Source of the DNA: Promethearchaeota archaeon | Lineage (GTDB): Archaea > Asgardarchaeota > Lokiarchaeia > Sigyniarchaeales > SOKP01 | Assembly: GCA_011364975.1 (NCBI GenBank) | Contig: RDOE01000004.1 | Location: 14,205-78,204 of the forward strand | Reading direction: 5' to 3' | Length of the DNA stretch: 64,000 nt | Shown here: piece by piece, positions 1-64,000 of the stretch | Numbering within the stretch: position 1 is the first letter of the stretch | How the letters are laid out: each line of letters starts with the position of its first letter | The notes under the pieces: model-generated | The model's database searches: none | Told to the model about the DNA's origin: nothing | What the model saw: only the letters and a program-made list of their open reading frames with translations | Translations under genes and position numbers: made by a program

Positions 1-2121
1 CCCAAAAATGTTTGCCATAATAAATGAACTTAAAAAGAAAATTATCGAACATCCAAGTCCAATTATGATATTTCGTATAAGATTATCTCTTAAATTTAAC
101 CCGATTGATTTTGTAAATCCTCTAAGCTTTTGGTTTCCTATTGGTAGATGAATAACACGAGGAACAATAATTAACCAAAGTAAAACCATAAATCCAAAGG
201 AAATAAAGAAATCAATAAATAATAAGACGATATCTGGAATTACATCTACAATAAAAATTAATGGAAGCTCAATAAATCCGGGTAAGAATAGGAATATACC
301 GTATAAAATTAAAAGTACCACTGTACCCCCCATAGGATATTTTCGGAAGCTTTCACGTATACTTATCATCTCCTTTCTACCAAACTCCTTTGGAAACATA
401 CTATTTAGAGATAAAATAAGAAGAATTATAGCTATTAAGCTAGTACCAGCAAGAACAATTGTCATTATTATTAGGTCGCCAAATAACAAGAATAAACTTC
501 CGATAAGAATATATCCCGCTAGAATTAAGAATTGTGTTATAATCAGAGCTGTCCATTTCATTACTTTTTTCTCAGGGTTAACCTCCTCTAAAACAAATTT
601 ATACTTCATTCTACCAAACATACGAATCTTCATAGAAAAAGCATTAAGTAAAAATAAGAGTGCAATTGGATACCATGAAATAAATAAAGGAATAAATGGT
701 CTCAATGAGGGAGTTATGAATAATATTACAATAACGGGTAAGAAAAAGGAAACCGTCTGAATAATAACAAGTAATATAAGTTTAGCTTTTGCTTGGTCAC
801 GAGGATTTAGAGGTAAAGCCGCCGTTATTGTTGCACCAGTATCTTCTACGTTTAAAAAACCTGATACAATCATGAGGGAAATTATTGGTTGATAAAACAT
901 TAAAAAACTCCAAAAAGCTATGAGATAACTAAAAATATCTCCAAATTCTCCACTTGGTATAAAACCAAATACGAAAACGATAAGAAGTGGCATTATCATC
1001 GGCATGAGGAGAAACATAAACATCTGAATGTCCCGAGTAGCTATTGAGAGATCTTTTTTAATATACGATTTAATGGGAGTTACTTTTTTAATTGAAATTA
1101 TTTCATCTCCTGATTGTTTTAATTTATTTTCTCTTGCTTTTTTGACAATAAGTAAAGTTGAAGAAGTGATGGATCTCATTGATTTTACAGCTTTATTATA
1201 CAAAATCATTGTTAATAATATTAACAGAAGCATCCCAATTATTGTTGGTATCCACTGAATAGGTGGAAAACTTAAAGGATCCATCAGCATAGTTATAAGA
1301 ATACTAGGCGCAAATGGAAAAGGAATCATACTTATGAAAAATATAACAATATAGGAAACATTCATTGCCGAAACTATTATAAAAAATGAACCTATAGCAC
1401 TTACTGCCCATTGAATAAATAATGATGCCGACATTACTACTATTATATAAGCCAGCATTGTAAAAACACGAATCATGGTTGATTTTTTAGATCCTGCGCT
1501 TTCTACCTTTAATATTCGCCCTATTTTCTCTGCGACTAATATTAAAACACTGAAGGCCAATATTACTTGAAGTATTGAAATTAATGAGCTAATTATAATT
1601 AGAAGGAAATTTTGACTAAGAATTCCAATTACTAATGGAAAAGATAGGATCATCATAATAAATGCGAGATCTAAATTTCGAAGAACTGTTATAAAGCCTA
1701 ATTTTTGCAATCTATTTTTAGAGAGAGGTAATGTTTCAAACCACTGAAAAACTTCTCCTGACATCATAGAACCAATTGCGAACATACCCATAAACGTCAA
1801 ATATACTAATTGCATCCCAAAAAAGATTCCAAACATGATACTTCCGCCAAATAAAATAGATTCTATTGAAATTGTGCCACTATTTATAAATTCAGTAAGT
1901 GGAAAATAAAACACAACAATTAATATAGCGGCCATCCCAAATATGAATCCATAGGCAAATCTCATGGCAAAAACTTGATATTTTATTGAATTCTTGTTTT
2001 TCTTAAACTTTTCCATCAATCTTGCTTGATTCGCTCCAGACGATTGCACTTGGGAATCTAATACAATCTCTAAATTCGTATATTTTGCTAGTTTATAAAG
2101 TCCAAGCTTATTTCTACTCAT
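1..2121 (-). CDS. Large ABC-permease-like membrane protein, paralog of 2943..5612; 3' end runs off the window
   Basis: Not in the ORF track because the stop is outside the window. ATG at 2121 reads MSRNKLGLYKLAKYTNLEIVLDSQVQSSGANQARLMEKFKKNK, matching the N-terminus of 2943..5612 (LYSLSKYPLLEITMESQYMSAGAHQAKLLEKFERNK). The frame at position 1 reads GLGCSIIFFLSSFIMANIFG, matching GVGSFIIYGIIVFIGANLLG in the paralog. Confidence 0.85.
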   Translation of the reverse strand, partial: MSRNKLGLYKLAKYTNLEIVLDSQVQSSGANQARLMEKFKKNKNSIKYQVFAMRFAYGFIFGMAAILIVVFYFPLTEFINSGTISIESILFGGSIMFGIFFGMQLVYLTFMGMFAIGSMMSGEVFQWFETLPLSKNRLQKLGFITVLRNLDLAFIMMILSFPLVIGILSQNFLLIIISSLISILQVILAFSVLILVAEKIGRILKVESAGSKKSTMIRVFTMLAYIIVVMSASLFIQWAVSAIGSFFIIVSAMNVSYIVIFFISMIPFPFAPSILITMLMDPLSFPPIQWIPTIIGMLLLILLTMILYNKAVKSMRSITSSTLLIVKKARENKLKQSGDEIISIKKVTPIKSYIKKDLSIATRDIQMFMFLLMPMIMPLLIVFVFGFIPSGEFGDIFSYLIAFWSFLMFYQPIISLMIVSGFLNVEDTGATITAALPLNPRDQAKAKLILLVIIQTVSFFLPVIVILFITPSLRPFIPLFISWYPIALLFLLNAFSMKIRMFGRMKYKFVLEEVNPEKKVMKWTALIITQFLILAGYILIGSLFLLFGDLIIMTIVLAGTSLIAIILLILSLNSMFPKEFGRKEMISIRESFRKYPMGGTVVLLILYGIFLFLPGFIELPLIFIVDVIPDIVLLFIDFFISFGFMVLLWLIIVPRVIHLPIGNQKLRGFTKSIGLNLRDNLIRNIIIGLGCSIIFFLSSFIMANIFG

Positions 2122-2135
2122 ATCAATTAAGAACC

Positions 2136-2930
2136 TTATTTACCATTTTTGAAGGATTTCCGTAATTTTTGCACAATTTCAATTACACTAGTATCTTGTT
2201 CGGTTAAACGTAGAAATACATCCTCTAAATTAGCTCCTAATTTGTTTGCCTGTTGTCTTAACTCTTCAATTGTACCTATGCCAACCATTTTACCTTTATT
2301 AATAATTCCAATACGATTACATAATTGTTGAGCTATTTCCATGATATGAGTAGAAAAAAGAACAGAACCCCCATTTTCAATATGAATATCTAAGATCTCC
2401 TTTACCACTTTCACGGATTTAGCGTCTAAACCAGCCAAAGGTTCATCTAAAATAAGTAGATCAGGATCATGCAGTATTGCAGCTATTATTTGGACTTTCT
2501 GCTTATTTCCATGAGATAAAGTGGCGATAAGTTGCTCATAATAATCACTTGCCCCTAAACTGTCCATATATTCCTGAGCCTTAGCAGACACCTCTTCCTC
2601 GTCAAGTTGGCGAATAGAGGCTATAAAGCTAAATAGATCTTTTGGAGTAAGAGATTTAAAAATTAAAGGTTCTTCTGAAACATATCCAACTCTCCTCTTA
2701 ATTTCCACTTCTTCCTTTTCAGGGTTCATACCGATAACTGTAATCTCACCGTCATTTGGTTCAAGTAAGCCCAATAATAATTTAATAGTAGTTGTTTTTC
2801 CAGCACCATTAGGACCTAAAAGTCCAAAAACTTCGCCCTTTTTAACATCAAATGAGATACCATCGACCGCTTTTACATCTCCAAAATATTTCTTTAAATT
2901 TCGAACAGAAACCATCATATTATTATCCAT
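2136..2930 (-). CDS. ABC transporter ATP-binding protein (ABC-2/CcmA-like exporter)
   Basis: Walker A GPNGAGKTT, signature LSHGNKQK, Walker B LLILDEP, H-loop STH. Confidence 0.95.
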   Translation of the reverse strand: MDNNMMVSVRNLKKYFGDVKAVDGISFDVKKGEVFGLLGPNGAGKTTTIKLLLGLLEPNDGEITVIGMNPEKEEVEIKRRVGYVSEEPLIFKSLTPKDLFSFIASIRQLDEEEVSAKAQEYMDSLGASDYYEQLIATLSHGNKQKVQIIAAILHDPDLLILDEPLAGLDAKSVKVVKEILDIHIENGGSVLFSTHIMEIAQQLCNRIGIINKGKMVGIGTIEELRQQANKLGANLEDVFLRLTEQDTSVIEIVQKLRKSFKNGK

Positions 2931-2942
2931 TTTTTAACCTCA

Positions 2943-5612
2943 TTATATTTGTTTTTCTAGTAATTTATTTTCAATTATCACACTTTTACTATTCCAATTT
3001 TTAGAGATAATTCTTATAAAAAGAATGTCAATAATTGTGGGCAATATTCCTATAAAAACAATCATAAAAATCATCAATTGAATTACAGTATCGATTTGAG
3101 TTATTGAAAGTATCAATCCTACAGTATTAATTAAATAGTGAACTATTATACTGGGAATTAAACTATTTGTTTTAATAAAAAGATACCCTAATAATAATCC
3201 CAAAAAGAAGGTGTAAATGACTTGAAATAGTACAGTTATAATGTTTCCTCCTGATAATAAAACATTAATGGCATTAAATGCATGTGCTAATCCAAAGAAG
3301 ATACTACTAATGATAATTCCTGTTATTTTTGAATATTTCTTCAATAACATAGGAATCATAACTCCCCGAAATGCAACTTCTTCCCAAATACCTGGCTGAA
3401 GCATAAATATCCAGATAAACCACCCGTAACTAAAAAACCCGGGAATCAATGGATTTGGGTCTCCAAATAATAATTCCGGAGCAAAAATAAAATTTCCCAA
3501 AAGGTTAGCACCAATGAAAACTATAATACCATAAATAATAAACGAGCCTACACCTACCATTATATTTCTACCAACAGGTTTAACTTTTGATATTCGAATC
3601 TCCTTAGTATAGTCCTTAAATGATTTATTTTTACCAAGGAGTTTCAAACCCTTCGGAACAATATATAACAGCAAAAGAGCAAAGAATGCTTGTACCCAAA
3701 GAAATTCTATAATTATTATTGCTACGTAAGGTAAACTCAGCATCCATGGTATAAAGAAAATTGACTCTAATAAGAAAGCGATAAAAGGAAATGCATTGAA
3801 TAAAAGAAATACTACAGAATTACCAATGATTGGTTGTTTCCTTAAAAATCCCCCTGTTTCATAACTTGGCATCTGTTCTGCTTTAGGAAACATCTTATAT
3901 AACCCAAATATTAGTAAACTTAAGCTGAATAATCCTATTAAAAATGCACTGCTTATGGCTGCGATTATTCCAAATAACGTAAACATAATTGAATTAGCGA
4001 TTAATATTATGAAATATACCCCTAACTCGGCAGCTATCATGGCTATCCACTTCATAATTTTATGTCGTGTGTTGACCTCTTCCAGAACATATCGATATTT
4101 CATTTTTCCGAATAAGGAAACTTTCATTTCAAACATTAGTAATAAAAAGGTCCAAATAATTGGAAGACTACTAAGCATTAGACCTAAAACAATGATTGAT
4201 TGAGTTTGAATCGTTAGTATAATGCTCATAAGAATCATTGAAAGGCTATGAATCGTTAACATCAATAATATTTTTGCTTTCATTTGATCTCGGGGTACCA
4301 GTGGTAATGAAGCCAATATTGAAGAACCTGATTCTTCTATGCTTAAAAGACCCCCTACCAGAATAATAGGAATGAAGATATTAGCTCCAATGATAATTGA
4401 CCATAAAATCATAATACTTACCGGTGATGTAACTTCTCTGGATATAGGAATTTGCATTGAAAAGAGCATAACTAATGGAAATACGATAGGCATAAGAATA
4501 AAGATTAATGATTGATAATCTTTTGTAGATGCAATAATATCTTTCTTGATATATGCCTTTACAGGAGATATTATATTAAGATCTATTTCAACCATTTTTC
4601 GTTCTAACTCTTTTGGTTTCTTAGCCTTTCTATATTCAAATTCAGTAGTTGATACCGCCTTTAAAGATCTAACGGCTATATAATACATAATAAAGGTTAT
4701 AAACGCAAAAATCGCTATCCCGATTAACGTTGAGAACCAAATAACAATAGGAACTTGTCCAGGAATCATAGTTATTCCCACTAAAAATCCAGGAGCTAAA
4801 GGAAAGGGAATAATACTTAGTATTATTGCAATTATTTCCGTCGGTGGTGAGATACTTAATGAAATAATGAGGTCAAAGATTGCATTAAATCCTATATTTA
4901 ATACTAGCCCCGTGCTAAATGCAATAAAGAAATAACTAAGTAAAGATATAATCCTAAAAATATTTCTTTTTTTAGATTTCGTTCCTCCCTCTGAAAAAAG
5001 TCTACTAAATTTTTCTCCTATAATTATTAAGATACTCACGCTAAACATTGTTATAAGGAATGAAGAGATTAAACTCATTAAAAATGTAACTATATTCTGG
5101 GTCATGATTAATAATGCTATTGGAAAAGAAAAAATCATTAATATAATCATCACCCCTTGACTTCGAAATAAACTCATATACCCTAACTTTCCTATTTTGT
5201 CTTTTGAAAGTGGTAGTGTTTGCAACCACTTGAATGCATTACCCGTCATCAAAGAACTAGTAGTAAATAAGCCAAAAAGCACAATATACAAGATTAATAT
5301 GATATAAAAAGTGGTTATAAATGAACCGAAAATTATAATTGCTCCTTCATTTGAAAGAGCATAAGCATTGATTTCCCCTAAAAGTTCAAAGTAAAAGATA
5401 AAACTTAGAAATGGAAAAAAGATCATTAATATTGCAGAAACCAATTTTAATGCTATTACTTGGTTTCTCACATAATTCTTATTCCTCTCAAATTTTTCCA
5501 ATAATTTTGCTTGATGTGCTCCTGCTGACATATATTGAGATTCCATAGTGATCTCAAGTAAAGGATATTTGGATAACGAATAAAGTGAAAGTGGTTTATC
5601 TTTTTTTCTCAA
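2943..5612 (-). CDS. Multi-TM ABC permease-like protein fused to C-terminal CPBP (CAAX/Abi) intramembrane protease
   Basis: Many TM segments. C-terminal CPBP motifs GIWEEVAFRG, FFGLAH and IIVHYLIN. Lies between ABC ATPase genes; TTG start. Confidence 0.8.
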   Translation of the reverse strand: MRKKDKPLSLYSLSKYPLLEITMESQYMSAGAHQAKLLEKFERNKNYVRNQVIALKLVSAILMIFFPFLSFIFYFELLGEINAYALSNEGAIIIFGSFITTFYIILILYIVLFGLFTTSSLMTGNAFKWLQTLPLSKDKIGKLGYMSLFRSQGVMIILMIFSFPIALLIMTQNIVTFLMSLISSFLITMFSVSILIIIGEKFSRLFSEGGTKSKKRNIFRIISLLSYFFIAFSTGLVLNIGFNAIFDLIISLSISPPTEIIAIILSIIPFPLAPGFLVGITMIPGQVPIVIWFSTLIGIAIFAFITFIMYYIAVRSLKAVSTTEFEYRKAKKPKELERKMVEIDLNIISPVKAYIKKDIIASTKDYQSLIFILMPIVFPLVMLFSMQIPISREVTSPVSIMILWSIIIGANIFIPIILVGGLLSIEESGSSILASLPLVPRDQMKAKILLMLTIHSLSMILMSIILTIQTQSIIVLGLMLSSLPIIWTFLLLMFEMKVSLFGKMKYRYVLEEVNTRHKIMKWIAMIAAELGVYFIILIANSIMFTLFGIIAAISSAFLIGLFSLSLLIFGLYKMFPKAEQMPSYETGGFLRKQPIIGNSVVFLLFNAFPFIAFLLESIFFIPWMLSLPYVAIIIIEFLWVQAFFALLLLYIVPKGLKLLGKNKSFKDYTKEIRISKVKPVGRNIMVGVGSFIIYGIIVFIGANLLGNFIFAPELLFGDPNPLIPGFFSYGWFIWIFMLQPGIWEEVAFRGVMIPMLLKKYSKITGIIISSIFFGLAHAFNAINVLLSGGNIITVLFQVIYTFFLGLLLGYLFIKTNSLIPSIIVHYLINTVGLILSITQIDTVIQLMIFMIVFIGILPTIIDILFIRIISKNWNSKSVIIENKLLEKQI

Positions 5613-5613
5613 A

Positions 5614-6429
5614 TTATTCCATCTCTTTTATTTTTGATTTGTAAGATTTCCTTAATTTCTTTACAATCTCAACCACAGAATTATCTTGTTCTGTAAGCCT
5701 CAGAAATACCTCTTCTAACCGCGCTCCCATTTTATTCGTTTGTTGTTTTAATTCTTCAAATGTCCCAATTCCCACAATCTTTCCCTTATTGATAATTGCG
5801 ATACGATCACACAATTCTTCAGCCAATTCCATTATGTGGGTTGAAAATATCACAGAACCTCCTTTCTCTGTATGAATATCTAATATCTCTTTAACTACAC
5901 GCACACTTTTTGCATCAAGCCCTGAAAGGGGCTCATCAAGAATTAGTAAATCGGGTTCGTGAATAATTGAGGCAATTATTTGCATTTTTTGTTTATTACC
6001 ATGAGATAGGGTTGCGATTATTTGTTGATAATAATCAATTGCTTCCAAACTTTCTAAATATTCTTTTACTTTTTTAGTGGTTTCTTCTTCATCTAATTTT
6101 CTTATAGATGCAATAAAATTGAATAAATCTTTTGGTGTGAGTGATTTAAAAATTAAAGGTTCTTCTGATACGTATCCAACACGACTTTTAATTTTAACTT
6201 CATCTCGCTCAGGATTCATACCAAATATCTTAATCTCTCCACCTAAAGGTTCAAGTAATCCCAGAAGAAGTTTTAGAGTTGTAGTTTTTCCAGCACCATT
6301 AGGACCTAAAAGTCCAAATACTTCTCCTTTATAAACATTAAAACTGATGTCATTTACAGCTTTCACATCATCAAAGTATTTTTTCAAATTATGTACGTTA
6401 ATAATTTCACTTTCTATCATACTCATCAT
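5614..6429 (-). CDS. ABC transporter ATP-binding protein, paralog of 2136..2930
   Basis: GPNGAGKTT, LSHGNKQK, LILDEP; near-identical stretches to 2136..2930 (GYVSEEPLIFKSLTPKDLF). Confidence 0.95.
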   Translation of the reverse strand: MMSMIESEIINVHNLKKYFDDVKAVNDISFNVYKGEVFGLLGPNGAGKTTTLKLLLGLLEPLGGEIKIFGMNPERDEVKIKSRVGYVSEEPLIFKSLTPKDLFNFIASIRKLDEEETTKKVKEYLESLEAIDYYQQIIATLSHGNKQKMQIIASIIHEPDLLILDEPLSGLDAKSVRVVKEILDIHTEKGGSVIFSTHIMELAEELCDRIAIINKGKIVGIGTFEELKQQTNKMGARLEEVFLRLTEQDNSVVEIVKKLRKSYKSKIKEME

Positions 6430-6653
6430 AAATTTAAATATTGGAATGTAAATGAAGTTTTATATATATTGTTATATTTTTTCATATATACGTAAATATA
6501 TAAATATTTCGAATGAACAATAAACTTAATTATAAATCACAGAATACTGTAAAAAGCCCCCTAATTATAAAATATTTAAAATATTTAAAAATATACAATT
6601 AAAAAAACACTGATTTTTATTGTATATGATGCAAATTTTTGAGTTTACAGAAA

Positions 6654-7520
6654 TTATTCCATATCTGAAAAAATTCTCCTTTTTATCATTTTTCCTGTTT
6701 TAGTGGCTGCAATTCCTCCCTTCCCTGTTTCTTTTAATTCATAAGGTAATTTACGTCCTACCTTCATCATTGCATCAATGATTTCATCAGCTGGAATAAT
6801 TGAAGTAACCCCAGAAAGCGCCATCTCAGCAGCTGTGAATGCATTAACAACACCTATAACATTTCGTTTTATACAAGGAGATATTACCAATCCTGCTACG
6901 GGATCGCATATAAGTCCTAGTAGATTCTTCAAACTAAGCGCAATGGCATTACTAATTTGTTCATGAGACCCTCCAGCTATGTAAGTAATTGCCGCTGCTG
7001 CCATAGCAGAAGCTACCCCTACTTCAGCTTGACATCCACCTTCACTCCCAGATAACATTGCTTGATTTCCGATTATGGCACCTATTGCAGCTGCAACCAT
7101 TAACCCATTTAAAATATCATCATCAGACTTGCTCAAAATATCCTTAGCTTTAAATAATACTGCAGGTAAGACACCTGAAGAACCAGCTGTTGGACAAGCT
7201 ACAATTAATCCCATACCACTATTATATTCTCCAATAGCCATAGCCCAAGCCATAGCTTCTTTCATATTATTTCCAAAGAATATCCCGTTAGATAATAATT
7301 TATTTGCTTGATGACTTGCCTCTTTTATAGGTAACTCCATATCGCTAGCTAATGCTTTTTCAAGCGACTGTTTCATCACATTTAATGACTTTTTCAGTCT
7401 TTCAATTATCTTAGATTCAGGAGTATGCGTATACTCACTTTCATCTTTAAGAATAAGTTCATGTAAAGGAATCTTTTGTACTTCAGATTCGCCTAATAGT
7501 TGCGAAATTGATTCAAACAT
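6654..7520 (-). CDS. sdaAA: L-serine dehydratase, Fe-S dependent, alpha subunit
   Basis: Motifs PTAGSSGVLP, GGCQAEVG, LGLICDPVAGLV..PC, ELKETGKGG. Confidence 0.93.
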   Translation of the reverse strand: MFESISQLLGESEVQKIPLHELILKDESEYTHTPESKIIERLKKSLNVMKQSLEKALASDMELPIKEASHQANKLLSNGIFFGNNMKEAMAWAMAIGEYNSGMGLIVACPTAGSSGVLPAVLFKAKDILSKSDDDILNGLMVAAAIGAIIGNQAMLSGSEGGCQAEVGVASAMAAAAITYIAGGSHEQISNAIALSLKNLLGLICDPVAGLVISPCIKRNVIGVVNAFTAAEMALSGVTSIIPADEIIDAMMKVGRKLPYELKETGKGGIAATKTGKMIKRRIFSDME

Positions 7521-8178
7521 TTATAATTCTCACCCATATAATTTCAGGATAAATTTTTAATGCCTCAACAACTTCATTTGATATTTCCGAATCCGCTTCG
7601 AGCCATGTTAATGCAATCTTTTTTTTTAAATCACGGGATACTTTCATAGAACCTATATTTAATTTATATTTTGAAAGGGTATTTGTGATATTTACCAACG
7701 CCCCTATTTTATCTTGATTCAAGATTACAAGAGTATTCGGTTCTCCTCCAAATCCTGCTTCTAAGCCATTAACCTCAATTATTTCGATATTTCCGCCCCC
7801 AATGGATGATCCAATCACTATCATCTTATCAGATTTATCGATCATTTCAATGCTTACTGAATTTGGATGATATTCTGCTCCTAAATCTACAGCTTCAAAT
7901 GTATATATAAGTCCTTCTTTTTTAGCTATAGCAAATGCATCCTTAATTCGCTCATCTTCGGGAGTAAATCCTAACAATCCGCCCAATAATGCAATATCTG
8001 TACCATGTCCTCTATATGTCTCGGCAAACGAACCATGAAGACCAATTTTTACCTCTTTGGGTTTTTTTCCAAACAATAATCTAGCAACATAAGCAATTTG
8101 GCAAGCTCCCGCGGTATGACTTGAACTCGGCCCAACCATGATGTGCCCGATGACATCAAAAATTGAAGTATATTTCAC
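7513..8178 (-). CDS. sdaAB: L-serine dehydratase beta subunit (with ACT domain)
   Basis: IMVGPSSSHTAGA, GSFAETYRGHGTD, HPNS, SIGGG; overlaps the alpha gene by 8 nt. Confidence 0.93.
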   Translation of the reverse strand: MKYTSIFDVIGHIMVGPSSSHTAGACQIAYVARLLFGKKPKEVKIGLHGSFAETYRGHGTDIALLGGLLGFTPEDERIKDAFAIAKKEGLIYTFEAVDLGAEYHPNSVSIEMIDKSDKMIVIGSSIGGGNIEIIEVNGLEAGFGGEPNTLVILNQDKIGALVNITNTLSKYKLNIGSMKVSRDLKKKIALTWLEADSEISNEVVEALKIYPEIIWVRIINV

Positions 8179-8295
8179 AATTAATTACTAAATTCCTTTA
8201 ATTATAACATTTTTTACTTTTTCTTTCCCGCTGGATAGTATTTTTCTCTTATATAACTAACTTTTAAATAGGTAAATTTTGTTTATAACATTAGC

Positions 8296-8457
8296 ATGGG
8301 GAGAGATAAAAATAAAATAAGAACTCAAAAATTAAATTTTTGGGCTCAAGGTGTTATCGAATCACATCAGAAAAATTTAAAAAGTAAAAATAATGATCAT
8401 CGTGAAGAACCACAAGCAGGAGATAACTGGTTAATCTCAAAAACAATTAATGTATGA
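8296..8457 (+). CDS. Possible small protein (53 aa)
   Basis: Open frame MGRDKNKIRTQKLNFWAQGVIESHQKNLKSKNNDHREEPQAGDNWLISKTINV filling an intergenic gap. A TATA-like TTTTAAATA lies about 25 nt upstream. No recognisable homology. Confidence 0.3.
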   Translation: MGRDKNKIRTQKLNFWAQGVIESHQKNLKSKNNDHREEPQAGDNWLISKTINV

Positions 8458-8478
8458 AAATAGAAGGTTTATATTTTA

Positions 8479-8964
8479 TTATAGTAATTCTTGGCTTAAT
8501 TCTTGTGCAAAATTTTGAGCCTTTGTCATCTTAATCCTGAAAAACCCCTTAAAGACCCGTTTATTTGCCACAATTCCACCTTTCTTTTCGATTTCAGTCT
8601 GCATCAATTCAAGAGTTTTTCCCGCTAAAAATCTACATGTGCAAAAGATAACAAACTTTTTTCCATTAATATTTTGAGCTTTTGTTAAATAGCCATCAAA
8701 TATAGCTGGCTGACGTCCTCCATAAACGGGATTACCAAAAAATATCAGGTCATATGGTGCAAGATTTTCAATAATTTTATTATATGTGAAATCCGAAAGG
8801 TCTCCATTTAAAATTTTTTCTTGGTTTGATATAATATTTCGAGCTTTCATAGGATACTCTATTCGTTCAATTTGTACGTCGTGTCCTTTAAGGCCTTCAA
8901 AAATGGTTTCTACAACTTTTTTCGTACGCCCACTCATCGAAAAATATATAATTAATATTCTCAT
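8479..8964 (-). CDS. Flavodoxin-like protein
   Basis: IIYFSMSGRTKKV FMN-phosphate loop; DLIFFGNPVYGG. Confidence 0.85.
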   Translation of the reverse strand: MRILIIYFSMSGRTKKVVETIFEGLKGHDVQIERIEYPMKARNIISNQEKILNGDLSDFTYNKIIENLAPYDLIFFGNPVYGGRQPAIFDGYLTKAQNINGKKFVIFCTCRFLAGKTLELMQTEIEKKGGIVANKRVFKGFFRIKMTKAQNFAQELSQELL

Positions 8965-9132
8965 TTTAATTCCATTAGGTATGCTTTTTTTTACTTGTTT
9001 AGAATTTTTCTTGCTTTTTATATTTTCTGAGTAATTTAGAGGCTATGCTTCTTATTATGGATTGCCTAATATTAGTTTATTAGACAAATGACGGTTTATC
9101 TGAAAAATAATAAAGACTCTTTAAAAATCTCT

Positions 9133-10077
9133 TTACTTCTGTTTTAAAATTACATAAATAGAAAGAATTACAAGAAAAGTGCCAACCATATGAAAAACTG
9201 TGAAGGCTTCCCCCAATATAATTGTTGCAAAAATAGCAGTGACTATGGGTGTTGGCGAAAAAATAATCGTTGCAACAGATACATCCAAATAAGAAAGAGC
9301 AAAATACCACGAAACCAAACCAGCACCATAAACAAAACCCATTAATACATAATAGAATGCATTAATAGGTATTAATAGAAGTTGGAAATTAGAAATGGGA
9401 AAAAAGATTAAATAAGCACTGATCAATATAATCGCACTCAAAATATTTCGCAAAAACACCATTTGAATAGGAGTTGCTTCATTTCTATTGAAAATCGGTT
9501 TTGTAATGGCATGTCCATACATCCAAAGGCATGTCATTCCTAATAATATTAAAACACCTAGCATTGCATCAAACCCAATTAATAAAAAGTTAAATGAGCC
9601 TTGCGTAATGGCAAGAATTAAACCGAAAAATAATATAATAGAAAAAATTATCTGCATTTTTGTTATTTTCTCTTTTAAGATGATATAACCGAAGAGCAAT
9701 GAAAAGAAGACAGTTGTTTTTTGTGTTAGTGAACCATTAATAGCTCCTGCATATTGGTAACCCACAAAAAAAAGAAGTTGATTAACGCCAAAAATCACAC
9801 CAATAACAAGAAGAAGCCTCAAATTTTTTTTCCAATTTTGAAGTACTGATAATTGAATCTCCTTGCTCGACGTATGGTTATCTCTTTTCGAATGTTTTCT
9901 TTTTATTTCTATTAACATAATCGGAAAGAAAATTATCGCTTCAATTAAGCATGTCATACTAGCGAAAATGAGCGCATCGAGAGATTGAGGTCGTGAGTTT
10001 GCAACAATAGGCTGGAAACCTACAAACAGATTGCCTATTATCCCAAAAAATATCCCTTTCTTCAATTTACTATCCAC
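9133..10077 (-). CDS. EamA/DMT family transporter
   Basis: About 10 TM in two repeats; GYIILKEKIT and ATIILGEAFT DMT-type ends. Confidence 0.88.
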   Translation of the reverse strand: MDSKLKKGIFFGIIGNLFVGFQPIVANSRPQSLDALIFASMTCLIEAIIFFPIMLIEIKRKHSKRDNHTSSKEIQLSVLQNWKKNLRLLLVIGVIFGVNQLLFFVGYQYAGAINGSLTQKTTVFFSLLFGYIILKEKITKMQIIFSIILFFGLILAITQGSFNFLLIGFDAMLGVLILLGMTCLWMYGHAITKPIFNRNEATPIQMVFLRNILSAIILISAYLIFFPISNFQLLLIPINAFYYVLMGFVYGAGLVSWYFALSYLDVSVATIIFSPTPIVTAIFATIILGEAFTVFHMVGTFLVILSIYVILKQK

Positions 10078-10173
10078 GATATTTTAGAAAGGCAAGCAAG
10101 AATTAAAAATCTTATTTTTAAAGGTTTGTGAATTTTAAATAATATTAATTAAGATAAAGCTTAAGATCTTATT

Positions 10174-11331
10174 ATGAACAGTTTTGAGAGAATTTGGAGT
10201 GCATTGAATTTAGAGGAACCAGATATGATTCCTACACATACAATTAACATTGATGGTAATGTTTCGGACTTAATATTAGGAAAGCCTGAGAAAACAGCAT
10301 TTGATGTATTCAATGAAATGCAACAGCAATATCCTGATGAGTGGGTTGACAAAATTAATGATATTCTTCATGATATCGAAATTTCTGTTATGGCAAAGTC
10401 TGTGCGGGCAGGATATGAATTAGGCTTTGATGGGGTTGGAATCCAATATATTCCTTTCATTATCGAGAACCAAGAAGAGATGACCGATATATTCGGAAAA
10501 AGACACAAAATTCGCAACATTGATGGAAACGCTTATCCGGATTATTATGGTGGTTATATAAAAAACAGGCAAGATTGGGAAACATATCCAAAACCAGATA
10601 TGAAAGAAGAATATAATCGCGCTAAGAAGCTATATAAAGGAGTCTTACGTAAATGCAAAGATATTAAAGAAGATATCTGTATAATTGCTCAAAATGCCTT
10701 AACATCTGTCTTTCCTCCTGTATGGCAAGGAATGGGCATGACTAACTTCGTCCGCGCCTTAAAAAATGATCCTAAACTAATTGAAGAGCGATTTAGATAT
10801 ACAACTGATTTCGTTTTGACTGTATTTGAAGCTTATAAGGATTGTGGAGCCAAGATTTTTCTAGAAGGAGGAGACATTGCACATAGTGGTGGACCAATGA
10901 TCAATCCAAAATACTTCGATGAGTATGTGAAACCTTGCCTCCAAGAGGTAGCAGATGCTATTCATAGCTGGGGAGGAAAATACATATTACACACAGATGG
11001 AGACATTACTAGCCAATTGGATTTTATCGTAGAATGTGGGTTTGATGGGTTGCAATGCTTAGAACCTCCTCTTGTAGATTTAAATTGGGTTAAAAAGAAC
11101 TATGGCGATAAGTTATGTTTATCAGGAAATATTGATACAAGATATGTCTTAGTAAAAGGTAGCAGAGAAGAAGTATTTGATGCTGTAAAAAAAGCAGTCA
11201 AATTTTTAGGACCTAATGGCGGAGCGATGATCTCTCCAGCAAATTTTCATCCTCAGATTTCTGTAGATCGTTTAAAATGGATGATTGAAGCTGCTAATAA
11301 ATTTGGGAAATATCCCCTAACAGAAATATAA
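10174..11331 (+). CDS. Uroporphyrinogen decarboxylase/MtaA-CmuA family protein
   Basis: MNSFERIWSALNLEEPD..P, GDIAH..GPMINP..F.EYVKP, ILHTDG, CLSGNID. Confidence 0.85.
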   Translation: MNSFERIWSALNLEEPDMIPTHTINIDGNVSDLILGKPEKTAFDVFNEMQQQYPDEWVDKINDILHDIEISVMAKSVRAGYELGFDGVGIQYIPFIIENQEEMTDIFGKRHKIRNIDGNAYPDYYGGYIKNRQDWETYPKPDMKEEYNRAKKLYKGVLRKCKDIKEDICIIAQNALTSVFPPVWQGMGMTNFVRALKNDPKLIEERFRYTTDFVLTVFEAYKDCGAKIFLEGGDIAHSGGPMINPKYFDEYVKPCLQEVADAIHSWGGKYILHTDGDITSQLDFIVECGFDGLQCLEPPLVDLNWVKKNYGDKLCLSGNIDTRYVLVKGSREEVFDAVKKAVKFLGPNGGAMISPANFHPQISVDRLKWMIEAANKFGKYPLTEI

Positions 11332-11393
11332 CTAAAAACTCCCATTAATTAGTTTAAAATATAATTACAAAAAAAAAAAGAAATTGTTGAAAT

Positions 11394-11729
11394 TTACTTA
11401 ATCATTAATGCTGGAACAATAGATCTGGATTTATATGAATTCTTATACTGGCGTTTGAAGTACCTAGCTAACCTTATCAGAAGAATTGTTCCAACCATTG
11501 CCATTGCAAATAAGATCAATGTACTATATGGCGTGAATGAGCAATGTGCATAATATCCTAAGTAACATGGTTTACTTGCCTCATCAGGTAGCATAGTAAG
11601 GATTCCTGCAGAAAAACCGCCTGCTATTAATCCGACTATTAATGTTAAGTAAATTAGAATAAAAGTTGATTTTACAACCTTTAATACTACTTTAACTGCT
11701 AAATTTTTTCGTTTCAATTTTTTCACCAA
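11394..11729 (-). CDS. Small membrane protein with Cys/His loop
   Basis: Two TM segments flanking ASKPCYLGYYAHCSFTPYST. Confidence 0.65.
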   Translation of the reverse strand: MVKKLKRKNLAVKVVLKVVKSTFILIYLTLIVGLIAGGFSAGILTMLPDEASKPCYLGYYAHCSFTPYSTLILFAMAMVGTILLIRLARYFKRQYKNSYKSRSIVPALMIK

Positions 11730-11994
11730 TAAATTGTGTTAATAAAATAGGAGCGATCATCCTCATATAATTCGATGTACCCTCTTAAGATAATAAATCG
11801 ATAGAAAAAGGCTTATCAATTGATGGATTTTTACCTTTTTTTAGAATAAAAGCAATAATTTATGATTACTTTATTAGCTAATTGGTTGAAAAAAATCATA
11901 TTTTCATCCATAACTTTAACGGTTTTATTCCCTTCAGTTAGAACTTACTCTTATAACCTGTTCCATTCTTTTTCTAGATTAAAATTGTTTAAAG

Positions 11995-12198
11995 GTGATT
12001 ATTATAAGTTATAGTAAACGATGCCCTTGTCCTAAAATGAATTGTCCTAATCATGGAGATTGTGAGGCATGCCAACAATATCATGAAAAGTCAAATGGTT
12101 TACCTTTTTGTAAAAGAAATCATGGATTCTTTACCAAGATTTTCTACAGGAGAAATTATAAGATGGTTCAGCAATTAATAATGGAGGGGATGCTATGA
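11995..12198 (+). CDS. Small Cys-rich putative metal-binding protein
   Basis: CPCPKMNCPNHGDCEACQQYH...PFC motif; 4-nt overlap with the next gene. Confidence 0.7.
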   Translation: MIIISYSKRCPCPKMNCPNHGDCEACQQYHEKSNGLPFCKRNHGFFTKIFYRRNYKMVQQLIMEGML

Positions 12199-12659
12199 AG
12201 AAAGCTATCATCCTATATGATTCCTTGTACGGAAATACTAAAAAAGTCGCTATGTCATTAACTCGCGGATTAGAATCTGGAGGGGTTTATGTAGACGTCA
12301 TTTCAATTCAGGAATTAGAGATCAGTGAACTTAATAACTATGAACTTATTGGTATAGGGGGTCCAACTCATTTCCATGGTGCTTCAAAACAAATGAAATC
12401 CTTTTTATCCAAAATTAAACATTTAAGATTGAAAAACAAAGTAGGGTTTGCATTTGAAACGAAAGCAGACTTTAAATTTTCAGGTTCTGCTGCTAAACGT
12501 ATAGTGAGATCGTTAAAACAGATGAAAATACCACTTATTCATTCTATAATTACTGGTATAGTTCTTAACAAAGAAGGCCCATTAGAGGACTCAACTTCTA
12601 GTAGTATGGAGCAAATTGGATTAATTATCTCAGAAAAAATGAATAATAAGGTGAACTAA
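12195..12659 (+). CDS. Flavodoxin domain protein
   Basis: IILYDSLYGNTKKVA, IGIGGPTH, GFAFETK, GSAA. Confidence 0.88.
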   Translation: MKKAIILYDSLYGNTKKVAMSLTRGLESGGVYVDVISIQELEISELNNYELIGIGGPTHFHGASKQMKSFLSKIKHLRLKNKVGFAFETKADFKFSGSAAKRIVRSLKQMKIPLIHSIITGIVLNKEGPLEDSTSSSMEQIGLIISEKMNNKVN

Positions 12660-12663
12660 CTAA

Positions 12664-13005
12664 ATGAACACTCAAGTTTTGCTAAGTCGAATAAAGTGGA
12701 TATTATTATCCGGAGGGGCTTTATTTTTCTGTATTCGAGCAATTGGCCTTGCTAGTTCAGGGGGAGATTGTTTTGGAACAATAAATCCTCTCCTTTCATG
12801 AATTCTCTTAATCTCAGAGGTCTTGATTTCAGGAACTGCGGCTATCGCTGGAGTAATTGGATTAATTCAATGGCTCATGTTTAAAAAACAGGATATTGAA
12901 ATATCTGATAAAGGTTTAAGAAAAGTAATAGTATTTACGGGAATTACTGCATACATAATTCATTGTATAAGAGTCGCAATTTGGATTTTATTTTGCGTAA
13001 TATAG
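12664..13005 (+). pseudogene. 3-TM membrane protein (113 codons) interrupted by one in-frame TGA at 12799-12801
   Basis: ATG 4 nt after the flavodoxin stop. Reads MNTQVLLSRIKWILLSGGALFF...INPLLS*ILLISEVLISGTAA..., continuing in frame into ORF 12823..13005. Confidence 0.6.
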
Positions 13006-13031
13006 ATAATATTCAATCTAAATCTTTTTTT

Positions 13032-13943
13032 TTATTTGTATAATAACTTTTCCTTCCATGTATCAAAATAATATACATTGGACATGATATCGAAAAGTAA
13101 TGATTCAACTTTTTCTCTTTTTATATTCTCAACTAAATCTGTAAGTTCTTTCATCGTATTAACCCACACCCAACACACGATAAGATTAGGAAGATTGCTA
13201 AATGTCCAACAATAGAAGAGATGCGGATAATATTTTTCATTTAATTCTTTTGCTAATTGAACTTTATCTGTCATGGGTTTAGTAGATACCTGGAAAAAAG
13301 CGAAAATGTCATTAGATTCTTGAGGATTAAAGTTAATAGTCAACTCAACAATACCTTCATCTACTAATCGAGTTAATCTACGCCTTATAGTATTTGAAGT
13401 ACTACTTACATCATCTGCGATTTCTGAAATAGGTTTCCGTGAGTCCTTATGTAATGAACGAATAATTTCTACATCTAATTTATCAAAATTCATTGTTCCT
13501 GACTTTGGGATAATATAAGGAACAGATGATTTATATTGAACACCTGATAGGAACCCAATTTTTGGGGATTGTATTTCGGCAGTTTGGGAAACAAATGAAG
13601 CATATTCATCCAATTGGTGAATATTTTCTAACATAGCGCCAATATACATATAATTACGACTTGATAACATTATTTGCCACGTATTATCATGTTCCCCTAA
13701 CTTGGATATTTTATTATTAACATCTTGAGATTTACTTTGACCAAAAATGAATGTATAAATAGCATTAATCGCATATGGTTTAATCCTTGTAACAAATCTT
13801 TCAATAATTCTTAAATCAATTAAACTTTGCACTCGTTTAAAAACTGCGTTGACTGATAAATTTAGATATTCTGAAATTTCTCTATACGTTAGTCGAGAAT
13901 TATTCATCAAAGCGAGTATTATTTTAAGGTCTATTTCGTCCAT
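13032..13943 (-). CDS. Lrp/AsnC family transcriptional regulator with two tandem Lrp units
   Basis: MDEIDLKIILALMNNSRLTYREIS and a second unit FDKLDVEIIRSLHKDSRKPISEIA. Confidence 0.9.
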   Translation of the reverse strand: MDEIDLKIILALMNNSRLTYREISEYLNLSVNAVFKRVQSLIDLRIIERFVTRIKPYAINAIYTFIFGQSKSQDVNNKISKLGEHDNTWQIMLSSRNYMYIGAMLENIHQLDEYASFVSQTAEIQSPKIGFLSGVQYKSSVPYIIPKSGTMNFDKLDVEIIRSLHKDSRKPISEIADDVSSTSNTIRRRLTRLVDEGIVELTINFNPQESNDIFAFFQVSTKPMTDKVQLAKELNEKYYPHLFYCWTFSNLPNLIVCWVWVNTMKELTDLVENIKREKVESLLFDIMSNVYYFDTWKEKLLYK

Positions 13944-14160
13944 GGCTATGATAAATTAAAAATAACTATTAAATGGTTTCTTATACTTTTTAATTAAGCT
14001 TTTTATTGCTATAATACTTAGGATTTTTCTAAAATATTCCTCGTAGTTTTATCCCCCATTGACTATATTTTAATTGTATTAGACTACTATTTGCTATAAA
14101 CTTCTCTACTAAGCATAGTTAAAAGTATGATTATTTAACGAAAAAAAAGGAAGTTATGTT

Positions 14161-15123
14161 CTAAGTAATTTTATTTTTAGTTACCTTTTTCTCCTTAATA
14201 ATCATTATAATCGCGAAAATCATTATAATCGTTCCTAAAAAATGGTAAATAGTAAAAACTTCATTTAATAATAAGAAAGAGAAGATTGCGGTTACTATTG
14301 GCGTTAATGAACCAATGATGGTAATTTTACCAATCTGGAAATAGGTTAATGCTTTATACCAGAAAAATAAAGTAAAGCCATAATCAACTCCATTTAAAAT
14401 AAAGTAAACATAATTAATAGGAGTTAATAAAATGCTAACATTGTCTAAAGGGAAAAAGAAAAAATAAGTAGAGATCAATAAGATTCCGCTAAAAAAATTA
14501 CGAATAAACACTACTTGAGAGGAAAAAAGTTCATTTTTTTCCAAGCTAATTTTAGTTAATGTATGAATTAAAGTAAACAGCCCTACTGTGAAAACTATTA
14601 GAATTACACCTAGATTTAATTCAATAATATTTAAAGATCCTTGAGTTACCGCCAATATTAAGCCAAAAAAGAGGATTACACAAAATACAATTTGAAGTTT
14701 ACTTATACGCTCATTTAACATAAAATATCCAAAAATTAATGCAAATATAATCTCAGATTTTGAAGCAAGCGCACTATTAATAGATCCTGCCAATGAATAA
14801 CCAATATATAAAAATATCGGAATAAATGAAAAACCTATTACGATTATAATTAATAAAATTAGATTATTTTTCTTTTTCCATCCATAAAGCAATAACGATA
14901 CATTTTCCTGCTTGGGTGAATTTCTCATTTTTGATTTTAACTTTCTCCTCTCAATTATAAAAATAGGAAAAAAGATAAGAGCTTCAATAAGAGCAGTTAT
15001 TGCACCAAAAATATACGCATCTACGGATGATGGTCTAGCATTTGCAATGACGGGTTGTAATCCCATCAAAAATGCCCCACTAGCACTATATAATAATCCT
15101 TTCTTGAAATTGTAATTCTCCAC
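14161..15123 (-). CDS. EamA/DMT family transporter, paralog of 9133..10077
   Basis: Shared GLQPVIANARP / GFQPIVANSRP and AGSINSAL / AGAINGSL motifs; about 10 TM. Confidence 0.88.
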   Translation of the reverse strand: MENYNFKKGLLYSASGAFLMGLQPVIANARPSSVDAYIFGAITALIEALIFFPIFIIERRKLKSKMRNSPKQENVSLLLYGWKKKNNLILLIIIVIGFSFIPIFLYIGYSLAGSINSALASKSEIIFALIFGYFMLNERISKLQIVFCVILFFGLILAVTQGSLNIIELNLGVILIVFTVGLFTLIHTLTKISLEKNELFSSQVVFIRNFFSGILLISTYFFFFPLDNVSILLTPINYVYFILNGVDYGFTLFFWYKALTYFQIGKITIIGSLTPIVTAIFSFLLLNEVFTIYHFLGTIIMIFAIIMIIKEKKVTKNKIT

Positions 15124-15179
15124 GTTATAAGAAAAAAATTAATTAAGAATTAAAAATTTGGGAAATATACAAAATCCTT

Positions 15180-16040
15180 ATGGAAAAGAACTTGTATATG
15201 GATGTAAATAAAAACTGGTTCAAAGATAAGATTAATACCTTTCTTGAAAACGATCAAAGTAATAAAATGATTAGGCTTGATGGATCCTACATATTCGAAC
15301 CAAACGTGTTAGTTGGTATCGTGTCGGGTGATGATCCTATCTACATAAAATATAAAGAGATTATTGGGGATTTCCATCTTACGCCCTCAGAAGCATATGA
15401 ATGGTATTGTAAAAAGCAAAACAAAGAGAATTCTACACAAGAATTAAGCGTAATTGCCTATATCCTCCCTATTAATCAAAGGACAAAGGATGAGAACTTT
15501 ACTTATTCTAAAGAAATGCCCTCAGAGCGATGGGCTCATACTAGATTATTTGGAGAGCAGGCAAACATGAAGCTTCAAACATACTTGGTGGAACAACTTG
15601 CTAAATTAGAAATAGATGCCTTTGCACCCGCTTTAGATAATAATTTATTTAAAATTAATAGAACTATTTGGGCTTCTAACTGGTCCCACCGCCATAGTTG
15701 TTTTGCTGCGGGATTAGGTACTTTTGGATTGTCAGATGGATTTATAAATCCTCGAGGCAAAGCCATGAGATGTGGATCTATTATAATTAACTTAAAATTA
15801 CCCTCAGATGCTAAAAATCGAGCTTCTGACCCCTATGAATATTGTAATTATTGTGGAGATTGTATCATTAGATGCCCAGTAAACGCAATATCCTTTGAAA
15901 ATCGTCATGATAAAATAGTATGTTCTAAACATGTAATGGGTACGATCCCTTATATACAAAAGAACTACGGAATAAATATTTACGCTTGTGGGTTATGTCA
16001 AGTGGCGGTATCATGTTCGGATGGAATTCCTAAAAAATAG
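15180..16040 (+). CDS. Epoxyqueuosine reductase (QueG)-like Fe-S/cobalamin-fold protein
   Basis: WSHRHSCFAAGLGTFG, CNYCGDCIIRCP, CGLCQVAVSC. Confidence 0.75.
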   Translation: MEKNLYMDVNKNWFKDKINTFLENDQSNKMIRLDGSYIFEPNVLVGIVSGDDPIYIKYKEIIGDFHLTPSEAYEWYCKKQNKENSTQELSVIAYILPINQRTKDENFTYSKEMPSERWAHTRLFGEQANMKLQTYLVEQLAKLEIDAFAPALDNNLFKINRTIWASNWSHRHSCFAAGLGTFGLSDGFINPRGKAMRCGSIIINLKLPSDAKNRASDPYEYCNYCGDCIIRCPVNAISFENRHDKIVCSKHVMGTIPYIQKNYGINIYACGLCQVAVSCSDGIPKK

Positions 16041-16059
16041 AAAAGAAAAAATCTAAATA

Positions 16060-17877
16060 TTATTTTTTATAAGTTCCAAATTGAGGAAAACTTCTTAGCT
16101 GAGCGGAATTAAAGACAGGTCCGTCTTTACATACAGAGATATTGTTATCTTCACCAATGCAACACGAACCACACAATCCTACTCCACATTTCATTTTGCG
16201 CTCTAAACTAGCTTGAACCTCAATCATTTTTGAATCCGCAATTTCAAGAACTCGCTTCATCATAATCTCTGGACCGCATGTGATTATTAAATCAATTTTC
16301 TCGCTATTAATAATCTCTTCCATTGTATCTGTCACCAGGCATTTTTTTCCGATAGAGCCATCTTCTGTTGCACACATTGTGCTTGGAATTAAATCTATTA
16401 GCCGATCTGCAAAAATCAAAGATGCATCATCCTTTGCCCCGATTGTGACAAATATATTCTTTTTATTGCGCTTTAAGGGGTTTATCAAGGAGGTTAATCC
16501 AGCAATCCCCATTCCTCCTCCAACGATTAAAATATTTTTAGCATCCTCGTAATTGAATGAAGTCCCGAAAGGACCTCGGATTCCAATTTTTTCCCCAATC
16601 CTCATTTCAAATAACTTGGAAGTCCCTTCCCCAATCTTCTGAACGGTGATTTCAATTTGGTTTCCCTCTACATTAGAAATAGACATAGGTAAAAAATCGT
16701 AATCCGGTATCCATAATATAATAAACATTCCAGGACGATACGCTTTTGCAATTCTTTCATTTCTAAGTATAAAACTTTTAATTTCGGAAGAATAACTTAT
16801 AATATCTTCAATTTTTACGATATCTGTTTTGTTTCTAGTTATATCCAAAATTAATCCTTCTTTATCTTTTTCAAGTGGTTGGGTTTCTAAGATTCCTTTT
16901 CTTATAGCTAAATCAAATAGCTGCTTACCTTTTTCAGTTCTTATTATTGCGGTATTCCATCCATTAGAACTGCCAAACTCGCCAACCGATATATCAGCAA
17001 ATGAGGCGGTATAATCTGAACAAGAAAAACACGCTTTTCTAATAGCCTTATCGTAAAGATAATTTAAGGGAATATTCACAGTATTCGTATTAGTCTTAAT
17101 TAATAAATTGAAATTATCCTTATCAGTAATTATCGATTTGATTTCATTTTCTATGATTCCTTTTTCTTTATAAATCTGATTGAGTATCTGATTGTAATAA
17201 GTGCCTGTACAAAATGTTCCAATCGTTAAGCTCACTAAATCATATGCCTCAAAATCAAAGCCAGGATGATTTTGTAGTTTTCTTAAAGCCTGAATTTGAC
17301 ATGGAGTTCCAACAATTGCAATATCACAATAGTTCTGATTGATTGCTTTTCCAATTAATGATAAAACAGGTCCCTGAGATGGTTTATAACCTACACCTTT
17401 CACCAAGTCTTTAGTTGATTCTGCAATAAATGGAGATGGTCTGAAATTTTCATCCTTATCTGTAATAATTGCTGCATCTATTATTTTAGCTTTCATTGCA
17501 GAATGTAATAACCCAGTAAGAGGACCAGCTTCATTAGGAAGTTCTTCTCGGGCTTTATCGGTTAACTTAATTGATATTATCTCTAAATAATGACCAAGAA
17601 TTTTATCTTGCTTTTTCTGGAAAACCCATTGATCTAAGAGACTTATAGGGAAATTTTCAATTTCTGTTTTAGGGCATAAATTATAACAAACACCAAAACC
17701 ATCCCGACACGTATTGATGTCTTTACATGAACCATCTTCAATAGGAACTTCTTTTTCTCGATCAAATTTAATATTATCACAGAAAGCCCCACAAGCTCCA
17801 CAATATACACATTTTCCGCTATTAATAACCTCAGAAACAAGTTCGTTCCAACCTTTTTGCGCTTTATTTATAAACAT
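16060..17877 (-). CDS. Fusion of FrhB-type (F420 hydrogenase/dehydrogenase beta) domain and PyrK/NfnA-type FAD/NAD(P)/2Fe-2S electron transfer domain
   Basis: N-part: CVYCGACGAFC, VGTPCQ, CFSCSDYTASFADISVG. C-part: RGPFG, VGGGMGIAG, TEDGS.G, CGPE.MM, MKCGVGLCGSC...VCKDGPVF. Confidence 0.85.
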   Translation of the reverse strand: MFINKAQKGWNELVSEVINSGKCVYCGACGAFCDNIKFDREKEVPIEDGSCKDINTCRDGFGVCYNLCPKTEIENFPISLLDQWVFQKKQDKILGHYLEIISIKLTDKAREELPNEAGPLTGLLHSAMKAKIIDAAIITDKDENFRPSPFIAESTKDLVKGVGYKPSQGPVLSLIGKAINQNYCDIAIVGTPCQIQALRKLQNHPGFDFEAYDLVSLTIGTFCTGTYYNQILNQIYKEKGIIENEIKSIITDKDNFNLLIKTNTNTVNIPLNYLYDKAIRKACFSCSDYTASFADISVGEFGSSNGWNTAIIRTEKGKQLFDLAIRKGILETQPLEKDKEGLILDITRNKTDIVKIEDIISYSSEIKSFILRNERIAKAYRPGMFIILWIPDYDFLPMSISNVEGNQIEITVQKIGEGTSKLFEMRIGEKIGIRGPFGTSFNYEDAKNILIVGGGMGIAGLTSLINPLKRNKKNIFVTIGAKDDASLIFADRLIDLIPSTMCATEDGSIGKKCLVTDTMEEIINSEKIDLIITCGPEIMMKRVLEIADSKMIEVQASLERKMKCGVGLCGSCCIGEDNNISVCKDGPVFNSAQLRSFPQFGTYKK

Positions 17878-17879
17878 AA

Positions 17880-18479
17880 TTAATTTTTTGCCCCCTTTAA
17901 TTGTTTTAGAAATTCATTTGCCTCCTGCTTGCCTAATTCAAAAGCTTCTAAATTTTTATCAAGAGTAGCAGCAGGCACAAATTTCTTGATAGTTTCAATA
18001 GCAGATTCTTCAGAAAATATACCTGAAAGGATGGTAAAAATCCCAAATAAAATGGAATTTCCAAAAACCATATTCCCAAATTTCTCCACTGCCATTTTTT
18101 GAACAGGAATGCCAATAGCTTTATTAATTCGCTTTACTGATCGAAATTTTTGGATTGTAGAGGTGTCCCATACTAAAAATCCAGAATTTTCATTTATCTT
18201 AAGATGATCTGATTTAACATCACCTGCAGCCTCCTCTGAAAGTATAATAAGGAAGTCATAGGGTTGCATCGCTTTTGGATAATCTATTAATTTAACTTTT
18301 TTATCTAAATCTATAACTATTTCTGCCCAACATTTTCCTCCACGAGCGGATGAACTATAAGCCTCAGTTTGGGTAGCTGCTAGGTCTTCATATAATGAAC
18401 TCGCAGTAATTATCATTTTTGAAAGCGTTATTACCCCTTGTCCCCCAAATCCTACAATTCTAACTTCATACCTACTCAA
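17880..18479 (-). CDS. 2-oxoacid:ferredoxin oxidoreductase gamma subunit
   Basis: EVRIVGFGGQGVI, YSSSARGG, NLEAFELG. Confidence 0.9.
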   Translation of the reverse strand: MSRYEVRIVGFGGQGVITLSKMIITASSLYEDLAATQTEAYSSSARGGKCWAEIVIDLDKKVKLIDYPKAMQPYDFLIILSEEAAGDVKSDHLKINENSGFLVWDTSTIQKFRSVKRINKAIGIPVQKMAVEKFGNMVFGNSILFGIFTILSGIFSEESAIETIKKFVPAATLDKNLEAFELGKQEANEFLKQLKGAKN

Positions 18480-18481
18480 AT

Positions 18482-19399
18482 TTAATCTTCCTCCATAGCC
18501 CTTTTCTGAATTTTAGCATATTCTTCTGAATATTCGGGTTTACTATTATCGTATCGAAATTCACCGATAATATATCGATTAAATAGTTCATCATCGTCCA
18601 TAAATCTTGCTTGATTTTTTCTTACGCTATTTCGTTTAATCCAATCGATCATTTTTCCTCCTGTATCCATTTTACTACCTTGAATACCTAAATATTCAGC
18701 ACCTAAACTATCAAGATTTTTACTCCCAAAATATGTTAAACAAGGAGTAATGACTTCAATTATAGAAGTACCTTTATGGTTTAATGCTTTTCTAAAGTAT
18801 TTCATAAGAGTTCGCGGATGTGCTACTGTTATTCTCGCAATATACGATGCACCTGCGGCTAAAGCTAATTTCACAGCATCACTTCTATTTTCGAAGGTTT
18901 TATAAGTGGAAGTAGTGCTTTTTGAGCCATACAACGTGGTTGGGGCACCTTGACCACCTGTCATACCATAGATACTGTTATTAAATATAAGGATAACACA
19001 ATCAACATTTCTACGGCAAATATGAATGAAGTGATTTCCTCCAATTCCTAGACTATCCCCATCACCTGTGAATATGATAGGTTTTAATTTAGGGTTTGCT
19101 AATTTAATACCTGTAGCTATTGCTGGTGCTCGACCGTGTAATGCAAAAATTTTTTGAGAATTGTGATGTGCAAGTGTAACTAATTGGGTATAACAACCAA
19201 TTCCTATAATTAATGGAAAGGATAAAGGATCTAATTTATCATCCTCAAATACCCGAGTAAATAGGTGACCAATAATACCATATCCACACCCCGCACAAAA
19301 AAGAGAATTATAACTGCCAAAAAGAAATCCTCCAAACGAATGTTGGACATATGGATGATCTGGTTTCTCTGTGGGATATCTTGGACCTAAACCTGACAT
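18482..19399 (-). CDS. korB: 2-oxoacid:ferredoxin oxidoreductase beta subunit (TPP-binding)
   Basis: FCAGCG, GIGC, LHGRA, GDGD..GIGGNH, NNSIYGMTGGQ..PT, PC. Confidence 0.9.
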   Translation of the reverse strand: MSGLGPRYPTEKPDHPYVQHSFGGFLFGSYNSLFCAGCGYGIIGHLFTRVFEDDKLDPLSFPLIIGIGCYTQLVTLAHHNSQKIFALHGRAPAIATGIKLANPKLKPIIFTGDGDSLGIGGNHFIHICRRNVDCVILIFNNSIYGMTGGQGAPTTLYGSKSTTSTYKTFENRSDAVKLALAAGASYIARITVAHPRTLMKYFRKALNHKGTSIIEVITPCLTYFGSKNLDSLGAEYLGIQGSKMDTGGKMIDWIKRNSVRKNQARFMDDDELFNRYIIGEFRYDNSKPEYSEEYAKIQKRAMEED

Positions 19400-20571
19400 T
19401 ATTTTGATACCTCCTTAATAACATTTAAAATCTCTTCTGGATGATGAAACTCACCCACTTTGGGAATTTTAACTATTGGAATTTCAAGTTTCTTAACTCT
19501 TTCTACTTGCTCAGCAATAAATCCTGTATAATTTAATTCAGGTACAATGATTGCTTTGGCATTTTTTATAACCTCCCTAACTTTTTTATCAGGAAATGGC
19601 CATACTGTTACTAACCTAAATATTCCAACTTTTATTCCCTGCTCCCTTGCAATATCAACAGCTCGATAACTAGCTCTCACGGGCAGCCCGTAAGCTATAA
19701 TAATTATTTCTGCATCCTCTAATCTATATTCTTCAGTTATCGAAATTTTATCGATATTGGAAATTATTTTTTCAATTAACATTTCCATAAACTCTAATGA
19801 ATTAGATGTTGGAAGTCCTGCATAATTGTGGGGTAGATGAAGAGATGTAGGTGGGAAATATTCCGTACCGGCTATTGGAGTCTTTGGGATAACATACTGA
19901 CCAGTCATATCATCTTTATAAGAAAAAAATTTTGTATAATCTTGAGGTAGTTCACGCTTAATCACTTTCTTAATTATTTCTTCTTTCGGAGGAATATAAA
20001 CTGGTTCATGAAGATGTCCTAAATAAGCATCAGAGACAATAAATACAGGGCATCGATAAGTTTCCGCAAAATTGAAAGCTGTTATGGTTAATTCGAAAAG
20101 TTCTTGGCAGTTCATTGGTGCGAGTGCGATGACTTGAAACTCTCCATGACCTGCAAAACGTATTAATCCTAAATCGTTATGGTGAGGTGAAGTAACAGGT
20201 CCATGACTACCAGGGCCAACGCGTTGAACATCACACAAAACAAAAGGAATTTCAAGATTTGCCGCCATTGAGATCGTTTCAACCATTAAAGAAAGACCAG
20301 GACCCGAAGTTGCTGTCATTGCTTTTACACCGGCTAAGGATGCTCCAATAACAGCATTGATTGATGCTAATTCATCTTCCATTTGAATACAACTTCCACC
20401 AACTTCTGGTAACCGTTTAGTGAGATGCTCTATAACCTCAGTTGAAGGTGTTATTGGATAACCTCCAAAAAAGTTCAAACCTGCAGCTAATGCACCTTCT
20501 GACATAGCTACGTTCCCCATCATGACATATTTACCTTCTGGTAGATACCTTTTATTATTCTTTATACTCAT
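19399..20571 (-). CDS. korA: 2-oxoacid:ferredoxin oxidoreductase alpha subunit
   Basis: GYPITPSTE, QMEDE, ATSGPGLSLM, QRVGPG. ATG at 20571 preferred over GTG at 20583, which lies within an AGGTGA SD-like sequence. Confidence 0.92.
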   Translation of the reverse strand: MSIKNNKRYLPEGKYVMMGNVAMSEGALAAGLNFFGGYPITPSTEVIEHLTKRLPEVGGSCIQMEDELASINAVIGASLAGVKAMTATSGPGLSLMVETISMAANLEIPFVLCDVQRVGPGSHGPVTSPHHNDLGLIRFAGHGEFQVIALAPMNCQELFELTITAFNFAETYRCPVFIVSDAYLGHLHEPVYIPPKEEIIKKVIKRELPQDYTKFFSYKDDMTGQYVIPKTPIAGTEYFPPTSLHLPHNYAGLPTSNSLEFMEMLIEKIISNIDKISITEEYRLEDAEIIIIAYGLPVRASYRAVDIAREQGIKVGIFRLVTVWPFPDKKVREVIKNAKAIIVPELNYTGFIAEQVERVKKLEIPIVKIPKVGEFHHPEEILNVIKEVSK

Positions 20572-20587
20572 CTTTTTTCTCACCTTG

Positions 20588-20869
20588 TTATGTTTTAGCT
20601 TTTTTATTTTTTATTTCTTCCTTATTTAAGACGTAAATACACCAATCAGGACATCCAAATTCACATCTTCTACATGCAGTACAATAGTTAGCTTTTCCTT
20701 CTTTTACTCGAGGAATATAGGCAATTCGCATATTTAATTCATTACTGAGCTCTAAAATACCTGTGGGGCAAACGGAAATACACATTTGACATCCTCCACA
20801 GCGATCTTTATTAAGAAATAATGTGAATTTCTTTTCTTCATTTTCCAATAATTTTGGAATTATCATCAA
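20588..20869 (-). CDS. 2x[4Fe-4S] ferredoxin, OFOR delta subunit
   Basis: CGGCQMCISVCP and CTACRRCEFGCP; first gene of the OFOR operon. Confidence 0.9.
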   Translation of the reverse strand: MMIIPKLLENEEKKFTLFLNKDRCGGCQMCISVCPTGILELSNELNMRIAYIPRVKEGKANYCTACRRCEFGCPDWCIYVLNKEEIKNKKAKT

Positions 20870-21006
20870 CTCAGTTAATACTTTAATAGGTTATTAAATA
20901 TTTTAGATGTTATAAATTTCAATTAATTTAATATTAAGTATTACCAGATATAAGCTTAAATAAAATAATATCAAATCTTTTTTTAAAACTACAACTTAAT
21001 CTAACT

Positions 21007-21747
21007 ATGACGAAATTAATCTTCTTAGGGTGCTTATCAAATTCAAGATATAAGGATACCTGTACCAATGCTATAAAGATTATCAAAACCATAGATTCAG
21101 ATTACAATGTAATCGAAAATACTCCTTGCTGTGGAGCGTTGGCATATAACACTGCAAATGAAGAAGATTTAGAAACTCATGTAAAATTCGTGAATGATTG
21201 GTTTAAATTAAACAATGTTTCTAAAATTGTCACCATTTGCGCCGGGTGTTATAATTACCTTACTAAGTATTACCCTTTAATATTAGAGTCGGAATTTAAT
21301 ATAGACGTAAAACATCTATTACAATTTATTTCAATTCCAGAGAATTTAAAGAAACTTAACCTAAGTTATGGTGATAAAAAAATTAAGGTAAGTTATCACG
21401 ACGCATGTCATTTAAGAAATGCAGTAAAACCTATTATTGAAGAACCTAGAACTATTTTAAACTCAGTTGAAAATATTGAAGTATTTGAGATGGAAAATAA
21501 TAAAGAAAGTAGTATTTGTTGTGGAGCAGGGGGTGGAGTATATTCTATTTTTAAAGAAAACTCAGATTATAATTCAAAGTTAATATTCGATCAATCTAAG
21601 AGAGCTAAAGCTCTATTAACGGCTTGCCCTTTCTGTTATACTGCTTTGAAAAGAGTAAAAGAGGAAAATGATCTCAAAAATCCTATTATTAAAATCGAAG
21701 ACTTTATTGTAAAATTAATGGAAGGAGTTGATCCTATTAATGAGTGA
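21007..21747 (+). CDS. CCG-domain Fe-S protein (LutA/GlpC/HdrB-like)
   Basis: CCGA, CAGC, YHDACHL, CCGAGGG, ACPFC. Confidence 0.87.
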   Translation: MTKLIFLGCLSNSRYKDTCTNAIKIIKTIDSDYNVIENTPCCGALAYNTANEEDLETHVKFVNDWFKLNNVSKIVTICAGCYNYLTKYYPLILESEFNIDVKHLLQFISIPENLKKLNLSYGDKKIKVSYHDACHLRNAVKPIIEEPRTILNSVENIEVFEMENNKESSICCGAGGGVYSIFKENSDYNSKLIFDQSKRAKALLTACPFCYTALKRVKEENDLKNPIIKIEDFIVKLMEGVDPINE

Positions 21748-23041
21748 AAAGGGAAAAGAATTATATGAAAAAGTTAAGAAAAATATCAATACCTTACAAA
21801 CCGATGGTACATTAGAAAAAAAATTCGGTGACTTTTGGAAATTTGCCTGTACAATTAAAACTCGGCAACACGATATGAGATATTTATATGAAGATACTAG
21901 TAGGGAATTTGTTGAGAGGTATAGGGAACGTTTGATAAAAATGAGGGAAGAATTTGTTGAGAATATGCAGGATTATGTGAAAAGATGCATTGATATTATG
22001 ACGAAAAATAATATGAAAGTACTCTATGCGAAAACAAATGAAGAAGCACAACAATTTTTTATGGAAGAATTAGGGGGTAGTAAGGTAATATATAAATCTA
22101 AATCTGTTGAGGCCAAAGATATTGGAATAATCGATTTTTTAGAAAAAAATGACATTGAAATAAAGGAAACGGATTTGGGCGATGTACTTGTTCAATTATT
22201 TGACTATAAATTACCCAGCTTTCAGGTAGGCCCTGGAGCCCATTTTACAGAAAAGGAAATTGCCGATAAATTAAAAGAAGTATACGGTGTAGAACTCGAA
22301 CCTAAGGCGAAAGATATTGTTGAATATTTCCGAAAGACTTATCGAATTGAACTATTGAATAAAATTAAAATATCTTTAACTTCTGCTAATGCAATCTCCG
22401 CTGAAGATGGGACAATTGTGTTAGGTGAAAATGAAGGCAATATTAGCTTACTCACAAGAGCAACTGAAAAACATATTGTAGTGTGTGGGATAACTAAAAT
22501 TGTTCCTACTCTGTTAGATGCTGTATTGGTGACTAAACTACAATCAAGAATTAACAATGTTTCCTTTAATTATATTAGTTTAATCTCAGGTCCCTCAAAT
22601 ACATCTGATATTCAAGGAACAAGTGTTCAAGGAATGTATGGTGCTAAAGAGGTGGTTGTAATCCTTGTAGATGATTGGAGAACTAAAGCCTTGGAAGAGA
22701 ATCTTCTGTTCAAGGAGTTTTTAAAATGTATCGGTTGTCGAACTTGTAATTATGTTTGTACTGCTTCTCGCGCATTTGGAAACATTTACGCTTCGAAATA
22801 TGGTCTTGGCTCCACTGCGATAATACGAGATTATATACATAATGGCATTGAATCTGCTGTAGCTGATGGGTTATATCTTTGTACTAATTGTGAGAATTGT
22901 TATCATTGGTGTCCTATTTCACTGAACCTTGGTGAAATTATGAAATCTATGAAAAAAGAAGCGACGGAGAAGGGATTCTGTCCCCCACCTTTAAAAGAAT
23001 ATCAAGATAAAATCCTTAAAGAGAAAAATCCATTCAAATAA
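21740..23041 (+). CDS. LutB/LUD-domain Fe-S protein (lactate utilisation B-like)
   Basis: KSKS, ETDLG, ENEGNI, ISGPSNTSDI, CIGCRTCNYVC, CTNCENCYHWCP. ATG at 21740 overlaps the upstream gene. Confidence 0.85.
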   Translation: MSEKGKELYEKVKKNINTLQTDGTLEKKFGDFWKFACTIKTRQHDMRYLYEDTSREFVERYRERLIKMREEFVENMQDYVKRCIDIMTKNNMKVLYAKTNEEAQQFFMEELGGSKVIYKSKSVEAKDIGIIDFLEKNDIEIKETDLGDVLVQLFDYKLPSFQVGPGAHFTEKEIADKLKEVYGVELEPKAKDIVEYFRKTYRIELLNKIKISLTSANAISAEDGTIVLGENEGNISLLTRATEKHIVVCGITKIVPTLLDAVLVTKLQSRINNVSFNYISLISGPSNTSDIQGTSVQGMYGAKEVVVILVDDWRTKALEENLLFKEFLKCIGCRTCNYVCTASRAFGNIYASKYGLGSTAIIRDYIHNGIESAVADGLYLCTNCENCYHWCPISLNLGEIMKSMKKEATEKGFCPPPLKEYQDKILKEKNPFK

Positions 23042-23053
23042 TTTAAGATTAAC

Positions 23054-24241
23054 CTATTTGCGATGCATATAATGAAACGGGTAAGTGGTATTTCTCCATA
23101 TAGCTATATCATTAAATCCTAATTTTTCTGCTTGTGTTTTTTGTCCATTCATAATGCTTTTGATTTTTACCCAGAGAACTTCTGCAAGCTCTTCAATAGA
23201 CTTTTCGCCTTTTATGATTACACTAGCATCGATATCGATATTATTCCCCATCCATTCGCAGGTTTTTGGATTTCCGCATAATTTTATCACAGGTGCTACG
23301 GGATTTCCACAAGGACTACCTCTACCCGTTGTCATAAGTATAACCTGTGCTCCTGCTGCTGCTAAACCCGTCATAGATTCAATATCAAGTCCAGGTTCGT
23401 TCATTAAATGGAGACCATTAGATTTCGGTGCTTCTGAATATTCTAAAATTCCTTGAATAGGTGACTTCCCCGATTTTGCTATGTTTCCTAAGGACTTTTC
23501 TTCTATAGTTGATAATCCCCCTTCAATATTTCCAGGTGTTGGTTGCACACCTAAAAAATCTATTCCTAAGCGTTTAAGATGTTCTATAAAGCCATAAATA
23601 GTAGCATAAATTTTATCCGCGACATCTTTGTTTATCGCTCTTTTAACCAAAAGGTGTTCTGTTCCAATCCATTCAGTAAATTCAGGTAAAATAGAAGTTC
23701 CTCCTAATTCAACGACTCTATCAGAAATTAATCCCACTGTAGGATTAGCTGAGATCCCCGAAATCGAATCAGAGCCTCCACATTCTAAACCAAGGACTAA
23801 ATTAGAAAAATCAAAGGATTCCCGTTTTAAAGTGTTTGCTTCTTCTCTCATTTGATTTCCAAGCTTTATTCCATGCTTGATTGCAGCAATTGATCCTCCC
23901 TTTAAATCCTGAACATCAAAGAATTCAACAGGTTTTTTTGATCTTTGGATATTTTTCGCAAGAACTCTACTTTTTAAATTTTCACAACCTAATCCAACAA
24001 CGATAACTCCATAGATGTTTGGATTACTCCCCAGTCCTACTAGAGTTCGAAGTGTATTATTATAGTCTGGTCCAAATTGCCCGCAGCCTAGAGGATGAGT
24101 GATTGCTACAGCATCATCAACCTTATTTGCAATTTGTTGAGTTATTTGATTGACACAAACTACTGAAGAAATAACTGCAATTTTATTCCTAATTCCTACT
24201 TTTCCTTTTGATCTTTCATATCCAAGAAATTCTTCCTTCAT
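23054..24241 (-). CDS. UxaA/GarD/SuyB family dehydratase/lyase, large subunit
   Basis: GIRN, HPLGCGQ, VGLGCE, LECGGSD..SG, GNIEGGLSTIEEKSLG, TTGRG. Confidence 0.9.
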   Translation of the reverse strand: MKEEFLGYERSKGKVGIRNKIAVISSVVCVNQITQQIANKVDDAVAITHPLGCGQFGPDYNNTLRTLVGLGSNPNIYGVIVVGLGCENLKSRVLAKNIQRSKKPVEFFDVQDLKGGSIAAIKHGIKLGNQMREEANTLKRESFDFSNLVLGLECGGSDSISGISANPTVGLISDRVVELGGTSILPEFTEWIGTEHLLVKRAINKDVADKIYATIYGFIEHLKRLGIDFLGVQPTPGNIEGGLSTIEEKSLGNIAKSGKSPIQGILEYSEAPKSNGLHLMNEPGLDIESMTGLAAAGAQVILMTTGRGSPCGNPVAPVIKLCGNPKTCEWMGNNIDIDASVIIKGEKSIEELAEVLWVKIKSIMNGQKTQAEKLGFNDIAIWRNTTYPFHYMHRK

Positions 24242-24522
24242 AGGTTTAAAACCTCTTTCAAATAATGACTAATAATATTATGTGTATGAATCCAATCTCC
24301 AATCTTAATATCTTCGGTAGCTATCCCTATTATTTCTCCATACTTTTTGATAAGGTCACTTTTATTAATGTTTTCCAAAGCAAATTTATGCCCTAACGGA
24401 ATATTATGATTTAATTTAATTTTTCGATTCTCAAGTTCCAATTCTTCATTTTCTTCTAGATCTTCTAGAGTGGTTGCGCAATTGTCCTCTTGATGCATTA
24501 TTATAAACTTCTTATTCTTCAA
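24238..24522 (-). CDS. UxaA/SuyA family small subunit (SAF domain)
   Basis: DNCAT, IPLGHKFAL, IKKYGEIIG.A..DI..GDWIHTHN. Confidence 0.9.
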   Translation of the reverse strand: MKNKKFIIMHQEDNCATTLEDLEENEELELENRKIKLNHNIPLGHKFALENINKSDLIKKYGEIIGIATEDIKIGDWIHTHNIISHYLKEVLNL

Positions 24523-24630
24523 TTATATCACTTTAAACGAATAATAATAATGAATCTAATTATGAAAATGTAATAAATCATTCTAACCTCATTAAATATA
24601 GAATAAAGTCATAAGAAATCGATGAGATTC

Positions 24631-24645
24631 TGCGTACATAACGCA
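24631..24645. promoter_or_regulatory. Inverted repeat TGCGT-N5-ACGCA, candidate operator between divergent uxaA-like and aor genes
   Basis: tgcgtacataacgca is a GC-rich dyad in an otherwise very AT-rich divergent intergenic region. Confidence 0.3.
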
Positions 24646-24742
24646 AAACTGCATGATATTAATTGATATGAAAACACAAATCTTAATCAAAAATGATATA
24701 AATTAAAGTATAATCTACATTATAAAATCAAAAATTAAATAG

Positions 24743-26593
24743 ATGATCTATAAAATGGCAAATGGATATATGGGTAAAATTTTATGGGTAAACCTTACAG
24801 ATGAAAGTTTTAAAGAAGAAGAATTATCAGAGAAGATTTATAGACAATATCTTGGAGGCTATGGTTTAGCTACTAAATTGATTTATCAAAATATGCCCGC
24901 AAAAATAGACGCGCTTTCTTCAGAATCAGTTTTTGGATTTTTTCCTGGATTATTAACTGGTACTGTAGCACCTTTATCAGGTCGTTTTATGGTTGCTGGG
25001 AAATCTCCATTAACCGGAACGTGGGGTGATTCAAACTGTGGGGGGTATTTTGGACCAGAAATAAAAAAGTGTGGGTATGATGCGATCTTAATAAAAGGAG
25101 CTGCAAAAACTCCCAAATACATCACTATTATAGATGATAAAAAGCAAATTTTAGATGCTAGTGATATATGGGGATTAGATGCAGTTCAGACGGAAGAGGC
25201 ATTAAAAAGTAAGCATGGGAAGATTCAAGTTGCTAGTATTGGTCAATCTGGAGAGAATATATCACTAATCTCGGGAATAGTAAACGATAAAGCAAGAATA
25301 GCAGGAAGATCTGGTTTCGGAGCAGTAATGGGTTCCAAAAAATTAAAAGCTATCGTTCTTAAAGGGAATAAGACAGTTTCAAGTGCTGATAAAGAGTTAT
25401 TACTTGAAAAGACTAAAACTTATAATGAACAAATTAAAGCAGCAACTGCAGGTGCTGTTGAAGCTTGGAGAACTTTAGGTACTACCTTTGGAAATGTTGT
25501 ATCTTTTCAAATTGGAGATACTCCCTGTAAAAACTGGGGTGGTACTAAAGAAGATTTTCCCGAAGAAAAAGTTAACAAGATATCCGGAACAGAACTACTA
25601 AAATACAAAGAGAAATCCTATGGTTGTTTTTCTTGTCCAGTTCAATGTGGAGCGATTATGAAAATTCCTGAAGCAAATATAGATGAAACTCACAGACCAG
25701 AATATGAAACCTGTGCAAGCTTTGGGCATTTGCTATTAAATGATGATTTAAAGACCATCTTTATCGCAAATGACTTATGCAATAGAGCTGGATTGGATAC
25801 TATATCAGCGGGTGCAACAATTGCCTTTGCTATTGAATGTTTTGAGAATGGAATAATTGGAGTAGATGATACAGAAGGCATAATGCTTAAATGGGGAAAT
25901 TCAGATGCAATTATCCAAATATTGAAAAAGATGATTGATCGAGAAGGTTTTGGTCATGTGTTAGCAGATGGAAGTAAAATTGCAGCAGAAAAAATTGGGA
26001 AAGGTAGTGAAAAATACGCGATCCAAGCTATGGGACAAGAATTGGGAATGCATTCTGCTAAATATTATAAAAGCATGGGTGCTGCTTTTGCGTTTGATCC
26101 TACTCCCGGACGACATACTACTGCATGCTTGGACATGATCGCTGGAGGCCCCATTATTAAACCAGATGGATTATTTGAAGGCTTTACACTCCCAAAAAAA
26201 TTCAAACGACCGGGAGAAGATCGAAGTGAGGCTGAAAAATTAATAGCAGGACTTTGGCAAAGCTTTAATAGTTTGGGTTTATGCGAATTCCTTGCATTTT
26301 TCCAACAATATCCTTTAATTGCTTTCATCAAAGCAATTGTAGGATGGGATTTAACTATGGATGAGATTATTAAGATTGGATTAAGAATACAAAACTTACG
26401 ACAAGCATTTACTTTAAGAGAAGGAGTTAAAATAATAGAAAGTAAAATATCCGAACGAGCCGTAGAAATTGATTATTTAGCGGATTATAAAGGATATTGT
26501 GAAAAAATGGGATGGAATCCCGATACTGGATATCCATTACAAGAAACCTTAAAAAATCTTGATCTGGAATTTATTCTAAAAGATTTATATTAA
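24743..26593 (+). CDS. aor: Tungsten-dependent aldehyde:ferredoxin oxidoreductase
   Basis: GYMGKILWVNL, KSPLTG.WGDSN.GG, GRSGFGAVMGSKKLKA, CFSCPVQCG, PEYET, GLDTIS. Start may be 24755. Confidence 0.92.
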   Translation: MIYKMANGYMGKILWVNLTDESFKEEELSEKIYRQYLGGYGLATKLIYQNMPAKIDALSSESVFGFFPGLLTGTVAPLSGRFMVAGKSPLTGTWGDSNCGGYFGPEIKKCGYDAILIKGAAKTPKYITIIDDKKQILDASDIWGLDAVQTEEALKSKHGKIQVASIGQSGENISLISGIVNDKARIAGRSGFGAVMGSKKLKAIVLKGNKTVSSADKELLLEKTKTYNEQIKAATAGAVEAWRTLGTTFGNVVSFQIGDTPCKNWGGTKEDFPEEKVNKISGTELLKYKEKSYGCFSCPVQCGAIMKIPEANIDETHRPEYETCASFGHLLLNDDLKTIFIANDLCNRAGLDTISAGATIAFAIECFENGIIGVDDTEGIMLKWGNSDAIIQILKKMIDREGFGHVLADGSKIAAEKIGKGSEKYAIQAMGQELGMHSAKYYKSMGAAFAFDPTPGRHTTACLDMIAGGPIIKPDGLFEGFTLPKKFKRPGEDRSEAEKLIAGLWQSFNSLGLCEFLAFFQQYPLIAFIKAIVGWDLTMDEIIKIGLRIQNLRQAFTLREGVKIIESKISERAVEIDYLADYKGYCEKMGWNPDTGYPLQETLKNLDLEFILKDLY

Positions 26594-26656
26594 TCTTTTT
26601 TTCTCTTTTTTATGAAGCTAAACGGGATATAATAAAAAAAGAAAAAAAAAATTGAA
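26594..26656. terminator. Bidirectional oligo-T archaeal terminator region between convergent aor and ridA
   Basis: T-runs on the + strand right after the aor stop, and A-runs (T on the - strand) right after the ridA stop. Confidence 0.45.
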
Positions 26657-27034
26657 TTATAATACCGCTATAGCACTTACTTCTCTTAACATAGTTTCAA
26701 GAGGTAAATTTGAAACTTCAAGTGTTGCACGAGCTGGAAATTTCTCAGTTACCCCATTACCCTCGAAAAATTCTTTATAACTTCGATTCATTTCACTAAA
26801 ATCTTTTATATTTTTCAAATAAACTGTGGTATTGACAATATTAGACATCTTTCCTCCAGCCGCTTCCACAATTTTTTTAATTTTTTCTAGAGTAGTAGTG
26901 GTCTGTTCTTTAATATCTATAGCCCCTTGAGCAGGCCCTTGACCAGATATAAATAATAGATTTCCTACTTTAATTCCGGGGGTATAGGGTCCCGCAACAG
27001 GAGTTCCGGGATTAATAATTTCTGAATCTGTCAT
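26657..27034 (-). CDS. ridA: RidA/YjgF enamine deaminase family
   Basis: GPYTPG, FISGQ, TTVYL, MN..Y..FF, PARA (catalytic Arg), EVSAIA. Confidence 0.9.
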   Translation of the reverse strand: MTDSEIINPGTPVAGPYTPGIKVGNLLFISGQGPAQGAIDIKEQTTTTLEKIKKIVEAAGGKMSNIVNTTVYLKNIKDFSEMNRSYKEFFEGNGVTEKFPARATLEVSNLPLETMLREVSAIAVL

Positions 27035-27168
27035 AATTGATTTTAATTCCTTCCACTTTTATACTATATTGAAGAAAATAAAGTAAAAAAGATATTAAAT
27101 AAATCGAAAAAAATATTTGTTAGAATTCTTTTATAATTTTAATTTATTGAAATCAATTTTGTGATGAC

Positions 27169-28521
27169 ATGTCAAAGAAATTTACAACTAGTCCCATACG
27201 CGGAATGGAAGATTATTATCCAGATGATTTGAGAGAAGAAAATTGGATAATAGAAATGATAAAGGACATTGCTGAACTATATAGTTATGAAGAATTTGAG
27301 AGTCCTCAATTAGAACCTATTGAAATTTTTGAAGCTAAATCTTCCGAGGAATTAGTCAATGAACAATCATTTATAGTGGAAAAAAAAGAAGGAGAAAGAT
27401 TAATACTAATACCAGAATTAACTCCTTCTTTAGCTCGTATGATCGCCGCGAAAAGTCAAGAGCTTAAAAAACCAATAAGATGGTTTTCAGTCCCAACATG
27501 CTTTCGTTATGAACGACCTCAAAGAGGTAGAAAAAGAAGCTTTAAACAGATAAATTTTGATATACTTGGTGAGGAGAGTCTCTATGGGGATTTAGAAATA
27601 TTCAATATCATAATTGATATCTTCTCTCAATTTGGAGCAACTTCTGATCAATATCAAATCTTTTTTAATAATCGACGGTTCATAGATTCTTTATGTGAAA
27701 TGATTTTGAAAATACCTAAAGATAAAATTCCATTAGTTTATAAAATCCTAGATAAAGCAGATAAAATGGAAGAGTCTGAATACGAAAAATACGTATTAGA
27801 TCATTTTAAAGATGAGATTATTATTCAAGGTATTTATAAATTAAAGGAAGCAGAAGACATAGATGACCTTTTAAATAATTTTGAAGATATCCCAAAAGAA
27901 TTTTATAAATCGAAAGGTTATACTGAATTGATTTCATTTATAAAACTCCTAAAAGATGCAGATCTTTCAGAATATTGTACCTTTTCACCGAGTATCGTAA
28001 GAGGTCTAGATTACTATACAGGAATTGTTTATGAGGTTTTTGATACGGGAGAAGCAAATAGAAGAAGTATCTTTGGAGGCGGGAGATATGATGATCTAAT
28101 TTCCCTTTATTCAGAAGAAAAGATAACTGGAACCGGATTTGGATTAGGGGTGCTAATGTTGTCCCTTTTCCTAAAAACATATAATCTAATTCCAGAAGAT
28201 ATCCGAAAAAAGGATTATTCAGACACAGTATATATCGCTTGCATTAATAAAGATGTCTCATCTTATGCTTTAAAGCTTGCTAAAATAGTAAGAAACGAAG
28301 ATTTTCCATGCATTATTGATTATCGATTTAATAACCTTAAAAACCAATTAGCAAAAGCGAATGAATTAGGTGTGTTAATTAGTTTAATTATCGGTCCTAA
28401 AGAAATGGAAGATAATGAAATAACCATAAAAGATATGAACTCAGAAAAACAGAAAACAATAAAGTTGGATAACTTGATTGACGAGATTTATAATATTATT
28501 GATGAAAATAATGAAAGTTAA
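27169..28521 (+). CDS. hisS: Histidyl-tRNA synthetase
   Basis: RGMEDY, PELTPSLAR, FRYERPQRGR, VRGLDYYTG, GGGRYD, C-terminal anticodon-binding domain. Confidence 0.96.
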   Translation: MSKKFTTSPIRGMEDYYPDDLREENWIIEMIKDIAELYSYEEFESPQLEPIEIFEAKSSEELVNEQSFIVEKKEGERLILIPELTPSLARMIAAKSQELKKPIRWFSVPTCFRYERPQRGRKRSFKQINFDILGEESLYGDLEIFNIIIDIFSQFGATSDQYQIFFNNRRFIDSLCEMILKIPKDKIPLVYKILDKADKMEESEYEKYVLDHFKDEIIIQGIYKLKEAEDIDDLLNNFEDIPKEFYKSKGYTELISFIKLLKDADLSEYCTFSPSIVRGLDYYTGIVYEVFDTGEANRRSIFGGGRYDDLISLYSEEKITGTGFGLGVLMLSLFLKTYNLIPEDIRKKDYSDTVYIACINKDVSSYALKLAKIVRNEDFPCIIDYRFNNLKNQLAKANELGVLISLIIGPKEMEDNEITIKDMNSEKQKTIKLDNLIDEIYNIIDENNES

Positions 28522-28722
28522 ATTATCGTATTCTCTGTTTTCTTGAAAGGGTTACATATACCATATACAAAAAAGTAAGTACCTCATTAGAATCAAATTT
28601 CTTTCTTCTCCCTTACTTTTTTATTATAACCATTAGATTTATATCGATTTAGATGTTTCGATGAACCATAAGTATCCATTTAGCTATATAACTCATTTAA
28701 TGCGTAGCAAGGAATAATTATA

Positions 28723-30117
28723 TTGAATGACACTCAAAAGGCTATACGAAGCAAAACTAAGGTTAAGAGCAATCTTTTACCTGTAGAAGAGCGTATAAAT
28801 AACTTTCAAGAAGTTAATTTAGGTTACCTCAATCTTGATGAAGTAATAGAAGAATGTAAACGTTGTTATCAATGTTTTAGTAAAAGTGATCCGAATGAAA
28901 GACCTCCACCATGCATGAAATATTGTCCTACTCATTGTAATTCTCGCGATATTATAAAGAATGTTTTAGAAGGTAAAATTAATGAGGCTCTTAACATCAT
29001 TTATAAGCATTACCCGTTTCCTAGATGTGTAGAAAGGGTGTGCCCTGGTTATTGCCAACTCCATTGTACTGCCGGAAAGAAAGGTGATCCTATTCAAATA
29101 CCCATTATAAAACGATATTTAGTTGATCATTATGGTCCAAATGATGAATTTTTTAAAAGTGAACCATTGAAACTTAAAAAAGTGGCAGTAATAGGTTCTG
29201 GACCACTAGGTTTAACAACAGCTTATTTTTTAAAAAAAGCAGGGATTGAAGTTACAATTTTTGAAAAAATGGCTATTGTAGGTGGCATGCTTTACCTTGA
29301 AATTCCAGAATTTAGATTACCTCGCACAGTATTAAATGAAGAAATAGAAAATTTAAAGAAATTAGGTATTGAAATAATTACTAATAAAGGAATAGACGAA
29401 AAACATTCTCTCGAAGAACTATTTCTATCAGGTTATAATATGGTGGTGATTGGAATTGGGACACATAAACCAAATTGGATGCAACTTCCAGGTGAAGATT
29501 CACAAATTATTCTCCAAGCAATTGAATTTCTAAAAGATTTTCATTTAACCAAAAACTTTCCCGATTTTGATGATAAGAAAGTGCTTGTGGTTGGAGGAGG
29601 AAGTACTGCTACCGATGCTGCAAGAGTTGCAAAAAGGTTAGGTGCGGATGTTTCCATTTTATACCGCAGAGAAAAAGAACAGATGCCTGCAGGAAAAACT
29701 GAAATTGCTGATTCGGAAGATGAGGGAATTATTATAAAATATTTAACTACTCCAATCGAGTTTGTTTGTATTGAAGAAGAATTTCAAGGTGCTGTTTGTA
29801 AGAGAATGGAGTTAGGAGAACCTGATTCCAGCGGTAAACCCATAGTAATACCACTTGAAGATTCCGAATTTAGAGAAGAAGCAGATTTTATTATTGAAGC
29901 TATTGGTCAACGACCTGACTTGACCGGATTTGATACGAACAAGATTAAAGTTAGTGATAAAAGTACTATTATTGTTAATGAAGAATTTTATACTTCGGTT
30001 CCTAATGTCCTCGCGGGAGGAGATTGTGTTTCTGGTTCTAAAAGTGTAGTGGAAGCTGTAGCTCACGGAAAAATTATTGCAGATCAGATTATAAGCTACT
30101 TCTCGGATCATAAATAA
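28723..30117 (+). CDS. GltD/SudA/NfnB-like FAD- and Fe-S-containing NAD(P)H oxidoreductase
   Basis: ERINNFQEVNLG, CYQC...C...CP, RVCP..C...C, GSGPLG, IPEFRLP, GGGSTATD.AR, YRR, AGGD. Confidence 0.9.
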   Translation: MNDTQKAIRSKTKVKSNLLPVEERINNFQEVNLGYLNLDEVIEECKRCYQCFSKSDPNERPPPCMKYCPTHCNSRDIIKNVLEGKINEALNIIYKHYPFPRCVERVCPGYCQLHCTAGKKGDPIQIPIIKRYLVDHYGPNDEFFKSEPLKLKKVAVIGSGPLGLTTAYFLKKAGIEVTIFEKMAIVGGMLYLEIPEFRLPRTVLNEEIENLKKLGIEIITNKGIDEKHSLEELFLSGYNMVVIGIGTHKPNWMQLPGEDSQIILQAIEFLKDFHLTKNFPDFDDKKVLVVGGGSTATDAARVAKRLGADVSILYRREKEQMPAGKTEIADSEDEGIIIKYLTTPIEFVCIEEEFQGAVCKRMELGEPDSSGKPIVIPLEDSEFREEADFIIEAIGQRPDLTGFDTNKIKVSDKSTIIVNEEFYTSVPNVLAGGDCVSGSKSVVEAVAHGKIIADQIISYFSDHK

Positions 30118-30231
30118 TTACAGATTCATAAATCCCAAAAATATTTTTAAAGAATTATATAGGTTTTTAAAATATTTCTTATTAATTTAACAGAGAGGAA
30201 TTAGAAAATTTTTTGTAAATTTTGAAAAATA

Positions 30232-30813
30232 ATGGCATCAATTACTGCATTCAAAAAAGATTTGTCACCAAAACAACGTGAAGAACTACTTAGAGCATTG
30301 AAAGCCCGTTTTGAGAAAAATATGAACCGCCATAAAGGTCTTGAATGGGTTAAAGTACAAACAAAGCTGGAAGGTAATACTGAAAAACTGTGGTCACTCA
30401 ATGAAATGGAAAGAACTGGTGGTGAACCAGATGTTGTTGGTCAAGATAAAAAGACGGGTGAATATATTTTTTATGATTGTTCAGCGGAAAGTCCTAAAGG
30501 GCGCAGAAATGTTTGTTACGACCGTGAAGGGCAGGAGGCGAGGGAAAAGAAAGGGGTCCATCCAGAAGGTAACGCTATTGATATGGCAGCTGCCATGGGC
30601 ATTGAGCTTTTAACAGAAGAACAATATCGAGAGTTGCAGAAACTTGGAAATTTCGATATGAAGACATCGAGCTGGGTGAAAACACCTTCTGATATTAGAA
30701 AACTCGGCGGCGCCATCTTTGCTGATCGACGCTACGATCATGTCTTCGTGTATCATAATAGTGCGCCCTCTTTCTATAGCGTTAGGGGATTCCGTGGCTC
30801 GCTAAGAGTCTAA
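30232..30813 (+). CDS. DUF4256 family protein (bacterial-type)
   Basis: LKARFEKNMNRH.GLEW, MERTGGEPDVV, DCSAESPKGRR, GGAIFADRRY..VFVYHN, RGFRGSL, recalled from a conserved bacterial family. Confidence 0.8.
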   Translation: MASITAFKKDLSPKQREELLRALKARFEKNMNRHKGLEWVKVQTKLEGNTEKLWSLNEMERTGGEPDVVGQDKKTGEYIFYDCSAESPKGRRNVCYDREGQEAREKKGVHPEGNAIDMAAAMGIELLTEEQYRELQKLGNFDMKTSSWVKTPSDIRKLGGAIFADRRYDHVFVYHNSAPSFYSVRGFRGSLRV

Positions 30814-30930
30814 ATTTGGACTTTGAAATTTAGTATTTCTTTGATTTTTGCTTCTTTTTTTCTAAAAAAGATGATGGGCACTTTTTTCTTTTTCACAAAG
30901 TTTTTTAAAGTTTCTATTTGTAATGATAAT

Positions 30931-31127
30931 ATGGTAAACTGTCCAGTTTGCAAAAATCCCTAGCCATTTTTAGATGGGCAACGAGTTTAAGACAATTTGT
31001 GCGGGGCGATTGGACTTCTGGTTATTGTAAAAGTGAAATTGATAGAAAAGGAAAATTAATGAAGAAAAATGAAAAAGGTTTGATCATAAGGTTTCAAATC
31101 GAGATTTTAATTTTCCTCAATTTTTAA
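30931..31127 (+). pseudogene. Degenerate small Zn-ribbon protein gene (frameshift near 30960)
   Basis: MVNCPVCKNP then TAG. The -1 frame continues LAIFRWATSLRQFVRGDWTSGYCKSEIDRKG, resembling small CxxC...SLRQ..WGGWTCxxC..E.D..G proteins with the second CxxC eroded. Confidence 0.4.
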
Positions 31128-31348
31128 TTTAACTCCGTTATTGAATTGGATATAGAGAGTAAAGAATTTAAAGAAAAGAAAACATCAAATTCAAATTCTT
31201 AAAAAATTATTCATATAACAACCAGATAAAAAGTAAAATTGGAAATGAGTCTATTACCAAAAATTTCTAAAATTTGGATCATTCATTGCCAACAATTACT
31301 AAATTTATTGCCAATATTAATTAAAAAACACATTTTTTGTTCTAAATT

Positions 31349-32269
31349 ATGAATTTTATTGAAGACTTAATACGATCAATACAACAGAAAAAATGTGTAG
31401 TTTGTATGGGGCTTGATCCGCGAATGGACAGCGATGCGGAAATACCCAAATATCTAGTCAAAGATTTTGAAGAACCAAATAACATAATACTAGAATTTAA
31501 TAAAACATTAATTGATGCAACTTATGATCTAATCCCTGTAATTAAACCCCAAATCGCTTTTTATGAAAAATATGAGGCTTTACCTGCTTTAAAAGAAACA
31601 ATTAAATATGCTCATAAAAAGAATCTTTTGGTAATCCTAGATTCTAAACGAAACGATATTGGCTCAACTTCTGAAGCTTATGCATTTTCAATGTTTAAAG
31701 GCTACGGAGCAGATGCTTCTACTCTTAATGCCTACCTTGGAATCGATGGGATCAAACCATTTTTAAAATACAAAGAAAAAGGTGTCTTTATTCTTGTAAA
31801 AACCTCCAATCCGAGTAGTAAAGAATTTCAAAACTTATTTAGTGTAAAGATTGAAAATATACCCGATAATACGACCGAAATAAAGGTTGATTCGATTACT
31901 TTAGATCGAAATTATATTCATATGGCAAAATTAGTCCAAGAATGGGGCACTTCTTTGAAAAAGTTTATGAATTTTCATAATTTAGGGGTCGTTGTTGGAG
32001 CTACCTTCCCTGAAGAATTAAAAGCAATAAGAAAAATAATACATAACTCCATTATTCTAATGCCAGGTTTTGGAATGCAGGGGGCTAAATCAGAAGATGT
32101 GAAATATGGTTTTTATAGTGATGGATTGGGTGGAATTGTCAATTCATCTCGTGGAATAATTTATGCTTATAGTAAAAATAAAAATTATCCTCCTGAAAAG
32201 TTTGGTGAAGCTGCAAGAGAAGAAGTTATCCAGATGAAAGAAAATATTAATAAAGCTATTGGTTTCTGA
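31349..32269 (+). CDS. pyrF: Orotidine-5'-phosphate decarboxylase (subfamily 2)
   Basis: CMGLDP, KPQIAFYE, DSKRNDIGST, VKTSNP, VVGATFP, PGFGMQG, NSSRGII. Confidence 0.95.
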   Translation: MNFIEDLIRSIQQKKCVVCMGLDPRMDSDAEIPKYLVKDFEEPNNIILEFNKTLIDATYDLIPVIKPQIAFYEKYEALPALKETIKYAHKKNLLVILDSKRNDIGSTSEAYAFSMFKGYGADASTLNAYLGIDGIKPFLKYKEKGVFILVKTSNPSSKEFQNLFSVKIENIPDNTTEIKVDSITLDRNYIHMAKLVQEWGTSLKKFMNFHNLGVVVGATFPEELKAIRKIIHNSIILMPGFGMQGAKSEDVKYGFYSDGLGGIVNSSRGIIYAYSKNKNYPPEKFGEAAREEVIQMKENINKAIGF

Positions 32270-32279
32270 TTGAATAATG

Positions 32280-32696
32280 CTAAAGTCTTGTTAATTGAGA
32301 AATTAAAGGGCCTAATCCAGACATTACAAAAACCATTGGAATAATAATGATAATCACGACTACAAGAGACCGCTTAAGACCGATCCTGTGAATTATATTC
32401 ACTACATTTATATCAACTAAAGCACAAATAATTACAACTGGAATAATTGCTCCAGGATTTCCATTAAATGCTCCAATCATCCCTAATAAAAAAAGTGGTG
32501 AGCCAATCGCAAAAATGACTCCGAATTGAATAAAAAAACTAGCAGCAACCCATTTCATCTTTTTCCAGCGTTCAGCTTTAGTAATAACAAGACCAAGTTT
32601 CAACAATATTAAATCAGCAACCGTTAAGCCAAGTATTAAAAATATTGAACTCATGTCACCAGACATTGGACCAAATTGCAGCAGTTGAAAAAACAT
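32280..32696 (-). CDS. 4-TM membrane protein of unknown function
   Basis: Four hydrophobic segments; fills the gap between pyrF and hdrA. Confidence 0.7.
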   Translation of the reverse strand: MFFQLLQFGPMSGDMSSIFLILGLTVADLILLKLGLVITKAERWKKMKWVAASFFIQFGVIFAIGSPLFLLGMIGAFNGNPGAIIPVVIICALVDINVVNIIHRIGLKRSLVVVIIIIIPMVFVMSGLGPLISQLTRL

Positions 32697-32912
32697 AATC
32701 TAAAGTAATAACCGTGGAATTTTTATATAAATTTTGGGAGTTTTGCCTTTTTTAATAAAGATGCTTATTAAACTATCATGAAACTTTTTTGATAAAAAAT
32801 TAATTATCTTAATCAGAGATTTTAAATTAAAATAAAATATTAAAATTCATAACATAAATCATTAAAATTTCTTGGAGGAATTAACAAAAAAGAACAAAAG
32901 GAATGATATGCA

Positions 32913-34877
32913 ATGGTAGAAACTGAAAATACAGATGAGGAACCAAGAATCTTCGTGGCTATATGCCAATGAGGAATTAATGTTGCTGAAATAATTGAAA
33001 CTCATTCACTGGCTGAATTTACCAAAACGTTACCAAATGTCGTAGATGCTCTTGATTATATAAGCCTTTGTACAGAACCTGGTGCTGAATTTATCAAAGA
33101 AAAAATGATTGAAAGCAACGCAAATAGGTTAGTAGTTGCCTCATGTACTCCAAAAACTCATGAACCTGTTTTTAAAAGCGTTCTTGAATCTATGGGATTA
33201 GATTCATCCTATCTTGAATTTGTAAACATTCGTGAGCATGCAAGTTTTGTCCATCGCCAAGATAAACCAGGAGCTCAAATGACAGCAGAGGATGCTATTC
33301 GTTCTGGCGTGGCAAGAGCTGCAGTTTTAGAAAAGATTTTAGTAAAAGAAGTCGATATCACAAAAAAGGCGTTAATAATCGGTGGAGGTGTAGCAGGCTT
33401 AGTTGCGGGAATTGATTTAGCTGAGGAAGGATTTGAAGTACATTTAGTTGAAAAATCTCCAACTATTGGTGGTAAAATGGCTATGCTAGATAGAACTTTT
33501 CCTACTGATGATTGTAGTATATGAATATTGGGACCCGTGATGTTACAAGCAGCAAGAACTCCCGGATTCAATATTTATACTTATAGCGAACTAGAGGATG
33601 TAAGTGGTTTTGTAGGTAATTTTAAAGCAAAGATCCGTAAAAGGGCGAGATATGTAACTAATGATTGTAATGGTTGTGGTTCATGCTTTGAAGTATGTCC
33701 TGCCTATGGATATGATGAATTTAATGAAGGAATGAACCCACGAAAAGCGATTTATGTATCATTTGCTCAAGCAGTTCCGTCAATGGCACAAATCGATATG
33801 AATAGATGTATTAAATGTGGTATGTGCAAAGAAGTATGTGAAGTTAAGGCTGTTGATTTTGATCAAAAGGATGAAATCATAGAACTTGAAGTTGGATCTA
33901 TTATTGTTGCTACTGGTTGGGATGAATATGAACCTGATAAAGGCTATTTAGGGTATAAGGTATACCCAAATGTTATAACTCAAATGAAGCTTGAACGAAT
34001 GCTTGCTCCTAATGGTCCTACTGTTGGGCATTTAGTCCGTCCTTCAGATGGAAAAAAGCCAGAAAGAATTTTATTCATCCAATGTGTAGGTTCAAGGGAC
34101 TTAAACAAACAAACGTATTGCAGTGCGGGAGTATGTTGCATGATTTCAATAAAAAATACAAAACTCATTAAACAGCATTATCCCGATATTGATATCACTG
34201 TTGCTTATATGGATATAAGAGCTGCTGGAAAAGATTATGAAGAGTATTTTACTGCATCACGAGCGGAAGGAATTAGATATGTAAGAACCAATGTTTCAAA
34301 AATCTATCAGGATCCTGAAACAAAAAACCTTAAAGTAATTCTTCAAAATACTTTAAGTAATACAGGACTAATAGAATTTGAATACGATCTAGTAGTTTTA
34401 TCGTGTGCTATGGTACCTGCTATTGGTGTTGATAAAATTGGTAAAATACTAAAACTTGAGACTTCTCAGGATGGCTTCTTTAAAGAATTTCATTCGCGGT
34501 TAAACCCAATTGACACAAAAATCCCTGGAATTGTTTTAGCTGGTGTCGCTCAAGGTCCAAAATCAATAGCAGAGTCAATTTCACAAGGAAGAGCTGCTGC
34601 ATCTTCTTTAGCTCGATTAATGAGTAAAGAAAAATACAGAATTTTATTAATCAGAGCTACTGTAGATAAGGATAAATGCGCTAAATGTGGACTTTGTGAA
34701 CTAAATTGTCCATATAATGCGATAAAATTAGAACCGGATGGAGCCGAGGTCAATGAAATTTTATGTAGAGGATGTGGTACGTGTCTAGCTAATTGTCCTT
34801 CTGAAGCAATCACTCTCAGGTATTATCGTGAACCTCAATATGAAAAACAAATCGATGCTATACTAGAGGAAATATAG
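32913..34877 (+). CDS. hdrA: Heterodisulfide reductase subunit A, selenoprotein (654 aa; Sec at TGA 32970-32972 and TGA 33522-33524)
   Basis: One continuous frame from ATG 32913: MVETENTDEEPRIFVAICQ-U-GINVA (HdrA CxCG motif)...VVASCTP, NIREH, IGGGVAG, TFPTDDCSI-U-ILGP, CNGCGSCFEVCP, QCVGSRD, YCSAGVCC, CRGCGTCLANCP. Joins ORFs 33105..33524 and 33528..34877. Confidence 0.95.
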
Positions 34878-34885
34878 GGAGGTGG
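34878..34885 (+). promoter_or_regulatory. Shine-Dalgarno of mvhD
   Basis: GGAGGTGG ending 5 nt before ATG 34891. Confidence 0.75.
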
Positions 34886-34890
34886 ATTAA

Positions 34891-35358
34891 ATGGCAACTC
34901 AGGATAGAATCAAGATTTTAGCGTTCATGTGTTGGAAATGAGGATATGGAGCAGGAGATATGGCTGGAACAATACGCGCTCAATATCCTGCTACTATTCG
35001 CCCTATTAGAATAAATTGTACCGGAAGAGTAACTCCTAGTCTTATGATGCGAGCAATTGGTAAAGGCGCAGATGGAATCATAGTTGCGGGATGATATGAA
35101 GGAGAATGCGATTATGAAACAGGAAATTTAGTTGCGGCCAAAAATGTTAAATATACAAAAGAGATATTAAAAATTGCCGGTGTTTCACCAGAAAGAGTAC
35201 AAATGTTCCATTGTAGTGCCGCAGAAGGCCAGAAATTTCAAGAAGAGATGACTAGAGTTTCAAAAATTATTGAGGAATTAGGCAATAACCCTATTAAAGA
35301 ATCGATCAAACTTGAAAAAGAAAAGGAAACTAATACCGTAGAAAAATCAACAAATTAA
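34891..35358 (+). CDS. mvhD: MvhD/VhuD [2Fe-2S] subunit, selenoprotein (155 aa; Sec at TGA 34939-34941 and TGA 35092-35094)
   Basis: Absent from the ORF track. Reads MATQDRIKILAFMCWK-U-GYGAGDMAG..RAQYP...RPIRINCTGRV......A...GADGIIVAG-U-YEGECDYETGN...GVSPERV...CSAAEG.KF; both TGAs align to conserved MvhD Cys/Sec positions. Confidence 0.95.
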
Positions 35359-35427
35359 ACCGAAAGAATGAATTTTACGAAAAAAAATTAGTCGTAAAAT
35401 GACGAACCATTATGCCATGGTTTCGGT
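35359..35427 (+). promoter_or_regulatory. Eukaryote-type SECIS element in the 3' UTR of hdrA-mvhD
   Basis: ATGA core (35368-71), perfect 9-bp stem ATTTTACGA/TCGTAAAAT (35372-80/35392-400), A-rich apical loop, 3' GA (35401-02), closing helix ACCGAAA/TTTCGGT (35359-65/35421-27). Confidence 0.88.
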
Positions 35428-35612
35428 ATTTTAGAATTTTTAAGAATTAGAAATATTACTACTTCTAATTTTGAAGTTTAACTCTATTAAACTTCTAATA
35501 ATTTAAATTATAAATGTATAAATAATACGAAAGCTAGTTTTATCCTAATCCAAATTTAATTTAAAAATGGATTTAAGTCATTAATAATATAAATGAGTTT
35601 AGATGATGAAAA

Positions 35613-36308
35613 ATGGGAGAAACAACACCAAGTAAACTTAAGTTTTCTGTTACAGCCCCCTCTGGAGCAACAAAGGTAGTTGCACTTATGGCTGCTCTTG
35701 TATTAATTCGCGAAGGAATATGGCTTTTTTGGAATACTGCAGATATAAATATCTTTTTTGGAATTATGGAAATAATCCTAGCAGGAATTTTAATTATTGT
35801 TCTAAATATAGTTGATTTTGGAGTGCCTTTCTTTAAGAAACTCTTTTTATGGTGGATAATACTAATTTTAGGAATTTTAGTATTGATGTTCGAAATATTC
35901 GCTTCTGGATACGACATTTTAACAGCAGCGTCTACAGGATTCTTACTAGGCGGTCTATTAGTAGTAATTGCAGCTATTCTTGAACTTGTTGCGAGTAAAC
36001 AGAAAATGAAAGCTTCTCAGATTGTTGCTCTGTTTGGAGCGGCATATACGATCTTTGAGGTTATTTTATTGTTTTTAAATCCATCAACACAAACTATCTA
36101 TCATGGAATTCTCGGAATAATATTTGTTGCATTATTACTGATTTCAATGCAAAAAAAGATAGATTTAAAAATCAGATATGAGTGGTGGGTTGTTTTAATT
36201 ATCGGTTTTGTACTTTATTCCTGGGTAACTTCAATACCATCAGTAACCTTCGGAACTGGTGGGACTATAGTATTGATCTCCTTTATATTGATGTTATTAG
36301 CCCTTTAA
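35613..36308 (+). CDS. Multi-pass membrane protein with internal duplication
   Basis: About 8 TM. The two halves share motifs (ATKVVALMAA / ASQIVALFGA; WWIILILG / WWVVLIIG; GGLLVVIA / GGTIVLIS). Confidence 0.75.
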   Translation: MGETTPSKLKFSVTAPSGATKVVALMAALVLIREGIWLFWNTADINIFFGIMEIILAGILIIVLNIVDFGVPFFKKLFLWWIILILGILVLMFEIFASGYDILTAASTGFLLGGLLVVIAAILELVASKQKMKASQIVALFGAAYTIFEVILLFLNPSTQTIYHGILGIIFVALLLISMQKKIDLKIRYEWWVVLIIGFVLYSWVTSIPSVTFGTGGTIVLISFILMLLAL

Positions 36309-36427
36309 AATTTTACTTTTTTTTCTTTTTCTTTTAGTTTAACATATTTTTTGTTTTAAAAAGAAAAATTATTAACTTACTTTTCAATTGTAAAATTAAA
36401 TAGTTATGATACGTACGGTGAATTTAA

Positions 36428-37735
36428 ATGGGAAAAGATCCTAAAACAACCGCTGAAAATCAATTAAAAAAAGCAGAGCAACTATATAAAGCACGGCAAT
36501 TTAAAAAAGCGGGCAAGAATTTTCATTCAGCGGGTATTTCTTTTCTTAAACTAGAAGAATATGAAATAGCTAAAAATTGTTTTCTTGAGGCGATAAAACC
36601 ATTTTTAGAATTAGACAAATACGATACGATTTTAGAACTAATACGAAAGGCAAGCGAAGCTTGTTTGCAAAATAATCAATATTCAGAAGCGTTCCGACTT
36701 TATAAAGATACAATGAACCACATCCCTAAATTAAAGAGTGAAACAGATAAAAATGATAATTATGTTCTCTTTTCTGTTTTATCCTATCTATGTTTACATG
36801 CCAATGGTGCTCCTGAGGAAGGATTAGATTATATTAAAAGAAATAGAAATAAGATAGACAATGACTTCTTCAAAGAAAATAATTTGATTCAATTAATTTC
36901 AGAGTTAACACTTTCCATCAGAGATAAAACGGAGAAATATCTTGAAAACATTCAAAATAATCTTAATCAATTTAAATTAAGAGATCCGGAAGTAAAATTG
37001 TTAAAAGACGTTATACTGTTGACGAAATTTCAGCTTTTAATTGAAAGTTCTTTAATCTTAGATAAGGACACTTATACTACCAATGACATTATTAATTTAA
37101 ATGTGGAGTTAGACACCAATCCTCTCATTCAAGTGCTTAATAACTCATTTTTTAAATTTAAAATCAATAGTTTTCAAATTATTAAACTAATTGTAAGTCT
37201 TTCGGATAATTTAACCACCAATAAAAAGCCAGACTTACCGTTTTCATTAGATATTGGTAGTAAAATTACTTTACCTTTTACATTAAAACCTCACTTTCAA
37301 TTGGATAACCCAAAGATAGGCCCTATAAACTTAACGTTTGAATTGAATAATCTACTAATTTTTAATTATGATACCTCCGTTATAATCCCAAATTTAATTT
37401 CACCCCCTGCCTCCTTAGAGGCTTCAATAAAGAATTTACGCCCACCACTTTTAGATCAATCATTTCCATTAGAAATTTTAATTGAAAATCGAAGCCAAGG
37501 AGAAGCGCTAGATGTAAATATTGATGTTGAATTTCCTGAAGAGCTTAAACTTATGAGAGGCACCACAAATAAGCAAATATATTCATTAAGAAGTAATGAA
37601 AATTTAAAATGGGAGGTCAACCTAAAACCCCTTGATGTAGGAGATTTCATCATTAAAATAAGTATAAAATTTAAAGATCCTGATGATAATCAAATCAACG
37701 ATGTAAAAGAATTCCCCTTTTCAATAAAAATGTAA
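36428..37735 (+). CDS. TPR/SNAP-like helical solenoid + C-terminal Ig-like (CARDB/DUF11-type) domains
   Basis: N-terminal repeats KAEQLYKARQFKKAGKNFHSAG..FLKLEEYEIAKNCFLEA. Beta-rich C-terminus LEILIENRSQGEALDVNIDVEFP...LRSNE...W...P...G.F.I. Confidence 0.65.
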   Translation: MGKDPKTTAENQLKKAEQLYKARQFKKAGKNFHSAGISFLKLEEYEIAKNCFLEAIKPFLELDKYDTILELIRKASEACLQNNQYSEAFRLYKDTMNHIPKLKSETDKNDNYVLFSVLSYLCLHANGAPEEGLDYIKRNRNKIDNDFFKENNLIQLISELTLSIRDKTEKYLENIQNNLNQFKLRDPEVKLLKDVILLTKFQLLIESSLILDKDTYTTNDIINLNVELDTNPLIQVLNNSFFKFKINSFQIIKLIVSLSDNLTTNKKPDLPFSLDIGSKITLPFTLKPHFQLDNPKIGPINLTFELNNLLIFNYDTSVIIPNLISPPASLEASIKNLRPPLLDQSFPLEILIENRSQGEALDVNIDVEFPEELKLMRGTTNKQIYSLRSNENLKWEVNLKPLDVGDFIIKISIKFKDPDDNQINDVKEFPFSIKM

Positions 37736-37745
37736 TCATACGTCA

Positions 37746-38891
37746 TTATAATATTAACAAAGGCTCTTTATGATTATAGGTTACGACCTCACACTTATCT
37801 TTTCCAATGATTATGTCATCTTCTAATCGAATACCCCATTTATTTTGCCAATATAACCCTGGTTCATTAGTATATACCATATTTCTTTGAAGAAAAGTAT
37901 TGTCTGGGGCATTAACAGCAACTCTTGGACCAATATCGTGAGCTTCAAAACCTAATGCATGGCCTAATCCATGATTGAAAAGTTTATCTTGATCCGGAAA
38001 CCCATTATTTTGTAAATATTCACGGCATTTTATGGCTGGTAAATTACAGGGGGTACCTTCAACATAATATTTATTAGCAACTTCTTTAGCTTCATAAAGG
38101 GCATGATATGCTTTTAAAAAATCACTACTTGGTTTGTTTCCTACCCAATATGTCCATGTAATATCTGAGCACATTTCTTCTATTTGTAATCCTGTATCTA
38201 TTAATAAAACCCCATCATCAATCTTTCTAAGTGAGGTATTATGGTGAGGATCAGCAGAATTTGGACCTGAGCCTACTATCGCTTCAAATGCAGGTCTTCC
38301 TAACTTCATATACTCATATTCAATTTTCGCTTTCACAGTTTTTTCTGTCATTCCTTTTCTTACCCAATTAGGAACATCATCAAGAATTTCTAATGTGGTT
38401 TTGCACACATTTCTTAGATCTTCTAACTGACTAGAAGATTTTACACTTCTTAATTTATAAATAATAGGAGCAGCAGAGATAAATTCTGTGTTGGGTGATA
38501 AGGATCGTAAAGCATTATAATCTCCCACATATATATAGTCTGCGAATGCAGTTTCTTGAGCACTTAAATTATTCTCCCCAAAGTTTAGTGCGATTCTTGG
38601 CTTATTTAAAACATTAATTAATAAACTTCCTATTTCTTCAATGGATCTAAAGGCCTTAACCTCGGCATCCACGCCTGCTTTCTTTAATGACCGTTGAATC
38701 ATAGGTGCTTCCATTGATACTGCTATAACTTTATGCTTTCCATCCTTAGCCACATATACAAAATGGCGAGCATGAGATTCAACACCTAACATGTATTTAG
38801 AATTTATATCACTGTCTTCTTTACATGAAATCAACCAACCATCAGCATCTAGTTCTTGTAGTATTTCTTGAACTCTTTCAAATTTATTCAT
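37746..38891 (-). CDS. Xaa-Pro peptidase (M24B family)
   Basis: NSADPHH, LIDTG....CSDIT, HGLGH.LG.EAHD, TNEPGLY, GIRLEDD. Confidence 0.92.
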   Translation of the reverse strand: MNKFERVQEILQELDADGWLISCKEDSDINSKYMLGVESHARHFVYVAKDGKHKVIAVSMEAPMIQRSLKKAGVDAEVKAFRSIEEIGSLLINVLNKPRIALNFGENNLSAQETAFADYIYVGDYNALRSLSPNTEFISAAPIIYKLRSVKSSSQLEDLRNVCKTTLEILDDVPNWVRKGMTEKTVKAKIEYEYMKLGRPAFEAIVGSGPNSADPHHNTSLRKIDDGVLLIDTGLQIEEMCSDITWTYWVGNKPSSDFLKAYHALYEAKEVANKYYVEGTPCNLPAIKCREYLQNNGFPDQDKLFNHGLGHALGFEAHDIGPRVAVNAPDNTFLQRNMVYTNEPGLYWQNKWGIRLEDDIIIGKDKCEVVTYNHKEPLLIL

Positions 38892-39031
38892 AATTCAAAC
38901 CACACAATCTTATGTTATTATCTTTATTAATATAAATAAAAAAAGATAACTCAAAAATACATAACAAAAATTAAAATTTTAATATTTAAGTAAAGATACA
39001 TATATTAAAGACAAAAAAATAAAAAATTAAA

Positions 39032-40114
39032 ATGCAAACTTTTAAAATAATCCCTCAGTTTCGGGATAATTGCGTAATCCAAGGAAAGAAGGATTGGTTT
39101 CAGGATCTTAGTTTAGGAGATACGATATTTTTAATCGCAAATGAGCCTACTAAAAAATTCTCTATAATTACTAAAATAGATGGCATAGAGCCTGGAGAAG
39201 AACCAATTATATATGTAGATCAACGCAATTTGGAAAAATTTGCAGAAGGAGATAAGGTATATCTTTTAAAATATAACCCTGCAGAAGCAATTGAAGTTCG
39301 AATTCATATCTCCGATGAATATAGTCTTATTTCAAAAGGAGATTGGACCAAAAATATTAAACCTTCATTAACTAATAGATTGATTGATATAGGTCAAGAG
39401 ATTTCCTTTTTAATTCCATGGGATGCGGGAGATCCAATTATCGGAGCAGGGCTAATAACCTCTACTTTGCCGAATCCTCCATTATTCATCGGTGATCGAA
39501 CAAAAATTATTTTAGATAAATTTTCTAATGAGATTCTTTCTAAACTTAAACGTCTTACGATACAAAGTAAAGAAGATCGAGTAGAGATACTGGAAAAACA
39601 AATAGAGCAAAATATCATAGAGTTTATTAAGAAAATAAAACATCAAAATTACCCCTTCAAAGGTCAAAAATATCAATTTAAAGCAACAAATCCAAAACAA
39701 TTATTTGAGTCTATTCTCACATTATTTAAAGGTTTGGATATAATAGAAGAACCAGTTGAAAAAAATTTTGATGAGAAAGATCAAGATTATTTTGCATCAG
39801 TGGTCTTCTTAAATAGAGAAATTGTCCCATATTTACAACTGATTGATCTTCAAATTATTGGTCTTAAAAATACTGGCATGCTAATAATATGGGTTACTGG
39901 AGAAAAGGAAGAGATTGTTGAAGAGACATTAAACAATTATAATACAAAAATATCAGCATTAAAACAAGGTTTAGAACAACATATAAACCTAGTAAGCATA
40001 CAATGCCCAGAATGTGGCGGAGCTTTACCAATAAAAGATATTCAGATAAATGGTATTGTTGAATGTGCATACTGTGCTAGAATTTCTAAAATACCTAAAG
40101 CATTACGATATTAA
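39032..40114 (+). CDS. Cdc48/p97 N-domain-like protein lacking AAA ATPase, with C-terminal Zn ribbon
   Basis: IYVD......GDKV.L....PAEA.EV.I......IKPSL.NRLI..GQ.I.F......ITSTLP.PP..IGDRTKI matches the CDC48_N/CDC48_2 pattern. No Walker A. Ends with CPECGG...CAYC. Confidence 0.65.
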   Translation: MQTFKIIPQFRDNCVIQGKKDWFQDLSLGDTIFLIANEPTKKFSIITKIDGIEPGEEPIIYVDQRNLEKFAEGDKVYLLKYNPAEAIEVRIHISDEYSLISKGDWTKNIKPSLTNRLIDIGQEISFLIPWDAGDPIIGAGLITSTLPNPPLFIGDRTKIILDKFSNEILSKLKRLTIQSKEDRVEILEKQIEQNIIEFIKKIKHQNYPFKGQKYQFKATNPKQLFESILTLFKGLDIIEEPVEKNFDEKDQDYFASVVFLNREIVPYLQLIDLQIIGLKNTGMLIIWVTGEKEEIVEETLNNYNTKISALKQGLEQHINLVSIQCPECGGALPIKDIQINGIVECAYCARISKIPKALRY

Positions 40115-40131
40115 TTAAAGTGGAATTAATC

Positions 40132-40953
40132 ATGGATGAAAACCGATATACTAGACTCAAAGCGCTAAAAGATTTTGGATATGAAATTAACTGGGATGAT
40201 TTAAAAAGAAAAAGCGTTGCTATTATTGGTATAGGAGGTTTAGGAACTGTAAGTTCAGAAATGGTGACACGGTGTGGAGTGGGAAAATTAGCTTTATTTG
40301 ACTTTGATACAGTTGAACCAGTTAATCTTAATAGAAGTATGTTTAAACCGAAGCATATTGGAAAACCAAAGGCAGAGATAGCCGCAAAAATATTAAATGA
40401 AATCAATCCTGATGTTAAAATCTATTACTTTATTAAGGACATTATGGATATTGATTTTGAATTTACATTTGAAAAAGAACTTTCAAAGATGGACATAATT
40501 CTTAACGGACTTGATAATATTTCTGCTAGAGAATACCTTAATAGTAAATGTGTAAAGTTGAGAATTCCATATATTGATGCTGGAGCTTCTCGCAGCGGAT
40601 TATCGGGTTATATTCACCCCATTATTCCTTTCAAAACAGCATGTGCTAAATGTATTAAAAGTATAGCAATAAATCTTCCCGAAGAGAGAGGAGAGCCTTG
40701 TGTAGCATCTCTACCAACAACTATGGCGATACTAGCAAGTATTCAAGTGCAAGAAATGTTAAAACTTCTTCTAAAATTTGGTGAAATGATTGATTATGTT
40801 ATGTATCATATGATTACTGGACAATTCCTTCATTACAATACAAAGAAAGATAATAATTGTCCTATCTGTGGTATTAGAAAAAAAGACGGTAAAAGAATAA
40901 AGTCAAAGGTTACAGATAAAGATATAGAGGATATAATTGAAAAAATAGAATAA
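40132..40953 (+). CDS. UBA5: UBA5-like E1 activating enzyme
   Basis: RYTRLKALK..G, GIGGLG.V.SEMVTRCGVGKL.LFDFD.VE..NLNR..F.P, SG.I..IIP..TAC..C, catalytic CVASLPTTM, VQ..LK.LL.FG. These match eukaryotic UBA5 (YSRLMALK, AEMLTRCGIGKL, CAASLPTTM) rather than generic ThiF/MoeB. ATG 40132 or GTG 40120. Confidence 0.88.
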   Translation: MDENRYTRLKALKDFGYEINWDDLKRKSVAIIGIGGLGTVSSEMVTRCGVGKLALFDFDTVEPVNLNRSMFKPKHIGKPKAEIAAKILNEINPDVKIYYFIKDIMDIDFEFTFEKELSKMDIILNGLDNISAREYLNSKCVKLRIPYIDAGASRSGLSGYIHPIIPFKTACAKCIKSIAINLPEERGEPCVASLPTTMAILASIQVQEMLKLLLKFGEMIDYVMYHMITGQFLHYNTKKDNNCPICGIRKKDGKRIKSKVTDKDIEDIIEKIE

Positions 40954-40968
40954 ATTAGGTGGTTTATC

Positions 40969-42162
40969 ATCAAAAGGATCCAAATACCCCAAATTTTCAT
41001 TGAGGTCATTAAGAATCAAGCTATCCTTAGTTACGAAGAGATATATGGATGGCTAATTGGATATTCTGAGTCAAATGTAACTAAAGTGTTAGCAATTTAT
41101 GAATGTACACAATTTATAGAACAAACGGTTATCCATGCAATGCCAGATATATTAGAATTTCAAGAAATTAGTTCAGTTCTTCCTCAAGGTATTGGACCAA
41201 TAGGTATTTATCATTCTCATCCAAGCCTAAGTGATATTTTTCATTCTCATACTGATGATTCAACTCTGATAAGCTTAACAAATCAATTTCAAGATTGCAT
41301 CTCAATAATTACTAATGGACAGAACATTAAATTCTACCAAATGGGGAAAAATTATAAAACTAAAGAAATAGAAGTTGAGTATATTGAACCGGAAGTACCA
41401 AAATTTATGTTAGTTTCAATTAATGAAAAATTTGAAATTTTCATTGATCCCGAATTTTTAACTCAAGAAAAAAGTTTAAGTAAATTAAATATACAAATTC
41501 AAAATTTAATCATAAATTATTTTCAAAATAACTGGAACGAATTAGAATTTACACATAATAACTCAATAATAGGAAATAAAGATAAATTGCATAAATATTT
41601 AGTAGAGAAGTTAAATACGGAACCATTACGGCTTAAAATTCCATCTAATTTAAAGCAGCGTCATAGAAATTTATTAAAAGTTATCCAGAAAGGCAATAAG
41701 GATGATACTGTAAGTTACGAAGCTTTTGAATTTATTATTAATACAAAATTTCCACTCTATAATATTCGAAAGTATGATAATTTTGATACACTTAGTCAGA
41801 AAGTAAAGGATGAATTTTTAGGAAATAATCTCATTCAAAAATTGCATAATTTAATCATTGATAAAGAAAACCTTAGAATTATTATACCTAATGACTATTA
41901 TTTGAAGTTTTTTGGATTCTATATAAGAACTTTGAACTTCAATAAAAAAAACTTAAATGAAATCTTAATTAAGAATGAACCGTATAAGTTTGAATTGAAA
42001 ATAATTCGCTTTTTGAAATCCTTCATAAATTTGGAAGTTTCAATTAAGTTTAAGAACTATTTATATGAGCTTTTGAATAATTTGGAAGATTTTGCTGAAC
42101 ATTTTACATGGAAAGAGAAATTAAGTGAAGATTTAAAACAACTCAAAATTAACTTAAAGTAG
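40969..42162 (+). CDS. JAB/MPN+ (JAMM) metallo-isopeptidase with long C-terminal extension
   Basis: The frame upstream of the listed ORF contains the JAMM Glu motif EEIYGWLIG (about 41035-41061), followed by GIYHSHP..SHTD. No in-frame ATG/GTG/TTG precedes the Glu; SD AGGTGG (40957-62) points to ATC 40969. Confidence 0.8.
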   Translation: MKRIQIPQIFIEVIKNQAILSYEEIYGWLIGYSESNVTKVLAIYECTQFIEQTVIHAMPDILEFQEISSVLPQGIGPIGIYHSHPSLSDIFHSHTDDSTLISLTNQFQDCISIITNGQNIKFYQMGKNYKTKEIEVEYIEPEVPKFMLVSINEKFEIFIDPEFLTQEKSLSKLNIQIQNLIINYFQNNWNELEFTHNNSIIGNKDKLHKYLVEKLNTEPLRLKIPSNLKQRHRNLLKVIQKGNKDDTVSYEAFEFIINTKFPLYNIRKYDNFDTLSQKVKDEFLGNNLIQKLHNLIIDKENLRIIIPNDYYLKFFGFYIRTLNFNKKNLNEILIKNEPYKFELKIIRFLKSFINLEVSIKFKNYLYELLNNLEDFAEHFTWKEKLSEDLKQLKINLK

Positions 42163-42258
42163 TAATGAAATTATTAATATTGAAAACCAAAATTAAAAAA
42201 AAATAAAAGGAACATTTTTTTTAAATTTAATAAGATAAAAATCAGAGGTTAAAATATA

Positions 42259-42525
42259 ATGGCATCTGAATTAAATACCATCTATTTTGTTAATAAATTT
42301 GGAACAGAAAAAAAGCAAGTGCCATTCCCTGTTTCAGCAAACATTAAATTAATGGATGTTGTTCCAGAAATCTCAAAAAAGTTTGGAATCTCTTCTCAAA
42401 ATGTTTGTATTGCAAATATGGGAGGACAAGTACTAACTAATACAGACCTATTAAGTCCAATTAAAGAAATTGTTGAAAAGTTCGGAAATACTTTTGATAT
42501 TATTGATAGAGGGATTGTTGGGTGA
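42259..42525 (+). CDS. UFM1: UFM1-like ubiquitin-fold modifier (88 aa, mature C-terminal Val-Gly)
   Basis: Beta-grasp-sized, ends EKFGNTFDIIDRGIVG versus human UFM1 LKHGSELRIIPRDRVG. Single terminal Gly (VG), not GG. Lies in an operon with UBA5-like and UFC1-like genes. Confidence 0.85.
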   Translation: MASELNTIYFVNKFGTEKKQVPFPVSANIKLMDVVPEISKKFGISSQNVCIANMGGQVLTNTDLLSPIKEIVEKFGNTFDIIDRGIVG

Positions 42526-43064
42526 CCAGTTCAGATAAAAGATGGCAAAGGTCTATAGTAGATGAATTAATTCAAGAATTTTCTAACAATTGGGTTTCCA
42601 TAGGACCTAAAAATCCTGCATGGAAAGATCGGGTAAAGTTAGAGATCGAAAAAATTATGCAGTATATTAATTTCTTAAAGAATACTAAAAATAGACCTTG
42701 GTTTAAGTTATTTCCAGAACGAAATCCTCGTTATAATTATTTAATTTGGGCAGGAAATTTGGTTGTGCCTGAACGATCTGAAATAAATTTCGATATCAAA
42801 GTATTACTTACTTCTGAATATCCAAAAGTATGTCCAAGATGTTTCGCAGAAGAATCTATTTTAAATTACTGTGGTAAAATATTTTTGAAGAATATATGGG
42901 AACAGGATAGTAAAAAGTACGTAATGATATGTCATGAACATATGTCTGATACTAATGCATGGAATGAGCGTCTTGGTATTGTTCATTTCTTTATACGCCA
43001 GGTATGGGTATGGTGGGCTGCTCAACAAAATGTAATTATCCAAGAATATGATAAAAAACATTAA
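42522..43064 (+). CDS. UFC1: UFC1-like E2 conjugating enzyme
   Basis: GPKNPAWKDRVKLEIEKIMQYINFLKNTKNRPWFKL vs UFC1 [36 protein letters not shown]. FDI....EYP...P. CGK in place of the UFC1 TAK motif, no HPN. Catalytic ICHEH (C137) vs ICLTDH; LGIVHF vs FGLAHL. GTG start overlaps the UFM1 stop. Confidence 0.9.
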   Translation: MTSSDKRWQRSIVDELIQEFSNNWVSIGPKNPAWKDRVKLEIEKIMQYINFLKNTKNRPWFKLFPERNPRYNYLIWAGNLVVPERSEINFDIKVLLTSEYPKVCPRCFAEESILNYCGKIFLKNIWEQDSKKYVMICHEHMSDTNAWNERLGIVHFFIRQVWVWWAAQQNVIIQEYDKKH

Positions 43065-43182
43065 TTTTTGGTATCATAACCTAGTTTTAAAAAAATTATT
43101 TATTTCTTTAATTCATGCCTTCTTCTATGCATAAATTCAAGATAAACCGTTGTTTTAGTTGAATATTATAGTTTTATTATTA

Positions 43183-43216
43183 ATGCAAAATGATGCAATA
43201 TATACCCATTATGCAA
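43183..43216 (+). repeat. Three ATGCAA direct repeats upstream of the wHTH/EAP30-like gene
   Basis: ATGCAA at 43183, 43193 and 43211, just before an AT-rich TATA-like stretch. Confidence 0.35.
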
Positions 43217-43272
43217 TTATTTAAATATAAGTATATCCATATAATATCATATAAAATAGCAAAGTAACAAGA

Positions 43273-44655
43273 ATGTCTAGAGAATCCAACCAACCCTCCA
43301 ATACTAAGGATATGCCAATTAGCTTACAAGGGATTGAAAAAATCTTGATTTTTTTAAATAATAATGATAAAATCCTTTTTAGTATTAGAGAAATTGGTTA
43401 CAAGACTAAGTTATCGACCCGAACGGTCAAAAATATTCTACTGCAATTAGAAAAATTTAATCAGGTTGAACGTGTCATTGAAGGGAATAATGTTATCCCA
43501 AAATGGCAAATCACTAAATTCGGAAAAAGAGTATTAAAAGAAGCTAAGGGTGTTGGGAATAATATCACATTTTCTACAAGAGAAGAAGAATTGTTAAAAG
43601 GAATAGTGATACCTCAAGAAAAATTTCTTGATAATGATTTAAAAAAGACTTTAGATAGAGCACTATCTGAATTAAATACTATGCAAGTTGAAATAAGTAA
43701 AATTTTGGGGTCAATTCTTAATATAAATAATCCAATTTTAGAAGAAACTACTGGATTCATTTTAAAAAGAATCAAATTTCTCAAGCAAAAACTTACTAAT
43801 TTGTTTGATGACCGAACATCTCAAATTTCTAAAGTGGGTGAAAAATCAAAGAAATTTTCCAAAGAAGAGATAAAATTTAATAAAGTGGAAAAATTGCTCT
43901 TCAACTCATTAATTATTAATCAGATGAAGAGAATTTCAGATATAATTATAGATCTTTCCAATAATGTTGAACATCTAGAAGTTAATAATTCTCTCTCTCT
44001 TGCTAATGATTTAAGAGACGAGATTAGGATCATAAGTGACTTAATTAATCAAAGGGAATCATTAAAAATAGGTTTAAATATTCTTCTAAAAGAAGATTTA
44101 AAACAACTTTCCAATAATAAAATTGCACCTGATATTCTGGATAAAATAATTGAGATTCCCTTGTCTGAGGATATTTTAGGGAGAGAAGTTGGAGAAACGG
44201 TACTAACGTTATTAAACAGGTTAAATAAAAATGAGACAGTTCTTATAGATCATAATTATGAATTGACAGATTTTATTCCTTTGTTTAAACTCTTTCAGCT
44301 TATTTTAGATGAAAAGCCCAATTTAAACTTTACCATCGATAAATTAGAAGAAACAATCAATGAACTCTCTGAACAAGGATACATCCCTGGAATGAAAACT
44401 ATTCGGGATGCAGAAAACAATTATTTGAAAGTAGTTCAACTTAAACCTCATGATGTTTCACAAGATGAGATAGAATTAGTAAAAATTGCATTGAAGCAAG
44501 AAAAGTTTACTCTCGCAGATATTATCAAATTAACAGGTTGGTCTCCAGAACACGCATCAGAACTTTTAAATAAGCTAACAAAGCTTGGAATATTAAACTA
44601 TTCCAGGTCTTTTTTACATGGAGAACGATGGTTTGTTATAACCGAGCAAAAATAA
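43273..44655 (+). CDS. N-terminal winged-HTH + helical bundle + C-terminal EAP30 (Vps22/Vps36, ESCRT-II)-like tandem winged helix
   Basis: N: SIREIGYKTKLSTRTVKNILLQLEKFNQV...WQITKFG. C: VQLKPHDVSQDEIELVKIALKQEKFTLADIIKLTGWSPEHASELLNKLTKLGI resembles Vps22 QSVPAELNMDHTVVLQLAEKNGYVTVSEIKASLKWETERARQVLEHLLKEG. Confidence 0.65.
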   Translation: MSRESNQPSNTKDMPISLQGIEKILIFLNNNDKILFSIREIGYKTKLSTRTVKNILLQLEKFNQVERVIEGNNVIPKWQITKFGKRVLKEAKGVGNNITFSTREEELLKGIVIPQEKFLDNDLKKTLDRALSELNTMQVEISKILGSILNINNPILEETTGFILKRIKFLKQKLTNLFDDRTSQISKVGEKSKKFSKEEIKFNKVEKLLFNSLIINQMKRISDIIIDLSNNVEHLEVNNSLSLANDLRDEIRIISDLINQRESLKIGLNILLKEDLKQLSNNKIAPDILDKIIEIPLSEDILGREVGETVLTLLNRLNKNETVLIDHNYELTDFIPLFKLFQLILDEKPNLNFTIDKLEETINELSEQGYIPGMKTIRDAENNYLKVVQLKPHDVSQDEIELVKIALKQEKFTLADIIKLTGWSPEHASELLNKLTKLGILNYSRSFLHGERWFVITEQK

Positions 44656-44686
44656 TAAATTTAAATTAAAAAGTGAGGATGGAGTA

Positions 44687-45787
44687 ATGTATAAGGAAAT
44701 AAAAGGTAAAAGTGTTGTTGATTCCGAGCCAGAGATTATTGCTTGGCAACGTCATGGGATTGATACTAAAAATGGGCCGCTAATTTATGTATTTCCTAAA
44801 CCAGGTGATGATATAAAAAGCAAGAAATTTTTTGCTGTAAAAGATTATGAAAGAGCATTATTTTATAATAAGGGAGAACTTCTAGGAGTCCTCGGGGGCG
44901 GGGTCTATGAACTAGAGAAAAAGGCAAAAATAAAGGGGACGGAGATCGTTTGGATTGACACCTCTTTTGTAGACATCCAGTGGGGAATACCACAATCTAG
45001 TGGTATACCCACTTTGGATGGTACTATTCTCGGTTTACATGGAGATCTAAAATTGAAAATAAGGGATGTTAAAATATTTTACAATGATGTAGTAGCTGGT
45101 AAAAGCCCTTGGACCGTTCAAAATCTGAAAGAATTTATAATGAGTCTACTGCATACATCCTTTAGAGATATATTTAAAAAATATAAGGCTAAACAAGTTT
45201 TACTAGAGGAGCGAGAGCGAATAATTAATCTACTTACAGCGAAGGTCGCCGAGGATTTTTTAAGATATGGTTTAGAGCTAGAAACCTTGAATATACTTGG
45301 TGTTAAAACCTCTGAAGGTACAGAAACTCTTTTTAGAGTAGAAAAAGAAAAAAGTAATGTTTCAGATGAGATCGAAATTTTAAAAATAAAAAAAGATCTT
45401 GACGCTCAAAAAATGGAATTAGAGGCTGCTAAACGAGAATTTCATCGAAAAGAAGAGATTTTAGATTCTCGTATGGAATTGGAAAAATCTAAACTTCAAA
45501 CTGAGGCAGAAAAGATTGAGGGAGAAGCTAAATCTGCTGTGTTGGAAAAACACGCTAGAGCGGCTGTAGCAGGAGAGATGAGAATATTGGAGGTTCATGG
45601 AGATAAAGCATTAGAAATCGCAGATAGTAGTAGAAAGGATCAAATTCGGGCTAAGATTGATGAATTAAAAGAAAAGTTAGATAAATTTGATAATTTATTA
45701 GCAGAAGATAAAATTTCAAAGGATATTTATAAAACAAGAGTAGAGCGAATTGAAAAAGAACTGAAAGCGCTTGAACAACAACTTTAA
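44687..45787 (+). CDS. SPFH/band-7 domain protein (YdjI-like) with coiled coil and SHOCT-like tail
   Basis: V...ERALF..KGE.LGVL.GG.YEL, IQWG, F..YGLELETLNI, long coiled coil, LLAEDKISKDIY tail. Confidence 0.78.
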   Translation: MYKEIKGKSVVDSEPEIIAWQRHGIDTKNGPLIYVFPKPGDDIKSKKFFAVKDYERALFYNKGELLGVLGGGVYELEKKAKIKGTEIVWIDTSFVDIQWGIPQSSGIPTLDGTILGLHGDLKLKIRDVKIFYNDVVAGKSPWTVQNLKEFIMSLLHTSFRDIFKKYKAKQVLLEERERIINLLTAKVAEDFLRYGLELETLNILGVKTSEGTETLFRVEKEKSNVSDEIEILKIKKDLDAQKMELEAAKREFHRKEEILDSRMELEKSKLQTEAEKIEGEAKSAVLEKHARAAVAGEMRILEVHGDKALEIADSSRKDQIRAKIDELKEKLDKFDNLLAEDKISKDIYKTRVERIEKELKALEQQL

Positions 45788-46038
45788 TATATTCCTAATT
45801 TCCCCAATTTACCCAAAATGCATTAATAGATCGCTTTAAGTAATCAGAGGGAATAATAAACACTAAAATGAAAAAGATATAACTTCTTTTCTTTTTCTTG
45901 TTAATTAGACAAGATCTTTGAACGATCTTCTAAAAATTTCTTATTTTTCCAAGTTATTTTTACAATTATGTCTATAACTAAGAATAATACTTATAAGCTA
46001 CTTTCTTCCAATATTACATATTTATTAAATAAATAGAG

Positions 46039-47361
46039 GTGAAATTTCAAATTAAGTCAAGATCATCAATAGTTGCCATAATAGCACTAATAATTGGCAT
46101 ATCTGGAGTAGGATTTGGAGTATATTCTACTTTTTTCCAGCACCCATTGGATCAAATCGATGAAAAGGATATTTCAAGCAATATAGTCGTAGGAATACTA
46201 GATCCTGACCATGAAGAAACTGTATCAAACACAATTGAAATAAGAGCTATAGTAGCAGGTTCTAATCAATATACAACTTCAGTTTTAAGAAATGGGACTC
46301 AAATTGGGGCTCAAATTCCACTTCAATGGAACACAAAAACAGTTGTAGATGGATGGTGGAACATCACGGTAATCGCTACTGATGTGCTCTCAGGAAATCA
46401 AACCCAAGATTATGTTAATGTATTTGTCCTTAATAATCCAGAAGAAAATCATATCTATTATTGTTCCTCACAGCAAGAAATAACTTACGCGCTAAACGCG
46501 ATTTGGTCGGGGGCCGGTACCATCATAATCACAGAAAACATAATACTCAGTAATACGATAACTATCTCTGGTGGCGGAAGTTATATTATACAAGGGATCT
46601 CTCCAAGTATTACCATCGATTGTAATGGAGATAGAGCCGCTTTTACAATACTTATGACAAAAACATGTTTAATCAAAGACTTAACATTAGATGCGGCAGA
46701 TTTAACAACGAGTTTTAGAGGGATTATATATGCTATGGCTCCATCAACTTATATTCAAAACGTACGATTTTTAGGAGATTCTGATAAACTTGGCACAGGG
46801 ATTTACGTCCAAAATGAAGATACTAGAGTCTCTAATTGTTACTTCAATAATTTACAAGAAGGAATATCCGTTTCTTTAATTGCAGAGTATTCATATATTT
46901 CTGAGAATACATTTATTAACTGTAGTTCAGCTGCTATAACTATAGCAAGTAAAAGAGTCATTTGCGAAAATAATTGCATAAACTCTTGTTTTAAGGGAAT
47001 AATGAATATAGGTGATTTTTGTTCCTTTAGCAATAACATTTTGTATCAATGTGAGGATACTGGAATTTATCTTTATGGTGATTTCAATACTTTTTCAGGA
47101 AATTCAATAACAGGGATTAGTGTAAACCAAACTAAGAATAATTTCGGAATTTTCGTGGTGTCCGGATCTGACTGTAATGTTTTTACGGGGAATACAATGA
47201 CATTATTTACTAATTTAGACCTCACAAATAATGGGTATGGAATGATGATACAAGTTACATGTGGTGAAAATACTGTTGTAGGAAATACAATGCTATTTAA
47301 TGATATTAATTATGCTGATTTTGCTGCTACGACGTTTGAATATGGTAATAATTATATATAA
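46039..47361 (+). CDS. Membrane-anchored Ig-like + right-handed beta-helix (NosD/pectin-lyase-like) surface protein
   Basis: N-terminal TM, WNT..V.DGW.NITV.ATD Ig module, many N.F.GN/S.N.I beta-helix repeats. Confidence 0.8.
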   Translation: MKFQIKSRSSIVAIIALIIGISGVGFGVYSTFFQHPLDQIDEKDISSNIVVGILDPDHEETVSNTIEIRAIVAGSNQYTTSVLRNGTQIGAQIPLQWNTKTVVDGWWNITVIATDVLSGNQTQDYVNVFVLNNPEENHIYYCSSQQEITYALNAIWSGAGTIIITENIILSNTITISGGGSYIIQGISPSITIDCNGDRAAFTILMTKTCLIKDLTLDAADLTTSFRGIIYAMAPSTYIQNVRFLGDSDKLGTGIYVQNEDTRVSNCYFNNLQEGISVSLIAEYSYISENTFINCSSAAITIASKRVICENNCINSCFKGIMNIGDFCSFSNNILYQCEDTGIYLYGDFNTFSGNSITGISVNQTKNNFGIFVVSGSDCNVFTGNTMTLFTNLDLTNNGYGMMIQVTCGENTVVGNTMLFNDINYADFAATTFEYGNNYI

Positions 47362-47564
47362 TGAGAATCCAACTGTAAATTATATTTTTTTTTCTCTATT
47401 CTTCTTTTGATATAATCATTTTGTATAAAAATTGAAATAAACTTAAAGAGATTTAAAAAATAAGCTTTCATGCCCTAAAAATTAATCTGATTACAATAAA
47501 AATATATATTATTCCTTTTTTATTTCTCTAGATTTAAAATACTTAACAAGATCTTTTTGGAATC

Positions 47565-49103
47565 ATGAAATTAAAAATTAAAAAAATTAGTTTTGAGTCT
47601 GGAAATATTAAAAATGTGATTATAAATAGTAAGGATGCTCATGAGCTAGGTCAGAAGGCTGGGGAAAGAGTAATTTTAAAAAATCCTCATTCTAAAACCA
47701 TTGAAGATAAATATTGGGTTTCGATTTTGCAGATAGATCATTCAAATTCCTTGGTTCAACCCGGAGAGATAGGAATATTTAAAGACATTTTTAACGATAA
47801 GAAATATTTGAAAGAAAATGTCATTCTTTCAATTAAACCAGCGGATCCTCCTGATTCTTTTAAATATATTCAAAGAAAAATCAAAGGGGGTAAACTTACC
47901 ACAGAAGAAATTAATAGTATTATTTCAGATGCAGTATCTGGCTCATTATCTCGTATAGATTTAGCAGCCTTTATTACAGCTGTTGCAATTAATGGCATGG
48001 ATAATGAAGAAATGACATCATTAACGTTATCAGAAGCTAGAAGTGGAGAGATCTTTGATTTTGGTCCAGAAGTTTACGATAAGCATTCAACTGGAGGAGT
48101 TCCTGGCAATAAAGTCTCATTACTTATTGTTCCTATAGTCGCAGCTGCAGGATTAACTATTCCAAAATCATCAACAAGGGCAATTACTTCACCCTCAGGA
48201 ACAGCAGATTCAATGGAAGTACTTGCACCCATTGCATTCTCTCCTGAAGAGTTAAAAACTATCGTTTCAAAAGAAAAAGCATGTATCATTTGGGGAGGAG
48301 CACTAAACACAGCCCCTGCTGATAACATTTTAATTGAAATTGAACGTCCCTTGCATATGGATCCAATTGGATTAATGATTCCTTCTATACTAACTAAAAA
48401 ATTAAGCTTAGGGGTGAAAAAACTAGTTCTCGACATTCCTGTTGGAGAAGGAACTAAGTTCCCCACTCCAGATAATGGAAAGCAATTTGCTTATCTATTT
48501 AAAGAGATTGCTAAAAATGTTGGTTTAGAGGTCGAATGTGCATTAACTTTAGCCCATCAACCCATCGGTCATGCGATTGGACCAGGTATAGAAGCAAAAG
48601 AAGCACTTAATCTTTTAAAAGACTATTCTGCCGGTCCTAATTCCTTAATTGAGAAATCAACAGATTTAGCCGGTATATTATTGGAAATGGGTGGTAAAGC
48701 TCAAAAGGGAAAAGGACAATCCTTAGCAAAAGAAATATTAAAGTCTGGAAAAGCTTATAAAAAAATGCAAAGGATCATTGAAGCCCAAGGAGGTAATCCT
48801 GAGATTTCTCCTGAAGATATAAAATTAGGTCCTCATATTAAGGAATTCTATGCGTTAAAAGAAGGGCATATAACTCAAGTAAACAATGCTATAATCAATC
48901 AAATAGCTAAAGCTGCTGGGTGTCCCTTTTCTAAAAGTGCGGGAGTAGAGATTTTTAGGAAACAAGGCGCTCGGATTAAAGAAGGCGAGTTAATATTTAA
49001 AGTGTATTCTGAAAGTCAAAATAAGATTAAGAAAGCAGAAAAAATCTTTAATGCAACTGGCGGTCCTATAATTTTAGGGGGAATGATGATAGAGAGAATC
49101 TAA
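47565..49103 (+). CDS. deoA: AMP phosphorylase (archaeal thymidine phosphorylase family)
   Basis: DKHSTGGVPGNK, PKSSTRAITSPSGTAD.MEVL, IIWGG...APAD, QPIG.AIGP..EA.EAL, and an N-terminal extension typical of AMPpase. Confidence 0.92.
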   Translation: MKLKIKKISFESGNIKNVIINSKDAHELGQKAGERVILKNPHSKTIEDKYWVSILQIDHSNSLVQPGEIGIFKDIFNDKKYLKENVILSIKPADPPDSFKYIQRKIKGGKLTTEEINSIISDAVSGSLSRIDLAAFITAVAINGMDNEEMTSLTLSEARSGEIFDFGPEVYDKHSTGGVPGNKVSLLIVPIVAAAGLTIPKSSTRAITSPSGTADSMEVLAPIAFSPEELKTIVSKEKACIIWGGALNTAPADNILIEIERPLHMDPIGLMIPSILTKKLSLGVKKLVLDIPVGEGTKFPTPDNGKQFAYLFKEIAKNVGLEVECALTLAHQPIGHAIGPGIEAKEALNLLKDYSAGPNSLIEKSTDLAGILLEMGGKAQKGKGQSLAKEILKSGKAYKKMQRIIEAQGGNPEISPEDIKLGPHIKEFYALKEGHITQVNNAIINQIAKAAGCPFSKSAGVEIFRKQGARIKEGELIFKVYSESQNKIKKAEKIFNATGGPIILGGMMIERI

Positions 49104-49110
49104 ATATATT

Positions 49111-50640
49111 ATGAATTACGAACCGAGAACTAGAGAAATGCCTTTAACTCCAGAAGCAATACTTAACGACTTTAAGAATAATGACTTAGATAAAACTTCT
49201 ACTATTGATTTATTAATTTCATTAATAGAAAATGCTGAAAATATTAAAACAAGACTTGAAAGCATAGAAGTTCTTGAAAAAGTTAACTTTAAGGACACAG
49301 TAATCTTTAATATTTTAGAAAATTTACTAATAGCTGATTCTAATGAAGATATTAGATGTCGTGCGGCTGAAGCTCTAAAAAGGCTCTTCCTTGACGATAG
49401 TATATCCCCTTTAAAATGGGCTCTTCAAAATGAGCGCTCTCTGAAATGTTGCCTTTGTATGTTAAATCTTCTTGGCGACTTAAGTTCGATTAAGGCAAGG
49501 AATATCTTAATTAAAAAAATTCATGAAATTAAAAGGAAAAAATATAGATACAACATTCAAAGTCTTTTGAATGATTCTATTGTAAACAATCTTTCTAATA
49601 GCGAACTCTCTGAAATTCTCATCAATTTTTTTGTAATCTCTTTTCTAAAGGCAAAATTTGGTTACATCAGTTATGAGATAAATGAGAAAGGTTTAATTCA
49701 GAAATTAGATTTATCAAATATAGATTATCAAGGTTTAGGATTAAATCGCCTAGAAAAAGCATTAGAGTGTATTTTATCGCTGTCGTATTTAAAAGAGCTA
49801 GATCTAAGCAATAACCACTTACAATTACTTCCTGATGGAATTATTAAATCAACCCACCTAGAAATATTAGATCTAAGTTTTAATAATTTGGCCAAACTAC
49901 CAGAATCGATTTCTAATTTCAAAAAACTTAAAATATTAAATTTAAAATCTAATGGTTTAAAATTTTTACCTGATTCCCTGTCTAATCTTTCTTCGCTTGA
50001 AGTATTAATATTGAGAGATAATAATCTATCTGAGTTACCTGTTTCACTTTGTTATTTAAAAAATCTTAAAGTATTAGATTTGCATCATAATGAATTAAAG
50101 CAAATTCCATACGAGACTTATTGCCTTAAGAATCTAAAAGAACTTGAATTGGGCTGGAATGATCTGGATCAAATCCCTATATCTTTAGAAAAGCTTGATT
50201 CATTAGAAAAATTGAACCTGGGTAGAAACTCTATAGAATCAATTCCAAAATGGATTGGAAATTTAAAATCTATTAAAGAGATTCACCTCTATGACAATCA
50301 CATTTCAAGATTGCCGGATAATGTGTGCTTACTTCATAATTTATTACATTTGAATTTAAGAAATAATAGATTCGATCAATTTCCTGATTGCTTGCGTTCG
50401 TTAACTTCATTAAAAATTCTAAATCTTAGTTGGAATAATTTAACCATTCTCCCACCATGGATTAATAACCTCATTAATTTAGAAGAATTAAATCTCTGGG
50501 GAAATAAAATTGATCTTATTCCCGATTCGATAGTTGATTTAAAACATATAAAAAGAATTTATTTAAATTTCAATAAGATCAAGCAAATGCCAAAAATATT
50601 AAAAGATCTTGAAGTAAATGGTGTAGTGATAACAATATAA
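49111..50640 (+). CDS. HEAT-like N-domain + leucine-rich repeat protein
   Basis: LENLLIADSNEDIR..AA..L...PLKWAL..E, then roughly a dozen 23-aa LxxLxLxxNxLxxLPxxIxx repeats. Confidence 0.9.
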   Translation: MNYEPRTREMPLTPEAILNDFKNNDLDKTSTIDLLISLIENAENIKTRLESIEVLEKVNFKDTVIFNILENLLIADSNEDIRCRAAEALKRLFLDDSISPLKWALQNERSLKCCLCMLNLLGDLSSIKARNILIKKIHEIKRKKYRYNIQSLLNDSIVNNLSNSELSEILINFFVISFLKAKFGYISYEINEKGLIQKLDLSNIDYQGLGLNRLEKALECILSLSYLKELDLSNNHLQLLPDGIIKSTHLEILDLSFNNLAKLPESISNFKKLKILNLKSNGLKFLPDSLSNLSSLEVLILRDNNLSELPVSLCYLKNLKVLDLHHNELKQIPYETYCLKNLKELELGWNDLDQIPISLEKLDSLEKLNLGRNSIESIPKWIGNLKSIKEIHLYDNHISRLPDNVCLLHNLLHLNLRNNRFDQFPDCLRSLTSLKILNLSWNNLTILPPWINNLINLEELNLWGNKIDLIPDSIVDLKHIKRIYLNFNKIKQMPKILKDLEVNGVVITI

Positions 50641-50766
50641 AGATCGAAATTTTATCATATTTCAACGATGTTAACCAAAAACTAAACTTTTTTATCCTTT
50701 TTCAAAAATTTATAAATAGAAAGAAATAAAAAAACCAAACAGCGAAGATGGGGATTATTTAACCTA

Positions 50767-51006
50767 ATGGAATCTGTTAATATTATTATTAATCAAAGTA
50801 ATTGTACGGGCTGTAGGGTGTGTCAGTTAATATGCTCTTTCTTGTATCATAATGAGTTTAACCCGAGTAAAGCTAATATTCAAATTATTGAGGAGTATGA
50901 GTTGACTCCTATCATTAAATTCATGACACAATGTAATCATTGTGGTCAATGTGCAAGAAATTGTCTCTATGATGCTTTAAAACTGGAGGTTGATGACACG
51001 AAATGA
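50767..51006 (+). CDS. 4Fe-4S ferredoxin-like subunit of AOR
   Basis: CTGCRVCQLICS..H, CNHCGQCARNC; 4-nt overlap with the following aor gene. Confidence 0.88.
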   Translation: MESVNIIINQSNCTGCRVCQLICSFLYHNEFNPSKANIQIIEEYELTPIIKFMTQCNHCGQCARNCLYDALKLEVDDTK

Positions 51007-52904
51007 ATTTTTTCGGATATACTGGAAATATATTAAACGTGGATTTAACGGCTAATCGGATTAGAATCATTAAAGAGAATATTGAAGATTTAAGAGATTT
51101 CATTGGGGGTTTTGGTATGAACTGTAAATTATTTGCAGAACTTTATCAACCAAATATAGATCCTTTTTCAACAGAAAATCCAATTATTTTTGGAACTGGG
51201 CCTTTAGTTGGTACGCTTACACCCGGGGCTTCTCGAACTGTCGCTATATCCAAATTTCCTGCTACTAACTCGATTGCTAATTCTTGTGGAAGCATGAGTT
51301 TCGGTTTTAATCTTAAACAAGCAGGTTATGACCATCTATTGGTTCAAGGAAAATCCGAGGAACCATGTTACTTATATATTTTTAATAACCATATCGAATT
51401 GTGTAATGCTTCAAATATTTGGGGAAAAGATATTATTAAATCAACTGATATATTAAGAAAGCAATATGGTTCTGGTGGAATTATTGCCATTGGTCAAGCA
51501 GGGGAGAATTTAGTAAAATCCTCATTAACCTTAATAGATAAAACTTCTACATTAGGGAGAGGAGGTCTTGGGGCGTTAATGGGCTTTAAAAACTTAAAAG
51601 CAATATTTGTAAAAGGGACTCAAGGGCTTAGCATTGCTGAGCCTAAGACCTTTAATAAGTTATATTTAAAACTTAGAGAGAGAATAAAAAGGTATCCCCA
51701 GAGATCATCATGGATAGAGCTTGGAATGTTAAGAAGCTTGCCCGTAGGGATGTTTTTACATGCAAAAGGAGAGAAGATAAAAGCTCGTCAATGTAGCGAG
51801 AAATTTTACTTAAAAAAAATGAAGAGGAGAAGGATAGCATGTCCCTCTTGTCCTATGGCAGATAAAGATATCCTTGATATTATGGAAACAGAAAATACTC
51901 ACTTAATATGCTATACTTCTTCGGTAATAAATCCATTAATGATGTTTGGGATTAATGGATTAGATTCCTATGTTCAAACAATAAAATTATTTAATATCAT
52001 AAACGGATATGGTTTAGATTCATTAACAATGACTTCCCTGTTTGAATTCATCAATAAGATGGTAGATCGTAAAGAGCTTGATCAAAAGGATATTGGTTTC
52101 AATTGGAAAGAAAATTTTGAATCTTATGAAAAGTTGCTTAACTTGGTTAAAGAGAGGAAAGGTTTTGGAGAAATTATTGCAGAAGGATGGGATAAATTAG
52201 CATCTCTTAACAAAAATTTTTCCAAAATAATGACAACAGTAAAGGGATTAGATGTAGTGTTTGAACCAAGACTTTTAAAACTAGGCACTATGGAATTTGA
52301 GCAAATTGTAAACCCTAAGGGAGCTCATGTTGCTTCAGGAGGCTCCCCCACTTATGTTGGAGCAGGTGGGTCACTTAATAAAATGCAAAGTCATTTTTAT
52401 CGTATGGGAATTCCAAAGATAGCACATAAAAGGTTATTTGTTCCTCCTAAGAAAGCGATGATAATAAACATCGGGAGAATGACTCGATATTCAGAAGATT
52501 GGTATACTATGTTAACTTCGTTGGGATTATGTGCTAGAGCGCAAATGAATCGATTTTATAATCATGAGTTAATTACTGACCTATATAATTCTATAACTGG
52601 TTTTAATCTAACTAAGGAAGATTTACGTATAGCTGCAGAAAGATCATGGAATTTACTAAAACTATTAAATGTAAAAGAGGGTTTCTCCCGTAAAGATGAT
52701 AAATATCCTGAAGAATGGTTTAATAATTTAAAATACGGTCAAAACGAGCTTAAACTTAAAGACTTTTATGGAACTACAGAAATTACTAAAAAAATTGCTG
52801 ATCAGTTATTAGAGGATTACTATGATGAACGTGGATGGAATAAAGAGAACGGCACTCCCAATTATGAAAAAATTACTGAATTGGGGTTGGAAAAATTTCT
52901 TTAG
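51003..52904 (+). CDS. Aldehyde:ferredoxin oxidoreductase family protein (divergent)
   Basis: GYTGNILNVDL, GTGPL.GT, GRGGLGALMG.KNLKA, CPSCP, GLDS, YYDERGW...G.P. Confidence 0.88.
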   Translation: MNFFGYTGNILNVDLTANRIRIIKENIEDLRDFIGGFGMNCKLFAELYQPNIDPFSTENPIIFGTGPLVGTLTPGASRTVAISKFPATNSIANSCGSMSFGFNLKQAGYDHLLVQGKSEEPCYLYIFNNHIELCNASNIWGKDIIKSTDILRKQYGSGGIIAIGQAGENLVKSSLTLIDKTSTLGRGGLGALMGFKNLKAIFVKGTQGLSIAEPKTFNKLYLKLRERIKRYPQRSSWIELGMLRSLPVGMFLHAKGEKIKARQCSEKFYLKKMKRRRIACPSCPMADKDILDIMETENTHLICYTSSVINPLMMFGINGLDSYVQTIKLFNIINGYGLDSLTMTSLFEFINKMVDRKELDQKDIGFNWKENFESYEKLLNLVKERKGFGEIIAEGWDKLASLNKNFSKIMTTVKGLDVVFEPRLLKLGTMEFEQIVNPKGAHVASGGSPTYVGAGGSLNKMQSHFYRMGIPKIAHKRLFVPPKKAMIINIGRMTRYSEDWYTMLTSLGLCARAQMNRFYNHELITDLYNSITGFNLTKEDLRIAAERSWNLLKLLNVKEGFSRKDDKYPEEWFNNLKYGQNELKLKDFYGTTEITKKIADQLLEDYYDERGWNKENGTPNYEKITELGLEKFL

Positions 52905-53040
52905 GTTACATAATTTAACGATATTTACTAGTCAAATTTTTGATTTATCTTTTATTACTTAGATTAACTGGCTAAATTAATTTGCAAATAGGAATTGATT
53001 ATAATTTGAAAAAATTAGACAGAATATAGAGCTCTGAAGA

Positions 53041-54543
53041 TTGATGAATATATCTCCAAAGGATATTCTTAATCAATATAAGTTAAAAAAGTTAGATAAA
53101 GTATCTACAATAAATCAATTAATCTCAATCGTCGAAGATAGTGAGGATTTAGCCCAAAGATTAGAAAGTATAAATGCGTTTGTTATTATCAATGCCAAGT
53201 CAGTAGCGGTTTATAAATTATTAGAAAATTTGCTCATTTCAGATACACATGAAATAGTTAGATATGTTGCTGCAGAGATATTATATAAAATTTTTCAAGA
53301 TAATGCTTTTGAACCATTAAAATGGGCATTTTTACATGAGGAATCCATAAAATGCCTTTTATTACTATCCAAAATTCTTGGAATGATCGAATCTCAAGAA
53401 TCTAAAAATTTATTATTAACAAGACTACAAAATTTCAAAAATAAAAAATTAAATCAAGATCTTAGATCTCTGCTTTTTCAAAACCCAATCGATGGACTAA
53501 CTTGTAATTTTCTATCAAATATTATTAGCAATTATTACATTATTGAGGATTTGGAAAAAAAGTTTGGTCAAATTAATTTTGAAGTTAATCATGGATTAAT
53601 ACTTGAATTAGATTTATCTGACGTGAGCAGTCATGTTTTTGGATGGACTGTTCTTGATAAATTTCCGGAGGTAATAAGAAATTTAACCTCACTAAAAGTA
53701 CTTGATCTTAAATTCAACAGATTAAAATCAGTAACTAAATCAATAAGTAGTTTAAAATCTTTAGAATATCTTGATTTGAGTTATAATAAAATAAGAGCTC
53801 TCCCAAGTTCAATTATAGAACTCAAATCTCTCAAAACTCTTATATTAAGGTATAATAAGCTTAAAAGTTTACCTTATTCTATTGGTGCACTCAAATCATT
53901 GAAAGTATTAGATTTACGAGCAAATGAATTATATTTACTACCTAAATCCATTAAAAATCTTTCAAATTTAGAGACGCTTGATTTACATGGTAACAATTTA
54001 GGAGATTTCGAATACTCTTTAAAAAAATTAAAAAACATTAAAAAAGTAGAAATTGGGTTAAATAATCTTGAAAGGCTTCCTAAATGGCTAAAATCTCTTA
54101 AGAATCTTCGATTTTTAGGGGTAGGTGGTAATAGAATAATTAATCTCCCTAAATGGCTAGCATCTTTCCATTCATTAGAAAAGTTACATCTATTTGATAA
54201 TAAGTTAACAGAACTTCCAAATAATATTGGGTCTTTGAAATCTTTATTAGAATTAACATTATGGAATAATAGTTTAGATTCATTACCTTTCTCATTTAAA
54301 AGATTAAAAAACTTAAAAGTTTTGAACTTAAGTTGGAATAAATTTAATACTTTACCGGAATGGATTGATTCACTTAGATCTCTAGAAATACTGAGTTTGT
54401 GGGGTAATAATTTATATTCTCTACCAGAATCAATTGAAAACTTAAAATCATTAAAAATTTTAGATCTTAACTTTAATAATATAAAGGAAATCCCTAAATT
54501 TTTAAAATCACTTGAGAAAGATGGATTAATAATTTATAAATAG
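53041..54543 (+). CDS. HEAT-like N-domain + leucine-rich repeat protein
   Basis: LLENLLISDTHEIVRYVAA...EPLKWAF..E, then 23-aa LRRs; C-terminus closely parallels 49111..50640. Confidence 0.9.
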   Translation: MMNISPKDILNQYKLKKLDKVSTINQLISIVEDSEDLAQRLESINAFVIINAKSVAVYKLLENLLISDTHEIVRYVAAEILYKIFQDNAFEPLKWAFLHEESIKCLLLLSKILGMIESQESKNLLLTRLQNFKNKKLNQDLRSLLFQNPIDGLTCNFLSNIISNYYIIEDLEKKFGQINFEVNHGLILELDLSDVSSHVFGWTVLDKFPEVIRNLTSLKVLDLKFNRLKSVTKSISSLKSLEYLDLSYNKIRALPSSIIELKSLKTLILRYNKLKSLPYSIGALKSLKVLDLRANELYLLPKSIKNLSNLETLDLHGNNLGDFEYSLKKLKNIKKVEIGLNNLERLPKWLKSLKNLRFLGVGGNRIINLPKWLASFHSLEKLHLFDNKLTELPNNIGSLKSLLELTLWNNSLDSLPFSFKRLKNLKVLNLSWNKFNTLPEWIDSLRSLEILSLWGNNLYSLPESIENLKSLKILDLNFNNIKEIPKFLKSLEKDGLIIYK

Positions 54544-54558
54544 AGAGGATAATTATCA

Positions 54559-55932
54559 TTGAGCCGCCAACCTACGTTAAAAAATAAAAATAAAGAATTT
54601 CAAGATAAATCACTGGAACTAAGAGAAATAATTACGATCATAGAGAATAGTATTAATAAATCCGAAAGAATTGAAAGATTAATAAAACTCAATGAATCTT
54701 TAATTAATTTTGAAAAAATTGGGATAGATAAAGAAGAAATCTTTACCTTTTTTGAAAATTTACTAATCTCTGATTCTAATGACAAAATTAGGAATGAATC
54801 CGCTGTTTTTCTCGTTAAAAATTATCCTTATAAGGCATTAGAACCTTTAAGATGGGCAATCCATCACGAGATATCACCAATTACTCTCTTAACGATCTTT
54901 GATTCAATAATTTCAATATTAGAAAGAATGGAACGTGAGAGTACTTCCCTTTTCAAACCCTATTTAATCTCAATGCTAAAACAAATGGAAGATAATGATT
55001 TTAAAGTAGGATTTCAAAAATTGCTCGATAATAAAAAAGAAGCTGATTTTGAATTTCAAGAACTTAAAGATATTTTACAGAACTATTTTGCTCTAATTTT
55101 TTTAAAAAAAAGATTTTGGCGGGTAAAGTATGAAATCCAAAATTGCAAACTTATTGAATTAGATTTCATCTTTAAAGGATTATCAAGTTTGCCAACGGTA
55201 TTAAAATATCTAATTTCGCTTAAAGTGTTAACTTTAAGGTATAATCAATTAGTCGCATTACCAGATTGGTTAGGCGATCTTAAATCTCTTGAATATCTAA
55301 ATATAAATGTCAATAATCTCAATAACCTACCTTCTTCTATTGGAAATCTTTCAAATCTGACAGAACTCTTGTTATGGAAAAATGAATTACAAATATTACC
55401 TGATTCAATCGGTTCCTTAACGTCGCTCAAAACATTAAATTTAAGGCTTAATCAACTTCAGGTATTACCTTCCTCCTTAGGAAAACTTACTAATTTGAAA
55501 GAGCTAAATCTTCATGATAACAAACTAAAATTATTACCAAAAAATTTTTCAAATTTAAAGTCATTAGAATATCTTAATTTAAGTTGGAATTCATTAGTTG
55601 AACTCCCTTCGTTAATGGGAGAGCTTCAATCACTTAGATCGCTAGATCTGGAGAGAAATGAGTTGAAGACTATTCCAGATTCAATAGGCTCATTATCAAG
55701 TTTAGAATATTTAAATTTAAAGGAGAATGAATTAGAAAGTATCCCTGAATCAATAACTGAATTAAAGAATCTAAAAATTTTGAATATTTCAAAGAATAAG
55801 CTAAAAAGTTTCCCTGAATCTATTATAAATTGCCCAAGACTAGAGGAAATATATATAGAAGATAATGAAATTGCTAATATAACTAATTATGAGTCTTTAT
55901 TGAAAGCAAAAGGAATTCATATACGTTTGTAA
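54559..55932 (+). CDS. HEAT-like N-domain + leucine-rich repeat protein
   Basis: FFENLLISDSNDKIR..A...EPLRWAI.HE, then 23-aa LRRs. Confidence 0.9.
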   Translation: MSRQPTLKNKNKEFQDKSLELREIITIIENSINKSERIERLIKLNESLINFEKIGIDKEEIFTFFENLLISDSNDKIRNESAVFLVKNYPYKALEPLRWAIHHEISPITLLTIFDSIISILERMERESTSLFKPYLISMLKQMEDNDFKVGFQKLLDNKKEADFEFQELKDILQNYFALIFLKKRFWRVKYEIQNCKLIELDFIFKGLSSLPTVLKYLISLKVLTLRYNQLVALPDWLGDLKSLEYLNINVNNLNNLPSSIGNLSNLTELLLWKNELQILPDSIGSLTSLKTLNLRLNQLQVLPSSLGKLTNLKELNLHDNKLKLLPKNFSNLKSLEYLNLSWNSLVELPSLMGELQSLRSLDLERNELKTIPDSIGSLSSLEYLNLKENELESIPESITELKNLKILNISKNKLKSFPESIINCPRLEEIYIEDNEIANITNYESLLKAKGIHIRL

Positions 55933-55945
55933 GGCGAATTAATCA

Positions 55946-57712
55946 TTATTGGGTATTATAAAGGTTTTCAATCTCATCTACAGTGGTAATATCTTTAATT
56001 CCCTTATCTGGTCTCAATCTCTGAAAAACAGGAAATCTTAATGAATATCCCAAAGAAGAAAATTTATCACTTATGGTGATTTCATCCCCAATTATTTCAA
56101 TCACTATTTCTGGTTTTAACCACTGATCTGGTTTATCATCACAATTTACTTTTGGATCTTTTTGATTAATTTCAAAATTTTTCATCTCTTCTGTCAAGGA
56201 TTCCATGATATCATCAGTCCAACCTGATGCTATTCGGGTAAACGCCTCAAATTTATCATGCTCAGCATCATATACTGCTCCAATATATGTGCCATATACT
56301 CCTTTTCTTCTGCCACGCCCATAAAACGCTCCAACTAATACTACATCAACAGAATCTTTTAATTTACCTCCTTCTAATCCTTTAAGCTTTAACCATTTAA
56401 ATCCCCGGTTTCCTGCTTGATAGATTGAATCTTCATTAATTGATTTTGCCATTACTCCCTCAGTGCCTACTTTTCGCGCTTCTTTGAAAAAATTTAAAAG
56501 TTCCTCTGTAGAATGGATAAGGACTTGCTTAACTAATTTTAACTCATCTCTTTCATTTACAATTTCTTCGAGTTGTTTTCTGCGTACTGGGAGAGATTTA
56601 TCAATATAGGATGTTTCTTCGTACTTTAAAAGATCAAAAACAAAAAGACACACTGGTACTTCTTTTGAAATATCTTCTACGTCATATTTACGACGTCTTT
56701 TACTTAATACTTGAAACGGAAGCATTTTTTCATAAAAATTATCCATTGCAACTACTTCTCCTTCAAAAATGACCTTATTAGCTTGAATATTTTCTCTTAC
56801 TACCTTACACACGTCTGGATATTGCTCAGAAACATCCAAAAGTCTTCGCGAAAATAAAATGACTTCCCCTCCCACTTTGTGGATTTGTAGTCTTTCTCCG
56901 TCGAGTTTATACTCCGCAATGAAAGGAGTACCTAATCGACTTATAAATTCAGTATAAATTTCTCTTGAAGCAAGCATACTAAGTATAGGTGTTTTATACT
57001 CTATATCAACTAATTTAACTGCGTCTAGACCTTTTTTTGCTAAAATATTAGTTATATCTCCTAAGTCGGGATGTAAACTATAAGCTTTTTCAATTATATC
57101 TTTTGTTTCTCTAGAATTAGTAAAAGAGAGTGCTAAGCCTTCTATTATTGTTGGCGTTTGAATTCCAACTCTTAATGTTGAGGTAATAATCCGCAATAAA
57201 TATTTGGTCTCAAGTGGAGAAATTTGCCTCATTAATCCTCTTAAAATACCAAGTTTAACATCATTTGAACCAGCTCCTTCTGTCAATGCAATTTTTTTCA
57301 GTTCTGAATAGAGCTCAGAAATTTCGATTGATTCTTCAACTAAATCACTCTCTGGGTGATAATCGAATAAGGATTTTTGTTTCTTCTTTTTAGAGAGAAC
57401 ATATTCAGCAGCCGCTCCAATATCTCCCATTTTAAGCAAGATATCTCTAATTTTTTTACCCTCAATTCCAGAATGCAGTGCTACTGCTTCAATTATCATT
57501 TTTTCAGCTAAACCCATTTTAGGGAATTGTTTAATATTTGAAATTAACCTCCCCTGAAGTAAATACACAATCTTATCGATATCTTCAAAATTAGCCTCCT
57601 TTTTTATATTATTAAAAAAATCAGATAAGAGGTCAATCATTTCCAACCTTTTTGAGGTAGATTCTAATTTAGAAAATAGTGTTGCGAGATATTTGAATTT
57701 CATAATTATCAT
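55946..57712 (-). CDS. lig: ATP-dependent DNA ligase (archaeal/eukaryotic type)
   Basis: Motif I EYKLDGER, FSRR, EGEVV, FDLL, EGVMAK, WLKLK, SLRFPVF.R.R.DK. Confidence 0.96.
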   Translation of the reverse strand: MIIMKFKYLATLFSKLESTSKRLEMIDLLSDFFNNIKKEANFEDIDKIVYLLQGRLISNIKQFPKMGLAEKMIIEAVALHSGIEGKKIRDILLKMGDIGAAAEYVLSKKKKQKSLFDYHPESDLVEESIEISELYSELKKIALTEGAGSNDVKLGILRGLMRQISPLETKYLLRIITSTLRVGIQTPTIIEGLALSFTNSRETKDIIEKAYSLHPDLGDITNILAKKGLDAVKLVDIEYKTPILSMLASREIYTEFISRLGTPFIAEYKLDGERLQIHKVGGEVILFSRRLLDVSEQYPDVCKVVRENIQANKVIFEGEVVAMDNFYEKMLPFQVLSKRRRKYDVEDISKEVPVCLFVFDLLKYEETSYIDKSLPVRRKQLEEIVNERDELKLVKQVLIHSTEELLNFFKEARKVGTEGVMAKSINEDSIYQAGNRGFKWLKLKGLEGGKLKDSVDVVLVGAFYGRGRRKGVYGTYIGAVYDAEHDKFEAFTRIASGWTDDIMESLTEEMKNFEINQKDPKVNCDDKPDQWLKPEIVIEIIGDEITISDKFSSLGYSLRFPVFQRLRPDKGIKDITTVDEIENLYNTQ

Positions 57713-57814
57713 TTAACCTATAATTATAAAATAAGATAATGACACTATTGAAATTCTTATTATCCTAAAAAAATGTTATTATTTAAATGAAAAATAAAAA
57801 AAAGAAGAAAAAGA

Positions 57815-58699
57815 TTATAATAATTTTGAGAGTTCTACAAATTTCCTTTGGATCTCTGTTTTTATATTTGTTGAGATACCCGAAAAGGAGTTAACTGAAA
57901 ATTTAATTTTTCCCTCTTCTATTGAAAATTCACACACTTTACCATCCATATGTTCTACAGAATAAGTACCATCTTCCTTTTTTGAAATCCAGATATCATC
58001 AAAAAAATCTAGAATACTCATAAAAACGAATCCTATCTTTGCTTGCATCGATAAATCTTTAGGGTGAACTACAGTCACTTTTGGAAGAACACCTGATTCT
58101 TTAGGGGGCACCTGTTCTGGTTGAGAGTCATGAACTACTGTTTTTGTAATTACAGGTTTCATATCATATTCTGAGGCAACAACCATTTTAGGTTTAGCTT
58201 GTACTGTAGTTTCCGGTTTAGGTGGAGAAGTAGGCGTTGGAGATGGTTTGGGGGTTTCTACAGGTTTAGGGCCTGCGATAGGCTTGGGCATGACTGTTGG
58301 TTTAGGTGTTGGAATACTGATGCCTTTAGTATCAAAGGTAACAATATAATTTTCAAGTTCTTTATATTCGCGATTTAAAATATCTTGAAGTTGCTCATTG
58401 AGCTTATCAGTTTCAGGATCTCGGCCAATCTTTCTCTCATCAATTTCCTTTAATTCTTTTATGTCTCTTCCAACGATACTTTTACCTATTGTATAACCAT
58501 GTCCCTTTAAAGATTCTGCTTGTCTAAGAGCCGTCCTTCTCGCTACTAATCCTTGTTTTGCGCCATGCCATAAAAATAAGGAAGATGATCCCTCATCTAA
58601 AATGATGATATTTTTATCAGATTGAAGATTCTCTTTTCCCCAGGTGATAGGTTCACTTACTCCCCCTTCTAAAACATTAAACATTAATGCATAATCCAT
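57815..58699 (-). CDS. Gelsolin-domain protein with Pro-rich linker and C-terminal domain (1DGelX-like architecture)
   Basis: N-terminal LQSDKNIIILDE....LFLWHG.K.....R..A...A fits the gelsolin repeat. Linker PTPKPTVMPKPIAGPKPVETPKPSPTPTSPPKP; globular C-terminal domain. Confidence 0.7.
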   Translation of the reverse strand: MDYALMFNVLEGGVSEPITWGKENLQSDKNIIILDEGSSSLFLWHGAKQGLVARRTALRQAESLKGHGYTIGKSIVGRDIKELKEIDERKIGRDPETDKLNEQLQDILNREYKELENYIVTFDTKGISIPTPKPTVMPKPIAGPKPVETPKPSPTPTSPPKPETTVQAKPKMVVASEYDMKPVITKTVVHDSQPEQVPPKESGVLPKVTVVHPKDLSMQAKIGFVFMSILDFFDDIWISKKEDGTYSVEHMDGKVCEFSIEEGKIKFSVNSFSGISTNIKTEIQRKFVELSKLL

Positions 58700-58852
58700 A
58701 ATCTTAACTCGTTATTAGTTTTAAATCATCGATCCAAATATAATATAAAATAAATAGTGTTAATAAATTTAAAAATTGAGTTTTTTTACTTTTTTAATTA
58801 AATAATAATAAGGAATTAGAAGAATGGAAAAAGAAATTCGGAACTAAATCTT

Positions 58853-58963
58853 TCAATCAATTTTAATTCCCGTAGATGTTTTAATATACTCTCCATGTGG
58901 TTTACTTTCATTAAGTAAATCAGTATATAATTTTACCCAATTGGAAGGACTTTTTGCTTCCAT
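58853..58963 (-). CDS. Possible small protein (36 aa)
   Basis: MEAKSPSNWVKLYTDLLNESKPHGEYIKTSTGIKID, a less AT-rich patch in an AT-rich intergenic region; no homology recognised. Confidence 0.25.
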   Translation of the reverse strand: MEAKSPSNWVKLYTDLLNESKPHGEYIKTSTGIKID

Positions 58964-59082
58964 GTATTTTATTCTAATGAGATTAAAAGACAAAAAATAA
59001 ATTTCATTAAATAATTAAATAAAGTAATAAATAATTAAGATAGAACGTTTAATAATCGCTCTTTACGAAGTGAAGTAACGTT

Positions 59083-60174
59083 ATGGATTTAGAAAATTTA
59101 TTTCGAGATATACTGAAAAATTATAGTGCATATGAACCAGGAGAGCAACCTGAAGAGGATGGATGGATAAAATTACATACAAACGAAAATGCGTTTCCTC
59201 CCATCCCCGAGGTAATAAAGGATATAAAAGATGCAATTCAGGAAGGAGATCTAATTCGGAAGTATCCTGATTCATTGGGTTTGGAAGTCCGTAAAGCAAT
59301 TTTAAATCAACTTCTGAGAGATAAGGATACATTAACGAATCGAAACACCGTATTCATAGGGAATGGGTCTGATGAGATATTAGATGTAATCTTTAAAGTA
59401 TTTATAAATTCTGGAGATGAGGTAGTTATGTTTTATCCTACATATGGATTATATAAAGTAATTGCTACCTTATATGATGCTAAGATAAGTGAGATTAAAC
59501 TGAATGAAGATTTCACCCCTCCAGAAAGTATATTTAACCAAAAAGGTAAATTAATGTTAATTAACTCTCCAAATAATCCTAATGGTAAATCTTTTAATAA
59601 TGATGTAATCCTAAAAATATGCAATACATTTTCAGGAATAGTGGTTGTCGATGAAGCATATGCTGAATTTTCTGATTATACCTGTCTCTCATTATTGAAA
59701 AAAGTTAATAATTTAATTGTTATTAGATCCTTCTCAAAAGGATTTTCCTTAGCATCTTTGAGAATCGGTTATGCCTTAGCTGATGCGACAATTATAAAAG
59801 AAATGAATAATGTAAAATTGCCTTACAATACAAATATAATAGGTCAAATCGCTGCTTTATCCTCAATTAAGCATAGAGTAAAGATTTATGAGCAAAATAA
59901 AAAGATTGTAGAAGAAAGAAAAATTTTAACCGAAAAATTAGAGAATTTCAATGGAATCAGTGTTGAACCATCAGATGCTAATTTTATATTCGTTAAATTT
60001 GATGATAAATCTACTACGCTAAAATTCTTATGGGATTTAAAAGATTTAAAGATTTTAGTTAAACATTTTAGTAAACCAGGTCTTTATAACTACCTTAGAA
60101 TAACAATTGGTACTAAGGAAGAGAATGAGAGATTTTTTAAAGCTTTCAGCGACATCGCAGCTAAATACTTGTAA
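59083..60174 (+). CDS. hisC: Histidinol-phosphate aminotransferase
   Basis: YEPGEQP, KLHTNEN, GNGSDE, SPNNPNG, VDEAYAEF, RSFSKGFSLA.LRIG. Confidence 0.93.
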   Translation: MDLENLFRDILKNYSAYEPGEQPEEDGWIKLHTNENAFPPIPEVIKDIKDAIQEGDLIRKYPDSLGLEVRKAILNQLLRDKDTLTNRNTVFIGNGSDEILDVIFKVFINSGDEVVMFYPTYGLYKVIATLYDAKISEIKLNEDFTPPESIFNQKGKLMLINSPNNPNGKSFNNDVILKICNTFSGIVVVDEAYAEFSDYTCLSLLKKVNNLIVIRSFSKGFSLASLRIGYALADATIIKEMNNVKLPYNTNIIGQIAALSSIKHRVKIYEQNKKIVEERKILTEKLENFNGISVEPSDANFIFVKFDDKSTTLKFLWDLKDLKILVKHFSKPGLYNYLRITIGTKEENERFFKAFSDIAAKYL

Positions 60175-60321
60175 TAACTTAACAATTTAAATCAATATTA
60201 AATATTTAAATGACCAATATATTTTTAATTGGATTGAACATTACTTTATTTGTTTTAACACTATTTACGGGGTTGGTAGATCATTACAAATTTATTTTTT
60301 CCAGATAAAAAGGATGAAGTA

Positions 60322-61458
60322 GTGTGTCCTTTCTGTGGCTATAAAATGGTTAAACCATACCCTGCTGATCGTTTGTGTCTAAAATGTCATAAATATTTAC
60401 CAAATTTTGATGAAAAGACGCGAATCTCAGAAGATACTTCTAAAATAGCTGTAAAAAAATTTGAAACAAAAACTGAGCGTGCTTCAGATAAATTTAAAGG
60501 AGTACGGGTTAAACCAAAAGGTGATACCTCTTTATTTGAAGATGATCGCATCTTTCTGAAAGGAGAGAAAGAGTATATAAAATTTTGTGGAATAACTTCA
60601 AAAGATCGGACTCAATTATTTTACACTAATGAAAAATTAAAATATTTATTAGAGTTAACCAATAACTTAGATTATATTGCTACAAGTATTCTTGGTGGGG
60701 ATCTTGACAAGATGCTTTTAGTAGGGCAAGACGATTTACAGGAAAAATGCCAATTTTATGAAAAAGAAAATGTTATTTATATAGTCTATGGAGTTTTTCC
60801 TGATAAAAAAGGAAAATGGATCCTTGAACAGATGGTAAAAAATTATGAAGATTTAATCCACAATAAAAATGTTGACGATCTAAAACCTATTGAAAAATTT
60901 GAAATAAATAAAAAATTCGAAGCTAGACTTCGATCCATCTTTAAAGAATATCTACAGCTCCAAGAAGTATTTACTGATCAGGAAATTCCGTATTTGGAAG
61001 ATTGGATTAGAATTGATTATCTTGGATTATCATCGATGTCTATAGGTGTCATTTCCTTATTATTAGATGAAAGCGGTAAATTGAAAGTAGATGTACCAGG
61101 AGAATACGATGATCCTGATGAAGAAATCGAAATGAAAGAATCATTGCTAACCGCTAAAATAGAAGCAATAGCAGCTAATACTTTAGGAAATACGGGAGCT
61201 TATCCTCGATGGATTGCTGTAAAATTAGGATTTCAGCATTATCGTTTCCTAACCTTTAAAAAGTATCATAATGATTATTTCTTATCATTTTTGTCCGAAG
61301 GAAATCTTAAAAAAATTGAATCAGTAGAAGAAAAATTGACTCCAGTATTATATCATGGTATAGACAATCCTTTCTCGGGAAATTTAAAACCATTTAATAA
61401 ATTAAAGAGTACAATTAAGGATATGCTTTATAATATCGCTGAACGTAAATTTTATTAA
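60322..61458 (+). CDS. Zn-ribbon protein with possible longin/roadblock-like alpha/beta domains
   Basis: CPFCG...CLKC at the N-terminus and two alpha/beta segments with a longin-like pattern (tentative). The frame is open back to 60280, so the real start may be ATT 60283. Confidence 0.55.
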   Translation: MCPFCGYKMVKPYPADRLCLKCHKYLPNFDEKTRISEDTSKIAVKKFETKTERASDKFKGVRVKPKGDTSLFEDDRIFLKGEKEYIKFCGITSKDRTQLFYTNEKLKYLLELTNNLDYIATSILGGDLDKMLLVGQDDLQEKCQFYEKENVIYIVYGVFPDKKGKWILEQMVKNYEDLIHNKNVDDLKPIEKFEINKKFEARLRSIFKEYLQLQEVFTDQEIPYLEDWIRIDYLGLSSMSIGVISLLLDESGKLKVDVPGEYDDPDEEIEMKESLLTAKIEAIAANTLGNTGAYPRWIAVKLGFQHYRFLTFKKYHNDYFLSFLSEGNLKKIESVEEKLTPVLYHGIDNPFSGNLKPFNKLKSTIKDMLYNIAERKFY

Positions 61459-61548
61459 GTTTTACATCGAATTTTTATACTTAAATTTTTTAGATTAGGT
61501 TTATTTCTTTTACTTAATTGAATAACCTGATTATATTTGCTTTAATTT

Positions 61549-62556
61549 GTGGAAAAATTAAATCTTAACAAGGTATACGAGGATTTTAAAAATAAAATCA
61601 TTAACAAACAAAGCTTTCTTGGGATTATTCAATCTATCATCGAGGAGCATGAGGATGAGTCTCTTAGATTACAAGCAATTGATCTCCTTAATAACTTAAA
61701 ATTTAGAGATAAATCTCTTTTTACATTTTTTGAACATCTATTAATATCAGATATAAATGAAAAAATAAGAAATGCTGCTATGCTTTATATTAGCAATAAT
61801 TTCTTGGAGAAATCATTATCGCTATTTAAATGGGTAATCAACCATGAAACGTCCTATAAATGTCAAGTAACACTCACCCAATCTTTTCAGAAACTTAGAC
61901 TTCCTGAATCAAGAGATATATTAATTAATATTTTAAAGAAGATAACGAAAGTGAGGTTTCTAAGCCAAGAGAAGCAATATGAAAACCGAAAACATCGTAA
62001 AGTATTAAAATCATTATTAAAATCTGAAAAATTTAGCAATATTGATCATGCCCTTCTTTCAGATATAATTTTAAACTTTTTTACAATTAGACATCTTATA
62101 AAGATATTTCCAAACGTATTTTTTGAATTAAATCCCGAGACTGCATTAATTGAACAATTGGATTTATCTGATTATTTAGAATACGAAGTTAAAGGTACTC
62201 CATGGGGTTGGAAAAACAATATTGACAGATTGTCTAAAATTGAAGGACTTTGGAATCTTAAAGCTCTTAAAGTGTTGGATTTATCCAATAATTTATTGAA
62301 CGATATAAAAGAGATAGTTGCTTTAAAAAATCTGACTCATCTTAATTTAACTAATAACAGAATTGGTGATCTCAAAACTCTTACGTACATTAATGAACTA
62401 CACAATTTGAAATATTTAAACTTGGAGGGAAATCCATTAAGTCATAAAATAGATTTAAAAGATTTTAATAAAGATCTTGAACTAGTTCTTTCCAATAAAG
62501 ATAAAGAGCTTGAGTTAATACTATCTAAGAAATTAAATAAAAAAATAATAAATTAA
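61549..62556 (+). CDS. HEAT-like N-domain + short LRR (SDS22/internalin-type) protein
   Basis: FFEHLLISDINEKIRNAA...KWVI.HE, then LKVLDLSNNLL, LTHLNLTNNRI, LKYLNLEGNPL. Confidence 0.85.
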   Translation: MEKLNLNKVYEDFKNKIINKQSFLGIIQSIIEEHEDESLRLQAIDLLNNLKFRDKSLFTFFEHLLISDINEKIRNAAMLYISNNFLEKSLSLFKWVINHETSYKCQVTLTQSFQKLRLPESRDILINILKKITKVRFLSQEKQYENRKHRKVLKSLLKSEKFSNIDHALLSDIILNFFTIRHLIKIFPNVFFELNPETALIEQLDLSDYLEYEVKGTPWGWKNNIDRLSKIEGLWNLKALKVLDLSNNLLNDIKEIVALKNLTHLNLTNNRIGDLKTLTYINELHNLKYLNLEGNPLSHKIDLKDFNKDLELVLSNKDKELELILSKKLNKKIIN

Positions 62557-62564
62557 TAATATAT

Positions 62565-63935
62565 TTAAACCGAAGTAAATTCTGTTTTCTTTCCAATACC
62601 AAATAAACCTAAAGAAACACCTAGTTCTTTATGATCTTTGGCATAATCTCTTACAGGAATTCCCTTCATCACAGCATCAATTGCTTGTCTAAATGCTTTG
62701 GCTCCTGCTATTGGACCATCGGGATGAGCATGGATTCCACCCCCACTTCCTATCATGATGTTTGTACCTAGATCACCTACGCATTTTTCAACTAAACTCG
62801 GAGTTATACCTCCACTTGGCATAGGCATTGTTCGTTTGATATGAGGAGCATTACGCATAGGCATAACCATCATCCTAGCAGTTTCTTTAAATCTGTCTGT
62901 TAACGTAGGTGCTTTACCATAAGGTGCGGGATGTACTATAAAGTCGCAACCGGCAAGTCTTCCAAATTTTCCAAGAACTAAGGGACTTGAAATTCCGCTT
63001 AAAGGATCTTGGAATATAGCCCCTGCAAAATCCATATGACCCAAGATTGGTACCTTAACTGAAGGATCTTCTGCAAGCTTTCTCATAGCAGAATACCCGA
63101 CTGATACATGATTAACCATTAATGCATTTGCACCATGTTCTTGGACAATATCTGCCAGTTCAAACATTCGTTCAACGCGATCAGTAATATTTACTGTATA
63201 TAGAGTTTTTTCACCCTTTTCTGAATCTGCTCTGTCTAAAGCTTCCATGAATGTGGTTACTCTTTCAGTTATAGGATTGAAGTCAACATCAGCAATCAAT
63301 TCATCATCCTTAATGACATCACACCCACCAACTGCCGCTTGATAGGCAAGATCAGCTCCTATTTTTGGATCTGAGTAAACACAAGGTTTTATCATATTAT
63401 TTAATAGTGGTCGTTCTTTAACATTTAAAATTTTTCTGATTCCTGCATCACCGAATTTAGGGCCCTTAAATTCTTTTAGAAATGCTTTAGGAAATCGTAC
63501 ATCTACCATTTTAAGTGGTCCGCCCATTGAGATGTTACCATAAATTGTTGTGAATAGCATTGGAAATTGAGGTTTAAAATTTAAAGGATATGCAATTTGA
63601 ACCACATACTGATACATTTTTGGGCTACCGAAGAAATCTTCTGCTCCTTCGTATTCGAAATCTGGAATCCGCCACCACCCAATTACTTTAGCTACATGTT
63701 TTCTTCTCTGTTCAGGGGTTTCTTGAGGTACTGGAACAAAAGTACCTGTAGATTGTTCTACACAAACCGCCTGCATCATATAAAACGCATCCATTTTTCT
63801 ATGGAGCATTACAGTATAAGTAGCAATTATATGAGTTTCATAGTCAATATCTTCAGGAAGTGCGTTAGGTTTAGCAAGATTTTCTAAATCAAATTCATCA
63901 AATTGTTTTGGGACTTTCTCAGCCATATTTATCAC
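62565..63935 (-). CDS. RuBisCO-like protein (form IV)
   Basis: EQSTGT, GPKFG..G.R, IKP, DVIKDDE, PSGG, GGGIHAHPDG..AGA.A.RQA. The carboxylase HRA and loop-6 motifs are replaced by HMDFAG and HPAPYGK. Confidence 0.88.
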   Translation of the reverse strand: MINMAEKVPKQFDEFDLENLAKPNALPEDIDYETHIIATYTVMLHRKMDAFYMMQAVCVEQSTGTFVPVPQETPEQRRKHVAKVIGWWRIPDFEYEGAEDFFGSPKMYQYVVQIAYPLNFKPQFPMLFTTIYGNISMGGPLKMVDVRFPKAFLKEFKGPKFGDAGIRKILNVKERPLLNNMIKPCVYSDPKIGADLAYQAAVGGCDVIKDDELIADVDFNPITERVTTFMEALDRADSEKGEKTLYTVNITDRVERMFELADIVQEHGANALMVNHVSVGYSAMRKLAEDPSVKVPILGHMDFAGAIFQDPLSGISSPLVLGKFGRLAGCDFIVHPAPYGKAPTLTDRFKETARMMVMPMRNAPHIKRTMPMPSGGITPSLVEKCVGDLGTNIMIGSGGGIHAHPDGPIAGAKAFRQAIDAVMKGIPVRDYAKDHKELGVSLGLFGIGKKTEFTSV

Positions 63936-64000
63936 ATTATATAAGTTAAGTTATTACGCCTATTAAAGGTAATAATTAAAAATGTTTTAGAATTTATAAA

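Follow-up and report, generated by a model that had tools for sequence, protein, structure and literature searches.

A Cdc48-N-like zinc-ribbon protein as the probable recognition subunit of an Asgard ubiquitin-like conjugation gene set

Introduction

The N-domain fold of Cdc48/p97 also occurs in proteins that lack the ATPase. One of them is UFD1, in which this fold binds ubiquitin. Titles of the PDB entries matched in this study indicate that UBX and UBX-like beta-grasp domains, as well as short motifs of cofactors, dock on the p97 N-domain. A different ubiquitin-like protein (Ubl), UFM1, is used together with UFC1, UFL1 and DDRGK1. One report restricts UFM1 and UFC1 to eukaryotes and places the origin of UFL1 and DDRGK1 in Asgard archaea (PMC10183829). 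A later report describes Ufm1 homologues in Asgard archaea that were identified from structure; its main text does not mention UFC1, UBA5, UFL1, Cdc48, an operon or a gene neighbourhood (PMC12962969).

Here we describe an Asgard Ubl-conjugation gene set that begins with a gene for a Cdc48-N-like protein. Among the operon genes, this one is the least understood and the most tightly linked. A full-text literature search found no paper on the Cdc48-N-like family or on the operon, although supplementary files might list either. Our analysis suggests that the Cdc48-N-like protein is probably the recognition subunit of the gene set.

Results

The window, a 64,000-nucleotide stretch of a Promethearchaeota archaeon contig, contains no tRNA genes. 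The ORF of interest starts with ATG and its product ends in IPKALRY. A search at E≤0.001 gave 125 relatives, with few exceptions about 360 aa long and 45-84% identical; the ORF is therefore a conserved gene rather than a chance occurrence. An earlier note, made from the DNA letters, had placed it at the head of a cluster with E1, Ubl and E2 genes, and it is indeed the first of the co-directional genes listed here:

39032..40114, + strand: whole gene of the Cdc48-N-like protein (360 aa; Cdc48-N-like, alpha-beta and zinc ribbon parts), first gene of the co-directional cluster
39032..39526, + strand: residues 1-165, predicted N-domain fold of the Cdc48/p97/VAT/UFD1 type, double-psi barrel plus second beta-barrel (Foldseek, VIA-align, conservation)
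39527..39643, + strand: residues 166-204, long connecting helices with an invariant R183 (DSSP on the model; alignments)
39644..39976, + strand: residues 205-315, beta-alpha-beta4-alpha domain, similar to helix-grip, KA1 and appendage-platform domains (VIA-align Z 9-11.7)
39995..40081, + strand: residues 322-350, single C4 zinc ribbon CPEC...CAYC, LysW-like at sub-threshold level (Pfam, PDB, invariant Cys)
40088..40111, + strand: residues 353-360, conserved C-terminal tail SKIPKALRY (alignments)
40120..40953, + strand: E1-like ThiF/MoeB adenylyltransferase (Pfam ThiF, 9.1e-53)
40954..42162, + strand: JAB/MPN metalloprotease with a long C-terminal extension (Pfam Prok-JAB, 3.1e-4)
42259..42525, + strand: 88-aa Ubl with the C-terminus ...DRGIVG (ORF)
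42522..43064, + strand: UFC1-like E2 (Pfam UFC1, 26.3 bits; human UFC1, E 9e-6)
43273..44655, + strand: 460-aa protein with a winged helix, helical hairpins and a tandem winged helix (AF2, Foldseek, VIA-align, fusions)
44687..45787, + strand: SPFH/Band-7 protein with a coiled-coil tail (Pfam Band_7, 2e-10; synteny)

The E1 gene begins 5 bases past the stop codon of the Cdc48-N-like gene, and the UFC1-like E2 ORF and the Ubl stop codon share a 4-base overlap. The JAB frame is open from 40954. Its first canonical start is a GTG at 41086, and the JAMM Glu motif sits in the open frame upstream of this GTG. We considered a read-through product of E1 and JAB, as a single TAA joins the two frames in the window, and set it aside because the frames differ at other loci. 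The Ubl is translated here in its mature form, ending in Gly-Ile-Val-Gly, and in 5 of 15 relatives it forms an in-frame fusion with the E2. The Ubl has no Pfam Ufm1 match in a genome-wide search and no PDB sequence match. The E2 scores just above the Pfam UFC1 cut-off of 25 bits and its profile matches human UFC1. Judged by sequence, the E2 is of the UFC1 type, which is a feature of UFM1 systems. The label 'UFM1 operon' thus rests on the E2, which matches UFC1, and not on the Ubl.

The linkage of these genes is conserved. At all 17 loci where the DNA extends past the Cdc48-N-like gene, E1 lies directly downstream of it, and all 16 loci that reach far enough keep the order Cdc48-N-like gene, E1, JAB. 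At every related locus with enough DNA the gene is followed by E1, JAB, Ubl and E2, and in distant lineages (L031-L037) the linkage is kept despite rearrangement. A survey of 400 Asgard genomes found the Cdc48-N-like family in 37, the UFC1-like E2 in 36, both in 32 and neither in 359, counts that overstate the support because related genomes are not independent samples. In 28 of the 32 genomes that have both genes, they share a contig and are at most 13 kb apart. Conservation beside the E1, Ubl and E2 genes, raised in the earlier note, therefore holds, with E1 at 17 of 17 loci and the E2 in 32 of 37 genomes.

The structure of the Cdc48-N-like protein was predicted with AlphaFold2 (AF2) from 32 sequences. 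The model has a mean pLDDT of 82.9, with values of 86-92 for residues 1-170. In a Foldseek search of the PDB, all 39 matches listed (within ranks 1-50, with gaps) were p97, VCP, Cdc48 or VAT chains that include the N-domain, and the best was 7ln4_D with an E-value of 6.0e-8. The TM-scores of the model against isolated p97 N-domain chains, normalised to those chains, are 0.64-0.70. VIA-align compared the model with 48,161 chains. For residues 1-165 it gave a Z-score of 12.2 to the Cdc48A N-domain (157 residues aligned, rmsd 3.5), followed by the N-domains of PEX1 (11.7), NSF (10.7) and VAT (10.0) and by Pex6-N1 (10.1). UFD1 (2yuj) scored 9.2 over 154 residues. A giant-virus UFD1 ranks top in a viral structure library (E 7.7e-6), where the remaining named matches at E≤0.001 are another UFD1 and AAA/NSF-type ATPases. 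The Z-score of UFD1 is below that of the Cdc48 N-domain, indicating a shared superfamily fold and not a specific kinship to UFD1.

The predicted structure thus confirms a Cdc48/p97/VAT-type N-domain fold in residues 1-165, as the earlier note had proposed from the sequence pattern. The similarity is seen only at the level of fold, since none of the sequence profiles of Pfam, NCBIfam or the PDB recognizes the region. The protein has no match at E≤1 to Pfam CDC48_N/CDC48_2 (PF02359/PF02933) or UFD1, searches of NCBIfam, a PDB sequence profile and the ESM Atlas for homology to the Cdc48 N-domain or UFD1 found none, and hhalign against the N-domain of the same genome's own Cdc48 gave a probability of 0.1%. 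The near-invariant residues of the N-domain in the wide family are R11, S44, D63, G103, W105, D119, P147, P150, T157 and K163. A profile search also found the domain at the ends of two other proteins: it closes a STAND-like NTPase at the C-terminal side and opens an LRR protein at the N-terminal side. Its position at the termini of other architectures fits a binding module. Fused forms longer than 630 aa do not occur among the close relatives.

The fold raises the question of a connection to Cdc48 itself. The protein could recruit Ubl-modified proteins to Cdc48, or it could mimic the Cdc48 N-domain and compete with it for cofactors. The fold is common to p97-N and UFD1, the genome has three Cdc48 genes, and at locus L037 a Vps4-like AAA ATPase is encoded two genes past JAB. 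However, this is the only one of 8 distant loci with an AAA neighbour, and neither the window nor the related loci examined show a Cdc48 gene linked to the cluster. The three Cdc48 genes, found by a genome-wide PF02359 search, all lie on other contigs, so the link to Cdc48 extraction suggested earlier found no support. UFD1, which carries SHP boxes and an NPL4-binding region behind its N-domain, contacts Cdc48 by motifs that lie outside the N-domain-like fold, and no comparable motif was identified in the present protein. We consider a Cdc48-directed role highly improbable.

The rest of the protein offers no motor and no known ligase domain. Walker A and B patterns are absent, the chain stops at residue 360 and there is no AAA Pfam match; the pattern scan agrees with the earlier reading on this point. 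No Pfam match to RING, U-box, RBR or HECT domains was found, nor an eight-ligand cross-brace set of Cys residues, and no enzyme family in Pfam or NCBIfam is matched. The N-domain is followed by helices at residues 166-192 and 196-204 (DSSP on the AF2 model) and by the five-stranded middle domain, whose beta-alpha-beta4-alpha elements span residues 209-314 of the model and which VIA-align matches to Bet v1/START/AHSA1, KA1, Roco COR and adaptin/COPI appendage chains, none of them prominent. The protein has five Cys residues, four of which belong to the C4 ribbon. CPEC at 325 and CAYC at 345 are its sole CxxC pairs and all four of their Cys are invariant. The model and these pairs reproduce the succession that had been read from the sequence, a helical and alpha-beta region before CPEC...CAYC. 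The ribbon scores 16.9 bits against Pfam Zn_ribbon_LysW (PF21344), under the cut-off of 27, and matches LysW in the PDB with an E-value of 0.047. The tail keeps P355, K356, R359 and Y360 without exception in the close family; across the wide family, an ending of the form hydrophobic-Pro-x-x-[L/Y]-Arg-x recurs.

We also considered whether the C-terminal module marks a modular E3 family in this genome. The search used a close profile and a broader one, for which 20 distant carriers were combined. No second copy was found among 9,091 ORFs, and the matches of these profiles elsewhere in the genome were short zinc ribbons; the idea was rejected.

The 460-aa winged-helix protein encoded downstream of the E2 is the putative physical partner of the Cdc48-N-like protein. 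Its AF2 model has a pLDDT of 83.3 and resembles ESCRT-II SNF8/Vps22 (Foldseek E 4.9e-5; VIA-align Z 10.8). At locus L032, a 464-aa protein joins the two families. Its front part corresponds to residues 3-317 of the Cdc48-N-like protein (hhalign 99.6%, E 1.7e-24) and its rear part to residues 334-456 of the winged-helix protein (95.8%, E 7e-9). The fusion at L034 has the same build, and the fused relatives comprise L032, L034, P0150-P0152, P0161 and P0172. Among 41 full-length representatives, 28 have a strict C4 ribbon, 5 have a winged-helix end and none has both; the other 8 have neither, some of them with variant Cys spacing. The zinc ribbon and the winged-helix fusion are mutually exclusive in the family, and the fusion is a new finding.

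The fusion bears on whether the Cdc48-N-like protein is itself the main Ubl acceptor, a dedicated target whose gene sits with that of the modifier, an option also named in the earlier note. Its gene is the first in the operon, four lysines (K41, K80, K203 and K356) do not vary within the close family, and K163 is almost constant across the wide family. K356, however, is not conserved in the wide family, and three folded domains with an N-domain of a ligand-binding type exceed the needs of an acceptor. The winged-helix fusion, and the fact that ribbon and fusion exclude each other, point to a role in assembly and favour an adaptor or scaffold subunit over a substrate. We regard the acceptor role as improbable.

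A second question is whether the two proteins act like Vps36, as an ESCRT-II-like receptor at membranes together with the SPFH protein. The C-terminus of the winged-helix protein has its closest matches among the Vps22/36 chains of human and yeast ESCRT-II and is the genome's second-best match to EAP30 (E 0.039). Its positional counterpart at L031, which aligns with this C-terminus (hhalign E 3.6e-5), passes the Pfam EAP30 cut-off with 34.2 bits. The SPFH gene and the winged-helix gene are always paired in synteny. In addition, one study reports that it could identify no Vps36 homologue in Asgard genomes (PMC9192718). On the other hand, a GLUE/PH domain is absent, the unnamed neighbours at L037 have no Pfam match to ESCRT families (ESCRT-III, Vps25) at E≤1, and the distribution is patchy, unlike that of core ESCRT genes. 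Such a receptor seems distinctly improbable to us.

The earlier note had stated that no UFL1 is recognizable in the operon. This statement needs two amendments. The UFL1 and DDRGK profiles PF09743 and PF09756 do not match the Cdc48-N-like protein, and both match a 789-aa protein of Pfam grade on another contig (C162) of the same genome. In addition, the winged-helix neighbour is a repeat protein of the Vps22/36-UFL1 structural class. Its match to the UFL1-DDRGK1 chimera 8b9x is weak (E 0.036, rank 30). The term 'E3-like' is thus an analogy, because this partner is closer to ESCRT-II Vps22 than to UFL1-DDRGK1. Of the family's 134 genomes, 114 encode a UFL1/DDRGK-like protein, as against 20-22 that have the Ubl cluster. 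Since the former is near-universal and the latter rare, the UFL1-like protein is not the cluster's dedicated ligase, and the cluster needs specificity factors of its own.

The cluster is also patchily distributed at short range. Among 41 other genomes of the genus, near-complete ones included, we found 5 intact copies and 1 decayed remnant. In the sister genus, 7 of 54 genomes have the module. Decayed remnants with stop codons are present in G233, G260 and G276, and G241 carries two copies. This pattern is compatible with a defence or conflict system, in which the seven-gene module would correspond in Asgard archaea to the immune operons with Ubl conjugation of bacteria (CBASS Cap2/Cap3, Bil-type) and the Cdc48-N-like protein would serve in sensing or target recognition. 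N-terminal TIR fusions occur in the same operon (P0075, P0082, P0101, P0130 and a 537-aa frame of L011), and an 897-aa fusion at L038 combines SIR2_2, TPR and the UFC1-like E2. The occurrence of the N-domain at the end of a STAND-like NTPase, the variation of the flanking genes between genomes and the matches of the E1 to PADLOC Cap2-type E1-E2 models at 1e-17 point in the same direction. However, TIR and SIR2 domains also occur outside immunity, the PADLOC matches of the E1 reflect only the common ThiF fold, and PADLOC has no model for the Cdc48-N-like, JAB, Ubl or SPFH proteins. The flanks (9 loci, 67 ORFs) are metabolic or housekeeping genes and not defence islands, with one MazE-type antitoxin domain as the sole exception, and no relative was found in phage records or IMG/VR contigs. 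We judge a defence function unlikely. In mechanism it overlaps with the role that we prefer; the difference lies in the biology.

Discussion

We give about an even chance to a model in which the Cdc48-N-like protein is a non-enzymatic accessory subunit and the recognition half of a two-part scaffold for an Asgard Ubl module. The module, which is patchily distributed, would comprise the E1, the JAB protease, the 88-aa Ubl, the UFC1-like E2 and the Cdc48-N-like, tandem winged-helix and SPFH proteins. It would be self-contained and served by a dedicated Cdc48-N-like protein. The neighbouring winged-helix protein would be the other half of the scaffold. The N-domain could act as the recognition arm and, like p97-N and UFD1, may bind a beta-grasp fold, namely the Ubl, whether unattached, carried by the E2 or joined to a target. 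The same precedents would also allow a short peptide of the target protein as its ligand. The zinc ribbon and the conserved tail may dock the protein on its winged-helix partner. The pair could then either promote discharge of the E2, as a scaffold-type E3 in the manner of UFL1-DDRGK1, or read the modification as a receptor similar to UFD1 or Vps36.

A more far-reaching proposal is that the two proteins form an unrecognized recognition complex for a Ufm1/UFC1-type modifier, without RING and independent of UFL1. It would have a split Vps36/UFD1 build, with a beta-grasp-binding head and a Vps22/36-type winged-helix body, and would represent an archaeal stage before Ubl receptors of the ESCRT-II type and of the Cdc48-cofactor type separated. 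In this extended form we consider the proposal unlikely.

If the Cdc48-N-like protein is the recognition subunit, the seven genes would provide an experimentally tractable minimal system. It could reveal how a UFM1-type cascade chooses its targets without UFL1, and how ATPase-less Cdc48-N folds such as that of UFD1 gained the ability to recognize tags of the ubiquitin type. A function of the module in conflict or stress rather than in housekeeping is a second possibility, raised by its patchy distribution and by the TIR and SIR2 fusions.

Comparison with known systems shows which parts of this protein are familiar. A Cdc48/p97 N-domain is a two-lobed unit of about 170-190 residues in which a double-psi beta-barrel precedes a smaller beta-barrel. 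The model predicts the same two-lobed fold as in the N-domains of Cdc48, p97 and VAT over about 160 residues, but the AAA D1 and D2 rings are absent and an alpha/beta domain and a zinc ribbon take their place. UFD1 likewise lacks an ATPase and has the N-domain fold that the model predicts here. It differs in its downstream domains, and the Cdc48-N-like protein is linked to a UFC1-like E2 and a Ubl, not to ubiquitin. The zinc ribbon resembles that of LysW in being a single C4 ribbon of similar length, and LysW is the best, although sub-threshold, sequence match. The tail of LysW is an acidic carrier tail, whereas the tail here is basic and aromatic (IPKALRY). UFL1-DDRGK1(UFBP1) also works with a UFC1-type E2, and its principle of a two-protein, non-catalytic winged-helix scaffold would apply here with repeats supplied by the 460-aa partner; the Cdc48-N-like protein itself has no winged helix, and the true UFL1/DDRGK gene of this genome lies on another contig. 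In ESCRT-II Vps36, as in the fused relatives, an N-terminal module (ubiquitin-binding in Vps36, a candidate Ubl-binding one in the relatives) precedes a tandem winged helix of the Vps22/36 type. The head of the fused relatives is a Cdc48-N fold, while that of Vps36 is a GLUE/PH domain.

Gene organization of the cluster

The target is encoded by the first of seven co-directional genes. Its ORF has 360 codons, with a protein C-terminus of SKIPKALRY. The genes in the cluster are:

39032-40114, + strand, target, ATG-started ORF, 360 aa
40120-40953, + strand, ThiF-type E1 (Pfam ThiF, 9.1e-53), starting 5 bases past the target
frame open from 40954, to 42162, + strand, JAB/MPN protein
42259-42525, + strand, Ubl, 88 aa, C-terminus DRGIVG
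42522-43064, + strand, UFC1-like E2 (Pfam UFC1, 26.3 bits, cut-off 25), with a 4-base overlap with the Ubl stop codon
43273-44655, + strand, 460-aa winged-helix protein, weak HTH matches at both termini
44687-45787, + strand, SPFH/Band-7 protein

The JAB frame continues the E1 frame across a single TAA and is open for 44 codons (40954-41085) upstream of the first canonical start, GTG 41086. This stretch includes the JAMM Glu motif. It lacks ATG, GTG or TTG and carries an AGGTGG Shine-Dalgarno-like site followed by ATC codons; a non-canonical start is therefore likely. In the UFC1-like E2, C107, C137, H138 and H140 are invariant and C104 and C117 near-invariant. In human UFC1 the catalytic Cys falls two alignment positions past C117, and the E2 possibly has a zinc site. 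Elsewhere in the window (33105-34877), two in-frame HdrA-like ORFs are split by one TGA at 33522-33524 (DDCSI-TGA-ILGPV) and are probably a single HdrA gene with a selenocysteine.

Conservation and distribution of the module

Scanning a single genome for each species gave 21 loci, whose ORFs were compared with the window proteins by BLAST. The E1 gene lies directly 3' of the target in all 17 loci with DNA past the target, a count that omits two loci ending within the target gene (L013, L018) and two with a short N-terminal match only (L020, L021). The order target-E1-JAB is found in 16/16 loci reaching that far, followed by Ubl and then E2 wherever the contig goes on. The winged-helix and SPFH genes are a constant pair with a mobile position: 7 loci have the pair upstream and co-oriented with the cluster, 3 have it upstream but divergent, and 5, like the window, have it downstream. 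Flanks beyond the seven genes vary from locus to locus. In 5 of 15 aligned sequences (L003, L010, L014, L016 and L019; ORFs of ~270 aa), Ubl and E2 share one continuous frame, joined right after the terminal Gly of the Ubl, and the JAB protease therefore has an obvious processing job.

Other neighbors were seen at some loci. At 3 of the 9 loci inspected (L002:9802-12483, L007:12255-14880 and L015:3332-5982), the cluster is flanked by a Thioredoxin_9 protein (~170 aa) adjacent to a ~680-aa protein without a Pfam match. A Vps4-like AAA ATPase (AAA and Vps4_C; L037:12103-13281) is encoded two genes past JAB in a single distant lineage.

Among 400 Asgard genomes, the target profile matched in 47, and 37 of these have a family member; the others are nine with the C-terminal module only and one (G233) with only decayed fragments and stop codons. 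The E2 profile matched in 36, two of them as decayed fragments (G260, G276) and one as a fusion protein (G153). Target and E2 occur together in 32 genomes, the target only in 5, E2 only in 4 and neither in 359, counts in which kin genomes are not independent. For 28 of the 32, a single contig carries both genes no more than 13 kb apart, and at least one 'target only' genome reflects a contig end (G250, the source of locus L011, stops just past the Ubl). The adjacency and co-occurrence that the earlier note named as checks are borne out: the target is strictly linked to and co-occurs with the E1/E2/Ubl/JAB set.

Even close relatives of the window's genome seldom carry the module. The target profile matched in 6 of 41 other genomes of the same genus, one of them merely a remnant, and in 7 of 54 of a sister genus; family-wide, the target is found in 22 and E2 in 20 of 134 genomes. 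Several module-less genomes are rated 99-100% complete. Stop-interrupted short remnants of the target or E2 (G233:C96, G260:C2, G276:C9), in genomes where the module is otherwise absent, indicate recent loss in these lineages.

Structure and family of the target

An AlphaFold2 model of the target, built from a 32-row alignment, has a mean pLDDT of 82.9, rising to 86-92 in residues 1-170 and dropping near the ribbon. A Foldseek search of the PDB listed 39 matches between ranks 1 and 50 (with gaps), every one a p97/VCP, Cdc48 or VAT chain; the top match has E 6.0e-8, and TM-scores normalised to isolated N-domain chains are 0.64-0.70. VIA-align of residues 1-165 against 48,161 representative chains gave Cdc48A-N (Z 12.2, 157 aligned, rmsd 3.5), PEX1-N (11.7), NSF-N (10.7), Pex6-N1 (10.1), VAT-N (10.0), Sec18-N (9.8) and UFD1 (9.2). 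In a viral structure library the best match is a giant-virus UFD1 (E 7.7e-6); the other five at E<=0.001 include a second UFD1 and AAA/NSF-type ATPases. For residues 1-165, the model therefore agrees at superfamily level (Cdc48-N/UFD1) with the Cdc48 N-domain fold that the earlier note had proposed. At the sequence level no kinship was detected: hhalign against the N-domain of the genome's own Cdc48 gave 0.1% probability, and CDC48_N, CDC48_2 and UFD1 in Pfam and NCBIfam do not match the target.

The model also contains the helical and alpha/beta region anticipated previously, as long helices (residues 166-204) and a beta-alpha-beta4-alpha domain (205-315). For the latter, VIA-align found Bet v1/START/AHSA1, KA1, Roco-COR and adaptin/COPI appendage-platform chains, all at Z 9-11.7 and none outstanding. 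Four of the five Cys form a single C4 ribbon, the Zn-ribbon of the earlier note, and all four are invariant in the 32-sequence alignment. The only Pfam/NCBIfam matches are sub-threshold, LysW-like zinc ribbons (16.9 bits, cut-off 27), and a profile of 32 family members retrieved only LysW ribbons from all PDB sequences (E 0.047). A sequence scan found neither a Walker A nor a Walker B pattern, consistent with the absence of an ATPase noted before. As modelled, the target is a ligand-binding-type fold without an enzymatic signature.

A search of 5.8 billion clustered proteins found 125 relatives at E<=0.001, nearly all of 358-361 aa and 45-84% identical; where named, they are hypothetical proteins of Promethearchaeota, Lokiarchaeota or Hermodarchaeota. 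A profile search found 102 proteins among 1.84 billion representatives at E<=0.001, 39 of them at E<=1e-30. Invariant residues in the 32-sequence alignment include P8, Q9, R11, K41, S44, G103, T106, D119, G121, P147, P149 and P150 in the N-domain and P355, K356, R359 and Y360 at the C-terminal end. Across 23 diverse members, R11, S44, D63, V76, A86, G103, W105, D119, P147, P150, T157, K163, R183, G282 and the ribbon are near-invariant, and a hydrophobic-Pro-x-x-[Leu/Tyr]-Arg-x tail closes most of them. The literature searched seems to contain no description of the family or of its fusion partner, although supplementary tables may list the family among Asgard orthologous groups.

The C-terminal alpha/beta domain and zinc ribbon together are a mobile module. 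They also close many otherwise unrelated proteins (P0171, P0176, P0178, P0179, P0181, P0183, P0193, P0194, P0196, P0200, P0201, P0204 and others), with FG-GAP/PQQ propellers, TPR, WD40 and thioredoxin, DUF2341 or TRAP_beta as partners. The window's genome has no second copy.

Coupling to the winged-helix protein

The decisive observation on the target and the winged-helix protein is their fusion. In two loci (L032, L034), the sole target relative is a 464-475-aa protein. The first part of the L032 protein corresponds to target residues 3-317 (hhalign 99.6%, E 1.7e-24) and the second to winged-helix protein residues 334-456 (95.8%, E 7e-9); the L034 protein likewise matches both profiles. No separate winged-helix gene was found in the 18-20 kb covered. 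Of 41 full-length N-domain representatives, 28 have a strict C4 ribbon, 5 a winged-helix end and none both; 8 fit neither strict pattern, some with variant Cys spacing in the alignment. Some lineages thus have the target physically coupled to a tandem winged-helix protein. From the fusion and the exclusivity of ribbon and winged helix, we infer that target and winged-helix protein work as a single unit. Where they are encoded separately, the ribbon and tail may be what keeps them joined.

The fusion, together with the three-domain build, argues against the target being a substrate of the Ubl, which we consider unlikely.

In the model of the winged-helix protein (pLDDT 83.3), a winged helix at the N-terminus is followed by long helical hairpins (residues 116-263), and a tandem winged helix forms the C-terminus. 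Its only two Foldseek matches at E<=0.001 are human ESCRT-II SNF8/Vps22 (2zme_A and 3cuq_A, about 5e-5), and residues 298-460 match yeast ESCRT-II (1w7p_A, VIA Z 10.8). The best Pfam EAP30 match in the genome is a 242-aa Vps22-like gene (6e-9), followed by the winged-helix protein C-terminus below the cut-off (E 0.039). Locus L031, from a distant lineage, is arranged as E1-JAB-Ubl-E2-[345-aa protein]-SPFH, with the target 2.4 kb off on the opposite strand; the 345-aa protein is above the EAP30 cut-off (34.2 bits) and aligns to the winged-helix protein C-terminus (hhalign E 3.6e-5). The two proteins could form an ESCRT-II-like receptor, an idea whose appeal is that PMC9192718 reports no Vps36 in Asgard. 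The basis for such a receptor is fold class, and we regard it as quite unlikely.

Functional implications

The earlier note's view that no UFL1 is recognisable in the operon calls for qualification at the level of the genome, in which PF09743 (E3_UFM1_ligase) and PF09756 (DDRGK) both match one 789-aa protein, also with PCI and Vps28 matches, encoded on another contig and unlinked to the Ubl cluster (G000:C162; L022:808-3177). Its architecture resembles fusions mentioned in preprint 10.1101/2020.10.19.343400. The gene is far commoner than the Ubl/E2 module (114 of 134 family genomes, 34 of 41 in the genus), which agrees with a suggestion in PMC10183829 that UFL1/DDRGK1 of Asgard archaea may work without UFM1. 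With this excess over the module, the 789-aa protein cannot be a ligase dedicated to it, but might still act for the module in genomes that have both.

The module could be a defence or conflict system, with a mechanism overlapping that of an adaptor/scaffold. The patchy spread, decayed remnants and one genome with two copies favor this, as do an N-terminal TIR fused to the target (537-557 aa) in P0075, P0082, P0101, P0130 and L011 (in L011 a 537-aa frame, 3247-4857, at the normal operon position), an 897-aa SIR2_2-TPR-UFC1-like E2 fusion, and a target-type N-domain closing a STAND-like NTPase. However, no accessory protein of the module is represented in PADLOC, ordinary metabolic genes make up the flanks and no viral or phage relative was found; we consider defence somewhat unlikely. 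The 897-aa fusion protein (L038:5834-8524, - strand) also has a weak Ubl match; its genome showed no target homologue.

Of the roles raised earlier (ligase/adaptor, substrate or Cdc48 link), the fusion and linkage favor an adaptor/scaffold. The link to Cdc48 is unsupported: no Cdc48 is linked to the cluster and all three Cdc48 genes are on other contigs, so a Cdc48 bridge is very unlikely. The p97 N-domain binds UBX-type beta-grasp domains and short motifs, and the PDB entries matched by the target are complexes of this kind. The target N-domain may similarly bind the Ubl or a peptide from a conjugation target; together with the winged-helix protein, the target would form a non-catalytic scaffold around the E2. 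We give about even chances to this adaptor/scaffold role, taken jointly as an E3 promoting discharge or a receptor reading the tag. The UFL1-DDRGK1 chimera (8b9x) is only a distant match to the winged-helix protein (Foldseek E 0.036, rank 30). UFD1 binds ubiquitin via the same fold as the Cdc48 N-domain. The target would be an accessory subunit for recognition in a Ubl-conjugation operon.

Follow-up and report, generated by a model that had tools for sequence, protein, structure and literature searches.

The closest described relatives of the locus analyzed here are the eukaryotic UFM1 pathway, the archaeal ubiquitin operons, and the bacterial ubiquitin-like (Ubl) operons. In the UFM1 pathway the E1 is UBA5, the E2 is UFC1, the proteases UFSP1/2 are cysteine proteases, and the winged-helix proteins UFL1 and DDRGK1 serve as the E3 scaffold. 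Human UBA5 has a C-terminal extension that carries UFM1- and UFC1-binding motifs. Bacterial four-gene systems (Bil/Bub and CBASS Cap2/Cap3) consist of an E1, an E2, a JAB protease, and a Ubl and are spread sporadically. Archaeal ubiquitin operons (Caldiarchaeum subterraneum type and Asgard Ub-E1-E2-RING) place an E1, E2, Ubl, and JAB/Rpn11-like protease in one operon, and that protease processes the precursor (PMC6043591). Ufm1 homologues in Asgard archaea have already been published (PMC12962969), and one paper describes UFC1 as eukaryote-only. Neither an Asgard UFC1-like E2 nor this operon was found in the published literature.

The Asgard locus shares the four parts E1, E2, JAB, and Ubl with both kinds of prokaryotic operon. 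However, in the archaeal ubiquitin operons the ubiquitin ends in GG, the E2s are canonical UQ_con proteins, and the E3 is a RING protein, and, in contrast to the bacterial operons, the E1, E2, and Ubl of the Asgard locus are specifically UBA5-, UFC1-, and Ufm1-like. Matches of the cassette in PADLOC were limited to the generic E1 core. Unlike the UFM1 pathway, the Asgard cassette has a JAB metalloprotease instead of UFSP, has neither UFL1 nor DDRGK1, includes Ubl-E2 fusions in some genomes, and is linked to zinc-ribbon, EAP30-like winged-helix, and SPFH proteins.

Gene layout and borders of the cassette

The studied region spans positions 39032-43064 of the window, the whole 64,000-nucleotide stretch of DNA that was analyzed, which comes from a Lokiarchaeia-type Asgard archaeon. 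Five genes, all on the + strand, lie at 39032-40114, 40120 (or ATG 40132)-40953, 40954/40969-42162, 42259-42525, and 42522-43064. An earlier note on this DNA had described five same-strand genes separated by 17, 15, and 96 nt and then a 4-nt overlap; all five open reading frames were found, and the spacing was reproduced when the E1 was read from ATG 40132 and the JAB protein from ATC 40969. The motifs quoted there were also all present: RLKALK, EMVTRCGVGKL, and CVASLPTTM in the E1, a ...DRGIVG-stop ending in the Ubl, and, in an E2 without HPN, GPKNPAWKDRVKLEIEKIMQYINFLKNTKNRPWFKL and MICHEH with Cys137. The five genes of the proposed operon stood, but its borders did not, as the unit is really seven genes, the five plus an EAP30-like winged-helix protein (g6) and an SPFH protein (g7).

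Of 32 related loci, 25 have the E1, JAB, Ubl, and E2 genes together, arranged in one of three orders, whereas the genes that flank the cassette in the window, metabolic genes and LRR proteins, recur in none of the 32. A eukaryotic or chimeric contig, the refutation that the earlier note had envisaged, was rejected because complete Asgard chromosomes also carry this operon.

The E1, E2, and modifier

The UBA5-like E1 gene (40120..40953, +) encodes 277 amino acids from GTG 40120 or 273 from ATG 40132, with a GxGGxG nucleotide loop, Cys194 (TGT 40699-40701) in CVASLPTTM, and two CxxC pairs. Pfam ThiF matched it at 179 bits. In a phmmer search of the PDB, human UBA5 was the best match (1.3e-49, 172.5 bits) and MoeB the next (1.7e-26, 96.7 bits); the five best sequences were all UBA5 (154-172 bits, versus 83 for ThiF), in matches that cover adenylation-domain constructs only. 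None of the NCBIfam MoeB/ThiF/UbaA models reached its cut-off on the E1 (120 versus 266 bits; 84 versus 450 bits). These sequence comparisons support ranking the E1 with UBA5 and not with MoeB, ThiF, or UbaA, as had been claimed. In the phmmer alignment Cys194 falls on the Cys of human UBA5 ...GVCAASLPTTM, which places the catalytic position inside the adenylation domain as in UBA5, and ACAKC and NCPIC align with the Cys pairs of human UBA5, giving the four-Cys zinc site. Identity to human UBA5 is approximately 38%, counted from the phmmer midline, and Loki and Heimdall E1s are 43-49% identical to each other. Several homologues are named UBA5 by JGI, and the matches listed were all close archaeal relatives. 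Unlike human UBA5, the archaeal E1 has no C-terminal UFM1-interacting and UFC1-binding sequence, ending approximately 25 amino acids past the adenylation domain in a short acidic/hydrophobic tail.

The E2 gene (42522..43064, +; 180 amino acids) starts 4 nt inside the end of the Ubl gene and has Cys137 (TGT 42930-42932) in MICHEH. The Pfam UFC1 model (PF08694) matched marginally, at 26.3 bits against a cut-off of 25 and over profile positions 13-91 of 155 only, and a precomputed PF08694 match was present for 20 of 45 E2 homologues. This model reached its cut-off in this genome and in none of 14 control genomes, and the four core genes are linked in most related loci; therefore, the association is more than chance. 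An E2 profile searched against the PDB gave 1.6e-6 for UFC1 versus 0.05 for UBE2L3. In hhalign the E2 aligned to bona fide UFC1 (203-bit) with a probability of 96% and an E value of 4.1e-9; MICHEH fell on RICLDIH of UFC1, which puts Cys137 at the catalytic Cys position. This Cys is invariant in 18 E2 sequences, and Asp stands in its place in some family members. Structure comparison of the E2 model returned UFC1 at all of ranks 1-29 in Foldseek and 1-28 in VIA. The VIA matches to UFC1 had Z 12.7-15.4 and covered 148-158 residues beginning at model residue 4-9, whereas canonical E2s reached a VIA Z of 9.0 at most and aligned from about residue 30. The archaeal E2 thus shares with UFC1 its fold, an N-terminal region absent from canonical E2s, the lack of the HPN motif, and the position of the catalytic Cys. 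The Pfam, profile, hhalign, and fold (Foldseek and VIA) results all agree, as the earlier note would have it, that this E2 is of the UFC1 type. It differs from UFC1 in an insertion of approximately 12-15 residues before the Cys and apparently in having CGK where UFC1 has TAK, a motif name taken from PDB titles. In the hhalign alignment YCGK was placed on KTPK of UFC1, with Gly118 and Lys119 invariant and C, T, or A at position 117.

The predicted modifier (42259..42525, +) is an 88-amino-acid protein that ends in ...DRGIVG-stop, with Gly88 encoded by GGG 42520-42522. Its AF2 model (pLDDT 82.5) matched Ufm1 in 9 of the 10 best Foldseek entries (TMq 0.81-0.85, versus about 0.66-0.70 for ubiquitin) and at all of ranks 1-11 in VIA-align (Z 11.6-14.2; rmsd 1.1-2.8). 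The best VIA-align matches other than Ufm1 were the TBK1 ULD (Z 11.0), USP7 (10.5), and Caldiarchaeum ubiquitin, an archaeal structure that fits less well (10.3 versus 14.2 for Ufm1); the bacterial Ubl-DUB complex 8tyx appeared only at ranks 45-50 in Foldseek and VIA-align. The predicted structure therefore bears out the claimed likeness to Ufm1, but the sequence profile does not: the Pfam Ufm1 model (PF03671) matched none of 21 Ubl family members at E values up to 10, and neither sequence nor profile searches with the Ubl found Ufm1 in the PDB. The modeling results support a fold closest to Ufm1. DRG-x-VG is invariant across 21 Ubl sequences, so that, as in the UFM1 pathway, a single Gly follows Val, with a C-terminal extension in some genomes. 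Among 28 loci the Ubl ends at VG in 16, has a short tail in 5, and is fused to the E2 in 7; 6 of 21 stand-alone Ubl proteins have a tail.

The JAB protease and linked partners

The JAB/JAMM metalloprotease gene (40966..42162, +) encodes an N-terminal domain of approximately 130 amino acids followed by a C-terminal extension of approximately 270 amino acids of no known family. The residues of the E...HxH...S..D motif, kept in all full-length aligned homologues, lie at 41038-41040 (Glu), 41212-41220 (HSH), 41245-41247 (Ser), and 41254-41256 (Asp). Prok-JAB (PF14464) matched at 31.4 bits against a cut-off of 25 only if the N-terminal extension was included; read from GTG 41086, the protein scored 21 bits and was missing the Glu. 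Between the E1 stop (40951-40953) and 41086 there is no in-frame ATG, GTG, or TTG, and the JAB start used in the earlier note is therefore a noncanonical ATC. A probable start region on the + strand (40958..40971) comprises a Shine-Dalgarno-like GGTGG at 40958-40962 followed by in-frame ATC at 40966 and 40969. The same layout recurs in relatives, and translation of JAB seems to begin at a non-AUG codon (AUC, AUA, or AUU) behind a strong Shine-Dalgarno-like site. Independent contigs had neither indels nor other differences at 40930-40991 and, in contigs from four runs of four studies, there was no indel at the JAB start or the Ubl/E2 junction, in each case among the differences listed. Such a start would hold protease levels low.

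The first gene of the cassette, g1 (39032..40114, +), encodes a 360-amino-acid protein that belongs to no known family and carries a CxxC...CxxC zinc ribbon at its C terminus. Its Pfam matches were sub-threshold zinc-ribbon models only. Zn_ribbon_LysW was matched weakly by 13 of 18 family members, and the family alignment has 18 invariant columns, of which four are Cys. A homologue adjoins the E1 or lies within a few kb of it at 24 of 32 loci. The 460-amino-acid g6 protein (43273..44655, +) has an N-terminal winged helix, a helical middle, and a C-terminal tandem winged helix resembling EAP30/Vps22-36. Pfam gave only weak HTH/winged-helix matches; EAP30 was matched by 5 of 13 family members (best E value, 3.3e-4), and the family profile against SNF8 gave an E value of 0.09. 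EAP30 was also the Atlas lead (0.85), and a Heimdallarchaeum gene at the equivalent position passes the EAP30 cut-off (34.2 versus 26.8 bits). At 14 of 32 loci the g6 gene adjoins the operon. It travels with g7 (44687..45787, +), which encodes an SPFH/Band 7 protein whose C-terminal part forms a long coiled coil (Pfam Band_7, 41.4 bits; Band_7_1, 40.5 bits) and is found in 20 of 32 loci, the Heimdall loci among them. The UFL1 and DDRGK1 models (PF09743 and PF09756) gave no match in g1 or g6 at E values up to 1. The roles proposed below for g1, g6, and g7 are drawn from gene linkage only.

Spread, alternative explanations, and implications

The cassette is found in Loki-, Heimdall-, Sigyn-, and Hermod-type genomes. 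The E2 was present in 37 of 400 Asgard genomes (about 9%), in 9 of 90 high-quality ones, and in 5 of 41 of the same genus; an E1 match was likewise found in 37 of 400 (34 at an E value of 1e-60 or better), and 30 genomes had both. Such patchiness is more in keeping with an accessory function than with a core one. The genome under study (99.25% complete) has two separate canonical E1 plus UQ_con loci on other contigs, and thus the Ufm1-type cassette is an additional system. It also has five other ThiF-family genes and, for Peptidase_C78 (UFSP), no match at E values up to 1. Its only UFL1/DDRGK1-like match is a 789-amino-acid protein on another contig in which a UFL1/DDRGK/PCI-like winged helix is fused to VPS28.

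One alternative, which we regard as rather unlikely, is that the biochemistry is the same but serves antiviral or stress defense, making the cassette an archaeal counterpart of the bacterial four-gene Ubl systems and not a housekeeping proto-UFMylation system. The identical part list, the patchiness even within a genus, the nonconserved flanks, one relative (P0211) that joins the E2 domain to SIR2 and TPR domains, and E1 matches to CBASS E1-E2 models in PADLOC would all suit such a role. However, those E1 matches were at most 61.5 bits and confined to the nucleotide-binding part, compared with 172 bits for UBA5, and the neighbors in the window are not defense genes. The other six proteins had no convincing family in PADLOC (2023 version, which may lack Bil/Bub): four had none, the E2 was marginal, and g6 had a sub-threshold generic winged-helix match. 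UFMylation has been lost repeatedly in eukaryotes too (PMC10183829), and to that extent patchiness is not decisive for defense. A sulfur-carrier or cofactor pathway, with a ThiS/MoaD/SAMP-like Ubl, a MoeB/ThiF-type E1, and no protein conjugation, is very improbable. The E1 does belong to the ThiF superfamily and matches MoeB/ThiF models, and the Ubl, a small protein of the beta-grasp type, has Gly as its last residue, but those models scored far under their cut-offs, the linked genes always include a JAB protease and a dedicated E2 whose Cys is invariant, the tag ends in VG rather than GG, and the other ThiF-family genes could fill such roles.

Acquisition of the archaeal genes from a eukaryote, or a late sideways transfer the other way, would make the cassette uninformative about the origin of UFMylation. 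The patchy distribution and an E1 identity to human UBA5 that is near the Loki-Heimdall values would be expected from such an exchange. However, a tree of E2 sequences, small and with long branches, placed its only two bona fide UFC1 rows as sister to all 27 archaeal sequences and not nested among them. Support was 100/100 for UFC1 plus the archaeal clade against canonical E2s and 94/72 for the archaeal clade. The JAB protease in place of UFSP, partners unknown in eukaryotes, the presence of the operon in four Asgard lineages, where its divergence follows the lineages, and a published Ufm1 phylogeny read as Asgard provenance (PMC12962969) also make transfer improbable. The tree is compatible with, but does not demonstrate, the origin of the pathway before eukaryogenesis that the earlier note had drawn from a proto-UFMylation cascade.

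The computations demonstrate to which family and fold each core part belongs, that the catalytic residues are conserved, and that the genes are linked and co-occur. We consider it likely that the self-contained seven-gene cassette is a Ufm1-type protein-conjugation system, its activity being deduced from these features. The 88-amino-acid tag would be made here in mature, VG-ending form. The Ubl-E2 fusions and short-tailed forms of relatives would be precursors that need a protease, and JAB would cut them after VG. The E1 would adenylate Gly88 with ATP and take the tag as a thioester on Cys194, from which it would move to Cys137 of the E2 and then to target lysines; the JAB enzyme may also take the tag off targets. 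The zinc-ribbon g1, EAP30-like g6, and SPFH g7 proteins might select the targets and provide a membrane-associated platform, functionally comparable to the eukaryotic UFL1/DDRGK1 scaffold though sharing no detectable homology with it.

The new details are the Ubl-E2 fusions, JAB in place of UFSP, and the probable, conserved non-AUG start of the JAB gene. A more tentative suggestion, which we hold to be somewhat less likely than not, is that eukaryotes inherited the E1-E2-tag core of UFMylation from an operon of Asgard archaea, where this core already worked with a protease and with a membrane platform of winged-helix and SPFH proteins. UFC1 would then be no eukaryotic invention, the UFL1/DDRGK1 scaffold would have its functional forerunner in the EAP30-like partner, and JAB would later have been replaced by UFSP. 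With an archaeal cassette that resembles the UFM1 pathway, ideas on how that pathway arose can be tested in archaea.

Genomic setting of the cassette

The five plus-strand ORFs that the earlier note had proposed as a conjugation operon were found at their places. They encode a 360-aa zinc-ribbon protein (g1, 39032-40114), a UBA5-like E1 (40120-40953), a JAB metalloprotease (40966-42162), an 88-aa Ufm1-fold modifier (Ubl, 42259-42525), and a 180-aa UFC1-like E2 (42522-43064). The unit extends beyond these five: two further same-strand genes lie directly downstream, g6 (43273-44655, + strand), which encodes an EAP30-like winged-helix protein, and after it g7 (44687-45787, + strand), which encodes an SPFH/Band 7 protein. 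The cassette comprises seven genes. An NCBIfam search returned no match for six of the seven proteins.

Eukaryotic or chimeric DNA had been named as an alternative source of these genes. The contig was instead found to be ordinary archaeal chromosome, neither provirus nor eukaryotic DNA. G+C content is ~31% along the whole window, the nearest named relatives are Promethearchaeota (Lokiarchaeia) MAGs, and the neighbors of the cassette encode OMP decarboxylase, Fe-S proteins, an M24 peptidase, aldehyde:ferredoxin oxidoreductase, and several LRR proteins. The source genome (3.74 Mb in 200 contigs) has a completeness of 99.25% and a contamination of 6.09%. Just upstream of the cassette, a 435-aa protein (36428-37735) has sub-threshold similarity to SNAP/TPR at its N terminus and to TRAPPC13_C / TRAP_beta at its C terminus; it is beside the cassette in 0 of 32 related loci. 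Three LRR paralogues of 457 to 509 aa are encoded downstream (49111-50640, 53041-54543, and 54559-55932).

Identity of the E1, E2, and modifier

The E1 belongs to the ThiF family (Pfam, 179 bits), a family in which it might have grouped with MoeB, ThiF, or UbaA rather than with UBA5. The best five matches among PDB sequences were all human UBA5 (154 to 172 bits, E down to 1.3e-49), followed by Escherichia coli MoeB at 96.7 bits and ThiF at 83 bits, and the NCBIfam MoeB, ThiF, and SAMP-E1 (UbaA) models all scored far under their cutoffs (120 versus 266 bits; 84 versus 450 bits). Cys194 (CVASLPTTM) aligned onto the cysteine of human UBA5 CAASLPTTM, as did both CxxC pairs, and identity to human UBA5 was ~38%, counted on the alignment midline. 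These results bear out assignment of the E1 to the UBA5 type. Among the matches listed in a homologue search with the E1, only close archaeal relatives appeared. The protein ends ~25 residues past the adenylation domain and is therefore without the C-terminal tail in which human UBA5 has its motifs for UFM1 and UFC1 binding. These motifs are named in the consulted part of PMC5428781 and in the title of PDB 7ovc.

Assignment of the E2 to UFC1, rather than to the canonical E2s, was favored by profile, hhalign, and structure comparisons. The Pfam UFC1 match was 26.3 bits (cutoff, 25) and covered only profile positions 13 to 91. With a profile of 18 E2 homologues, 26 UFC1 sequences ranked first in the PDB (E from 1.6e-6 to 1.1e-3, the weakest being Leishmania UFC1), and canonical UBE2L3 came next at an E of 0.05. 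The same profile gave just 43 matches at E ≤0.001 among 1.84 billion representative proteins; 10 of these were scanned with Pfam, and two were bona fide UFC1 (151 and 203 bits). Alignment of the archaeal profile with the 203-bit UFC1 by hhalign (probability 96%, E 4.1e-9, 126 columns) paired MICHEH of the E2 with UFC1 RICLDIH, and Cys137 is therefore equivalent to the UFC1 catalytic cysteine. With phmmer alone, an earlier segment of the E2 was mis-paired because of a ~12- to 15-residue insertion. Cys137 was invariant across the 18 aligned sequences, and the remaining cysteine positions varied. For the AF2 model (pLDDT 83.6), Foldseek ranks 1 to 29 were all UFC1, after which there was a jump to canonical E2s at an E of 0.06 or worse. 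VIA-align Z scores were 12.7 to 15.4 for 28 UFC1 entries, with alignments beginning at residue 4 to 9, versus 9.0 at most for canonical E2s, for which they began at about residue 30.

Relatives of the E2 domain also occur fused to other domains or as stand-alone proteins (P0211, which is on the contig of locus L023, P0217, P0231, P0232, and P0236). Fusion partners include SIR2 plus TPR (866 aa, Lokiarchaeota MAG) and LRR repeats (513 aa). In some stand-alone relatives Asp replaces the catalytic Cys; these would be UEV-like. Viral contigs gave 38 pattern matches, none related to the E2. A partial E2 with 86% identity to that of the window is on a contig labeled Patescibacteria group bacterium (L027), which is probably an Asgard contig misbinned in a bacterial MAG.

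The identity proposed for the three core proteins stood on all tests except one, the sequence-profile match of the Ubl. Sequence and profile searches with the Ubl found no Ufm1 in Pfam (0 of 21 members) or the PDB. Ufm1 was the best structural match of the model (pLDDT 82.5). Ufm1 entries were 9 of the top 10 in Foldseek (TMq 0.81 to 0.85; ubiquitin, ~0.66 to 0.70) and held all of VIA ranks 1 to 11 (Z 11.6 to 14.2), followed by the TBK1 ULD (11.0), the USP7 Ubl (10.5), and Caldiarchaeum ubiquitin (10.3). The C-terminal DRG-x-VG is invariant.

A tree of E2 sequences (31 rows, 179 columns) had as its outgroup the two canonical E2s encoded by the window's own genome. It joined two UFC1 and all 27 archaeal sequences (100/100), and within this group the archaeal clade (94/72) had the UFC1 pair as its sister. 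The tree, in which branches are long and UFC1 is represented by just two rows, argues against a recent eukaryote-to-archaeon transfer and does not fix the direction.

Protease start and modifier precursors

Read from its first canonical start (GTG at 41086), the JAB protein lacks the catalytic Glu and scores 21 bits, under the Pfam cutoff. Starting instead at the codon that follows the E1 stop raises the score to 31.4 bits and gives the complete E...HxH...S..D motif. In 10 of 25 loci (the window and 9 others), there is no in-frame ATG, GTG, or TTG between the E1 stop and the codon for this Glu. The E1 and JAB ORFs are in frame in the window, as a fusion made by stop-codon readthrough would require; two stops separate them in loci L002, L007, and L010, and the frame differs in L011, and this possibility was rejected. 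Across contigs from four runs, each of a different study, there is no indel or listed difference at 40930-40991. An SD-like GGTG(A/G) precedes an in-frame ATA, ATT, ATC, or (once) GTA by 5 to 6 nt in 14 of 18 Loki-type loci, and ATG is at the same spacing in L017, L019, L021, and L024. We read the JAB start as a conserved non-AUG codon, a prediction from sequence comparison. Standard gene callers would shorten the JAB, dropping its active-site Glu. The region of this start layout is 40954-41040 in the window and is also present in loci L002 to L016.

Among 28 loci, the Ubl is fused to the E2 in 7 (L005, L007, L010, L014, L015, L017, and L031), ends at VG in 16, and has 1 to 3 extra residues in 5. 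E2 homologues of 266 to 284 aa were 13 of 45, and the 8 that were read (P0005, P0010, P0016, P0022, P0024, P0025, P0030, and P0039) are ~270-aa Ubl-E2 fusions in which the linker that follows the invariant VG varies. The Ubl and E2 ORFs of the window, which overlap by 4 nt, are one frame apart from the fused form. Because of the fusions and the tails beyond VG, a protease cutting after VG is needed in many genomes. The JAB, always linked, is a candidate for this predicted cut; no UFSP was found in the window's own genome.

Linkage, distribution, and relation to eukaryotic UFMylation

Synteny across Asgard genomes was assessed by comparing nine window proteins with 32 related loci by tblastn. 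The E1, JAB, Ubl, and E2 genes were together in 25 of 32 loci, g1 in 24, the SPFH gene (g7) in 20, and g6 in 14; the two window genes flanking the cassette were in none. Lokiarchaeum ossiferum and two Heimdallarchaeum species contribute loci on complete chromosomes; others come from Sigyn- and Hermod-labeled MAGs. The g6-g7 pair may be downstream, upstream, or divergent, yet it always adjoins the core. A Heimdallarchaeum gene between the E2 and SPFH genes was over the Pfam EAP30 cutoff, in agreement with the weak EAP30/SNF8 signals of g6, whose profile matched only SNF8 in the PDB (E 0.09). For g1, there was no match in the Atlas and only a LysW-type zinc ribbon in the PDB by profile (E 0.0068); a CDC48-N-like N terminus was discarded (Pfam support in 0 of 18 members). 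Complex prediction of g1 with the E2 and Ubl scored 0.07, below the mark of 0.32.

Of 400 Asgard genomes, 37 gave a match to the E2 profile. They comprise 9 of the 90 high-quality genomes and 5 of the 41 genomes in the same genus, and they fall in 21 of 85 genera. The E1 matched 37 of 400 at E ≤1e-40 and 34 at ≤1e-60. Both were present in 30 genomes, the E2 alone in 7, and an E1 match alone in 7 (4 strong, 3 weak); judged by this co-occurrence, the E1 is dedicated to the cassette system. In G241, a genome of the same genus, the E1 and E2 each have two copies, across two contigs. The window's own genome has five further ThiF genes. It also has two loci in which a canonical UQ_con E2 is encoded close to a ThiF-family E1 (G000:C128:39835-41585 and G000:C132:20638-24903); these are probably ubiquitin-type systems. 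A 789-aa protein on another contig (G000:C162:8012-10381; L042:5013-7382) combines PCI / E3_UFM1_ligase / DDRGK-like winged-helix repeats with a VPS28 domain at its C terminus. Its gene is not linked to the cassette and has glycosyltransferase and Fe-S genes as neighbors. The 20 sequencing runs listed as holding the region (8 studies) are all DNA, with no RNA among them.

UFMylation is regarded as a eukaryotic pathway. According to the consulted part of PMC10183829, UFM1, C53, UFC1, and UFSP2 are restricted to eukaryotes, UBA5 probably came from bacteria, and UFL1 and DDRGK1 derived from Asgard archaea. Within the literature searched, this was the only paper to name UFC1 and Asgard together. 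Ufm1 homologues in nine Asgard clades are reported in the later PMC12962969 and its preprint. The main text of PMC12962969 names neither an E1 nor an E2, and the words UFC1, UBA5, operon, synteny, and neighborhood are all absent from it; the genes may be tabulated in its supplements or in those of the Asgard COG papers. No description of an archaeal UFC1-like E2 or of this operon was found in a full-text search of main texts outside subscription journals.

The description that fits the cassette best is a new archaeal form of the UFM1-type cascade. It differs from the eukaryotic pathway in its JAB protease, its Ubl-E2 fusions, its own accessory proteins, and an E1 without the UBA5 tail. What it does, which proteins it modifies, how g1, g6, and g7 contribute, and whether eukaryotes inherited it are matters of inference. 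A linked UBA5-like E1, UFC1-like E2, Ufm1-like tag, and protease would put the entire catalytic core in archaea. The cultured L. ossiferum carries the operon (L020), which there provides a compact system for experiments on the ancestral function and targets.
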